Below are positions 1-32,079 of a stretch of 32,079 nt of DNA, piece after piece (positions within the stretch are counted from its first letter, which is position 1; each line of letters opens with the position of its first letter). The stretch lies in IMG/VR virus record IMGVR_UViG_3300009450_000002, positions 1 to 32,079 of that record; one strand, 5' to 3'. The position numbers and the translations under genes are program-made. Below the pieces are notes generated by a model. That model was not told the origin of the DNA, made no database searches, and worked only from the letters and a program-made list of their open reading frames with translations. This DNA is from a virus.

Positions 1-99
1 GCTGACCAAGAAATGGTCATCAGTGAGGCCCATGAACTCACGTGTCGGAACACCATCCACCTTGTACGTCGGCTTGTACACCTTCGCGTCGAACGCGTG
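1..99. repeat. Terminal direct repeat: nt 1-99 are identical to nt 31981-32079 (circular-contig overlap or terminal redundancy)
   Basis: Read directly. Both copies run from gctgaccaagaaatggtcat to cgtcgaacgcgtg. A minus-strand ORF reads in frame across the junction. Confidence 0.95.
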
Positions 100-591
100 T
101 GGGGCATAGTGGCACTCGATGCCACGGTCCTCCATGATGCGCTTGCCGAACGGTGACATGGCCACAGGTGTGACGTTGTCACGTTGCAGGAACTCTTTCA
201 CCATCGGTGGGATAGTGATGTGATCTAGTGGGACGTAGGCGATGATGGGGCCGTCATACTTCAGGTTCTTGTACACCCACACGTCATACAAGGTCATGAT
301 CGCGTGGTTCACGCCAGGGTTCTTGTCCTCCCAGTCTTTCGCCCAGATGGGGATGACATCGTCACTGTACGGTTTGAACCCCTTCGGATAATGCATCACG
401 TCACCGTGTTTGGTTCGTATCTTGTCGAACAGACCCTCAAGACCGTAGTTGGATTGCACGGCCGTGCGCACACCGTGTCGCATTAGACGGTCGACCAAGT
501 ACTGGGCTTGCACACCGTAACCAGTGGTAGTGCCAGGTGTGTTGCTGATAAGACTGAGGGCGGCGTTCGGAATTCTCTCATGTTTTGCCAT
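1..591 (-). CDS. Glycosyltransferase (GT-B fold, GT1/GT4-like), 5' part. The ORF continues across the circular junction into 31363-31980, 403 aa in total.
   Basis: ATG at 591 gives MAKHERIPNAALSLISNTPGTTTGYGVQAQYLVDRL... I translated it by hand with no stop down to nt 1. It joins in frame to ...VYKPTYKVDGVPTREF of ORF 31363-32061. Confidence 0.75.
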   Translation of the reverse strand, partial: MAKHERIPNAALSLISNTPGTTTGYGVQAQYLVDRLMRHGVRTAVQSNYGLEGLFDKIRTKHGDVMHYPKGFKPYSDDVIPIWAKDWEDKNPGVNHAIMTLYDVWVYKNLKYDGPIIAYVPLDHITIPPMVKEFLQRDNVTPVAMSPFGKRIMEDRGIECHYAPHAFDAKVYKPTYKVDGVPTREFMGLTDDHFLVS

Positions 592-606
592 GACGCCTAG
601 CATACA

Positions 607-645
607 GAAAACCCCCGCCAATCACAGGGACTGGCGAGGGTTTCT
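607..645 (-). terminator. Stem-loop terminator downstream of the capsid gene
   Basis: aaaccc-c-cgcca / loop / tggcg-a-gggttt hairpin at 609-643. On the minus strand it is followed by TTTTCTG. It lies 15 nt after the capsid stop. Confidence 0.6.
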
Positions 646-659
646 GCAGTGTCGAAAGG

Positions 660-1814
660 CTAGGCCATTTCGAGGTACTTGATGTGGGACGCGTCAGTAA
701 CTGCCGCGCCCAGACGGTACGTGAACCGGTAGGTGGTCACATCCTGGTTGAAGGCGTAGTCCACAGAAGTGGCCACATCCAAACCAGTGGTGGCAACCTT
801 CACCTGATCCCATGCGCCAAAGAAGACCGGCTTGGTCCCAGTGGCGATGTTTGCAACGGCCGCGTTTTCATACACGGGGAATCCGAGGATGCTTCCAGTA
901 GCGTTGCTTCCACCGTTGACCCCGTTCCCTCCGGTGATGGGTTCGAACACGTATGCTCCAGAACCATCCTTGAGGCGACGGATTGCACCGGCGGTCGAGG
1001 TGGACACCATGTAGGCGGCCGAACCGAGGCGACGAACTGCTCCATCGACCGAGAAGGCCAATTCCAGAAGTTCGTCGGCTGTTATGGCATTGGTCGTTCC
1101 TGCCGTAATTCCGCTACCGGCAACTGCAGTCACGGCGGCGTGGATAACGGCATTGGCACGTGTACCAATTGCATTGCCCGCTTGATCCGCAATTGTTCCC
1201 TCGATGTCAAATCCAGCGTCCATGAGCAGTTCGTTCGCAATCGAACTCAGGAACGCCTGCTTCGTGGGCTGGATCAGAAGGCTGGAGAACGTGGGCTGGC
1301 TTTCTGCAATAGCAGAACCGGCGCTGTACTCCGAGGCGGTGCTGTAGGCCGTCATCACAGGGATGCGCAAGTCTGCACCGGATGACCTCTGAATTACGTC
1401 AGCAACCTCAAGGTAAGGTCCGACAAGGCGTGCCTTGAGGAATACCTGATCGAGGAAGTCGACGGGAACAGTGTTGGCAGAAGGAACCAGGGTTGCGCGT
1501 GACTCAAAACCGAAGTTATGTTCACGAACCTCACCACGTCCCATTGCACGGAAAATGTCACCGGCGTTGCGGGACTCTTCCTTGGGCATGAACGAACCGG
1601 CGGCCACGGATGCTTCCATGGCGCGTTCTTCGTTCCGACGTGCAACCTCGATAGCCTCAGAGTGGCGCTGGTAGTCAGCCTCAAGGTTATCCAGTTTGCG
1701 CAATTCCTCAGAGTCGATCGAACGTCCCTCAGCCTCGACAGAGTCGATGACGTCACGCATTTGCATGACTAGGTTCGCACGGGTTTCCTCTGAGCGTTTG
1801 ATGAACTCAGACAT
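660..1814 (-). CDS. Major capsid protein, HK97 fold, with an N-terminal delta (scaffold-like) domain
   Basis: 384 aa. The N-terminal ~100 aa are charged coiled coil (SEELRKLDNLEADYQRHSEAIEVARRNEERA), followed by a typical HK97-family body. It sits in the head module. Confidence 0.88.
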   Translation of the reverse strand: MSEFIKRSEETRANLVMQMRDVIDSVEAEGRSIDSEELRKLDNLEADYQRHSEAIEVARRNEERAMEASVAAGSFMPKEESRNAGDIFRAMGRGEVREHNFGFESRATLVPSANTVPVDFLDQVFLKARLVGPYLEVADVIQRSSGADLRIPVMTAYSTASEYSAGSAIAESQPTFSSLLIQPTKQAFLSSIANELLMDAGFDIEGTIADQAGNAIGTRANAVIHAAVTAVAGSGITAGTTNAITADELLELAFSVDGAVRRLGSAAYMVSTSTAGAIRRLKDGSGAYVFEPITGGNGVNGGSNATGSILGFPVYENAAVANIATGTKPVFFGAWDQVKVATTGLDVATSVDYAFNQDVTTYRFTYRLGAAVTDASHIKYLEMA

Positions 1815-1904
1815 TGATATTTCTCCAATGGTTGGAATGGATATGGGTGTGGTGGCGGATGACGCTCAACCGTTCGGCATCGCTAACGAACTTCCGATGT
1901 TTCT

Positions 1905-1935
1905 ATTGTAGACAGTGGTGTGTGGTTGGCGTCAG
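1905..1935 (-). promoter_or_regulatory. Candidate promoter for the capsid gene (CTGACG -35, TACAAT -10)
   Basis: Minus strand reads CTGACG-N19-TACAAT (-10 at 1910-1905), about 90 nt upstream of ATG 1814 and back-to-back with plus-strand promoter P1. Confidence 0.3.
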
Positions 1936-1953
1936 ATTTCTTGTCATATGTAG

Positions 1954-1983
1954 TTGACATCTGTGTGTCTAGTCATATACAGT
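1954..1983 (+). promoter_or_regulatory. Promoter P1: TTGACA-N18-TACAGT (actinobacterial SigA/sigma-70 type)
   Basis: TTGACA at 1954-1959 and TACAGT (TAnnnT) at 1978-1983. Promoter and leader are near-identical to 29804-29866. Confidence 0.6.
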
Positions 1984-2011
1984 AGAGTCATCAGAGAGAA
2001 AGGAACACCAA

Positions 2012-2131
2012 ATGCAAACCTTCAAGACAATCTCACTCCAATGTGATGAGTGTGGTGCCGACAACGCTGGCTGGCCTCAAGAGGACATGATCGTCTGCAC
2101 TGATTGCTTCGCTGACGAGGAGGCTGAATAG
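2012..2131 (+). CDS. 39-aa zinc-ribbon-like small protein (CxxC...CxxC)
   Basis: Not in the ORF track because it is under 60 aa. ATG 2012 is preceded by GAGAGAAAGGA. Sequence is MQTFKTISLQCDECGADNAGWPQEDMIVCTDCFADEEAE, with TAG at 2129-2131 three nt before the next ATG. Confidence 0.55.
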   Translation: MQTFKTISLQCDECGADNAGWPQEDMIVCTDCFADEEAE

Positions 2132-2134
2132 GCC

Positions 2135-2362
2135 ATGACTACCGCAACCGAACAGGCATGGTCCCTCTGGGACCGTGTCTGCCATATCGGAGGCCAAGGC
2201 CTCACCGAAGATCACACCTATCGCATCACTGACCTCCAGTCGGAGGCTTGGGGAAGCGACATGATCCTCAGCACGGCGACCGTCATCGACGCTGACGGCA
2301 ACCACATCGCAATCAAGAACGCTCACATCGCCTTCGACATCGACGACATCCTGGAGGGATGA
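2135..2362 (+). CDS. Hypothetical protein, 75 aa
   Basis: ORF track. GAGGAGG lies 11 nt upstream. There is an ATGA overlap with the next gene. Confidence 0.6.
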   Translation: MTTATEQAWSLWDRVCHIGGQGLTEDHTYRITDLQSEAWGSDMILSTATVIDADGNHIAIKNAHIAFDIDDILEG

Positions 2363-2730
2363 TGAACAGCACATTCAACGAAATGGACAAAGTGGTCGAC
2401 ACGTTCTTCAGTGCCATCGACCACATGACAGAAAGCAAAGAAGGGACCATCATGACAAGCGCACGTGAACAACTACTCGACCTGGCCAAGACACAGAACG
2501 CTGAGGTCAGCATCGCCTACGTCACATGTGAGGACTGCAACCATCCACACACCAAGGTGGAGGTAGTTCTGCCTGAAGGATACTCATGGCACTCACCCAT
2601 CGCTGGAGAATACTCAGGCATCGGTATCACCTCAGAATGCCGTCAACCATTCTCGACAGTGTTTGCCGAGGTCCACGCGGTCATCGACTACCCAGTACTG
2701 CCTGACACCGAACTCATCGACCACGCCTAG
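2359..2730 (+). CDS. Hypothetical protein, 123 aa
   Basis: ORF track. Translationally coupled to 2135-2362 and followed by a strong hairpin. Confidence 0.65.
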   Translation: MMNSTFNEMDKVVDTFFSAIDHMTESKEGTIMTSAREQLLDLAKTQNAEVSIAYVTCEDCNHPHTKVEVVLPEGYSWHSPIAGEYSGIGITSECRQPFSTVFAEVHAVIDYPVLPDTELIDHA

Positions 2731-2740
2731 GCATGAAGGA

Positions 2741-2774
2741 ACCCTGCCGACTAGAAGGGAGAAGTCGGCAGGGT
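2741..2774. terminator. Bidirectional stem-loop between convergent genes
   Basis: CCCTGCCGAC (2742-2751) pairs with GTCGGCAGGG (2764-2773), a perfect 10-bp stem with a 12-nt loop. Confidence 0.6.
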
Positions 2775-2781
2775 AACCCGT

Positions 2782-2964
2782 CTAGCGCTTCTCTGGCGCT
2801 TTCATGACGCGGGTTTCCTTCACTGGGTCATATGATTTGACCTCAGGCTCATCCAACGCCATGATAGCGTCAGCCATAGCACCTGCCAGGTCTTTGATAA
2901 CACCGTTCTCAGGGTCACCGGCGACCTTCAGGATTGCCTTGCGAATGTCTTCTTTTTTAGCCAT
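2782..2964 (-). CDS. Hypothetical small head-module protein, 60 aa
   Basis: ORF track. It has an 8-nt overlap with the protease gene. Confidence 0.5.
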   Translation of the reverse strand: MAKKEDIRKAILKVAGDPENGVIKDLAGAMADAIMALDEPEVKSYDPVKETRVMKAPEKR

Positions 2965-4264
2965 TAAGCAACTCCAGGATTTCTAGTTTCTTCTTCTTCA
3001 GGGCCAGTAGATCATCAGCCTTGGTGTCTACGGGTGCAGGCTCAGGTTCTGCCTGTTGTGGTTTCAGGTTGTCGATGACTTTCGATAACAGGTCGACATC
3101 CTCGGAGGACATGTCAGCGCCTTCTTCCAGTTTCAGGATGGCGTCAGCAAGTTGGTCAGCATCCACATCGGCTGATCGCGCTACACGGTCGAGGCCACGA
3201 ACCGATACAGTGCCAGCGGTACCGGCATATGCAGGCCATGACACAATGCTTGCCTCGATGAGTCTGACACTGTTCAGTGTGCGCTCAGTACCGTTGTCGT
3301 TCCATGAGTCACGGATAACACTGAAACCGAATGACATTGAATCTATATCGCCACGTTTCACCAAGACCGATACGTCGCGCCCTAAAGTTGTCGGGGCCAG
3401 ATCAGCGGTCACCTTCAGACCACGGGCATCTTCCTCGACAGTCATGGTGCCTGCACGGGTCGACGCCAACACATTCGCTGGGTTGTGGTCGAACAACAGT
3501 TTCACATCGTTGCGGGAACGTAGCGATCGCTTGAACGCTCCAGGTGCCACGAACTCAGTGAACCCACCCAGATCTTCAGACCGGCTGTTGAACACTGCCG
3601 CATACCCTTCGAACCTCAGGCCACCGTCCTCCAGTTCACGGATTTCGAAGTCAACTGGACGTGTGCGAGTTTCTAGTTTTTTCACTGCCTCACCCTTTGC
3701 ACTGCTACGGTCTTGATTCTCTTGTTCAATTCTACCAACCACGCCCTCAGCATATTCCATCGCACGGCGGGCTGACCGTTTCGACGGGCCAGAACCCCAC
3801 AGAAGATGTGCGACGACGCCAGGTGTCGGATAGTCGTCACTTTCAGGGTTCGCGCCTGGAGCGTCCAGGTCTGTCATGTGCCGTGCCACCCATGCGGCGA
3901 TACGAACCCACTTGTCAGGTGTCAGAGAGTCACCACGGGCCATCTGACGCGCCTCAGTAACGGTTCTACCCTCGAGGCCATCGCCAGCTAATCCTTGGTC
4001 ATAATATCGGAGGCCCTGACGTGCCGCGGCCCTCATGTAAGCGGGTGCAACCAGGTTCACCTGACGTGATTCCACAGGTTCAGTAACATCACGGTTATCA
4101 GGCTGATAAGTGCCACCTGGTTCCAAATCCTCAGCAATACTGATCGCGACCATCTGGTCGATAGCATCCTGTTCTGTATCGTGACACGCGACAACTTCGC
4201 CGTCCTCTTTTACGACGGCCCAGGCTGGACAGTCAGGTGATTCGTTAGTGATGAAGTAAGGCAT
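2957..4264 (-). CDS. Capsid maturation (prohead) protease, HK97 family, with an extra N-terminal domain and a C-terminal coiled coil
   Basis: The central region (FEGYAAVFN...LLFDHNPANVLAS...GDIDSMSFGF...ASIVSWPAY) matches the HK97 prohead protease His/Ser motifs. It sits between portal and capsid. Confidence 0.85.
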   Translation of the reverse strand: MPYFITNESPDCPAWAVVKEDGEVVACHDTEQDAIDQMVAISIAEDLEPGGTYQPDNRDVTEPVESRQVNLVAPAYMRAAARQGLRYYDQGLAGDGLEGRTVTEARQMARGDSLTPDKWVRIAAWVARHMTDLDAPGANPESDDYPTPGVVAHLLWGSGPSKRSARRAMEYAEGVVGRIEQENQDRSSAKGEAVKKLETRTRPVDFEIRELEDGGLRFEGYAAVFNSRSEDLGGFTEFVAPGAFKRSLRSRNDVKLLFDHNPANVLASTRAGTMTVEEDARGLKVTADLAPTTLGRDVSVLVKRGDIDSMSFGFSVIRDSWNDNGTERTLNSVRLIEASIVSWPAYAGTAGTVSVRGLDRVARSADVDADQLADAILKLEEGADMSSEDVDLLSKVIDNLKPQQAEPEPAPVDTKADDLLALKKKKLEILELLNG

Positions 4265-4548
4265 CAGTCGGTCTTCTGAATCTGCATCACCGTCACATCA
4301 CAACCTGCACCATCAGGTGTCATGCCCCATAGGACATCGCCAGGTTGCAAGACAAATCGAACGTCAGTTTCAGCCTCGATGTGATGACCAGTCGTAGGCG
4401 ATACGGCAGAACCACCACCGATATATAGGTCGCGAGCCTGAGCGTGCTCATGATTGTGAATGTGAACTTCTTGTGGCATGTTATCGCCACCGGCGATCAG
4501 GACCGGTGTGTCTTGTGCTAACGAAATGCTCTTAGTGATGATTGACAT
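4264..4548 (-). CDS. Hypothetical protein, 94 aa, His-rich (HIHNHEH)
   Basis: ORF track. There are 1-nt overlaps with both the portal and protease genes. Confidence 0.6.
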   Translation of the reverse strand: MSIITKSISLAQDTPVLIAGGDNMPQEVHIHNHEHAQARDLYIGGGSAVSPTTGHHIEAETDVRFVLQPGDVLWGMTPDGAGCDVTVMQIQKTD

Positions 4549-5912
4549 TAGGTCACCTTGTCTTCATACGGTGCACCGGTGTCCTCAGGGTTGACCTGTG
4601 CGACACCCTGCAACTGCACAGAAGGCAACCCAGTGTGGTCGATAGGTGGCAGACCGATAGCCTGCAAAGCCTCGGCAGGTGAGAACCCAGAGTAGACCAG
4701 CGCCTGAACCATCTTGACGCGCTCCATCTGAGCCTTCACATCGGAGTCTTCCATGTTGACGTTTGCCAACGGGACACGTGGTTGACGTGCCGCGTCGGAG
4801 TCGACCGGTGGCATGTCCTCCAGGATGCGCACATCATTGATAGACATGGCACCCATTTGGATCATGCGGGAGTAGGCATTGGTTCTGGCGTCGAGGTCAC
4901 CGCGTAGCAGACCCTCGAGGTTGAAGCGTAGGAAGGCTTCGGTGCCTCCACGGTAACGGTTCATGAGGACAGACATGGCCGATTCGACCTTCGATGCCAG
5001 TGGCCTCAGGTTCGTCGTCACCCAGTTGCGGTTATTTTCTTCCACTGAGGCGAACGTGTTGGTGCCTGGGAGTCCCATGAGGTGTGGTGGAATGTTGAAC
5101 GCCCTGGCGACATCCTCGACCGCCATGCGACGCGCCTCGATGACCTGTGACTGTTCAGCGTCGACCTGTGTTGGTTTGAATGTTGCACCACCTGTGAGGA
5201 CACCGGTTCGGTGTGCCTTCTTCCACGATTGGTGAGAACTGTCGAAGCCGTTCCTTAAATCGGAGGCCTGGTCAGCGCTAAGCGCCCCAGGAAACTCGAT
5301 TACCCCTGCCATGGTGGTACCACTACCGAAGAATGTCTGTGCCCAACGCTCCAGCGCCAGTGACAGACCGAACGATTCCTTAAGTGCTGACACACGTGAA
5401 ATGCCCCGCACATTCCCTGGCTTCATTAGGTCAGGGATGTAGATGATGTCGTCAGAGGTAAGCGGTTCTGTTTCACCCTCGACGTTGAACTGCAGGAAGC
5501 CGAGGCCGTTGCGTTTCACCTCGACCGTGAGTGGGTTCAGTACAACCAGGTTCACTACCTCATTGCGTCGATTCGCGAACACACGGATAAACGCTGAACC
5601 CTCCAACAGCATAGAAGTGAACACGGCTGAGTAGAACGCCTCACGGGGCAGGGCCACATCAGGCCTGTTCACCCATTCTGGTTTAGGCCGAAAAGGTTTG
5701 CGGGTGCCATCATCCCTGATGAACACATCCAGTGGAAGTGTGGACAGTGTGGTGCTGATGAGGTTCACGGCACTGAACACGGCGTTGACCGTGTAGATGG
5801 TGTCACTGTTTATGTTTGTGCCAGCGTGGGTGCCGAACGCAATGTCGTCGCCTGAAGCGAAAATGGATTGGTAGGAAATCCCGCGTTCCTCGAAAAGCCT
5901 GTTAAAAATCAT
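4548..5912 (-). CDS. Portal protein (HK97-family type)
   Basis: 454 aa, positioned after the large terminase. The N-terminus (ISYQSIFASGDD...AVFSAVNLISTTLSTLPLDVF) is typical of HK97-type portals. Confidence 0.9.
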   Translation of the reverse strand: MIFNRLFEERGISYQSIFASGDDIAFGTHAGTNINSDTIYTVNAVFSAVNLISTTLSTLPLDVFIRDDGTRKPFRPKPEWVNRPDVALPREAFYSAVFTSMLLEGSAFIRVFANRRNEVVNLVVLNPLTVEVKRNGLGFLQFNVEGETEPLTSDDIIYIPDLMKPGNVRGISRVSALKESFGLSLALERWAQTFFGSGTTMAGVIEFPGALSADQASDLRNGFDSSHQSWKKAHRTGVLTGGATFKPTQVDAEQSQVIEARRMAVEDVARAFNIPPHLMGLPGTNTFASVEENNRNWVTTNLRPLASKVESAMSVLMNRYRGGTEAFLRFNLEGLLRGDLDARTNAYSRMIQMGAMSINDVRILEDMPPVDSDAARQPRVPLANVNMEDSDVKAQMERVKMVQALVYSGFSPAEALQAIGLPPIDHTGLPSVQLQGVAQVNPEDTGAPYEDKVT

Positions 5913-6047
5913 TTATCGTCCCAGGGCGATGCCAACAACAGTCAGGAATACGCCGCCCACGATGATTCCGACTGGTATGGAAATTATGAGCACCCCAACG
6001 GTGATGGCCGTGATTCCTGCAATCTGAAGTATTGATGACATTCCCAT
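5913..6047 (-). CDS. 44-aa two-TM small membrane protein
   Basis: Not in the track. Sequence is MGMSSILQIAGITAITVGVLIISIPVGIIVGGVFLTVVGIALGR. It starts 4 nt after the TerL stop, and its TAA directly abuts the portal ATG (TAAATG). Confidence 0.5.
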   Translation of the reverse strand: MGMSSILQIAGITAITVGVLIISIPVGIIVGGVFLTVVGIALGR

Positions 6048-6050
6048 AGC

Positions 6051-7583
6051 CTATCCAAAGAACTGAGGCACTACCTGTTCCATTCTAGCGACCGTGGCGC
6101 GGTCAACGGCGATGATGCAGGCCACCGCCGCATCGATTTTCCTGGGACTCGAACGACTCTCTTTCACAATCCTGGGGCCCAGGTTGTCTTGTTTCACCAC
6201 CGCATTCGCCAGATGCCTACCTAGTGTTGGGTTGCCGTCATGGATGATCGACGCTGTGCCCTCCATCACCATGTCATAAAATTTGGCACAGGCTCCAACC
6301 ATGCGCCGTGGTGAGGTGGACGGATACTCAACAACTGGCAGACCTAGTTCAGCCAACACCTGCATTGACCGTTGCCATCGAAACGGGTCACACGCGATTT
6401 CCAAAACCTTGGGATGATCCCGACAGTACTGAATGATGGTCTGCTCCACCTCAGCAATATCCACACGCCAGTCCTCATCATCAGTGTCCAGGTTCTTCTC
6501 CCAGATTTTCACCAACTGAACCTTCACTGGTTCGTCATCCTTCTGAATTGTCGATGCGACCAAGGCGGTACAGTCGCCACTGAAAGACCCGTCAAATCCG
6601 AGAATGACTTCCTCATCGGGGCTGATAGTTAAATCGCCCTCACAGGCCTCCCATGACCCCGTAGGTAGCCATGAGAGTGCTGATGCTACGAAGCAGTTCA
6701 TCCGTTTTGTACGAAACTCGGCTTCAGGTGTACGTTTCACCGCGGCCTCGAAATCCGAAGGATCATTAAGGTCACCGAACCCTGGGTTGGCCTTCCTCCA
6801 CGTTTCAGGATCACTGTGAGGTCCGTCATCCTCCCACCAAGCCATGAAGTAGTTCTTATCGTCGACCTCACCGGCTGACACCTTCTTGCCATAGTTGTAC
6901 AAGTCGAAGGCGATCGAGTCGCGTCCAGTCGAGTCTGATTTGACACCGGCGGTAGTGATAGACACCATGTGTGCCCTATCACCACGCGCCGCCATTGAGA
7001 GTGACATCACGTCGAACATTTTGCGGTTGGGTTGGGCGTGGAGTTCGTCGACCCAGATCGCGCTACTGTTCAAACCTTCAGCGGCACCTGCCTCCGCTGA
7101 TAGCACACGATATACAGACCCCTTCGCTGGTACCTCAATCGCGTCGCGGTAGAGTTTCGTCAAATCCCTGAGTTCCTCATGAGTTTCGATGATGCGCTTC
7201 GCCTCACCGAACACGATACGCGCCTGGTCGCGGGTTGCGGCGACTGAGTAGGTTTCACCACCGGCTGGACCGAATATTGTATCGAACACGGCCAGGTGAC
7301 TGGCCAAGGCGGATTTTCCGTTTTTGCGCGGCAAGCCTACAAGTGCCGTCTTTGCGAGGAACCCACCGTTTTCGTCCTGGGCGTATAACTGACGTATGAG
7401 TTCCTTCTGCCAGTCACGAAGTACCAGTTTGGAACCGGCACGCCCTGACACAGAATCCTTGGTGATGACTCCGAAGGCGTCGATGAAGTCGATGGCCAGT
7501 TCAGCCTTCTTGAACGTGGCACCCTCAGGCACGGGTGTCATCCACCGTGGTGGCCATCCTTCAACGTCTGGCATAGAAGTCAT
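6051..7583 (-). CDS. terL: Terminase large subunit (Terminase_1-like)
   Basis: 510 aa. Motifs include LRDWQKELIRQLY and a Walker-A-like GLPRKNGKSALAS, with a C-terminal nuclease half. Confidence 0.9.
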   Translation of the reverse strand: MTSMPDVEGWPPRWMTPVPEGATFKKAELAIDFIDAFGVITKDSVSGRAGSKLVLRDWQKELIRQLYAQDENGGFLAKTALVGLPRKNGKSALASHLAVFDTIFGPAGGETYSVAATRDQARIVFGEAKRIIETHEELRDLTKLYRDAIEVPAKGSVYRVLSAEAGAAEGLNSSAIWVDELHAQPNRKMFDVMSLSMAARGDRAHMVSITTAGVKSDSTGRDSIAFDLYNYGKKVSAGEVDDKNYFMAWWEDDGPHSDPETWRKANPGFGDLNDPSDFEAAVKRTPEAEFRTKRMNCFVASALSWLPTGSWEACEGDLTISPDEEVILGFDGSFSGDCTALVASTIQKDDEPVKVQLVKIWEKNLDTDDEDWRVDIAEVEQTIIQYCRDHPKVLEIACDPFRWQRSMQVLAELGLPVVEYPSTSPRRMVGACAKFYDMVMEGTASIIHDGNPTLGRHLANAVVKQDNLGPRIVKESRSSPRKIDAAVACIIAVDRATVARMEQVVPQFFG

Positions 7584-7968
7584 CTATCACTCGCTTCGTT
7601 CGGACATGCTGCGTGGAAGGTCTGTCAGCCAATCTTCTCAGACATTCATCACGGCCAGGGTCGACCACTGTGACTCGGGCGTTGTGCATCCTGTAAATTC
7701 TGGACCATTCAGCATCAGGTTGGGTGTGAACAATCCAAACGTTCCGGCGACTAATCTGTCCTACACGTAGCGCCTCTTTCACTGCAACCTTCCGCGCTGA
7801 CCGTGCGATCTGCCTGACCTCATCAGAGTAGTCATGTACCTCGATGTCATCCACCACCATGGCTGATGCAATCAAATCCATGTCGACGACGATGTCGCCA
7901 GGTAGTGCATTCTCAGTCACGAACGTGGATTTACCTGCACACGGTGGTCCACTGATGACCCTGATCAT
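7561..7968 (-). CDS. P-loop NTPase / nucleotide-kinase-like protein
   Basis: 135 aa with an N-terminal Walker A (ISGPPCAGKST). It overlaps TerS by 4 nt and TerL by 23 nt. Confidence 0.65.
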   Translation of the reverse strand: MIRVISGPPCAGKSTFVTENALPGDIVVDMDLIASAMVVDDIEVHDYSDEVRQIARSARKVAVKEALRVGQISRRNVWIVHTQPDAEWSRIYRMHNARVTVVDPGRDECLRRLADRPSTQHVRTKRVIDDFYARR

Positions 7969-8408
7969 GAGTCAGAACGTGCCAGTAGTTCTTCCAGTTT
8001 AGAACGCGCCTTCACCTCGGCCACACCTAGACGTGAACGGTCAGCGGGTGTGAACCCAAGCAAAGAAAGGTTGGACACTATTTGTCGCTCCAGTTCCCTC
8101 AGGCCACGACGTGTTCTCGGGTCATCGGTTTTCATGACCTGCACACGTAGGTTCCATCGTTCGTCCACCATTTCGCACGTCATCAGTAACAGTTCTATAT
8201 CAGTGTTGGGACTAATCCAGGTTGCACCTACAGACCAGATGCGGTTCCATAGATCGCGCCCGTAAGTCAGTAGCGGTCTGGCAGGATCAGGTATTTCATG
8301 GACGCCTGGGAGTATCTGAACCTCACCTGGTTCTGGCAGTGGACGTTTCCCAGGGTTGCCCAACATGCGCTTCTGCTCAATCGGCTTCGGAGGTCGACCT
8401 GCAGGCAT
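7965..8408 (-). CDS. terS: Terminase small subunit (P27 family-like)
   Basis: The N-terminus GRPPKPIEQKRMLGNPGKRPLP is the P27-family signature as I recall it. It lies upstream of TerL. Confidence 0.8.
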   Translation of the reverse strand: MPAGRPPKPIEQKRMLGNPGKRPLPEPGEVQILPGVHEIPDPARPLLTYGRDLWNRIWSVGATWISPNTDIELLLMTCEMVDERWNLRVQVMKTDDPRTRRGLRELERQIVSNLSLLGFTPADRSRLGVAEVKARSKLEELLARSDS

Positions 8409-9208
8409 CAGGCACCGCCTACTTGGAGCCCTGAGGTCAGATTTGCACTGCCTTCTTCTGACCGGAAGTCAGACACATCACTAACAATGCTTCCAGGGCG
8501 TTTACCACGATACATCCTCGCGCCTTGTTTGTCTATTTCAGAGAAAGGCAGAATGGGCACGGTCAGGCGTTCCCTAGCCTGAGGATTAAGGAAGTAAATG
8601 TATTTCAACTGATAGCCACCCAGACACTCAGCGCCGACTCGCTTCAGGAACGTCGTCGATGTTTCTGATCCAGTCTTGTTGTATCTGGCCTTGATGTTGT
8701 TCTCACCTTTGGTGCCTGAACCGAACCCAGGTTCGAGGACTATCTTGCAAATGACCTCACCATCGGGCATGCGCCACATGGATTTATTCGGTGTGATTTT
8801 CAGAAGGTCAAAACCACTCGCACGATAGATGGTCCCATCACCACACTGAGTGCCATCAGCGTAGGACAGAACCCACTCGATGTGAGGTACCTTCTTCCTC
8901 AGCATCCTCATCGCCACACCGATGGCACGCGACTCACTGTTCTTGGGTAGCACATCAGAGAAAGCCATGCGGTGCAACTCGATGAACCCGTTCCATGAGG
9001 TATCACGAACGAGGCCCACACTCTTTCCCTTGTCGATGGATGGACCCAGTTGCATCACTCCCTCAAGGCGTCCACGATAGAAAACACCCAGATGCACCTG
9101 TGATCGAGGGTCGACTTTCCCTGAGTAGTGGTGTGTCTTTACAAACGCGACCGCGGCACTCCGAGGGATGCCTTTGACCTCGATTTCTTTCGCGCTCATC
9201 CAGGCCAC
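8408..9208 (-). CDS. Putative Mom-like (GNAT-fold) DNA-modification protein. The family call is tentative.
   Basis: 266 aa. The motifs FVKTHHYSGK, LPKNSES and VLSYADGTQCGDGTIYRASGF resemble the HHYS / PKNxES / SxAD..G.IYxAxxx blocks I recall for Mom-family proteins. Confidence 0.45.
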   Translation of the reverse strand: MAWMSAKEIEVKGIPRSAAVAFVKTHHYSGKVDPRSQVHLGVFYRGRLEGVMQLGPSIDKGKSVGLVRDTSWNGFIELHRMAFSDVLPKNSESRAIGVAMRMLRKKVPHIEWVLSYADGTQCGDGTIYRASGFDLLKITPNKSMWRMPDGEVICKIVLEPGFGSGTKGENNIKARYNKTGSETSTTFLKRVGAECLGGYQLKYIYFLNPQARERLTVPILPFSEIDKQGARMYRGKRPGSIVSDVSDFRSEEGSANLTSGLQVGGA

Positions 9209-9801
9209 TCCGACATGACCAGGAACAAGGCGTTGCCATTACTGTTCTGATTCTCACCATCGTCTGGGAGTCTGTTCGACTTCTTAGCCTGGGCCAGAAC
9301 CTGACGGATAGTTTCAGCCTGCTCCAGGCTCACAGTGAAGGTCATCTGTGTGGCATCCTTCCTCGGGGCATCCTCGAGTAACGAAAACGGGTCATCTACC
9401 TCATCAGGCCTGACGTCGAGGATTTCATACCCTGTGAAACCAATCGACTCAACATCCCAGTCCGCCAGTTTCAGTTCGGTCAACTGTTCCGATAGTTCCA
9501 CATGATTCCACTCAGCCAACTCAGCCGTTCGATTATCAGCAAGCGCGAACGCTTTGACCTGCTCAGGTGTCCAGTCAGATGGAACACGAACACATCCTAC
9601 CTTCGACCATCCCAGTGATGTCGCGGCCTGAACCGTTCCGTTACCAGCGACGATGACGTTATCAGATGTGATAACCACCGGCTTGCGCTGACCAAACTGC
9701 TCCAGTGATCCAGCGATGGCGTCGATGTTTCTCTGGTCATGAGTCCTGGCGTTCGACGGGTCGAAGGTGAGGTCAGCGATTTGCACTGTTTCGATTTTCA
9801 T
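9196..9801 (-). CDS. ParB-like nuclease domain protein
   Basis: The N-terminus (IADLTFDPSNARTHDQRNIDAIAGSLEQFGQRKPVVI...VIVAGNGTVQAA) is typical of the ParB/Srx N-terminal domain. Confidence 0.75.
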   Translation of the reverse strand: MKIETVQIADLTFDPSNARTHDQRNIDAIAGSLEQFGQRKPVVITSDNVIVAGNGTVQAATSLGWSKVGCVRVPSDWTPEQVKAFALADNRTAELAEWNHVELSEQLTELKLADWDVESIGFTGYEILDVRPDEVDDPFSLLEDAPRKDATQMTFTVSLEQAETIRQVLAQAKKSNRLPDDGENQNSNGNALFLVMSEWPG

Positions 9802-9970
9802 GTTTTCAGCCTAGCGTCAAAATCACTTAATTTCGCGACATCATATGCCTGGCTGGGGCTGACGGGATGGTGGCTCAGGGCTATTGAAGAAATTGCCCAC
9901 CCCTATGAAGAACCCCGTACGGGTAGGTGGTGATGGTGTGTGGTGGTTTGTAGGTTGTCGAGTGACCGAA

Positions 9971-10294
9971 TTAGAGTGGTTTGTTGCCACGTTTACGGTT
10001 GCAGGTTCTGTGTGCTTTTGCGAGTGGTGAGTGATGGCCTAGTTCTGGGTAAATGTGGTCTGCTTCCCATGGGTCGCCCTCCCTGGCCTCACCGCCACAC
10101 AGGTGGCATACCCCCCCTGGGGCAGTCACTAGTTTTGCTTTTTGTTTATAGTTTCCACCGTATAGGAATTGTTTCTTCGCTTTGCGTCGAGGTGATTTCG
10201 ATGGTTGTGTCTTGCGTCTGTGGTCTGGGCAGTAGGACTGTGGGGATAGAACACCACATGTGAGGCATGGCCTGGGGAACCCGTAGGTAGTCAT
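9971..10294 (-). CDS. HNH endonuclease
   Basis: CHLCG...ADHIYP...AHRTCNRKRG is an HNH motif. An HNH gene near the terminase is typical of HK97-like cos phages. Confidence 0.8.
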   Translation of the reverse strand: MTTYGFPRPCLTCGVLSPQSYCPDHRRKTQPSKSPRRKAKKQFLYGGNYKQKAKLVTAPGGVCHLCGGEAREGDPWEADHIYPELGHHSPLAKAHRTCNRKRGNKPL

Positions 10295-10298
10295 TTTT

Positions 10299-10793
10299 TT
10301 AGATCGCTGTGAGTTTGTGTTGTGGTACCTGCCGGAGTAGTCCTGAGTTGTCCCAGTCGACTGGTAGTCCGATGTCCCAGGCTGTTGTGGCTTTGATGTA
10401 GCCGATGACGTCGACTAGGTTGTCTGGGTCTGTGTGGGCGTAGGCGAGGACGATGACACGGTCGAGTGTGGCGTAGTCCTCTTTCACTAGCAGTGAGTGG
10501 TGTGGTGATCTGGCGCGTTTCACCTCGATGTTGACACCTACGTCTGGTTCGTGTTTGTGTAAATGGTGGTGTTCGGCTGACCACCATGAGGCGTGCCAGT
10601 ACCTGTTGAACGCTTTCGCTGTTGCTAGTTCGCATCGTGTGGAGGCGTACATGGCGACACTGTTGTCCTCCATGCGATCACTGTTGCGTGCGTAGGCTGG
10701 GGCGTTGCCACGCCCTTCGTTCATTTCGTTGCGTTTGTCTGCAACCAGACGGGCCAGGACTAGGTCTGAGTTGTTCAGTTCGATGGTAGCCAT
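10299..10793 (-). CDS. Hypothetical protein, 164 aa, with a possible PD-(D/E)xK-like motif
   Basis: ORF track. EPDVGVNIEVK resembles a PD...ExK nuclease motif, but this is weak. Confidence 0.5.
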   Translation of the reverse strand: MATIELNNSDLVLARLVADKRNEMNEGRGNAPAYARNSDRMEDNSVAMYASTRCELATAKAFNRYWHASWWSAEHHHLHKHEPDVGVNIEVKRARSPHHSLLVKEDYATLDRVIVLAYAHTDPDNLVDVIGYIKATTAWDIGLPVDWDNSGLLRQVPQHKLTAI

Positions 10794-10796
10794 GGG

Positions 10797-10931
10797 TTAC
10801 TTCTTGAACAGTGGTGAGGCTTTCTTCTGGTACCAGGCTTGTTGTTGCCTGATCGCATCCTTGTCTTGTGCCTTCTGTAGGTTGGCACGGTACTGGTCAG
10901 CGAGTTTCAGTACTTTTTGTAGGTCAGTCAT
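10797..10931 (-). CDS. 44-aa coiled-coil small protein
   Basis: Not in the track. GGAGGA lies 7 nt before ATG 10931. Sequence is MTDLQKVLKLADQYRANLQKAQDKDAIRQQQAWYQKKASPLFKK, and its stop is 3 nt before the next ATG. Confidence 0.45.
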   Translation of the reverse strand: MTDLQKVLKLADQYRANLQKAQDKDAIRQQQAWYQKKASPLFKK

Positions 10932-11226
10932 TGTCATCCTCCAATGTGTCTAGGTAGTTGTTGATGTAGTTGTCGCCTAGGTAACGTCTGATGATGTGGT
11001 CAGCCATGAGGGTGAAGTCGAGGAAGTTGTCAAGTTCGATGATGTCGTCGTCTGTAAGTTGGCGTTTTCCGAGGGCGTGTTGCACGATGAGGTCATTGGC
11101 GAACCATGTGACGGCACTGTACTCACCTAGGTCAGAGATACGTGACAGACGGGTGTACACCTCCAGGTGGAGTTGGTCGCCTAACCCCCATTCTTCTGGG
11201 ATGTCACCTGATGCGATCGCGGTCAC
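10924..11226 (-). CDS. Hypothetical acidic protein, 100 aa
   Basis: ORF track. There is a 4-nt overlap with the upstream gene. Confidence 0.6.
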   Translation of the reverse strand: MTAIASGDIPEEWGLGDQLHLEVYTRLSRISDLGEYSAVTWFANDLIVQHALGKRQLTDDDIIELDNFLDFTLMADHIIRRYLGDNYINNYLDTLEDDND

Positions 11227-12380
11227 AGTTTGTACACCGTTCCCGCGTAGTCAACCCCTTGTTCGAGGATGAGTGTTGCCAGACCTGGTACTGCTTCCTC
11301 ACCTGCCACTAACCTGAACCAGTTCGAACCGTTGTCCATGGTTGGTGCCATGACTAGGAACCGTGATGTTCCACGTGGTGTGCACCCAAGTTCGGTGACC
11401 CTGAGGTGATGAAAATGACCGTGTACAAGAACGTTGGCGTCTGCTACTGGTTGGTGTCCGAACGCCTGTTGCCTCCACCATGTGGCCATGAGGTCTGGGC
11501 GTCGCGCCTGATGACCGTGTGCGATGCCGAGAATGTGGAAACCGTCACCGAATACGTCGACCGCTAGTGACTCATCGTGTGTCTGTGGCTCCACGAACTT
11601 CCAGCCGTGTCCTGCTTCCTGTGACAGTCTGGCGATCTGACGGCCGATGAACACTCCCCAATCGTCTGTAGGTGTGCCGATGGCTTTGCCGTTCATCCTG
11701 AACTGGCAGTGGTTGGAGCCGACTGAGGCGTAGGTGATGTCTGTCACGTGTTGCGATACACGCTTCATGGTCTGATACGCCAGTGTGGTTGCGAGGTCGA
11801 CCTGGGCCATGATGCTGAGGTCATTCGAGTAGTTCTGTTGTGGGGCGTTTGCGTTGTAGAAGTTCTCGACGGTGTCGCCTAGGTCAGCGAATATGACCTT
11901 CGCTGGTTTCTCCCGTTTGATTTGGTCGATGAGGCGTTCTTGCATGAGTGCCACACGTTCCAACAGGGTGTTGGTGTCGCCTCGGAAGTCGACCTTGCCT
12001 ACCTGGAGGTCTGACCAGAGGATGACTAGGGCGCGTGGGTTAGGTTTGCCTAACTTGACCGGTTTGAGGTTCTTCTGTGCCTCAGCGATTAGCATGGGCA
12101 GGTCGATGTCTGTGGCTTTGCGTCGGAACGTGAACCGGTATGAGGTCAACCAGACTAGGTCGCCATCCTTCTGTTGTTGCCAACGGGATGTCCTGACCGG
12201 TGGTATCACCTCGATGCCCTCAGGGTCTAGACCAGCGTCGCGAAGGAACTCATCGAAGTTCTCTGGTTCGTTGTCATAGCCTGGAGTGGTTGCGACACCC
12301 TCAGTGCCGTCGAACTCGACGCCTGGTCTGAAGTTCTTGGGTGCCTGCACCTTGGGCGCTGGTTTGAGGTTTTCTAGCAT
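11223..12380 (-). CDS. Metallophosphoesterase (calcineurin-like)
   Basis: The ordered motifs WSDLQ, ADLGDTVEN, GSNH, AHGH and VHGHFHH match the metallophosphatase signature. Confidence 0.7.
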   Translation of the reverse strand: MLENLKPAPKVQAPKNFRPGVEFDGTEGVATTPGYDNEPENFDEFLRDAGLDPEGIEVIPPVRTSRWQQQKDGDLVWLTSYRFTFRRKATDIDLPMLIAEAQKNLKPVKLGKPNPRALVILWSDLQVGKVDFRGDTNTLLERVALMQERLIDQIKREKPAKVIFADLGDTVENFYNANAPQQNYSNDLSIMAQVDLATTLAYQTMKRVSQHVTDITYASVGSNHCQFRMNGKAIGTPTDDWGVFIGRQIARLSQEAGHGWKFVEPQTHDESLAVDVFGDGFHILGIAHGHQARRPDLMATWWRQQAFGHQPVADANVLVHGHFHHLRVTELGCTPRGTSRFLVMAPTMDNGSNWFRLVAGEEAVPGLATLILEQGVDYAGTVYKL

Positions 12381-12610
12381 CAGCCGATGTGCCTACATGA
12401 GCATTCGTACAAGCGGTGTTTGCGCACAGAGTTCGCTGACACATGCAGACCGAGTTTGCTCATTTCAGCGGCCAGCACGTGGTCCTTCCAACCGTCACGG
12501 TCGAGTAGCGCTTCCATCAGGATTTCTTGGTCACTGTCGTTCAGGCCGTCGAGGATTGTCCTCAGTTTGCACGGCAGGATTTTCACTGGCGGTTTCAGGT
12601 TCTCTAGCAT
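12380..12610 (-). CDS. Small HTH-like DNA-binding protein, 76 aa
   Basis: I trimmed the track ORF (GTG 12634) to ATG 12610, which has GGGGAG 6 nt upstream. A C-terminal HTH-like segment reads LAAEMSKLGLHVSANSVRKHR. Confidence 0.5.
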   Translation of the reverse strand: MLENLKPPVKILPCKLRTILDGLNDSDQEILMEALLDRDGWKDHVLAAEMSKLGLHVSANSVRKHRLYECSCRHIG

Positions 12611-12654
12611 TGTGACTCCCCTCTGTATTCTCACACTATAGCGAAAGTCTAAAC

Positions 12655-13098
12655 CTATAGAAGAACGTCGTCCATCGGTGTGTCTAGTGCCTGCACAATG
12701 ATGTGTGCACCTGGTTCGTGAGCGTCGTCATACAACTTCATGGCCTTGAGGTGTATCACCTGGGCGTCGTCATCCCAGACACCTGCATCGGTCATGGCAT
12801 CGCAAATCGCCCTGACCAACTTGTCCACGTCAGGTGGAACGATTGGTGTGAGTCGTTTGGACTGAGGGATGGACTTGGGGCGTTCGATGTAGAACACGAC
12901 GTTCAGGTCAACAGGTCCTGTGAGTGGTTTGTGATCCCACTGTGTGATGTAGTCACTGGCGACAGTCGTGACTGCTTTTCGCCACGCCGGAAGGTACTTG
13001 GACGCTTCGATGAACCTGCCACCTGATGCCCTGTTCCCTCCGACGTAGCGCTTCGACCCTTGAGGCGCGACACGCCCTGGGACGAAGAACTCCAGCAT
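12655..13098 (-). CDS. rusA: RusA-like Holliday junction resolvase
   Basis: VPGRVAPQGSKR ... PDVDKLVRAICDAMTDAGVWDDDAQV is a RusA-family pattern. Confidence 0.8.
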   Translation of the reverse strand: MLEFFVPGRVAPQGSKRYVGGNRASGGRFIEASKYLPAWRKAVTTVASDYITQWDHKPLTGPVDLNVVFYIERPKSIPQSKRLTPIVPPDVDKLVRAICDAMTDAGVWDDDAQVIHLKAMKLYDDAHEPGAHIIVQALDTPMDDVLL

Positions 13099-13469
13099 TA
13101 GAACGGAGCGTCGTCAGCGCCAGGGATGTCCACGGTAGGCCACACGTTTGCGACGGCAGCGTGACCGGTTTTGGACTGTGGACTGTTGCCCTTGTTGACG
13201 ATGGTGATGTCGTCAGCGCGAACCTCGAGGCTCATGCCTTTCGACCCGTCACGCTTCTCATAGCGTTTGGTCTTCAGTCGACCCTTGACCTCGATCAGGT
13301 CGCCCTCATTGAAACCTGCAGGACCGATGACACTGAAATAGTCAGCGCCTACCTTCTCCCACTCTCCAGCATCGTTCTTCCTGACCTGGTTGTGTGCGAC
13401 ATCGTAGACGATGCCCCAATCGAATGACTTGACTCCGTTGACGTAACCTTTGAACTCCACCTGAATCAT
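13098..13469 (-). CDS. ssb: Single-stranded DNA-binding protein
   Basis: The body is OB-fold-like (GDLIEVKGRLKTKRYEKRDGSKGMSLEVRADDI) and the acidic C-terminal tip is ADDAPF. Confidence 0.7.
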   Translation of the reverse strand: MIQVEFKGYVNGVKSFDWGIVYDVAHNQVRKNDAGEWEKVGADYFSVIGPAGFNEGDLIEVKGRLKTKRYEKRDGSKGMSLEVRADDITIVNKGNSPQSKTGHAAVANVWPTVDIPGADDAPF

Positions 13470-13484
13470 GGTGTATCCCTTCTA

Positions 13485-13775
13485 CTAGTTGACACCATCA
13501 TAACCATGACCGGTGACATCTGCTAGTACGTGACTGGGTGCGACACAGTCTTCGTTGCCACACAGTCTGATGCCTGGGAGTATCGGTTCGCCGTCGTCGT
13601 CGACGGGTGTGATCTGGTCAGGGTCGAAGTATCCATGCCAGGGAAGGCATTTGCCGTGTGCCGTGTGAACGGTCTGGACCTTCCTGGCCCTGCAGGATGA
13701 GCACAGACTGGTCTTGTTTCTGATGGTGTTGACGGTCCACTCGAACCCGCATCGCTCACAGGTGATGACTGGCAT
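13485..13775 (-). CDS. Cys-rich zinc-ribbon protein, 96 aa
   Basis: CERCG...CSSC...C..EDC cysteine pairs. Confidence 0.6.
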   Translation of the reverse strand: MPVITCERCGFEWTVNTIRNKTSLCSSCRARKVQTVHTAHGKCLPWHGYFDPDQITPVDDDGEPILPGIRLCGNEDCVAPSHVLADVTGHGYDGVN

Positions 13776-13796
13776 TCATCCAGGGTAACTGAAAAT

Positions 13797-14735
13797 CTAT
13801 TCAATGACCTCAATGTCAGCCAACATTCCAAGTTCAGCGGTCAATCTGTTCTCACTGAGTCGTGCATAGTCTGGGTTGACCTCGCATCCAACATAGTTGC
13901 GGCCATGCTTTAGCGCGACGACTCCGGTGGTGCCAGAACCAGAGAACGGGTCTAGGACTGTATCGCCAGGCTCACTACCAGCAAGAACACAAGGTTCGAT
14001 TAAGGCCGGAGGGTAGACCGCAAAATGAGCGCCCTTGTATGAAGCCACAGAAACATTCCAGACTGACCTCTTGTTGCGTTTGTCTTTAATGCTGACGAAC
14101 GCTTCCTGACCAGTCCCTTCTTGACCTTGCCGTTTACCTCGATAACTCAGTCGACCGAGGCCCGCACGATTGTCCTCTGACCAGATGGCATCCTCTTGGA
14201 TTGCCTCATGGTCGAAGAAATACTTAGGTTGTTTGGAGAACAAGAAAATGTATTCATGCGATTTGACACATCTGTCTTTGACACTCTCAGGCATTGGGTT
14301 CGGTTTTGACCAGATAATGTCTTGCCTCAGGTACCAACCACGATCTTGCATTGCGAAAGCGAACCGCCAAGGTATTCCAGCCAGGTCTTTCTTTTTGAGG
14401 CCGTCGCCCAGTCGTGAAAAGGTTCCTTCTCGTTCTTGACCAAAACCAGCGCGACCGGCAGTGCTAGCGCGACTTTGAGAACCGCCAGCATATGAGTCAC
14501 CAAGGTTCACCCAAAGGGTACCGTCGTCTGCCAGTACCCTCCAGACCTCATCGAATACTTTGCAGAGGCTTTCGACATACTCTGACGGAGTGTTCTCTAA
14601 ACCTATCTGGGCATCGTTCCCGTAGTCACGAAGTCCCCAGTATGGTGGCGATGTGACACAGGTTCGTGCTGACCCCTCAAGCATCCCTGCAAGAAGTTCA
14701 GTTGCCTCACCTATTGCAACTTGACCCCAGTTCAT
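13797..14735 (-). CDS. DNA methyltransferase, beta class (N6-adenine or N4-cytosine)
   Basis: Motif IV (TSPPYW) is near the N-terminus and motif I (DPFSGSGTTGVVA) near the C-terminus, which is the N6_N4_Mtase-type order. Confidence 0.85.
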   Translation of the reverse strand: MNWGQVAIGEATELLAGMLEGSARTCVTSPPYWGLRDYGNDAQIGLENTPSEYVESLCKVFDEVWRVLADDGTLWVNLGDSYAGGSQSRASTAGRAGFGQEREGTFSRLGDGLKKKDLAGIPWRFAFAMQDRGWYLRQDIIWSKPNPMPESVKDRCVKSHEYIFLFSKQPKYFFDHEAIQEDAIWSEDNRAGLGRLSYRGKRQGQEGTGQEAFVSIKDKRNKRSVWNVSVASYKGAHFAVYPPALIEPCVLAGSEPGDTVLDPFSGSGTTGVVALKHGRNYVGCEVNPDYARLSENRLTAELGMLADIEVIE

Positions 14736-15148
14736 GATGCCATCCTGTGGAATCCATAGACGGCGCGTGTGCCACCGCGTGACGGGTCATGGGTGTCGTG
14801 GATGACACCGTCGATGACGGCGACCAGGTGCCTGGACACTGACACGATAAGTCGACCCTTTGGCAGTTCGTCCTCACGTAGGTGGACTGTCGTGCCTTGT
14901 CCGACGTGCATGGTAGGAATCCAGTTGAACCCTAGTTCCTGCAGGTAGGCCTTGTAGACCTTCTTGCTGATGCCGTTCCGTGCTGACTTGACTCCAGTGA
15001 TTGTAGCCTGACGTTCTGCCAGTTCCTTGTAGACCTCACGGTAGTCGCGATTCATGACGATTGCGATTGCCCGTGCGACACAGTCATTAGCCTCACCCTT
15101 GAATCCTGCCTTGGCCCTGCCACCATCGTTATAGTTCCATGTAGTCAT
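14732..15148 (-). CDS. Conserved phage hypothetical protein, possibly a papain-like Cys/His fold
   Basis: NYNDGGR...NDCVARAIAI ... RHLVAVIDGVIHDTHD. There is an ATGA overlap with the methyltransferase gene. Confidence 0.55.
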   Translation of the reverse strand: MTTWNYNDGGRAKAGFKGEANDCVARAIAIVMNRDYREVYKELAERQATITGVKSARNGISKKVYKAYLQELGFNWIPTMHVGQGTTVHLREDELPKGRLIVSVSRHLVAVIDGVIHDTHDPSRGGTRAVYGFHRMAS

Positions 15149-15217
15149 TTGACTATCCCTTCTCTCTATGTCTACTACTTTACACGATAAGGGGAATCAG
15201 TGCAACCCCAGGGCGTG

Positions 15218-15982
15218 TCACTTACAACCGAACTCACCCTCACGGCACTCCCAATGTTCACCCTGATCATGCAAAGACTTCACCCACTGACGTCTGCCAG
15301 GGCCCTCAGCCGGTGGCTTCATCCCACGACTCACTCCAGGGATACTGAGTGGGTCACGCTCAGGGAAAGGCTCATCCTCCCAACCATCCCTGTTCAGCCA
15401 TGTCGCTGGATACGGGATGAACTGCTTCGGAGGCAAATTAGGATCATTGGTCATCCTCATCAGACCATCCATGATCACCTGTGCATCACCAACACGTTGC
15501 ACGGCCTTGTAGAACGCCTTCCGTGCCTCACCCTTCTGCAAATGCTTTGGATATGACTCCCAGAAAGAATCAAACATCGCCTTATAGTTCTCTGGTTCTA
15601 GTTCAGTGGTTCTAGTTAGTGGGACAGTGGTGTCCCTACCTGGCGACACGGGTGTCCCTACCCTAGGGACAGTGGTGTCCCTACCCTGTGGGATGCGACG
15701 CAACGTGTACACGTTCGACATGAAACCGTTCCCAGCCTTCCTGTGACTCTTAACCACGGCACCAATCTGAACCAGTTCCTCGATTGCACGGTCGACAGAT
15801 TTGACATGGCATCGTGCCCTCGACGCGATTAGGTCACGTGACGGGAACGCCTGCAACGTATCGTTGTCTGCATACCTGGCCAGAATGCTATACACCCTCA
15901 CGGCGCGATCAGACACCTCAGCATCGACCACCCACTCTGGGACAATGCTGAACCTGATGTCTGTTTCAATATGCGATTTCAT
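15218..15982 (-). CDS. Putative replication initiator / replisome organiser (winged-HTH N-terminus)
   Basis: The N-terminal wHTH-like region reads VRVYSILARYADN...FPSRDLIASRARCHVKSVDRAIEELVQIGAV. The C-terminal block FWESYPK...ATWLNRDGWED is common in phage replication organisers. It carries an internal iteron-like array. Confidence 0.55.
   Translation of the reverse strand: MKSHIETDIRFSIVPEWVVDAEVSDRAVRVYSILARYADNDTLQAFPSRDLIASRARCHVKSVDRAIEELVQIGAVVKSHRKAGNGFMSNVYTLRRIPQGRDTTVPRVGTPVSPGRDTTVPLTRTTELEPENYKAMFDSFWESYPKHLQKGEARKAFYKAVQRVGDAQVIMDGLMRMTNDPNLPPKQFIPYPATWLNRDGWEDEPFPERDPLSIPGVSRGMKPPAEGPGRRQWVKSLHDQGEHWECREGEFGCK
15621..15686. repeat. Three iteron-like direct repeats inside the initiator gene (candidate origin)
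   Basis: GGTGTCCCTACC occurs at 15629-15640, 15651-15662 and 15674-15685, a 22-23 bp period. Copies 1 and 3 are the identical 20-mer GGGACAGTGGTGTCCCTACC, which contains the palindrome GGGACA-N4-TGTCCC. Confidence 0.8.
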
Positions 15983-16227
15983 TTGTCCTCCAATGCGCTC
16001 ATCGCAATCTGTAGTTGTCTGTCTGTAAACTCATACCTCGGCCGTTTCGACTCTCTCACCGCGACGGGTGTCGGAGGCTCAGGATGCCTCAGCCGATACC
16101 AGTGCCAGTAATCCTCACCGGCCTTCTGAATCCTCGCATTATCCCACTGAGCCACTGGATGCCAGAACGCCTCCAAGTGTAGTGTCGCCAGGTCGATACC
16201 TAACTCATCAGCCCAATCCACCATCAT
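15979..16227 (-). CDS. Hypothetical protein, 82 aa
   Basis: ORF track. There is a 4-nt overlap with the downstream gene. Confidence 0.55.
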   Translation of the reverse strand: MMVDWADELGIDLATLHLEAFWHPVAQWDNARIQKAGEDYWHWYRLRHPEPPTPVAVRESKRPRYEFTDRQLQIAMSALEDK

Positions 16228-16238
16228 TGTTCCCTTCT

Positions 16239-16586
16239 CTAGAACGGTATGTCATCCTCCGAGGTTTCCACCTTGCCACCATCGGAAGTCAAACGATACC
16301 ACCTGCCAGAAGGAATGTCGCACACAGGATTGAACGGGTCTTGCCATGACCTCAGTTTGTGACCATAGCCTCTGGCCTTCTCAGCCATGTCAGCATCACT
16401 CTCCATGGCCCCGTTCCATAGGGCACAAACGAGGATGATGTTTGTCACATCCTGTTCACGTTGTTTCGATCCACCGGCCTGACGGTTCTTCCGGTGATGT
16501 GGCACGAGGTCTGTGTCGTCACCACAATGCCAGCACCACTGATCGCGTGCCCGTAACTGTTTCAGTAACGCCGGTTTCAATGACAT
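16239..16586 (-). CDS. HNH endonuclease with an SSB-like C-terminal tip (EDDIPF)
   Basis: CWHCG...LVPHHRKNR...NIILVC..WN is an HNH motif. The last codons gag gat gac ata ccg ttc tag were read directly. Confidence 0.8.
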   Translation of the reverse strand: MSLKPALLKQLRARDQWCWHCGDDTDLVPHHRKNRQAGGSKQREQDVTNIILVCALWNGAMESDADMAEKARGYGHKLRSWQDPFNPVCDIPSGRWYRLTSDGGKVETSEDDIPF

Positions 16587-16592
16587 GAAGGG

Positions 16593-16598
16593 AGTCTA
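16593..16598 (-). promoter_or_regulatory. Candidate -10 box (TAGACT) for a leaderless transcript of the HNH operon
   Basis: TAGACT ends 6 nt before ATG 16586. There is no Shine-Dalgarno sequence, and this spacing is typical of actinobacterial leaderless mRNAs. Confidence 0.3.
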
Positions 16599-16613
16599 TC
16601 TGATGTCACCGAG

Positions 16614-16619
16614 TATCCT
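16614..16619 (+). promoter_or_regulatory. Candidate -10 box (TATCCT) for the tmRNA-like RNA
   Basis: This TAnnnT hexamer ends 6 nt before G16626, the first base of the acceptor stem. No convincing -35 is present. Confidence 0.3.
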
Positions 16620-16625
16620 GGATGA

Positions 16626-16704
16626 GGGCCTGGATGGTTTCGACTGGTATGGAAACCGCGTATGCGACCGTGTCAGGACCTGGGTTCGACTCCCAGCAGG
16701 TCCA
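16626..16704 (+). ncRNA. tmRNA tRNA-like-domain (TLD)-only element / Ala-type acceptor minihelix RNA
   Basis: GGGCCUG (16626-16632) pairs with CAGGUCC (16697-16703), giving 7 bp with a G-U third pair, followed by A16704. The T arm is CUGGG-UUCGACU-CCCAG (16680-16696), preceded by GGAC. The 5' GAUGGUUUCGACUGG resembles the tmRNA D-loop motif. No anticodon arm can be drawn. Confidence 0.5.
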
Positions 16705-16775
16705 CTGTTATTTCAGTAGTCTATACAGTGGTAAAACGGTAGCGTAGGCGCACATTATTTGCACCCTACTTCCCG

Positions 16776-16814
16776 CCTAAGTGTGGGCCCCAACCCCATC
16801 AACCCACACTTAGG
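16776..16814. repeat. Perfect 12-bp inverted repeat (hairpin), possibly a terminator or protein-binding site
   Basis: CCTAAGTGTGGG (16776-16787) and CCCACACTTAGG (16803-16814) flank a 15-nt C-rich loop. Neither side has a U-tract. Confidence 0.8.
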
Positions 16815-16899
16815 ATGCTAAACGTTGGTTGTCACAAAACAGTGTTGAAAGTGTGACATTAGGCTCACTGTCATTCAGCACCGAGTTTCCTATGAGAAC

Positions 16900-17226
16900 T
16901 CATAGACGCATTTCAGCCTGGAGTAGTTTCGCTATCGTCGCGTTCGCCATGATTTCAGACTCAATGACCCGCAACTTCATCCTGATACGGTTCACAGAAG
17001 CCTTCGCCAGATCACGTTCCAGTTTCTGATCAGCCGTGTCTAGCGTCGCTTGCGCATTTCTCTCAGCAACTGACCCTCCAGCGCTAAGAAACGAATGAGC
17101 CTGTGCTGTGTCCAGTTTATGTTCAGCCTCAGCCAAAACATTCTCAGCCTCATGTAGGGCATCAACTCCCTTCCTGTTCGTCGATGTCAATTCCTGCAAC
17201 GCTTGGATTACTTCTGACGGTTGCAA
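16900..17226 (-). CDS. Coiled-coil hypothetical protein, 108 aa
   Basis: ORF track. The start is TTG at 17226, with GGAGG 6 nt upstream. Confidence 0.5.
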   Translation of the reverse strand: MQPSEVIQALQELTSTNRKGVDALHEAENVLAEAEHKLDTAQAHSFLSAGGSVAERNAQATLDTADQKLERDLAKASVNRIRMKLRVIESEIMANATIAKLLQAEMRL

Positions 17227-17291
17227 TCAGCACCTCCACTCTCTCTCTGAGGACTGCCGTCCAGAACAGAACATCCTCAAGGTTCCCACGG

Positions 17292-17819
17292 TCATTCGCT
17301 TCCTGCAACGCCTGAGCCACTTCCTTCACCGACGCTAGAAGCACTCTCCATTCGTTGGGCACGTTGCTTCACCTTATCTAGTGTGGCCTGGTCTACACCG
17401 GCACGTTTCGCTTCACTCCATAGTAGACGGAGGGTGTCGACATCTGTCATAGCGTCAGCCTCAGTAACCCAGTCGCGTGTCTGATGACGTTCCACCTTCT
17501 GCATTTCTTCTTGTGACGGTCGCTTCGACCCAGAGAACTCTGACCCTAGATCAGCGAGGGCGCGGCCGATGGCAGACGTCGCACAGTTTTCGATATGACT
17601 GACACGGTTGACCGGTGATGTGTCAGGGCGTTCCTCAGCGTAGTCAGTGGTGACCGGCATTGGGTCATCGCGATCAGTCCACACTGACGCCTTAATAATG
17701 ATTTGCTGTTCCTCGAAGTGGACGATTTCTGTGTGGATGCGGCCCTCTGGGAAGCGCTTCCAGAACAGGTCCACACGTTCTGCAACAGTCGAATACTGAC
17801 TGAGGTCGAATCTAGCCAT
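17292..17819 (-). CDS. Putative Rad52/Sak-like single-strand annealing protein
   Basis: IENCATSAIGRALADLG resembles the Rad52-family ExxAxTxAxxRALxxxG helix. It lies immediately downstream of, and overlaps, the YqaJ-type exonuclease gene. Confidence 0.5.
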   Translation of the reverse strand: MARFDLSQYSTVAERVDLFWKRFPEGRIHTEIVHFEEQQIIIKASVWTDRDDPMPVTTDYAEERPDTSPVNRVSHIENCATSAIGRALADLGSEFSGSKRPSQEEMQKVERHQTRDWVTEADAMTDVDTLRLLWSEAKRAGVDQATLDKVKQRAQRMESASSVGEGSGSGVAGSE

Positions 17820-18741
17820 TAGTTTTTCCCTTCTTGATTACTAACCACGGGGCACCTTTACCCCTGGACTGCCTTGACGTTACACGTTCACCGGCGATAA
17901 GACCATGACGGGATGACCCCATCACACCCAGAACCTCCGACTTCAGTGCCATCAAATCCTTCTCAGCGCCATCGAACGCTAACTGTGCCTGGAGAAGTCT
18001 GGAACCCAGGTCACCCAACTCGACCTCATCATCGGTGATGTCAAGGTTCAGTTGCCGTTGTGCCTCATACGTGGACTTCGACCCATCCCACACAGGTTGG
18101 ACATGTTTCTGTACGTGTTCCCAGAAGCGCTTAGCGTGCGACCGTTGCGCATCCACCTCGAACTGATCCCACTCGATGTAGTGTTCCTCCCAGTTCCAAC
18201 CAGCGACACCTACGATGACACCACGCTCCAGGTGCAACACATCCATGTAGTGCAACACTTGGGCACGATAAGCCGGTGGCACATCATCCCAGAATGACCT
18301 CGATGTTTTAACCTCGACGACTATCCACTCACCTGTGTCACGGTTCTCAGCGATCGCGTCAGGGTTTGCGTGCATGAACGGATATTCAGGGTGACGCCAT
18401 GTCCCAGTGAGGTACACATCCCATTCAGGGTTCTCGGCCTGCCACATCTGCAGGATAGGGTTCTCAAAGGCATTGCCAAACTTCACCGCCCAGTTGTCGA
18501 CTGGCGGGTCAGCGATCTGTCCTGTGCGCTTACACCACAGTTTGAAGGCTGACTCCCACGGATTGAGTCCCATGATGGTTCCAATTTCTGAGCCACCGAT
18601 ACCCTCAGCGCGTAGGGCGTGCCATTCCTCAGACCCTGACTCAGGCATTCCTAACCAGATCGCGTCGTTGAATGTTTCTTTCAATGTTTCGAACTCTCTA
18701 TGTTTTCCCATACCATTGAGTCTATGACCCACCGCCGACAA
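17812..18741 (-). CDS. YqaJ / lambda-Exo-like recombination exonuclease
   Basis: GSEEWHALRAEGIGGSEIGTIMGLNPWESAFKLW is a YqaJ N-terminal motif, and VVEVKTS is PD-(D/E)xK-like. The start is uncertain: TTG 18741, GTG 18732 or ATG 18711. Confidence 0.8.
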   Translation of the reverse strand: MSAVGHRLNGMGKHREFETLKETFNDAIWLGMPESGSEEWHALRAEGIGGSEIGTIMGLNPWESAFKLWCKRTGQIADPPVDNWAVKFGNAFENPILQMWQAENPEWDVYLTGTWRHPEYPFMHANPDAIAENRDTGEWIVVEVKTSRSFWDDVPPAYRAQVLHYMDVLHLERGVIVGVAGWNWEEHYIEWDQFEVDAQRSHAKRFWEHVQKHVQPVWDGSKSTYEAQRQLNLDITDDEVELGDLGSRLLQAQLAFDGAEKDLMALKSEVLGVMGSSRHGLIAGERVTSRQSRGKGAPWLVIKKGKTNG

Positions 18742-18978
18742 AGACCACTAGACGTATTCAACGCTGAACGTGACACGGTCGAGTCGACACCGTGCGAGTC
18801 CTTCCCTGACCTGTTCTTCCCTGAGGACATCCCTGCAGGGCAAACACGGAAACAGGCCATCCAAATGGCGAAGCAACTATGTGCTACTTGCCCCATCCAA
18901 ATGGCCTGCTTCGAGTATGCGATTACGGCGAAGGAACGGTTCGGTATCTGGGCCGGAACACTACCAAGCGACAGATAG
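18700..18978 (+). CDS. whiB: WhiB-family transcriptional regulator
   Basis: The spacing C-X28-C-X2-C-X5-C (TPC...LCATCPIQMAC) is followed by GIWAG (the GIWGG turn) and a basic tail. The start is ATG 18700 or 18724. Confidence 0.85.
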   Translation: MFSHTIESMTHRRQRPLDVFNAERDTVESTPCESFPDLFFPEDIPAGQTRKQAIQMAKQLCATCPIQMACFEYAITAKERFGIWAGTLPSDR

Positions 18979-19143
18979 AAGGTCACTCAGGTGGCCAGGT
19001 GTGGACGACACTAAGTCCTCCATAACGCCAGCCCAACTGTTCCCCTGAACACGGAACGCCTCTGACTGGTTTGCATACACGATGACCGTCCACTGAGGGT
19101 CCAGGTGTGAGTCGTAGAAGAACTCCATGCTGACATCAGACAT
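18961..19143 (-). CDS. Hypothetical protein, 60 aa
   Basis: I trimmed the track ORF to ATG 19143, which is preceded by GGAGGA. TGATG couples it to the upstream small ORF. Confidence 0.5.
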   Translation of the reverse strand: MSDVSMEFFYDSHLDPQWTVIVYANQSEAFRVQGNSWAGVMEDLVSSTPGHLSDLLSVAW

Positions 19144-19310
19144 CAGCCGTCCTCCCACTCACGGTCATCCTCGAACTGCCAGGTGAGGTGATCGCGTAGG
19201 TCACGTGCCTGCTTCTGGCTGAGGATGAGGAACCCGTTGTCGTCGAGTGACCATGGCTCATCCAACATGATCCTCATTTCCCTACCATCAAACGATACAA
19301 ATGCGTTCAT
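19143..19310 (-). CDS. Hypothetical acidic protein, 55 aa
   Basis: Not in the track. Sequence is MNAFVSFDGREMRIMLDEPWSLDDNGFLILSQKQARDLRDHLTWQFEDDREWEDG. It is packed tightly between the neighbouring genes. Confidence 0.5.
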   Translation of the reverse strand: MNAFVSFDGREMRIMLDEPWSLDDNGFLILSQKQARDLRDHLTWQFEDDREWEDG

Positions 19311-19311
19311 G

Positions 19312-19458
19312 TCAGTTTCCCTTCGTTAGTTTGTATGTCGCCCAGGCTAATAGACCCAAGCCGATGAGTGTGGACCCGTTGATGACGGCCAGCGGGTTAA
19401 CCATTCCAGGTACCAGTGTGAACAGTGCACCTGCACCAAACACAACCCACCACCTCAT
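19312..19458 (-). CDS. 48-aa two-TM membrane protein
   Basis: I trimmed the track ORF to ATG 19458, which has an ATGA overlap with the upstream stop. Sequence is MRWWVVFGAGALFTLVPGMVNPLAVINGSTLIGLGLLAWATYKLTKGN. Confidence 0.5.
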   Translation of the reverse strand: MRWWVVFGAGALFTLVPGMVNPLAVINGSTLIGLGLLAWATYKLTKGN

Positions 19459-19805
19459 GCGATCACCGCCGTGAGTGCCACGGTCAATGCGATGTTGATG
19501 GCCAGCGACACAAACATGCTGACTGTGACGAACCGTGACTCGATCCAATCCATGCTCCAGAACGCCTGACGCTTCTGTTGCTTCAGTAGACGCTCCGACT
19601 CTTTCCTGGTCATTCGCTTCTCACCCAGGTCAACACCGACGTTCCCTCCCCACAAGGACTGAACCTTGTCGAAGAACCTTGCATCCTCGACGATGGCACT
19701 CAGTAGATACTGTGGGATTGGCTGACCCTCATGTGACTTCCACCATCTGATGATGTCGTCAATCTTCTCTTGGTCAGAGATTTCTGTTTGCTTGTAGTAG
19801 CCCAC
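19455..19805 (-). CDS. Membrane-anchored hypothetical protein with a C-terminal TM
   Basis: I trimmed the track ORF to GTG 19805, which has AAGGGAG 6 nt upstream. The C-terminal hydrophobic segment is VTVSMFVSLAINIALTVALTAVIA. Confidence 0.5.
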   Translation of the reverse strand: MGYYKQTEISDQEKIDDIIRWWKSHEGQPIPQYLLSAIVEDARFFDKVQSLWGGNVGVDLGEKRMTRKESERLLKQQKRQAFWSMDWIESRFVTVSMFVSLAINIALTVALTAVIA

Positions 19806-19899
19806 GGTGGACTCCCTTCTCTTTTGGTAGTCACCACAATAGCGTGTAGTGTAAGCAGTAGACAGTAACAAATGGTTACATTTTGATAACGAAGGATGT

Positions 19900-20121
19900 A
19901 TGATGGTTGACATGCACTCATTTGATTTCCACGCCTACGACACCATGACTATCGAACAGTTGTCAGAGGTTCGCCATGACGGTCTGAAGCGTATCGACAC
20001 AATCACCAAGGTGATGCGCGATCATGTTCGTCAGGAACACTCCGAGGGTGCCCCCATCCTGAAACTAGCGAAACGTGCAGGCGTCACACGCCCTACCATC
20101 TACGCCTGGTTGTCAGAATAA
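19900..20121 (+). CDS. Small HTH DNA-binding protein (Cro/Xis-like)
   Basis: The C-terminus LKLAKRAGVTRPTIYAWLSE is a helix-turn-helix. GAAGGA precedes the start, which is ATG 19900 or 19903. Confidence 0.6.
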   Translation: MMVDMHSFDFHAYDTMTIEQLSEVRHDGLKRIDTITKVMRDHVRQEHSEGAPILKLAKRAGVTRPTIYAWLSE

Positions 20122-20124
20122 AGA

Positions 20125-20160
20125 AGGGCCGCCCTGGATGGTGGAAAACAGGGCGACCCT
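20125..20160. terminator. Stem-loop between convergent genes
   Basis: AGGGCCGCCCTG / 12-nt loop / CAGGGCGACCCT, giving 7 bp plus 4 bp with one mismatch. Confidence 0.55.
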
Positions 20161-20211
20161 AGAACGGAAAACCAGAGAGAAGGAACAACCGTTCGTCTAC
20201 TAGCCTACCAT

Positions 20212-20304
20212 CTACTGGCAGGACTCACACTGAAGCAAATCCATCGGGTCCACAGGAACCTCGAACCCATCAACCTTCTCAATGTTGTCGAACGGGTTAC
20301 TCAT
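20212..20304 (-). CDS. Possible 30-aa peptide at the end of the lysis cassette
   Basis: ATG 20304 overlaps the holin stop by 8 nt. Sequence is MSNPFDNIEKVDGFEVPVDPMDLLQCESCQ. Evidence is weak. Confidence 0.3.
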   Translation of the reverse strand: MSNPFDNIEKVDGFEVPVDPMDLLQCESCQ

Positions 20305-20503
20305 CCACAGGCTTCCGGTCATACTGCAACACTGAGGTGAGCAGTGACATGATACCTGACAGTGCGGCGACACTAGCAACATTGACCCAGTCAACATCAA
20401 AAATGCCGACGGCTCCGACAGACATGGTTGCTAACGCGGTCTGTGCCACGGTTTTAATTGCGCGTTCTCCAGAGTATTTCCAGAACAAGGTCCACTTAGC
20501 CAT
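20297..20503 (-). CDS. Holin, phage r1t-like family
   Basis: I trimmed the track ORF to ATG 20503. GERAIKTVAQTALA...VDW...SLLTS matches the ERAIKTFAQ signature I recall for r1t-type holins. Confidence 0.65.
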   Translation of the reverse strand: MAKWTLFWKYSGERAIKTVAQTALATMSVGAVGIFDVDWVNVASVAALSGIMSLLTSVLQYDRKPVDE

Positions 20504-20729
20504 CAGGGTTCTCCATTTCGTTTGTGTGATGCCATTTGTCGTCCACTGTACCAAACCCGATATATGCTGACGCGACAAGTGTCACAAGGGCCACGCCTCC
20601 AGTGATGAGTTCGCCAGTGATCTTGTCTTGGAACAAACCGATAGCGCCCAGACCTATCATGCTGAACCCACCCACGATGGATGACCAGATGATGCGTCGA
20701 CGGATACGCCATGAAGGTTTAGACATCAA
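20496..20729 (-). CDS. Two-TM membrane protein of the lysis cassette (second holin/antiholin candidate)
   Basis: 77 aa with a basic N-terminus followed by two hydrophobic spans. Confidence 0.55.
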   Translation of the reverse strand: MMSKPSWRIRRRIIWSSIVGGFSMIGLGAIGLFQDKITGELITGGVALVTLVASAYIGFGTVDDKWHHTNEMENPDG

Positions 20730-20982
20730 GGAACCTTATGATGACTGGCATGAGGGCACTGACGAACCCAGCGATCGCCATGATTTGCCACACACGTTTC
20801 TCAGTGATGCGGATGCGCTTCTCATGGTCTGCTAACTGTTCCTTCACTTCCGACTCCAAATCGTCCAACTGTTTGGACATGGATGGTAGAGAGTTGGCCA
20901 GTTTCTCCAGTAGCGATTTCATTTCTTGCACTTGTTGATAGACCTCTTTGAGTGTGATGCGGGCAGACGGTTCGTCAGACAT
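20719..20982 (-). CDS. Coiled-coil protein with a C-terminal TM (lysis accessory candidate)
   Basis: 87 aa. TAATG couples it to the endolysin stop. The C-terminus is WQIMAIAGFVSALMPVIIRFL. Confidence 0.55.
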   Translation of the reverse strand: MSDEPSARITLKEVYQQVQEMKSLLEKLANSLPSMSKQLDDLESEVKEQLADHEKRIRITEKRVWQIMAIAGFVSALMPVIIRFLDV

Positions 20983-21686
20983 TAGATTGTCCCGTCATTC
21001 AGGGCACGCTGTAGGGCGCTGATGGTTAGCCTGCCCCATTTGCCATCCGGTTTCACACCTAGTTTCTGTTGCACGGCCGTGCGAGTGTTGAAGCCGAGAA
21101 CACCGTCGACCTTTGTCCCAGCCCATTCCTGCATCGCACGGTAGGTCATGACACCTGGACGGCCGTCAGGGACACCCTTGTACAGTCCACGCTTCTTGAG
21201 TGCCGTTTGGAAAGCCTTCCACGTGTTCCTCCCTAGCCTTCCATCGACTTTGATTGGTGCTGTTGTCACTGAAGGGGAACCCTGGAGGAAGGGAACAGGG
21301 TCTTGAGTGTCGCCCCATCGCCTTGATCGCCTAGTTTCCATGTGCAGATGTGGCCCTGTGGACGCCCCAGTGTTGCCACTGAATGCGATTAGGTCACCTA
21401 ACTGGACACGGGCACCCTTCGTCAGGTGTGACGCCTTCTCGAGGTGATAGTACACAGTGAACAAGTCGTCAGCATGTTTGATGATCAGTGTGTGGCCACC
21501 ACTGTTCCCGTATCCCTTGTGGACGACGACACCGTCTGCAGGTGCATTGAGTGGTGTACCTGTGGGCATGGCCACGTCGATGCCGTGGTGAAAGGTGACA
21601 CGCCCTGTTATGGGATGACGTCTGGGTCCAAAGGGACTACGGGCGTTGACGGTGTAGCCTTCGGGCCACGGTTGTTGGAGCCTCAT
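20982..21686 (-). CDS. Endolysin: M23 peptidase domain plus C-terminal peptidoglycan-binding repeats
   Basis: HHGIDVAMPTGTPL ... GNTGASTGPHLHME are the M23 HxxxD and HxH motifs. Two PG_binding_1-like repeats follow (DGRLG..TWKAFQ and DGVLG..TRTAVQ). Confidence 0.85.
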   Translation of the reverse strand: MRLQQPWPEGYTVNARSPFGPRRHPITGRVTFHHGIDVAMPTGTPLNAPADGVVVHKGYGNSGGHTLIIKHADDLFTVYYHLEKASHLTKGARVQLGDLIAFSGNTGASTGPHLHMETRRSRRWGDTQDPVPFLQGSPSVTTAPIKVDGRLGRNTWKAFQTALKKRGLYKGVPDGRPGVMTYRAMQEWAGTKVDGVLGFNTRTAVQQKLGVKPDGKWGRLTISALQRALNDGTI

Positions 21687-21689
21687 GGT

Positions 21690-21887
21690 TTACACCTTGT
21701 TAGCGTGTGTGACGAAACGGTCAACTGCCTTACGGTAACCAGACTGGATGATCAGATCGCGATCCTCATGCGCGTTGACAATGGTCATGAGAGTACTGCC
21801 AGGTTGCAGTGTGTTGTCGCCGTCCTGTAAATCAGCCCACGACATGATGAAGGCACGTGCGACTTGTTCAATCAGTTCGTCAGACAT
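21690..21887 (-). CDS. Hypothetical protein, 65 aa
   Basis: ORF track. There is an 8-nt overlap with the upstream gene. Confidence 0.55.
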   Translation of the reverse strand: MSDELIEQVARAFIMSWADLQDGDNTLQPGSTLMTIVNAHEDRDLIIQSGYRKAVDRFVTHANKV

Positions 21888-22281
21888 CGGCGGCTACCCA
21901 GTCCCCAGCATCCTCATCCCACACATAGGGAACAGGGTTGCCATCGGCATCAAGTTCTTCAGGCATCGTGATAGGTGCCACCCAAAGGCAAGTGTCCTCA
22001 TCGAGAACCCATGAAGGGTAGGGTTGTGGCGGGATGAAGGCATCGCGGGTTTCATCATACGAATAACCGATGCCTGCATAGTTGAACCGGAGTGCCTTAT
22101 TCTGGTCATCAGAAGGCAAACCGTCCGTATAGTGGACACCGCCCCTAGTGTTGTACGACGTTTGCTTATAAACATCACCAGTGCGCGCGGTCAGTTCAGC
22201 TTCCAGACCGTCATCCTCTTGACGCCCTACAGTTACGAAGGTCACAATGTTGTTGTCATCGAGTTTGGCAAAGTGGCTCAT
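21880..22281 (-). CDS. Conserved phage protein downstream of the fibre gene (function unknown)
   Basis: 133 aa. The N-terminus MSHFAKLDDNNIVTFVTV resembles a widespread phage family that I cannot name. Confidence 0.55.
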   Translation of the reverse strand: MSHFAKLDDNNIVTFVTVGRQEDDGLEAELTARTGDVYKQTSYNTRGGVHYTDGLPSDDQNKALRFNYAGIGYSYDETRDAFIPPQPYPSWVLDEDTCLWVAPITMPEELDADGNPVPYVWDEDAGDWVAADV

Positions 22282-23171
22282 GAGATGGTCACCGTTTCTG
22301 AGGTTGTGCTAGTAGCTGTCACAGTGTAAACCCTGTTCAAACCAACGACGGCGTTCGTCTGTGTGACACCGCCAGAAAATGTTGCGGTTGCTTGGATTGG
22401 CAAAGTGAAGATGACAACACCGGAACCGCCAGAACCGCCAGTGCCACCATTCGGGCAACCACCACCACCACCACCAGTGTTCACCGTACCCGCCGAACCT
22501 GTAGCGCCACTACCGCCACCACCAAGCCCAGGTGTCCCACCTGAAGCATATATTCCACCACCGCCACCGCCCGCTCGATACACCGATGAGCCTGTAATAC
22601 TCGAAGCAACACCGTTACCCCCAGCACCACCAGTGTTTGTGGCACCGACACTACCCGCAGCACCGGCACCACCGCCACCGCCAGAACCGTCAGTGTTTGC
22701 CCCGCCACCACCGCCACCAGCGTAACCTTGCCCTGTGGTACCTGCTGCACCAGCGCCCACGTTTGCGCCACCACCACCGGAACCACCAGAAGAAGCAGTC
22801 GGCCTACCACCGCGACCACCACCGAGCGAAACAACGGCGTTGAAAACTGAGTCGGCACCGTTAGCATAAGAAGCCCCACCAGGACCACCAGCACCCACAG
22901 TTACGGTATAGACACCAGGACTTAAGCTTAACGCCGTCTCAGCGGAAGCCCCGCCACCAGAAGACTCACCAGAAACATTAGAACGATAACCACCAGCACC
23001 AGACCCACCACCGGCGTTCTCGCCTGGAGTGTTTTCCTCATTAGGTGAACCGCCACCGCCCGCAATAACAAGATAGGTGCAAGCATAAGGTGGTGCACCA
23101 AAAGTCGTAGACATATTCCGGTACTTAGCAAAGTCCCTTATGGAACTGTTTGCCATAGAAGTAACAGCCAT
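22278..23171 (-). CDS. Glycine-rich tail fibre / minor tail protein
   Basis: 297 aa with long GGxGG tracts and a short beta-rich C-terminus, located in the tail-tip module. Confidence 0.7.
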   Translation of the reverse strand: MAVTSMANSSIRDFAKYRNMSTTFGAPPYACTYLVIAGGGGSPNEENTPGENAGGGSGAGGYRSNVSGESSGGGASAETALSLSPGVYTVTVGAGGPGGASYANGADSVFNAVVSLGGGRGGRPTASSGGSGGGGANVGAGAAGTTGQGYAGGGGGGANTDGSGGGGGAGAAGSVGATNTGGAGGNGVASSITGSSVYRAGGGGGGIYASGGTPGLGGGGSGATGSAGTVNTGGGGGGCPNGGTGGSGGSGVVIFTLPIQATATFSGGVTQTNAVVGLNRVYTVTATSTTSETVTIS

Positions 23172-23182
23172 TAGTTACCCCC

Positions 23183-23521
23183 TTAGACGGTTACTTCAGC
23201 ACCGAAAGCGTTGATGGACAACTCCGAAGCCGTCCCAGCCGCGGCGACACTGAGAACGTCAGTGGCCTCCATCGTGATGCCGAGGGTCAGAGTCGTGGAG
23301 TCATTCGCGGCGACGGGCACGTCGTAGGCCAGATAGTGCTTGTCACTGATCGCGTCACCAGTGGTCCTCAAGGCCAGACGGAAAGTGTCAGCCGAGGATG
23401 CACGGTTCGCAATCACCACAGTGCTGATGACAGTGTCAGTTGCAGACGGGCAGGTGTACAGTGTGGTCAGCGTGGACGATGTCAGGTCCAACTGTCCAAG
23501 TGTCTTATATGAGGTTGCCAT
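23183..23521 (-). CDS. Minor tail / baseplate-associated hypothetical protein, 112 aa
   Basis: ORF track. It is S/T/A-rich and beta-type in composition. Confidence 0.55.
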   Translation of the reverse strand: MATSYKTLGQLDLTSSTLTTLYTCPSATDTVISTVVIANRASSADTFRLALRTTGDAISDKHYLAYDVPVAANDSTTLTLGITMEATDVLSVAAAGTASELSINAFGAEVTV

Positions 23522-23536
23522 GTTTCCTTGTTTCTC

Positions 23537-23800
23537 CTATGCGCCCATGAGCAGGAAGTTCTGCTCAAAGCCTATATCAGCACCACCGGCGCTCACCCAG
23601 GAACTGCCGGTGTAGTACTCGAACGCGTCAGTGTCTTTCAGGAACCTGAACTGTCCTTCCTGAGGTGACGCGATTGCTGATCCAGCCGTGGCCGAGTTTG
23701 CGAACACAGGGATCACCTGAGCCTGGAGGTAGGTGTTAACTTCCTCAGCCGTAAGAACAGCACCGGCCGAGAATGTTTTGACGCCCGCTGGAACGGCCAC
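23537..23800 (-). CDS. Minor tail protein, 87 aa
   Basis: GTG start with GGAG 6 nt upstream. The LTAEEVNTYLQ...PQEGQ...YYTGSSW pattern is common at the N-termini of actinophage minor tail proteins. Confidence 0.55.
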   Translation of the reverse strand: MAVPAGVKTFSAGAVLTAEEVNTYLQAQVIPVFANSATAGSAIASPQEGQFRFLKDTDAFEYYTGSSWVSAGGADIGFEQNFLLMGA

Positions 23801-23810
23801 AGATAACTCC

Positions 23811-25001
23811 TTAGAACGCTAGATGGTCTGTGTCTAGGATACCAAACAGGGCGTCATCCAACACAAGGAACGTCCAGTCAAGTGAGGTCACACCGATACT
23901 AACCTCATGCCTGTTCTGGTCTATCTTGTGGTCGATTTTGATGATCTGACCGAACTGTTCGATAGGCGAACCCAGCCCGTTGGGAGTGAACACAAATTTC
24001 GTTATGTCACCCAGTTCGAGTCCGAGTATGGTGGCCTTGTCAGACGTGCCCAGGTTTCTCAGATTGATGATGACTTTCTCAATACGGTACTCAGGTGTCC
24101 CATACTTCTGTACCGTGAAGTTGGCTAAGTTTCCGGCCTGCTCAACCGTCGACAGAAGGGTATTGATGCTGGTCGAGGTGACACCGAACGTAGTCCTCGA
24201 ACCCTGGTTCAGTGCCGTAGCGTTCCCTACCGGTGTTTCCACAGTCGCCGTGTTGAATAGCAACTCAGTACCATAGGACACCTCCACACGGGTGTACTGG
24301 ATACCACTGCCATCGTCAGCGAACGTGGTGAACGTGTCTGATGTGGGTGTGGCGTCAAGGCGATCACGGAAGAACAACTGACCGTTCTTGCCCACGAACA
24401 GTTGACCGTTCTCGGAGGCCTCTACTTTCTGCAGATACTCCAGCGCGTTACCACTAGCGTCGAACACGTCAGCACCTAGCGTGGAAACGCCTGTGTCAAT
24501 GTTGCGATTAGCCTCAGGCCAGTTCACTGACTCCATGTCAAGAACAGCGCTCACACGGGCACCTGTGGCTTCTGGCGTGGCAGTCCCAGCCGTCAGTGTC
24601 TGTCGTGCCAGTAGACCCATTTCGTCAGTCGCCACGAATGATGCTTTCGATCTACTGTCAGGGTCATAGTCGAAGTTGTAGTCCTGGATTACACCGATGA
24701 ATTGTTGGATGCCGTCGACCGTAACCTTCACCTTACGTCGAGGGATAATGTCGCCATACAGTGGTGACGATGTGTAGTTAGGATCAAACTTTCTGTCTTC
24801 GTTGTTCAGTGTGATCGCGAACCGGCCAGGTGTGAACCGGTCTAGTTCACGGTTCTTCCCACGGGCAATCGAGGCGTTTATGAGCGCTGATGATATGTCA
24901 CGGAACACCTCACCACCTAACTCTGACGTATCCAGCACACCGTACACAGGATCATCCAGGATGAAGCCTTCTGTAGCACTAATTTCGACAATAGTCGCCA
25001 T
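23811..25001 (-). CDS. Distal tail protein (Dit-like) / minor tail protein
   Basis: 396 aa, immediately after the tape measure gene. Confidence 0.6.
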   Translation of the reverse strand: MATIVEISATEGFILDDPVYGVLDTSELGGEVFRDISSALINASIARGKNRELDRFTPGRFAITLNNEDRKFDPNYTSSPLYGDIIPRRKVKVTVDGIQQFIGVIQDYNFDYDPDSRSKASFVATDEMGLLARQTLTAGTATPEATGARVSAVLDMESVNWPEANRNIDTGVSTLGADVFDASGNALEYLQKVEASENGQLFVGKNGQLFFRDRLDATPTSDTFTTFADDGSGIQYTRVEVSYGTELLFNTATVETPVGNATALNQGSRTTFGVTSTSINTLLSTVEQAGNLANFTVQKYGTPEYRIEKVIINLRNLGTSDKATILGLELGDITKFVFTPNGLGSPIEQFGQIIKIDHKIDQNRHEVSIGVTSLDWTFLVLDDALFGILDTDHLAF

Positions 25002-25003
25002 GA

Positions 25004-27220
25004 CTACTGCCTAGCCGACTGGAAAACTGGGGCCGCATAGCGGTCATACTGGAGAAGAATCGAGTAGATTTCGTCACCCAACTGTGTGGGATCAGTACCC
25101 ATTCCAGCGTTCACCGTGATTTCATACTTGCGCTGATCAGCACCCTGACCAGAACGGAACTGAGTCATACCGTTATAGTCGAAGAACCCAGGCTCCAATC
25201 CCTGGTCAGTGAACCCAGACATGCCACCCATGAATCCTGGCATGTTCAACTGGCGTACCGCCTCGGCGGCACGGTACCGGCCTATTGCGTCACGGTTTTG
25301 ACGTGTCACCATGTCACTGATACCTGACACATCACGTTGCGGGAAAGTCATGCCAGAGAACTTGCCAAGGTCACTTTCGATTAGACCTAGTTCGCGACGG
25401 TAGTCCTCCAGTGGAGTGATGTCAGGTACCAGTGAACGGAAGTCGACGCGACTCAGAGCGTTGTATTGCTTGCCTCCAAGTGCCGCAATCGCGCCACCAA
25501 CAGCGTTCAGACCATCCACTACCAGGTTGATGGCGTGCTCAAATGTATAGACGATTGCGTCAGCAAGACTCTTCGTGAGCCACTGGATGCCGTATGTGAC
25601 GGCCGCCCATGTTTCGTAGAAGCCGGTGATAAACCCTCCACTGGTTTTCACGCTATCGTCCACATGGAACAGGGCGTAAGAGATACCTACCAGGGCGGCG
25701 ATCGCCGCGGCGATGATTCCCAGACCGGAAAATACGACACCAAGGAAGCCCTTCTGCCCTGCCGCGGCGGTCAGTCCTGCACCACCTGTGACACCCAACC
25801 AAGTCGACATGACCTTCAAGATGCCGATGAACAATGCTCCAGAGAGAATGAGGGCACCGAATATTTCACCGTTCTCCGCCAGCACACCACTGAAGCCTTC
25901 CATTATCGGAGCGATTTCCTCGATGACACCTGACAGTACCGGCATGATTGCTTGAGCCATACCCAATACCAGTGTCGCCAGGTCACCCACCACAGGTATG
26001 AGTGGGATAAGCGCCTCGATGAACCCAGGCAACTGGGTGAACAGTTCCTCGATGACCGGTGCCATTTCCTCGAACAAGCCGATGAGCGCTGGAGCCAACT
26101 CATCAATCAGTGGACCCATTTCTTCAGCGAATGTCATCAGTGTGGGTGTCAAACCCTCACCCACGGTCAGCATCACATCAGTGAACCGTGACTTCAGCAA
26201 ATCCAGTTGGGCGTTAAACGTTTCTAACTGCTTACCTGACACCTCATCAGTGGTGCCACCGGCATCCTTCAGTGACTGCTCATACTCACGGATTGCCTCA
26301 GAGGTACCCATGAGGGCCATCAGGGATGCTAGGGATTTATCAGAAAACCCCATTTGAAGCAGTGTGGCCTTGGCTGTTTCGTCAGACATGCCATCTAGGG
26401 CACCCTCCAGATCGCCAACTATGTCGGCCATGTTGCGCATTTCGCCAGCCGAATCGAACACTGACACGTTGTACCGGTCGAACTCTCGACGGTTGTCGAT
26501 AGCCTTCGTTGTCAGGTCACGTAGAACAATCGACAGTTGTGTGCCAGCGATTTCACCCTTGATACCCTGGTCAGCGAACGCGGCGAGTACCGCGACACCT
26601 TCCTCGACCTCTTTGCCAAGTGACCGTAGGGCGGCACCGGCCTTGGTGGTGAGCGCCTTGGAGAACTGTTCCACTGAGGCGTTCGCCAGAGTGTTGGCCT
26701 TGACCAGAACGTCAGACACACGGGTTAGGTTTGTCAGGTTCGCGGTGGCATCATCGACTGTCAGACCCAACGCTGATTGAGCGTCAGTGAGAAGGTCTGT
26801 CGCCAGGGCCATGTCGAACATACCGGCTTGAGCGAACTTCGACACCTGAGGTAGTGCCGCGATCGACTGTGTAGCATCCAGACCTGCAGACGCCAGGAAG
26901 AAGAATGATTCGGCGGCTTGGTTAGCACTGAACGTGGTTTCTTTCGCAACCTCACGGGCGGCCTGTGCCATATCGCTTCGTAGCGTGTCAGACACATCCC
27001 CCATGATGGCCAGGGACTTTGTCATTTCAGCATCGAATTCAGCGAACGCCTTCACAGACATCACCGCGAACGCGCCTACCGCGGCAGTCGCCGCACCTAA
27101 CGCGATGCCAGCGTTCTTGCCAAAATTGGTCAGTGACTTCTCAGCCTGCCTGATACCTTTGTCATCGAACTTGCTGACGATAGGTAGACGAATTGGACCG
27201 CCAGCCATCACAGACCCCAC
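25004..27220 (-). CDS. Tail tape measure protein
   Basis: This is the longest ORF at 738 aa. It is Ala/Gly/Leu-rich and helical, with hydrophobic central segments. ATG 27208 (TGATG overlap with the upstream stop) is an alternative start. Confidence 0.9.
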   Translation of the reverse strand: MGSVMAGGPIRLPIVSKFDDKGIRQAEKSLTNFGKNAGIALGAATAAVGAFAVMSVKAFAEFDAEMTKSLAIMGDVSDTLRSDMAQAAREVAKETTFSANQAAESFFFLASAGLDATQSIAALPQVSKFAQAGMFDMALATDLLTDAQSALGLTVDDATANLTNLTRVSDVLVKANTLANASVEQFSKALTTKAGAALRSLGKEVEEGVAVLAAFADQGIKGEIAGTQLSIVLRDLTTKAIDNRREFDRYNVSVFDSAGEMRNMADIVGDLEGALDGMSDETAKATLLQMGFSDKSLASLMALMGTSEAIREYEQSLKDAGGTTDEVSGKQLETFNAQLDLLKSRFTDVMLTVGEGLTPTLMTFAEEMGPLIDELAPALIGLFEEMAPVIEELFTQLPGFIEALIPLIPVVGDLATLVLGMAQAIMPVLSGVIEEIAPIMEGFSGVLAENGEIFGALILSGALFIGILKVMSTWLGVTGGAGLTAAAGQKGFLGVVFSGLGIIAAAIAALVGISYALFHVDDSVKTSGGFITGFYETWAAVTYGIQWLTKSLADAIVYTFEHAINLVVDGLNAVGGAIAALGGKQYNALSRVDFRSLVPDITPLEDYRRELGLIESDLGKFSGMTFPQRDVSGISDMVTRQNRDAIGRYRAAEAVRQLNMPGFMGGMSGFTDQGLEPGFFDYNGMTQFRSGQGADQRKYEITVNAGMGTDPTQLGDEIYSILLQYDRYAAPVFQSARQ

Positions 27221-27819
27221 ATTCTAGAATTGAGTTTTTGGTTGTAATCCCTCATGAAGGCGTCGATGATAGACGCGGTCACTCGGATAATCCTTGGCCG
27301 TGACTTCAGGAACTCATCGTAGGCGAACCGTCCCGCGACACCCTTGATGGGTTTCGCCCTATCCAATGCGGCGATGAACTCATCACCCTGAGTCGTCACC
27401 TTGTGACTCATTTTCGCTGACGAACCACGGCGTGTATATGTACGTGACTGGTTAGACCGTGCTGATCGCGGTCTGATACCAGCGAGTTCACCATAGTTGA
27501 ATCCGAGGCCACGGGAACCACCGGTCACCTCGATAGCCAACAGGTTGTTCCAGCCACCTGATTTACCAGTGGAGAACTTCACCTGTGGTTTATTAGCGCC
27601 ACGCCATTTCGTGCGACCACGGTGTGACATGGATGGTCGACCGTCACGTGCCTGGATAGGTGGAGTCTTAGGGATAGCGGCGTGGATTTCTGCCACAGTG
27701 GGGCCTAGACCCGTTGCTAGTTTCTGTTGGAGTTTCCGTGTGACACGTGAATCGATTTGCCGGAGGTCGCGAATGACTGCCTGAATCTCACGCCCGTCAA
27801 CACGTGCATCGATTTTCAC
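27208..27819 (-). CDS. Basic 203-aa structural-module protein (possibly HK97 gp10-like tail completion)
   Basis: ORF track. The N-terminus MKIDARVDGREIQAVIRDLRQI resembles gp10-family starts. Its position between GT and the tape measure gene is unusual. Confidence 0.45.
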   Translation of the reverse strand: MKIDARVDGREIQAVIRDLRQIDSRVTRKLQQKLATGLGPTVAEIHAAIPKTPPIQARDGRPSMSHRGRTKWRGANKPQVKFSTGKSGGWNNLLAIEVTGGSRGLGFNYGELAGIRPRSARSNQSRTYTRRGSSAKMSHKVTTQGDEFIAALDRAKPIKGVAGRFAYDEFLKSRPRIIRVTASIIDAFMRDYNQKLNSRMWGL

Positions 27820-27846
27820 ACAGACTCCTAACCCCTAGCCTCCATT

Positions 27847-28268
27847 CTACCGTCGCCGGTGTCTAGAAGACTTCTGTTGGTTCTGGGCACGTGCGATCAT
27901 GTAACGCTCAATCGTCCACAACATCCTGGGTTCTAACTCCAGAAGGTCCAGTGGGGATATGCCTGTTTCGACTGCAATCGTGGCGACCTTCCAGTGCATG
28001 GAATCGTCACCCAGGCCAATTATTTTCCCGTGTCCCCCATGACGACGTTGTCGATACTACCCAGCCACTTGTCGAAGTCATCCTTGGTGTCACCGGTTCG
28101 TTTCTGGGCGTGGTGTGCCAGGAAGAATAGGTGAGTCATACGGATTTCTTTTTCAAGGCGTGACATAGACATATCGAAATGTTGTTCGAATGCGACGATG
28201 TCCACGGCCTTCACCGTGACTGTTTTTTCAGTGCCGTCAGCGTACTGTATGACCAATTCTAGTTTCAT
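27847..28268 (-). CDS. Tail assembly chaperone -1 frameshift product (gpGT-like), about 140 aa
   Basis: After the slip at G_GGA_AAA, the -1 frame stays open for 58 more codons (IIGLGDDSMHWKVATIAVETGISPLDLLELEPRMLWTIERYMIARAQNQQKSSRHRRR) to TAG at 27847-27849. Confidence 0.6.
28020..28268 (-). CDS. Tail assembly chaperone (gpG-like)
   Basis: 82 aa, between the major tail and tape measure genes. It ends on a slippery heptamer. Confidence 0.7.
   Translation of the reverse strand: MKLELVIQYADGTEKTVTVKAVDIVAFEQHFDMSMSRLEKEIRMTHLFFLAHHAQKRTGDTKDDFDKWLGSIDNVVMGDTGK
28023..28029 (-). promoter_or_regulatory. Programmed -1 ribosomal frameshift slippery heptamer G_GGA_AAA
   Basis: The minus strand reads ACG GGA AAA TAA. 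The heptamer is in X_XXY_YYZ register and directly abuts the stop codon. Confidence 0.6.
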
Positions 28269-28288
28269 GCTGGTCAGTCTAACCTAAA

Positions 28289-28702
28289 TTAGGCAGTAGC
28301 GCGTGTGATTCCTGCCGTGCCTGCCAGACTCCAGGTGGTGCTGAACGTGGCCAAATCCCCGACTGAGGAAGCGTAGGGTTGGTAAGATTCGACCAAAAAT
28401 ACGCCGCTGTAAGAGGGATTGGAACTGGAGAGTGCCCCAGAGGTTGGCTTGATCACCACGGTAGCGTTCGCGCCAATCAGCGGGAACAGAACCGAGTCGA
28501 TTCCAGAAGCGCCGAAGTCTTGGTGCCAGTCGATGGTTACTGATGCATCCTTGAGTCCACCAATGCGGTTCCGGTAATCGCTAGAGAACGATGTCGTTTC
28601 AACAGCGTCAGCGGTGATGTCCAAAGTCACCGCGGCAATGTTGGACGAGTAGTCCTGACCGTTCACACTGATGGCATAGTCTGTCGCTACGAAGCGTGCC
28701 AC
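28289..28702 (-). CDS. Major tail (tube) protein
   Basis: 137 aa. GTG start with AAGGAG upstream. Its position before the chaperones and its beta-rich composition fit a tube protein. Confidence 0.6.
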   Translation of the reverse strand: MARFVATDYAISVNGQDYSSNIAAVTLDITADAVETTSFSSDYRNRIGGLKDASVTIDWHQDFGASGIDSVLFPLIGANATVVIKPTSGALSSSNPSYSGVFLVESYQPYASSVGDLATFSTTWSLAGTAGITRATA

Positions 28703-28713
28703 GTTGTTTCTCC

Positions 28714-29121
28714 TTAGTTGCTATATACGGTGACGATGAAGTCTGCTGAAAGCATCGCAACATCTCCACCTAATGATACCGTACCGATGTTAGTCATCGT
28801 CGATACGTTTACGTCGAAGGCGTTCCCTCCGAGGGTCTTGTCGGACTCGATCGCGGTCTTGATTCCACCTGAACCGGTCGAGGCGTAGGCGTTCAGTTTG
28901 TCCTGTGCTGACCGTTCGTCAGCGCGTGCCACCAACACTGATACACGGAACTGATAGGTGACTAGACCGTTCTGGAAAGCGTTGTCGTAGTCGATGTTCT
29001 CCAGCATGACAATCGCCTGTGGTGGCATTGGGTTGTCAGGGATGGTGGACGCTGTTCTGAGTCCACTGATGGTCGCCAGGTTCGTCGCCAGGGCGTTCCT
29101 GATTGACGTGATGCTGGTCAC
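28714..29121 (-). CDS. Neck / tail terminator-type protein
   Basis: 135 aa, between the connector and the tube gene. The N-terminus IRNALATNLATISGL is typical of tail-completion families. Confidence 0.45.
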   Translation of the reverse strand: MTSITSIRNALATNLATISGLRTASTIPDNPMPPQAIVMLENIDYDNAFQNGLVTYQFRVSVLVARADERSAQDKLNAYASTGSGGIKTAIESDKTLGGNAFDVNVSTMTNIGTVSLGGDVAMLSADFIVTVYSN

Positions 29122-29732
29122 GCCATTCTCACCTTCTTGTAAGGCATCAGTAATTTCTCGACATCTGGATCAACACGGCCGACACGTAATGCTCCGAGTT
29201 CGTCGAACGATACACCCAGTGGTGTGTCATACCGCTTGAACTGTCGCATGGCCAGGATGATGGTGGCCTGCCTGATCGCTGTTGGCACTGCAGACCAACC
29301 GAACACACCAACGACTTGGACAGTGGCCTCATGACTGTTGACGTTCTTGGGACTCCATAAGGGGAACAGGTATGAGCCGATGGCACGAATGCGAGTGTAT
29401 GGGTGTCCGATGAGTCCACCAGATATTCCGTTCAGTGGCTCCAGTTGGTAGTCGCCTGATGCTGACCAGGTGGTGTCGAACGATTCACCGGTCGAGGATG
29501 TCTTGAGTGTGGTGACGCTGATGATGTCGTCTGTTTCTGTGTAGAACGTGTCTGTGGGGATGTACACCCTTGTTGCTGTTCCAGCGTTGTAGAACACGCG
29601 CTCACAGTAGCCGTCGATTTCACGTGATGCCGCTTCGATGGATAGTTCCAGCATCGTGTCGTCGACACTATCTTGGATGCGAAACCCAGATTTGACGTCA
29701 GCGAGTGTGGCGTAGCCATTAGTAATTGCCAT
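29118..29732 (-). CDS. Head-tail connector (gp6-like adaptor)
   Basis: YATLADVKSGFRIQDSVDDTMLELSIEAASREIDGYCERVF is a gp6-like head-tail connector signature. Confidence 0.65.
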   Translation of the reverse strand: MAITNGYATLADVKSGFRIQDSVDDTMLELSIEAASREIDGYCERVFYNAGTATRVYIPTDTFYTETDDIISVTTLKTSSTGESFDTTWSASGDYQLEPLNGISGGLIGHPYTRIRAIGSYLFPLWSPKNVNSHEATVQVVGVFGWSAVPTAIRQATIILAMRQFKRYDTPLGVSFDELGALRVGRVDPDVEKLLMPYKKVRMA

Positions 29733-29750
29733 TGAAAGCCTCCAGGTTCT

Positions 29751-29756
29751 ATTCTA
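29751..29756 (-). promoter_or_regulatory. Candidate -10 box (TAGAAT) for the tail operon
   Basis: The minus strand reads TAGAAT 18 nt upstream of ATG 29732, with GGAGG in between. No clear -35 is present. Confidence 0.25.
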
Positions 29757-29803
29757 CCTGTGGGGCGTGTTTCAGGGATTTGGAAATTGTTTGGTTTTGG
29801 TAC

Positions 29804-29833
29804 TTGACATTGTTGTGTCTAGTGCCATACAGT
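29804..29833 (+). promoter_or_regulatory. Promoter P2: TTGACA-N18-TACAGT, a paralogue of P1
   Basis: TTGACA at 29804-29809 and TACAGT at 29828-29833. The flanks and leader (GAGTCATCA...AGAGAAAGGnAACACCA) are shared with 1952-2011. Confidence 0.6.
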
Positions 29834-29866
29834 GGAGTCATCATCAACCCAGAGAAAGGCAACACC

Positions 29867-30031
29867 ATGAACATCAAAGAAAATGACCGCCAGTACCGTC
29901 AGATTATGAAGTCCATTAAGGTTCGTCAGGAAATGATTGACACTGCAACCACAGATGCAGAGAAGCGCAATCACACGCTGGCCATGTCAGACCTGATGGC
30001 AATGCTGACAGTCCTCAACCGTCGCCTCTAA
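29867..30031 (+). CDS. 54-aa helical small protein
   Basis: I trimmed the track ORF (29726) to ATG 29867, which lies behind the conserved leader and RBS. Sequence begins MNIKENDRQYRQIMKSIKVRQEMIDTATTDAEKRNHTLAMSDL... Confidence 0.55.
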   Translation: MNIKENDRQYRQIMKSIKVRQEMIDTATTDAEKRNHTLAMSDLMAMLTVLNRRL

Positions 30032-30047
30032 AGACAGACCAGAGAGT

Positions 30048-30076
30048 GCCCCGCTACGGCGGGGCCTTTCTCATTT
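30048..30076 (+). terminator. Rho-independent terminator; the hairpin also closes the convergent GT operon
   Basis: GCCCCGC-TACG-GCGGGGC is followed by CTTTCTCATTT. Confidence 0.65.
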
Positions 30077-30724
30077 ATCCCAAGCGTTCTCACGGCGACG
30101 CTCCAGTGACCAGCCTCCAGGTCCAAAGTCGCCACGCGCCACCTTGTCGTCATAGTATCTACGGTTCGAACCATGAGTCCGATGATTTAACTCCATCAGA
30201 CGCTGATCAGAATGAATCGTAGAACTATTGTCATGGCCGATAGGGAACGGCACCTTCCGAACAGGCACACCATGATGATTAGCACGCCTTATCATGTCCA
30301 CATCCTCCATGAAGGCAGGGTAGATAGCCTCATCGAATAGACCCATCGCCGTCAGCGCCTCATCACCGATAGCAAACGCCTGCCAGTAGGGAAAGGTGTC
30401 AGACGTCGTTACATCGCTTCTACGGGCCTGTGAAAGGCGCTCAAGGGCACCTGGACCGAACCAGCAATCGTTCGACGCGAATGTCCACACACTGTCATGT
30501 GGGAACAGTTTGATGCCCAGGTTCCATGAACCTGCCACACCCAGGTTCGACGGCATAGACAACACGTGACTGTTCAACACAGGTTTAGGGAAGGCGACGG
30601 TGTCCAACTCTCCACCGTTGTCGATGATGAGCAGATCGCGAACGGGGAAGTCAATCGAGTCCAACATGCGCTGGAGTAGGTCATACCGGTTCAGCACTGG
30701 CACAATCAGGTTAGGGAGCATCAT
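30071..30724 (-). CDS. Glycosyltransferase, GT-A fold (family 2-like)
   Basis: The N-terminus LIVPVLNRYDLLQRMLDSI...LLIIDNG is typical of GT2 enzymes. Confidence 0.7.
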   Translation of the reverse strand: MMLPNLIVPVLNRYDLLQRMLDSIDFPVRDLLIIDNGGELDTVAFPKPVLNSHVLSMPSNLGVAGSWNLGIKLFPHDSVWTFASNDCWFGPGALERLSQARRSDVTTSDTFPYWQAFAIGDEALTAMGLFDEAIYPAFMEDVDMIRRANHHGVPVRKVPFPIGHDNSSTIHSDQRLMELNHRTHGSNRRYYDDKVARGDFGPGGWSLERRRENAWDK

Positions 30725-31385
30725 GTACTCCCTGGAACTTGTGACCCTCCAGGTTGAAGTTCACGAACGGGTTCAGTGAGTACACCCTTGCCCCATACTT
30801 CTCACCCAACCACTTCTTCATCGCGATCAGATGGTTGTCGTACAACTGCCATGGTGTGTGACCGGCAGGGTATCCCTTGACCCTGTGCATGTTGTCGATG
30901 GTGCCACAATCAGCACCAACCAACACGATGTTCCTGGCACCCATGTGTGCGGCCAGATGCATAGACCCGTGGATAGATGACGAACCGAACACTAGTTCTC
31001 CATCCCTGTTGTGTCGTGATGGGTTAAAGGATGACCCAATGGGTTCCCTGAACGTCAACTCATTGATGACGATGTTGCTAGGTTGGGGATTACCGAAGCA
31101 CCATTCCCCTTCACCGTAGTCATACGATGATGACCAGCGTGTCGAACACAGGTCATGGGTAACAGCCAACACCATCCCAGGGTCATTCAGATGTCGCTTG
31201 ACGGCTGGGTGATAGTGAGTGAACAGGTAGTAGTCCCTCAGTGGGAATTGTTCCGCGATCAGGTTTGTTGCAATGCAGACCTTGTCATCGAAGAATGCTG
31301 GATGAAGGAACTGCACTGAGGCACCTGAGCCGAATACCCAGATGGTTTCACCCTCATGGATGTCAGCGAGTTGGGAAAGTTTCAC
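30711..31385 (-). CDS. Putative glycosyltransferase-like Rossmann protein (DUF115/sialyltransferase-like pattern; tentative)
   Basis: I trimmed the track ORF to GTG 31385 (GGAG 7 nt upstream), because the upstream 89 codons overlap the GT4 gene in another frame. Motifs are IWVFGSGAS ... GSSSIHGSMHLAAHMGARNIVLVGADCG. Confidence 0.4.
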   Translation of the reverse strand: MKLSQLADIHEGETIWVFGSGASVQFLHPAFFDDKVCIATNLIAEQFPLRDYYLFTHYHPAVKRHLNDPGMVLAVTHDLCSTRWSSSYDYGEGEWCFGNPQPSNIVINELTFREPIGSSFNPSRHNRDGELVFGSSSIHGSMHLAAHMGARNIVLVGADCGTIDNMHRVKGYPAGHTPWQLYDNHLIAMKKWLGEKYGARVYSLNPFVNFNLEGHKFQGVHDAP

Positions 31386-32079
31386 CGTAGAACTCCATGA
31401 AGAACGGCAACCAGTAGGTGTCCCACACATGCTCCACCTCGAACTGTTTCGCGAACTCGATGTTGACGTGACTGATACCACGTGGCTGTTCGTACACGGC
31501 CTCCAACGCTTGAGCCATCGACGACAGTGTGGGTCGCATATAGAACGCGCCCTGAGGTTCGTCCCATAGCGGTTCGCCATCGCAAAGGTAAGAGTCTGGG
31601 CCTGCCAGATCAGGTGACGCGGTCCAGGATGATGTGAGCAGACGGGCACCACACGCTTGTGACTCGATGCTGGTCACACCGAAACCTTCACCGTAGGTGA
31701 CGTTCATGACGACGTCTGACGCGGTGTAGAACGCGGCCAGATGTTCTGCAGGGTAGCCCACACGTAGCAGGGTCGCGTCAGGGAATATGACATCGTTCTT
31801 ATCCAGGCCAATCGCTTCGAGTAGGCGTGGAATGTTGAACCCTCCGAACACGGCAGACGGTTCCATATGCAGGTACAGTCGCGCCTCAGGGTGCTTCTTC
31901 TTGAACAGGGAGTATGCGAACAACTGTTCGGATAGTGCTTTACGATGCAGGATGCCGTTGGATTTATTCGCCGCGACGATGCTGACCAAGAAATGGTCAT
32001 CAGTGAGGCCCATGAACTCACGTGTCGGAACACCATCCACCTTGTACGTCGGCTTGTACACCTTCGCGTCGAACGCGTG
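31363..32079 (-). CDS. Glycosyltransferase (GT1/GT4-like), 3' part of the junction-spanning gene (see 1-591)
   Basis: YGEGFGVTSIESQACGARLL is a GT-B EX7E-type motif. The reading frame is continuous with 1-591. Confidence 0.75.
   Translation of the reverse strand, partial: HAFDAKVYKPTYKVDGVPTREFMGLTDDHFLVSIVAANKSNGILHRKALSEQLFAYSLFKKKHPEARLYLHMEPSAVFGGFNIPRLLEAIGLDKNDVIFPDATLLRVGYPAEHLAAFYTASDVVMNVTYGEGFGVTSIESQACGARLLTSSWTASPDLAGPDSYLCDGEPLWDEPQGAFYMRPTLSSMAQALEAVYEQPRGISHVNIEFAKQFEVEHVWDTYWLPFFMEFYGETFPTR
31981..32079. repeat. Second copy of the 99-nt terminal repeat
   Basis: Identical to nt 1-99. Confidence 0.95.

Follow-up and report, generated by a model that had tools for sequence, protein, structure and literature searches.

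Phage Mu's Mom enzyme was an enigma for 40 years. It is a tRNA-dependent DNA adenine glycyl-transferase that leads to N6-carbamoylmethyl-dA and takes its glycine selectively from Gly-tRNAGly (PMC13219725, 2026); no dedicated tRNA is needed, all host tRNAGly isoacceptors are used, and FemX-like binding of tRNA has been proposed (PMC13219725). Roles have been assigned to H58, Y59, R111, S124, D149 and Y159, which are required for activity (PMC7261163, PMC13219725), and R151A abolishes activity (PMC13219725, from which the residue numbering is taken). Two metagenomic Mom homologues, which may or may not belong to the ParB-linked clade described below, are active when expressed alone in E. coli. 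Three further systems are relevant. The 5mYOX thymine dioxygenases of phages depend on a cognate ParB for activity on dsDNA (O'Toole et al., PNAS 2026, PMC13229309). The ParB-Tls locus of Iyer and Aravind, as described in the citing passages of PMC4738411 and PMC6536676, has a modification gene flanked by a ParB-like gene on one side and the large terminase gene on the other, and is proposed there to modify DNA in connection with packaging. In Staphylococcus, non-proteogenic tRNAGly species owe their weak binding of EF-Tu to the pairs of the T-stem, and their Gly-tRNA is reserved for a non-ribosomal transferase (PMC7826273).

The window analysed here is the whole 32,079 nucleotide stretch of IMG/VR record IMGVR_UViG_3300009450_000002. 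Since Mu Mom uses Gly-tRNAGly, the locus is read as an enzyme, a ParB-type partner and a dedicated glycyl-carrier RNA, probably forming (probability roughly 0.6) a three-component cassette for post-replicative glycylation ('momylation') of phage DNA that heads the packaging operon. The relevant features are as follows.

9971..10294, minus strand: HNH-like endonuclease (context); weak Pfam match (E=0.017), PHROG HNH families at ~1e-6
9196..9801, minus strand: ParB-like gene, 201 aa; phrog_620 match and fold
8408-9208, minus strand: the Mom open reading frame as called mechanically, 266 aa; ORF table
8501..9199, minus strand: Mom-like GNAT-fold enzyme, the part under protein constraint (mechanical ORF, residues 4-236)
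8424..8499, minus strand: tRNA-Gly-like RNA gene, 76 nt; ARAGORN and covariance model R1
8408..8423, minus strand: tail of the reading frame, which stays open across the RNA; sequence read and ORF table
7965..8408, minus strand: TerS (context); Pfam Terminase_7 (E=3.8e-7), phrog_83 (E=2.9e-17)
6051..7583, minus strand: TerL (context); Pfam TerL_ATPase (E=2e-18), TerL_nuclease (E=5e-14)
13797-14735: N6_N4 methyltransferase (E=9e-53)

The gene order is ParB, Mom, RNA, TerS, a kinase-like gene and TerL, all on the same strand, and the modification gene lies between the ParB-like gene and the large terminase gene as in the ParB-Tls arrangement. The layout reported in the earlier note, two overlapping genes between the HNH-like gene and TerS, is seen in the ORF table, and the separate methyltransferase that it listed does exist. 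The likely start codon of Mom (ATG at 9199) overlaps the stop codon of the ParB-like gene (ATGA), and the TGA that closes the Mom frame (8410-8408) overlaps the ATG of TerS (8408-8406), so that a ribosome reading Mom would stop right at the start codon of TerS. The RNA ends 16 nt ahead of the same codon. TerL is the first large downstream ORF in 58 of 65 non-redundant related loci and belongs to four Pfam TerL families. The HNH-like gene is outside the conserved module; it is upstream of ParB in some related loci only, and follows Mom in one (L031). A promoter and terminator scan of the region gave no more hits than shuffled sequence, and Com is absent at this locus. Megablast against cultured phages found no near-identical DNA, and Psychrobacter phage vB_PmaS_Y8A is the only cultured phage found with the cassette.

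The ParB-like protein matches phrog_620 (E=1.9e-40) and 15 further ParB PHROGs. The Pfam ParB_N model (PF02195) gives only 15 bits (E=0.026), below the gathering score of 26.3, but a precomputed PF02195 hit is present in many close homologues. In the AlphaFold2 model (pLDDT 81) an N-terminal nucleotide-binding-type domain is followed by a linker and a small C-terminal domain of two helices. Foldseek places Noc, ParB and KorB at the top (E ~1e-6) of a range that extends through PadC and sulfiredoxin (1e-6 to 1e-2), while a sequence search of the PDB returned only chance ubiquitin matches. The ParB/Srx (ParB-CTPase) fold, already called in the earlier note, is thus confirmed at the level of the PHROG match and the predicted structure.

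The protein is not a canonical chromosome or plasmid partition ParB. It scores 18 bits with NCBIfam parB_part, for which the cut-off is 58, and is far under the cut-off of TIGR00180. The model of its 201 aa has no recognisable HTH DNA-binding domain, and there is no parA among the annotated window genes. Motif conservation was assessed over 95 unique cassette ParBs and alignment A3. Box I (DPSNAR, with N17 and R19) and box III (ALADNR, with D89 and N90) are retained, but in box II (AGNGT) the arginine that canonical ParBs need for NTP binding is missing and Thr56 takes its place. Threonine is characteristic of the lineage of the window (34/95), and 58/95 have arginine. A C-terminal motif that is invariant in the family, NxNSNGNAL, is present. 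Over its first 136 residues the protein matches the ParB portion of fusions between ParB and a methyltransferase (PADLOC MTase_II, 3e-20); this is the only part of that methyltransferase model that is matched, and PADLOC gives Mom no defence-system assignment.

The Mom-like protein is matched by Pfam Mom (PF25680) at E=1.8e-49, with 168.6 bits against a cut-off of 27.1, over residues 9-223 and model positions 2-201 of 202, and by phrog_1384 at E=2.5e-46. It is 34.7% identical (tblastn, E ~1e-24) to the mom products of Mu, D108 and SfMu, and 34% identical (E=7e-26) to the Mu Mom crystal structure [PDB 8BV8, chain A]. That structure is also the best PDB match of the AlphaFold2 model in Foldseek (E=8e-19, TM 0.77), ahead of generic GNATs; the overall pLDDT is 80.6, with residues 235-266 below 50. 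Membership of the Mom family, which had been suggested from the motifs THHYSGK, LPKNSES and SYADGTQCGDGTIYRASGF, all present in the ORF, is therefore confirmed by sequence and by predicted fold. The predicted length of 266 aa is probably not correct, as the likely start at 9199 gives 263 aa, the length of close homologues. H27, Y28, R80, S93, D118 and Y128 correspond to the six catalytic residues of Mu Mom (H58, Y59, R111, S124, D149 and Y159), and all six are invariant in the ParB-linked clade (102/102) and in Mu-type members (22/22). An insertion containing short helices (residues ~140-198) topologically occupies the place of the HTH-like insertion of Mu; it is longer than its counterpart and modelled with less confidence. 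By analogy with Mu Mom, the protein is a putative DNA aminoacyl (glycyl) transferase.

The last ~100 residues of the ORF, for which the earlier note recognised no counterpart, are now mostly explained. Alignment with Mu Mom and 8BV8 continues to residue ~219-223, and residues 224-236 are a conserved C-terminus specific to the clade, the extra motif being TVPxLPFSEIDKxGAxMYxG. Codons ~237-262, predicted to be disordered (pLDDT ~30), are the tRNA-Gly-like RNA gene. This third part of the locus, in the last ~30 codons of the Mom ORF, had been missed. An apparent protein motif in the Mom tail, GGAxPT, was rejected as it is the translation of a conserved T arm (GGC GGT GCA AnT CCG ACC), and the G-to-S and P-to-L changes seen in the window come from a single compensatory base-pair change, each from one of its two bases.

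ARAGORN identifies the RNA as tRNA-Gly(tcc), with the anticodon TCC at 8466-8464, and U73 and CCA are encoded. The T-stem carries a bulged A (8437) on its 3′ strand, U55 is replaced by G, and the D loop lacks G18G19. Rfam RF00005 gives 22.4 bits, under the gathering score of 29; four of 19 representative relatives pass (29.8-40.7 bits) and 15 do not, the range being 22-41 bits. The family covariance model R1 scores 87.1 bits here, its sole hit in the window. The cloverleaf, including the bulge, is recovered by minimum free energy folding and is supported by covariation: 99% of cells in the alignments are paired, and compensatory changes occur at 16 of 21 pairs in alignment A5 and 19 of 21 in A6. 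None of 500 shuffles reached the observed score, and slid controls gave at most 0.13 compared with 0.73-0.78.

Across the family, G1:C72, C2:G71, C35, C36 and U73 show no variation, and every base pair except these two of the acceptor stem varies somewhere. The invariant positions are exactly the determinants of bacterial GlyRS (PMC10464925), and the family therefore carries the bacterial tRNAGly identity set, from which charging is predicted. The 7-bp acceptor stem, NCC anticodon, T54, C56, A58 and G53:C61 are also kept, and CCA is encoded in 66/89 RNAs and not fully encoded in 19/89. The decoding and elbow features (U33, purine 37, G18G19, U55) are degenerate. U33 is kept in 34/68 RNAs, a pyrimidine occupies position 37 in 19/68 and G occupies position 55 in 73/87. 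There is no D arm in ~25/89, and 15 RNAs have an anticodon loop of 8 nt. The anticodon is ACC in 23 RNAs and GCC in none. The T-stem bulged A is found in 88/89 and lies in the part of the stem, its first three pairs, that determines the affinity for EF-Tu (PMC7826273); by analogy, the phage RNA may bind EF-Tu weakly. Two other interpretations were rejected. A covariance-model hit in Melnitz-2 (32 bits) is an ordinary tRNA-Trp ~1 kb from a Mom-like gene and not a family member. An attP or integration site is inconsistent with the full length of the element, its family-specific oddities, its constant position between Mom and the terminase genes and the lack of a nearby integrase.

The covariance model detects the RNA at the 3′-end of Mom in 115 of 117 ParB-linked loci, and in 112 of those 115 it lies within the Mom reading frame or spans its end. 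No RNA was detected with the same model beside 26 of 27 Mu-type mom loci in IMG/VR, nor beside mom of Mu, ORF69 of Y8A or mom of PAN70. One Mu-type locus (L090) has a canonical tRNA-Gly adjoining mom. ARAGORN reports tRNA-Gly in the window and ~20 related loci, about one locus in six, and a single non-Gly tRNA (Arg, L145) among ~145 Mom loci. In the reverse direction, a search with the RNA motif found 80 loci, and a Mom homologue is directly adjacent in 72 of the 75 with enough flanking DNA; these 72 include 19 loci without ParB in which the RNA precedes Mom. Copies upstream of Mom genes, tandem copies and one copy for each paralogue are seen as well (L001, L100, L118, L145, L168).

The ParB-like gene is directly upstream of Mom, usually overlapping it, in all of the ~110 related viral loci with enough upstream DNA. 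The two remain neighbours where ParB identity drops to ~27%, and the pairing is also recovered when the search starts from ParB homologues. Mu-type mom genes were never found with a ParB neighbour. Linkage of ParB, Mom and RNA is near-obligate in both search directions. The suggestion in the earlier note that the two proteins are a pair gains strong support from gene order, as they are fixed, overlapping neighbours across distant phages and a ParB-dependent enzyme has been published (PMC13229309).

In the proposed mechanism, the Mom-like GNAT would take an aminoacyl group, most likely glycyl, from a charged donor of the tRNA type and attach it to a base in dsDNA. By analogy with Mu Mom the target would be the N6 of adenine, and the adduct would rearrange to N6-carbamoylmethyl-adenine. 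We infer that the 76-nt RNA is charged by the host glycyl-tRNA synthetase and used by the enzyme as a dedicated glycyl carrier, and that its degenerate decoding features and T-stem bulge would keep it from EF-Tu and the ribosome, and so out of translation. The ParB-like protein, translationally coupled to the enzyme, is the presumed DNA-side partner and may activate the enzyme or load it on duplex DNA, as has been shown for the phage thymine dioxygenases that depend on ParB. Through late expression alongside the terminase, the DNA would be modified shortly before or during packaging, and so be guarded from restriction in the next host.

A more specific form of this proposal stands at slightly less than even odds. 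It holds that a large clade of mostly uncultured phages has fused a glycyl carrier RNA, charged by host GlyRS and shielded from translation, to a Mom-type gene, with ParB as an obligatory loading or activating subunit. The RNA would be located at the 3′-end of the gene or, in a second architecture, on its 5′ side, and ParB would be present in most lineages. The product could differ from that of Mu, as Arg151 is replaced. Excision of the RNA by RNase P would leave the mom mRNA without a stop codon, which counts against a donor role. Other points that weigh against the main reading are the lost box II arginine of the ParB in the window, the RNAs with an incomplete CCA, the independence of Mu Mom from any dedicated tRNA and the two metagenomic homologues that work alone.

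The first alternative is that the tRNA-like element acts in cis on the mRNA and is not a donor, and that ParB and Mom still modify DNA using host Gly-tRNAGly. The element could imitate a tRNA at the close of the mom message. Mom, a binder of tRNA acceptor ends, or GlyRS would bind it, and this would autoregulate Mom, which is toxic when over-expressed. It could also be a gate for translational coupling into the terminase genes, or an RNase P 'punctuation' site. Mu controls mom tightly through Com, and every host tRNAGly isoacceptor serves Mu Mom. The overlap with the Mom frame in nearly all loci and, in the window, a Mom frame that stops exactly on the TerS ATG are consistent with such a role. 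The Mom frame is also stop-free through the RNA unusually often (57/85, 67%, versus 53/170, 31%, for the other frames), a hint of a role at the mRNA level. However, a binding mimic or processing signal would not require invariant C35 and C36, and would need neither the full GlyRS identity set nor an encoded CCA. The upstream, tandem and per-paralogue copies likewise suit a gene product more than an mRNA signal tied to one position. A cis-acting element is considered unlikely.

A second alternative concerns the chemistry. The enzyme of this clade may make a product other than that of Mu, either on another acceptor (some other base, or the RNA) or from a different acyl donor, and the cassette would then be a different nucleic-acid modification system or a GNAT/tRNA conflict module. 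The position of the essential Arg151 of Mu is T120 here, and in the clade it is Thr in 92/102 and Arg in 0/102. The dimer-interface residue W48 of Mu is replaced by Ser or other residues, and W181 by Val or other residues. The active-site loop is invariant in the clade as ADGTQCGDG, where Mu has ADERCGRAG, and Gln121 and Asp124 never vary. The absence of R151, W48 and W181 means that acceptor base, donor or product may differ from those of Mu, and another GNAT that handles Gly-tRNAGly, TacT, acetylates the tRNA instead (PMC13219725). Against this, the other mutationally defined residues are retained, including the counterpart of R111, which is putatively involved in base recognition. An insertion is present where Mu Mom has its essential HTH-like DNA-binding insertion, and both the ParB-Tls packaging locus and the ParB partner indicate a DNA target. 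This alternative appears distinctly improbable.

tRNA genes are common in phages, and the RNA might be an ordinary decoding tRNA-Gly for GGA/GGN codons that hitch-hikes beside mom while the ParB-Mom pair scavenges host tRNA, as the ARAGORN call, the members that reach the Rfam threshold and the canonical tRNA-Gly of L090 would allow, but this is very improbable given the erosion of U33, position 37 and U55, the 8-nt anticodon loops, the missing D arms and near-universal T-stem bulge, the use of ACC and never GCC, the mostly sub-threshold Rfam scores, the strict adjacency to Mom in both search directions and the lack of accompanying tRNA species.

Judging from this locus and its >190 relatives, most Mom-type systems in the environment may be cassettes with a tRNA-like cofactor gene and a ParB-type partner of their own, unlike the single enzyme of Mu. 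If the proposal is correct, it would back tRNA-dependent DNA modification across the Mom family with independent evidence from comparative genomics. It would also define a new class of viral non-coding RNA that is overlooked by standard annotation, since the RNA is inside an ORF, sub-threshold in Rfam and found by ARAGORN in few loci. The role of ParB-like partners would extend to a second, unrelated superfamily of DNA-modifying enzymes, and the cassette would be a compact three-gene toolkit (~1.4 kb) for site-selective DNA aminoacylation. If the RNA is indeed a carrier, this would be the first case of a virus encoding a dedicated aminoacyl-tRNA-like cofactor with which DNA is modified.

Neither a tRNAGly-like RNA nor a ParB-Mom pairing was found in the literature covered, including PMC13219725, PMC13229309 and PMC12704722, with the original papers of Iyer et al. 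(2009/2013) and the 2026 supplements outside its scope. The cargoes of ParB-Tls loci named in the citing passages of PMC4738411 and PMC6536676 are methyltransferases and TET/JBP-type enzymes, and those passages name no Mom cargo and no RNA component.

The RNA shares with canonical tRNA-Gly (RF00005) the cloverleaf, 7-bp acceptor stem, NCC anticodon, U73, CCA, T54, C56, A58 and G53:C61, but it has the bulged T-stem A, lacks U55 and G18G19, does not conserve U33 and never has GCC as its anticodon. The non-proteogenic tRNAGly of Staphylococcus, which serves FmhB, FemA and FemB (PMC7826273), similarly keeps GlyRS identity while its D and T arms are deviant. In contrast, the RNA described here is virus-encoded, fused to the gene of the enzyme and far more degenerate.

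As in the 5mYOX systems (PMC13229309), a small ParB without an HTH lies beside a post-replicative enzyme. The nearest structural relatives of both ParBs, compared by description, are the Myxococcus and Caulobacter ParBs, and for both the canonical residues of the NTP site are not a strict requirement or not strictly retained. The ParB-dependent subclass of 5mYOX enzymes has subclass-specific segments, as does the Mom of this clade. However, the 5mYOX partner is an Fe/2OG dioxygenase, whereas here it is a predicted GNAT aminoacyl-transferase that is genetically linked to ParB.

The closest described enzyme is Mu Mom itself. The clade enzyme is only 34% identical to it, lacks R151, W48 and W181 and has its own loop (GTQCGDG) and C-terminal motif. 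The loci also differ, as here there is no Com, a ParB-like gene precedes mom and the tRNAGly-like RNA follows or overlaps it, and mom adjoins the terminase genes, while in Mu it is at the end of the genome. Nevertheless, the two enzymes have family, predicted fold and six catalytic residues in common, both are encoded by late genes of tailed phages, and the dependence of Mu Mom on glycine and tRNAGly is mirrored here by the adjacent tRNAGly-like gene.

The two ORFs between the HNH-like gene and TerS had been read in an earlier note as a ParB-like and a Mom-like gene forming a working pair. That observation and its interpretation are right, and the locus holds more than was seen at the time, namely a tRNAGly-like RNA that is joined to the enzyme gene and nearly universal. 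Every gene in this part of the window is carried on the minus strand, and the order of transcription is as follows:

164-aa ORF (-), first in the order
9971-10294 (-), HNH-like gene
9196-9801 (-), ParB-like 201-aa ORF
8408-9208 (-), Mom-like 266-aa ORF
8424-8499 (-), tRNAGly-like RNA
7965-8408 (-), TerS
7561-7968 (-), P-loop kinase-like 135-aa ORF, matching Pfam AAA_33 (1e-7) and polynucleotide kinase/ATPase PHROGs
6051-7583 (-), TerL, last in the order

Every motif quoted in the earlier note is found in the sequence. The stop codon of the ParB-like gene and an in-frame ATG of the Mom-like gene overlap as ATGA at 9199-9196, with GGAG just upstream, and the enzyme therefore probably starts at 9199 and is 263 aa long, the same length as its closest homologues. 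The window looks like a complete, circularly permuted siphovirus genome of ~32 kb, and encodes capsid, protease, portal, tail, lysin, RusA, SSB and YqaJ proteins, as well as the separate methyltransferase (N6_N4) expected from the earlier note. The kinase-like ORF overlaps both TerS and TerL. It is found only in the closest relatives, L004-L007 (L numbers denote related loci fetched here, mostly from IMG/VR), and in L006 it lies upstream of ParB instead; it might be tied to RNA or tRNA end processing, or be unrelated. The ORFs upstream of the HNH-like gene have an odd base composition (10001-13000), with an AT skew of -0.37 and a GC skew of +0.18 at 10-11 kb compared with about -0.05 elsewhere, and an alternative 114-aa ORF (10291-10635) overlaps the 164-aa ORF. 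At 30071-31652 (-), a family 2 glycosyltransferase (E=8e-8) followed by a weakly MptE-like protein adjoins the head-tail connector genes, and might provide a further modification function for DNA, virion or host surface.

Pfam, PHROG, tblastn, PDB sequence and fold all identify the 266-aa protein as a genuine homologue of Mom. It matches PF25680 over residues 9-223 (E=1.8e-49), phrog_1384, the Mom proteins of Mu, D108 and SfMu (34.7% identity in tblastn) and the sequence of the Mu Mom crystal structure 8BV8 (E=7e-26). The AlphaFold model (pLDDT 80.6) also finds 8BV8 as its best PDB match (E=8e-19, TM 0.77), with generic GNATs ranking far behind. Six residues defined in both Mom mutagenesis papers, H58, Y59, R111, S124, D149 and Y159 (numbering of PMC13219725), are invariant in 102/102 members of the clade of ParB-linked Mom homologues. 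However, R151, at which the alanine mutant of Mu Mom is dead (PMC13219725), is replaced by Thr in 92 of the 102 and is Arg in none. The clade also has the loop ADGTQCGDG, with Q121 and D124 invariant, where Mu Mom has ADERCGRAG, lacks the dimer-interface residues W48 and W181, and carries a conserved C-terminal motif of its own, TVPxLPFSEIDKxGAxMYxG. Because of these differences, it cannot simply be assumed that the product is N6-carbamoylmethyl-adenine. In L044 (3252-3950), L046, L047, L049, L051, L054, L117, L124 and L143, a second, divergent Mom paralogue separates ParB from the main Mom gene; it has no RNA of its own, and in L044 its Fe/active-site Asp is replaced ('THAGG').

The 201-aa protein has the ParB/Srx (ParB-CTPase) fold assigned to it earlier, as judged by PHROG and a structural model. 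It falls below the Pfam ParB threshold (15 bits) and matches phrog_620 at 1.9e-40, over its first 136 residues it matches the ParB module found in fusions with methyltransferases, and its model (pLDDT 81) resembles Noc, ParB and KorB structures. The N-terminal domain is joined through a poorly ordered linker to two helices at the C-terminus, and no HTH DNA-binding domain was found in the protein. Among 95 unique ParBs from such cassettes, box I (NxR) and box III (DN) are retained, and box II is G(H/N)xR in 58 and G-N-G-T in 34, including that of the window. The best-conserved feature across the whole family is the C-terminal NxNSNGNAL (9196-9250 (-) in the window), invariant in 94-95 of the 95. 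We know of no described function for this motif, which is a candidate interface to the enzyme or the RNA.

The two genes form a conserved module. In 57 IMG/VR loci found with the enzyme, a ParB homologue is directly upstream wherever the DNA leaves room, even at ~27% ParB identity and with an unrelated terminase. A second, profile-based scan covered 27 loci resembling that of phage Mu (Mu-type) and 53 further loci; ParB is absent from all 27 Mu-type loci, and is present in all 53 of the others with enough DNA, usually within +/-20 nt of the enzyme start. When ParB homologues served as the starting point, the neighbours were again Mom and terminase genes. Among cultured phages, only Psychrobacter phage vB_PmaS_Y8A (L001) carries the cassette; its gene order is ParB, Mom-like gene, TerS, and it has another Mom (ORF69) that is Mu-like and stands alone. 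In 58 of 65 non-redundant loci, the next large ORF after the cassette is a large terminase, with four different Pfam TerL families represented. In L063 (367-705) and L064 (152-490), where ParB is ~61% identical to that of the window, a WhiB-family gene lies upstream of the cassette, which points to actinobacterial hosts for this sub-lineage.

ARAGORN predicts a single tRNA in the whole window, tRNA-Gly(TCC) at 8424-8499 (-). This element corresponds to codons ~237-262 of the Mom-like ORF, and coincides with the tail of the protein modelled as disordered by AlphaFold (pLDDT about 30). The Rfam tRNA model gives it 22.4 bits, compared with a gathering score of 29, and the Rfam threshold is reached by 4 of 19 representatives. 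A tRNA-Gly, with anticodon TCC or ACC only, is called at the equivalent place in about 20 related loci, and only one other tRNA (Arg, in L145) is called in the ~145 Mom loci L001-L145. An alignment of 13 elements forms a cloverleaf with 99.2% of cells paired, a percentage inflated because ARAGORN, which picked them, selects for pairing. That selection has no bearing on the compensatory changes, seen in 16 of 21 pairs, or on the fixed genomic position. Covariation scores 0.73 compared with 0.215 for shuffles, none of 500 shuffles reached the observed value, and a control in which the partners were slid scored <=0.13. A covariance model built from the 13 elements gives the window RNA 87.1 bits, with no other match above 13 bits in the window. 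With 41 distinct sequences from the first batch, 19 of the 21 pairs covary and only G1:C72 and C2:G71 never vary. A pair of sigma-70-like hexamers (TAGACA, 17 nt, TATCGT) at 8507-8535 (-), ending 7 nt upstream of where the RNA begins, would place a transcription start at about its 5' end; such sites are no more numerous in the scan than in shuffled sequence, and the pair is a lead only.

The covariance model finds the RNA in 115 of 117 ParB-linked loci, always on the strand of the enzyme and at the 3' end of its gene; the two loci without a hit are L128 and L053, whose contig ends there. No hit lies next to 26 of the 27 Mu-type loci from IMG/VR, or next to Mu mom (L002), Y8A ORF69 and PAN70 mom. 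A reverse search of IMG/VR used a pattern from the RNA only (T arm and 3' end). It matched at least 120 stretches; among the matches listed, 80 loci comprise 49 with ParB, Mom and RNA in the usual order, 4 with Mom and RNA at a contig edge, 5 with DNA too short to judge, 19 in which the RNA directly precedes a Mom-like gene that is more divergent and has no ParB, and 3 with no adjacent Mom. In the RNA-first architecture (L168, 1328-2056 (-), and 18 others among L148-L227), the RNA lies inside a mechanically called 5' extension of the Mom-like gene and ParB is not nearby. Since both gene orders tie the RNA to Mom-type genes, the comparison speaks for the enzyme, and not ParB or the terminase, as the functional partner of the RNA.

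Features of the RNA were counted in 89 unique sequences. All begin with GC (89/89) and carry U as the discriminator (88/88); 66 end in UCCA and 19 in UC(A/G/U)A. In 7-nt loops the anticodon is always NCC (68/68; UCC 41, ACC 23, CCC 4, GCC never). Positions such as U33 are kept by every decoding tRNA, and here only 34/68 have U33, 19/68 have a pyrimidine at position 37 and 73/87 have G at position 55. Anticodon loops of 8 nt occur in 15 RNAs, and the D arm is missing from about a quarter (67-70 nt). The bacterial GlyRS determinants are precisely G1:C72, C2:G71, C35, C36 and U73 (PMC10464925). In 88/89, the T stem has a bulged A on its 3' strand, between pairs 50:64 and 51:63; EF-Tu affinity is set by three T-stem pairs (PMC7826273), and the bulge falls among them. 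Because the GlyRS set is kept, the decoding nucleotides are not, and the bulge lies in the EF-Tu-affinity pairs, we read the RNA as selected for glycylation, not decoding.

GGAxPT in the enzyme tail was considered as a protein motif and rejected, being the translation of the T arm GGC GGT GCA AnT CCG ACC; in the window, a T-arm pair change from G:C to A:U gives GSANLT in its place. Judged from these sequences, constraint at this stretch acts on the RNA, not the protein. Other arrangements were also seen. Y8A has two tandem copies without a D arm, 5656-5723 and 5728-5796 in L001 (about 7786-7926 of the record), between Mom-like ORF17 and TerS, which are unannotated in GenBank and missed by ARAGORN. 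L100 has two Mom genes, each followed by its own tRNAGly-like RNA, the two RNAs being nearly identical. L090 has a canonical tRNA-Gly(TCC) at 3800-3873, about 200 nt upstream of a Mu-type mom (68% identical to Mu Mom), and in this tRNA the T stem is not bulged, the TTCGATC loop is normal and the D loop contains GG; it may represent an independent mom-tRNAGly association or a host tRNA at a prophage edge.

Alongside the observed homology, fold and residue conservation of both proteins, the RNA structure with its GlyRS set, the three-way linkage and the genomic position, a mechanism is proposed. The RNA would be released, charged by host GlyRS and largely ignored by EF-Tu, and would serve the Mom-like enzyme as glycyl donor for the modification of a base in dsDNA. 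ParB, whose production would be coupled stoichiometrically to that of the enzyme, would load or activate the enzyme on DNA, and late co-expression with the terminase would protect DNA about to be packaged from restriction. The main rival explanation is that the RNA structure could act in cis. In its favour, the RNA begins before the enzyme stop codon in 112 of 115 loci, with a stop upstream of the RNA in only 3, and the enzyme frame crosses the RNA with no stop codon in 57 of 85 unique cases compared with 53 of 170 (31%) for the other two frames. In the window, the enzyme frame ends exactly on the TerS ATG, and the open frame could reflect genome compaction and translational coupling into TerS. 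The cassette hypothesis is of high interest because it is sharp, testable and widespread, with >190 loci fetched in this analysis.

No paper that connects Mom with ParB or a phage-encoded tRNA-like RNA turned up in full-text searches; the original ParB-Tls paper may already mention Mom as a cargo. The 2026 Mom paper (PMC13219725) mentions neither ParB, phage tRNA genes nor gene neighbourhoods, and a ParB-CTPase survey does not mention Mom. The cassette has the arrangement of the 'ParB-Tls locus', proposed earlier for methyltransferases and TET/JBP enzymes (as cited in PMC4738411 and PMC6536676). Certain ParBs activate phage thymine dioxygenases on duplex DNA (O'Toole et al., PMC13229309), and the cassette ParBs are like them in having a nucleotide-binding domain, a linker and a C-terminal domain without a DNA-binding domain, and probably in the dispensability of NTP-site residues. 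The RNA would be analogous to the staphylococcal non-proteogenic tRNAGly that feeds Fem transferases, but much more extreme.

Follow-up and report, generated by a model that had tools for sequence, protein, structure and literature searches.

A predicted phage RNA gene for the tRNA-like domain of tmRNA alone, and its viral relatives

The window, meaning the whole 32,079-nucleotide stretch of DNA analyzed here (IMG/VR record IMGVR_UViG_3300009450_000002, positions 1 to 32,079), encodes a capsid protein, a portal protein, TerL, a tape measure protein, an endolysin, a RecE-like protein and replication proteins, and thus belongs to a phage. Its TerL and the TerL of Pontimonas phage phiPsal1 share 71.6% identity. 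The host is probably a Microbacteriaceae-type actinobacterium. At 16626-16704 on the plus strand, the window carries a genuine RNA gene, maintained by selection, whose predicted product is the tRNA-like domain (TLD) of tmRNA and nothing else. The features of the locus are the following.

16239..16586, minus strand: HNH endonuclease gene (PHROG 740, E 5e-16), divergently oriented neighbour of the element
16614..16619, plus strand: -10-like hexamer TATCCT, ending 6 nt upstream of G1 (sequence and relatives)
16626..16704, plus strand: putative mini-tmRNA gene (TLD only), from G1 to the A73 equivalent, 79 nt to the discriminator (Rfam tmRNA, model R1, family covariation)
16626..16632, plus strand: 5′ strand of the acceptor stem, GGGCCUG, pairing with 16697-16703
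16633..16643, plus strand: D-loop analog GAUGGUUUCGA (tmRNA consensus GGnUUCGAC), aligned to conserved tmRNA 5′ TLD positions
16644..16676, plus strand: helix P2 (C19-G27 with C43-G51), AAAC internal loop and cap hairpin (MFE fold, covariation)
16657-16666, plus strand: cap hairpin CGC-GUAU-GCG, with a 3-bp stem and a 4-nt loop
16677..16696, plus strand: GAC linker and T arm CUGGG-UUCGACU-CCCAG (tmRNA/tRNA T-arm consensus)
16680-16696, plus strand: the T arm itself, with GGAC just before it (read from the sequence)
16697..16704, plus strand: 3′ strand of the acceptor stem, CAGGUCC (16697-16703), and discriminator A (16704) (read from the sequence)
16776..16814, no strand assigned: perfect 12-bp inverted repeat CCUAAGUGUGGG / CCCACACUUAGG with a 15-nt loop, 72 nt downstream of the RNA

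An earlier note on this DNA had read these positions as a TLD-only mini-tmRNA with an Ala-type acceptor and no mRNA-like domain. The parts that it described are present: the acceptor stem GGGCCUG/CAGGUCC with a G3·U70 wobble and an unpaired A (A73, at 16704), the canonical T arm preceded by GGAC, and GAUGGUUUCGAC directly after the 5′ acceptor strand. The stem also contains G2-C71, an AlaRS identity pair. The D-loop analog reads GGUUUCGAC. P2 is closed after 9 bp by the cap hairpin. The two P2 strands are separated by only 15 nt (AAAC CGC GUAU GCG A), too few to accommodate a tag reading frame or pseudoknots. In line with the claim that there is no tag ORF, neither this interval nor ARAGORN yields a resume codon, a tag reading frame or an in-frame stop. 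CCA is not encoded, the bases after the stem being A-CUG.

The earlier note had also proposed a search with covariance models. The Rfam tmRNA model RF00023 matches 16626-16707(+) with 62.6 bits, above its gathering score of 47 (E 2.3e-22). This is the sole Rfam match at the gathering threshold in the 32-kb window. The alignment spans model positions 1-374 and skips 296 central ones, so that the TLD alone is matched and pseudoknots PK1-PK4 are absent. The threshold is therefore passed with the middle of the molecule deleted, which agrees with a TLD-only reading. The scan used clan competition, in which lower-scoring overlapping models are suppressed in the cmscan output; within the tRNA/tmRNA clan, the best model for the element is tmRNA. 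ARAGORN called no tRNA, tmRNA or tag peptide on it. Compared with shuffled sequences, the folding energy of the single sequence is not exceptional (z = -0.44). The structure is thus supported by the model match and by comparative data, not by thermodynamics.

One pattern scan of viral contigs gave at least 114 complete copies, representing at least 82 distinct sequences. Of the 119 pattern matches listed for viral contigs, 114 are complete minis; for cellular genomes the figure is 8 of 119. From the 114 listed copies ARAGORN picks out 3, which shows that standard, ARAGORN-based annotation misses the family. BLAST is also unsuited to it. Megablast of the 3.5 kb around the element gave no match among deposited phages, and blastn of the element itself against the same set recovered just the 28-nt T-arm/acceptor half. 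We built a covariance model, R1, from the window element and 21 environmental relatives, leaving phiPsal1 and mycobacteriophage DS6A out of the training set. R1 scores the window element at 93 bits and detects unannotated copies in phiPsal1 (82.5 bits) and in DS6A (53.7 bits). A divergent form occurs, again unannotated, in Microbacterium phages. The element thus belongs to a large family of phage-borne RNA genes, among them the TLD-only tmRNA already published for DS6A. Length is 74-81 nt in 77 of the 82 distinct listed minis. The element behaves as a conserved island, the flanking DNA of relatives diverging right after ...UCCAC. Inside phage tRNA arrays, and on the same strand as the tRNAs, we find 21 of the 114 listed members.

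MAFFT misaligns the 5′ ends of the family owing to the variable length of the D loop. Instead, we used a gapless alignment of 22 same-length sequences (A2) and separate counts on the at least 82 distinct sequences, anchored on invariant motifs. In A2, 93.8% of the cells are paired, as compared with 70.5% after shuffling and about 44% after sliding. Fifteen of the 24 pairs change on both sides, including 8 of the 9 P2 pairs and 2 of the 3 cap pairs. Over the 82 distinct listed sequences, P2 is paired in 87% of cases versus 43% with shuffled partners, and the motif-anchored counts agree with A2 on the structure. Related phages therefore show compensatory change at the paired positions, not the drift that the earlier note had named as evidence against its reading. 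That note had taken a GGUUUC/GAAACC hairpin as the inner fold. None of its 6 pairs changes on both sides in the 22-sequence alignment, and two are broken, in 9/22 and 12/22 sequences (the latter is C16-G27). We rejected this hairpin; the real helix is P2.

The search pattern fixed UUCGAC, GGAC and the T loop, so their conservation among the matches is not independent evidence. Other positions were left free. G1-C72, G2-C71, G3·U70 and A73, none of which is fixed by the pattern, are invariant in 82/82 distinct listed minis, and the discriminator is A in all matches listed. In the same minis, all four Watson-Crick types occur at acceptor pairs 4-6. The outer two pairs of the T stem, also free, are paired in 82/82 listed sequences with four pair types. 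Most listed members retain the GG before UUCGAC, again free in the pattern. The base after the discriminator is C in 79/82 listed sequences, while the full CCA is encoded in 18/82. Several sampled actinobacterial tmRNA 3′ ends also lack CCA, and its absence is normal for this host range. Overall, the comparisons argue that selection acts on both the structure and the alanine identity of the family.

The earlier note had read the C4-G69 acceptor pair as covariation rather than as pasted host fragments. The pair is part of real covariation across the family. As a control we used 40 tmRNA ends from a scan of cellular genomes, mostly ordinary tmRNA 3′ ends. All 40 sampled host 3′ ends have C69 where the window has G69, and C4-G69 is absent from 40/40 of these bacterial ends, a sample that may not include the phage's own host. 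Within the family, position 69 is not C in 26/82 listed minis versus 0/40 host ends (p = 9e-6). The 23-nt 3′ half of the window element recurs exactly in other contigs. It is found in other minis, in tmRNAs within tRNA arrays, which are probably phage-borne, and in one archaeal tRNA-Ala. This distribution does not indicate a host origin.

A -10-like box, TATCCT, lies at 16614-16619, 6 nt before G16626, as the earlier note had pointed out. In the five closest relatives this offset is occupied by TATAAT or TATACT, although nearby non-coding DNA diverges. TANNNT ending 5-9 nt upstream of G1 is found in 19 of the 82 listed elements, against a background of 5%. A strict sigma-70 consensus scan gave no promoter on the element's strand. 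From the conservation of the box in relatives, we infer that the element has its own promoter. Downstream, the 16705-16830 region folds with -35.8 kcal/mol (z = -1.9), and the inverted repeat at 16776-16814 may be a bidirectional terminator without a U-tract. A consensus terminator scan of the plus strand found no U-tract terminator; at the repeat this is explained by the lack of a T run. The HNH gene is kept beside the element in this phage lineage; its homologs occupy position -1 of 6 loci, on the strand opposite to the element. Across the family, no shared protein partner emerged from all-against-all clustering of 541 flanking ORFs, where the largest cluster covers 8 of the 82 loci. Pfam scans of the flanks showed no recurrent SmpB, RF-1/ArfB, Pth or RtcB among the best 25 of 41 and of 37 families. 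No phage-encoded SmpB or integrase was found among the window ORFs scanned.

How could such an RNA act? We consider it fairly probable, on the strength of its conserved features, that the mini-tmRNA is an alanine-chargeable, SmpB-binding competitor of host tmRNA that suppresses tagging and tmRNA-SmpB-dependent decay. Driven by the RNA's own -10 element, transcription would run opposite to the early genes around it and begin at G1 or a neighbouring base. Its 3′ end would be trimmed and CCA added by the host CCA-adding enzyme; such post-transcriptional addition would be needed in the window, where CCA is missing, CCA being encoded in few members. Host AlaRS would charge the RNA with alanine through G3·U70, A73 and G1-C72/G2-C71. 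The D-loop analog, T loop and P2 would bind host SmpB, none being encoded by the phage, and the charged RNA would bind EF-Tu. Both SmpB and the vacant A site of stalled ribosomes would then be contested between this RNA and host tmRNA. Trans-translation could not be completed, since the element has no resume codon, tag frame or stop codon. The net effect during infection would be suppression of SsrA tagging and of tmRNA-SmpB-dependent decay steps. It must be noted that some phages need tmRNA function, which counts against a benefit from blocking trans-translation.

Published work bears on this model. According to the tmRNA database authors, who cite Mao et al. 2009, endogenous tmRNA in E. coli is strongly inhibited by a TLD-only molecule or by the DS6A form, perhaps via SmpB titration (PMC4131195; PMC11915505). 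Inhibition by the TLD-only molecule did not require chargeability (Hudson et al. 2014, PMC4131195). A pure SmpB sponge would therefore leave the invariant alanine identity set unexplained. Its invariance suggests that some step involving AlaRS, EF-Tu or the ribosome is at work. The functional proposals of the earlier note, SmpB/AlaRS titration or rescue without tagging, match what the literature suggests for DS6A and seem reasonable.

The second of these proposals, productive rescue without a tag, is the main alternative, though we regard it as unlikely. An Ala-mini-tmRNA·SmpB·EF-Tu complex would enter stalled ribosomes and take over the nascent chain, and an ArfB-type factor, or drop-off followed by Pth, would resolve the complex and recycle the ribosomes. 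Products would escape proteolysis marking, and ribosomes would be freed for phage translation. The same model has been discussed for the CDS-less mitochondrial tmRNAs of jakobids, and CDS-less mitochondrial tmRNAs that co-occur with SmpB are conserved and thought to help with incomplete mRNAs (PMC11915505). Charging also seems to matter, given the invariant alanine set with A73 and C74 in 79/82 listed members; a cytosolic sponge would not need it. Moreover, location in tRNA arrays of about a fifth of the listed members (21/114) fits a role in translation supply. However, no ArfB/RF-1-like or Pth gene recurs beside the element (among the best 25 of 41 and of 37 families), release of a chain handed over to a TLD-only RNA is not known from any experiment, and the single experiment reported (PMC4131195) describes inhibition, not rescue. 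Quite improbable, in our view, is a tRNA-like decoy or processing element independent of SmpB, serving, for example, as RNase P/RNase Z punctuation or as a lure for host defence nucleases that attack tRNA or tmRNA, or for sensors that bind tRNA. The element has a weak, below-threshold match to the tRNA-like mascRNA model (26.3 bits), some members do sit within tRNA arrays, and DS6A additionally encodes an RtcB-type RNA ligase. Since SmpB-like domains have been predicted in host defence systems (CoCoNuTs, PMC11090510), an infected cell may monitor or attack RNAs that resemble tmRNA. Against this, G3·U70, A73 and the tmRNA-specific GGnUUCGAC and GAC...GGAC motifs are all kept, which would be superfluous in a punctuation signal. 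The window element is antisense to every neighbouring gene and therefore punctuates nothing. Neither clustering nor the Pfam scans (the best 25 of 41 and of 37 families) revealed a recurrent defence or anti-defence gene nearby.

Two further explanations would deny the element a tmRNA-like function, and we rejected both. tmRNA genes are common integration sites and prophages can carry ssrA fragments (PMC9004378; PMC11915505), so host ssrA ends might have been captured, or retained as an attP remnant for integration, with no RNA function. The exact recurrence of the 3′ half in other contigs would suit such a scar. Yet the window ORFs scanned include no integrase, and recombinases represent 3 of the 277 ORFs within three genes at the 82 loci (2 Phage_integrase and 1 Resolvase, among the families listed). 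Integration would need only the 3′ part, whereas both halves are kept in register together with a conserved cap hairpin and compensatory changes. The conserved upstream -10 box and an acceptor pair, C4-G69, seen in 0/40 sampled host tmRNA ends likewise speak against a scar, making it highly improbable. A tRNA-Ala gene of ordinary kind but unusual form would explain the tRNA-Ala-like acceptor stem, discriminator and T arm, and the archaeal tRNA-Ala mentioned above has the same 3′ half. But there is no D stem and no anticodon arm with a 7-nt loop, the central helix ending instead in a 3-bp stem and 4-nt loop; the alignment excludes a conserved anticodon loop of 7 nt. ARAGORN makes no call and tmRNA is the best clan model. 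We give this explanation almost no weight.

Trans-translation is the main bacterial ribosome-rescue pathway and is pursued as an antibiotic target (PMC8778911). A viral RNA apparently built to engage AlaRS and SmpB but unable to finish the reaction would be a ready-made inhibitor of the pathway, or a way to reroute it. For the window alone, the result is the correct annotation of one further DS6A-type TLD-only tmRNA. In the literature searched, the TLD-only phage tmRNA is an oddity of DS6A; here it comes in at least 82 distinct variants, carried by phages of very different genomic make-up. A wider view, possible but doubtful, is that of a large phage-specific RNA family acting on the ribosome and not just as an SmpB sponge, as its strictly conserved alanine identity would imply, spread over hundreds of unrelated lineages and across host phyla, invisible to ARAGORN, and serving as a general takeover or counter-defence tool against ribosome rescue. 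If so, when host abortive-infection RNases cut mRNAs, the mini-tmRNA could for instance keep phage products from SsrA tagging and from decay that depends on tmRNA-SmpB/RNase R. Another possibility is that it blocks by occupancy, or sets off, the SmpB-like sensors of defence systems. Cultured carriers with tractable hosts are at hand: phiPsal1 (Pontimonas), DS6A (M. tuberculosis complex) and, for the divergent form, the Microbacterium phages. These unannotated copies make the phage effect on ribosome rescue directly testable.

The closest known system is DS6A itself. Its TLD-only tmRNA is recorded in the tmRNA Website (tmID 11587) and in Mao et al. 2009 and Hudson, Lau & Williams 2014 (PMC4131195; PMC11915505). 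The earlier note had implied that a 79-nt form in a siphophage was new. As DS6A is a siphophage with a published 80-nt TLD-only tmRNA, this implication falls together with the inner hairpin, while the structural reading stands. Both RNAs are phage-encoded, about 80 nt long and devoid of tag frame and pseudoknots. They share an acceptor with G3·U70 and A73, a D-loop analog, a T arm and a P2 closed by an (A)AAA-CCGCACGCGG-type cap. The R1 match in DS6A (28478-28557, 53.7 bits, E 1e-11) includes the AAAA-CCGCACGCGG cap; since the model was built without DS6A, this makes the architectures of the two elements homologous. Neither deposited genome record annotates its element. The sequences differ, DS6A having acceptor GGGGCCG, GGUCGAC, GCAC and T stem GCGAG where the window has GGGCCUG, UUUCGAC and GGAC. 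The DS6A gene is on the coding strand between gp33 and the DNA polymerase clamp gene, whereas the window gene is antisense and beside the HNH gene. The hosts are the M. tuberculosis complex for DS6A and, for the window, the probable Microbacteriaceae-type actinobacterium. Finally, DS6A was reported as a single case and the window element is one of at least 82 distinct variants.

Compared with standard tmRNA (SsrA; RF00023), the element retains the entire TLD, including GGnUUCGAC, the GAC/GGAC junction of P2a, the T arm and A73. It lacks the resume codon, tag frame, stop and PK1-PK4 that occupy the 296 central positions, and has C4-G69 instead of the G4-C69 of the 40/40 sampled host tmRNAs. Unlike standard tmRNA, it can direct neither tagging nor canonical termination. 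Full-length or permuted tmRNAs are also carried by phages, namely Bxz1-type mycobacteriophages, Bacillus phage G and marine myophages, of which Melnitz is an example (PMC4131195, PMC9004378). They are ssrA-derived like the mini and often near phage tRNA genes. In contigs L245, L248, L251 and L252, phage-type tmRNAs have a 23-nt 3′ end identical to that of the window element. Full-length phage tmRNAs encode a tag peptide (AKAKPLTMAAAA in L252) and could in principle complete trans-translation, which the mini cannot.

CDS-less organellar tmRNAs, such as jakobid mt-tmRNA (Jacob et al. 2004) and the ~65-bp form of Mallomonadaceae plastids (PMC11915505), have little beyond the TLD and no tag frame. 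Like the phage mini, they are presumed to act with SmpB even so. In contrast with mt-tmRNA (Rfam RF02544), the window element sits in a phage genome rather than in an organelle. Organellar forms result from reductive evolution of a resident ssrA, which they replace, whereas the phage form is an extra gene brought by a virus and must coexist and compete with the full tmRNA of the host. The same design was reached in the laboratory. The engineered TLD fragments of the SmpB co-crystals (Gutmann et al. 2003; Bessho et al. 2007; cited in PMC11090510 and PMC4131195) combine an acceptor stem, a D-loop analog and a T arm with a P2 that is cut short and capped, and they bind SmpB. In the phage, a natural gene would encode a molecule of this kind, with SmpB binding predicted from its sequence.

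The Rfam tmRNA model matches the window at 16626-16707 (+) with 62.6 bits (gathering score 47, E 2.3e-22), its alignment running from model position 1 to 374 and leaving out the central 296. This is the sole Rfam match in the window at the gathering threshold. ARAGORN did not call the element at 16626-16704. Folded by itself, the sequence has an unremarkable energy (z = -0.44), which is common among tRNA-like RNAs; the evidence for it is therefore the model match and the comparative data. The earlier note had read the element as a tmRNA reduced to its tRNA-like domain (TLD-only), and all the motifs it cited are present where it placed them. That structural interpretation is right except for a proposed inner hairpin, GGUUUC/GAAACC: covariation is seen at none of its six pairs, and 12 of 22 aligned sequences cannot form C16-G27. 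The parts of the element are as follows, counted from G16626 as 1 on the + strand.

1-7 / 72-78: acceptor stem GGGCCUG/CAGGUCC, with G3·U70
8-18: D-loop analog GAUGGUUUCGA
19-27 / 43-51: helix P2, CUGGUAUGG/CCGUGUCAG
28-31: internal loop AAAC
32-41: cap hairpin CGC-GUAU-GCG
52-54: GAC linker
55-71: T arm
79: discriminator A

G17·A53 and A18·G52 fall at the sites of tandem non-canonical pairs in the Rfam tmRNA consensus. The lack of a tag frame and of a pseudoknot, also remarked earlier, is borne out: 15 nt separate the P2 strands, and there is no resume codon either. CUG comes next in the genome, so that CCA is not encoded. The element is almost certainly a mini-tmRNA.

The window, 32 kb long, is the genome of a small siphophage whose genes lie almost all on the - strand. 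Prohead protease, portal and endolysin belong to its structural and packaging genes, and methyltransferase, RusA, ParB-like and Mom-like proteins to its early genes. Other landmarks are:

660-1814: capsid, structural/packaging gene
6051-7583: large terminase, structural/packaging gene
15218-15982: replication initiator, early gene
16239-16586: HNH endonuclease, early gene
17812-18741: RecE-like exonuclease, early gene
25004-27220: tape measure, structural/packaging gene

Neither an integrase nor SmpB was found among the window ORFs scanned. The large terminase shares 71.6% identity with its counterpart in Pontimonas phage phiPsal1, which infects an aquatic actinobacterium. Megablast with the DNA around the element found no close relative among deposited sequences. 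For 32 kb the DNA-modification complement is sizeable, with Mom-like (8408-9208), ParB-like/methyltransferase-related (9196-9801) and DNA methyltransferase (13797-14735) genes, all on the - strand. ARAGORN called a tRNA-Gly(tcc) at 8424-8499 (-), inside the 3' end of the Mom-like ORF; the Rfam tRNA model gave no match there at the gathering threshold, and the call may be false or may mark a tRNA overlapping an over-extended ORF. Two glycosyltransferase genes (30071-30724 and 31363-32061, -) lie in the structural module, adjoining the capsid gene across the window ends. The pair is likewise present in the phiPsal1 structural module (genes 010 and 012), which suggests that phages of this group glycosylate the virion or the cell surface.

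Viral contigs were scanned for UUCGAC followed, after 15-45 nt, by GGAC-NN-GGGUUCGANUCCC. At so short a spacing, a normal tmRNA can match only if it has an internal UUCGAC near its 3' end. The scan yielded at least 118 loci. Among the 119 viral matches listed, the window's own included, 114 carry a perfect acceptor stem of 7 bp, correctly placed. These complete minis represent at least 82 distinct sequences, mostly of 77-81 nt. The pattern left free the acceptor stem, the discriminator, the two outer T-stem pairs and P2, and pairs were counted by anchoring on the invariant motifs only. In tRNA-equivalent numbering, G1-C72, G2-C71 and G3·U70 are invariant in all 82 distinct sequences listed, and the discriminator is A in every listed match. 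Across the same 82, acceptor pairs 4-6 show all four Watson-Crick types, the two unfixed T-stem pairs are always paired, with four types, and P2 pairs 1-7 are 87% paired versus 43% for shuffled partners. By this comparison, the alanine identity set is held fixed while adjoining pairs drift. In a gapless alignment of 22 sequences including the window, a tmRNA-type structure leaves 93.8% of cells paired, versus 70.5% after shuffling and about 44% with slid partners; both sides change in 15 of 24 pairs, and the covariation score is 0.59 versus 0.16. We take these patterns as strong evidence for a structured RNA under purifying selection.

The same pattern was applied to one genome per bacterial or archaeal species. 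Only 8 of the 119 matches listed are complete minis; most others listed are ordinary full-length tmRNA 3' regions, caught via an internal UUCGACUA...GUAG motif. As a host control, position 69 is C in all 40 clearly standard tmRNA 3' ends from these matches. It is not C in 26 of the 82 phage minis listed, including G69 of the window (Fisher p = 9e-6 versus host ends). Several actinobacterial tmRNA genes of this control do not encode CCA, as in the window element. The comparison suggests that the mini-elements are phage-specific rather than host copies. In cellular assemblies, a recurrent UUCGACGGGAGCGGCC...GGACGCGGGUUCGAUUCCC, then GUUGGCGCUA, was seen in Eremiobacterota/Vulcanimicrobiota MAGs (L123, L125, L138, L163, L173, L198); it has a tmRNA-like T arm, but its 3' strand fits the acceptor of neither tmRNAs nor mini-tmRNAs.

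Ten metagenome contigs contain an exact copy of the window element's 23-nt 3' half, as part of five minis, two full-length tmRNAs, both adjoining tRNA genes, two permuted tmRNAs and one archaeal tRNA-Ala. Identity there is thus no sign of host origin. The full-length and permuted tmRNAs with this 3' end are:

L245, 3153-3567 (-)
L248, 1-325
L251, 10124-10537
L252, 362-752

All four have a C4-G69-type acceptor and stand beside tRNA genes. The first lies within a 10-tRNA array on a 147-kb AT-rich contig, probably a large phage. These cases hint that the acceptor variant is common to the full-length, permuted and mini tmRNAs of phages, and that the minis could have arisen from full-length phage tmRNAs, not directly from host genes.

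Within the early region, 16587-16899 is the sole sizeable gap between coding sequences; the window element lies in it on the + strand, antisense to all neighbouring genes. In its lineage (loci L033, L047, L095, L016 and L078) it is a sharply bounded conserved island adjoining a divergently oriented HNH gene, and flanks diverge directly after ...UCCAC. TATAAT or TATACT stands 6-7 nt upstream of G1 (TATCCT in the window), and TANNNT occurs at this distance from G1 in 19 of the 82 distinct elements among the matches listed, versus 5% background. Strict sigma-70 promoter and terminator scans gave no match on the window + strand. A perfect 12-bp hairpin at 16776-16814 could be a terminator without a U tract. 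In the same gap, upstream of the next - strand gene, the inverted repeat TGTCACA (16830-16836) ... TGTGACA (16852-16858) looks like an operator for a phage regulator. No neighbour protein is conserved across the family, the largest flanking-ORF cluster covering 8 of 82 loci listed. A capsid gene is the immediate downstream neighbour in 8 of 82 loci listed. Among 277 ORFs within three genes of an element, two match Phage_integrase and one Resolvase, with no recurrence of SmpB, RF-1/ArfB or Pth (best 25 families per batch). Same-strand tRNA genes lie within 500 nt of 21 of the 114 elements listed; the remainder are solitary.

The analysis shows that the mini-element is an RNA gene carried by phages, conserved and structured, that comprises the TLD of tmRNA and nothing more; its alanine identity set is invariant, and it lacks coding capacity. 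From established tmRNA biology, the RNA would be transcribed from its own promoter, trimmed at its 3' end, completed with CCA, charged by host AlaRS and bound by host SmpB and EF-Tu. It would then compete with host tmRNA for SmpB and stalled ribosomes, suppressing tagging. We consider such competition reasonably probable. An SmpB-independent decoy or processing role appears quite improbable, and an attP scar or a true tRNA, taken together, would be very surprising.

That G3·U70 and A73 never vary suggests a role for charging. A cytosolic SmpB sponge needs no charging, judging from the result reported for a TLD-only molecule, which makes a step on the ribosome a serious alternative: either the RNA blocks the ribosome in a dead end, or a different release factor completes a rescue without tagging. 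Sequence data do not separate these readings. Tag-less rescue draws on the same invariance; we nevertheless judge it unlikely, and competition with host tmRNA remains our preferred reading.

A covariance model built from the 22-sequence alignment gives the window element 93 bits and finds unannotated elements in cultured phages. In phiPsal1 (MG835450), the closest cultured relative, it scores 82.5 bits at 5569-5647 (+) of locus L121, on the coding strand, with a small ORF on one side and the major capsid gene just downstream. This position differs from that in the window, so the element has moved or was separately acquired in related phages. Microbacterium phage Armstrong (NC_048090, record 39284-39373; L119 2938-3027) scores 36.5 bits with an unannotated 90-nt alanine-type tRNA-like element. 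It shares the window's acceptor GGGCCUG/CAGGUCC and T arm (28 nt identical), but its D-loop analog is degenerate and its interior measures 33 nt. It may represent either a divergent branch of this family or some other tRNA-like RNA. It stands just before tRNA-Asn, tRNA-Gln and an HNH gene, and about 20 Microbacterium phages carry its 3' half.

Mycobacteriophage DS6A scores 53.7 bits at 28478-28557, likewise unannotated, with the same AAAA-CCGCACGCGG cap. Its gp76 (L120/L122, record 49300-50502) is an RtcB-type 'tRNA splicing ligase'. SsrA is the commonest RtcB target in bacteria, according to work cited in PMC11090510, and a functional link between ligase and TLD-only tmRNA is conceivable. The novelty implied earlier does not hold: Hudson, Lau and Williams already have an entry "Mycobacterium phage DS6A (TLD only)" (PMC4131195), and the window element is of this type, not categorically new. 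According to these authors, citing Mao et al. 2009, a molecule resembling it strongly inhibits tmRNA whether or not it can be charged, perhaps by titrating SmpB (PMC4131195). The 2025 tmRNA database paper likewise states that inhibition of endogenous tmRNA by the DS6A form has been demonstrated in E. coli (PMC11915505); the paper groups it with CDS-less mitochondrial and plastid forms. Full-text literature searches returned no report of a broad phage family of TLD-only elements. The database pipeline explicitly excludes forms that are truncated or lack any of the three CCA positions (PMC11915505), and ARAGORN recalls 3 of the 114 minis listed, which would explain why they were overlooked. Beyond the DS6A precedent, our analysis adds evidence that tmRNAs of this kind are common and diverse, that selection maintains their alanine identity, and that annotation systematically misses them, also in cultured phages, in which their function is now testable.
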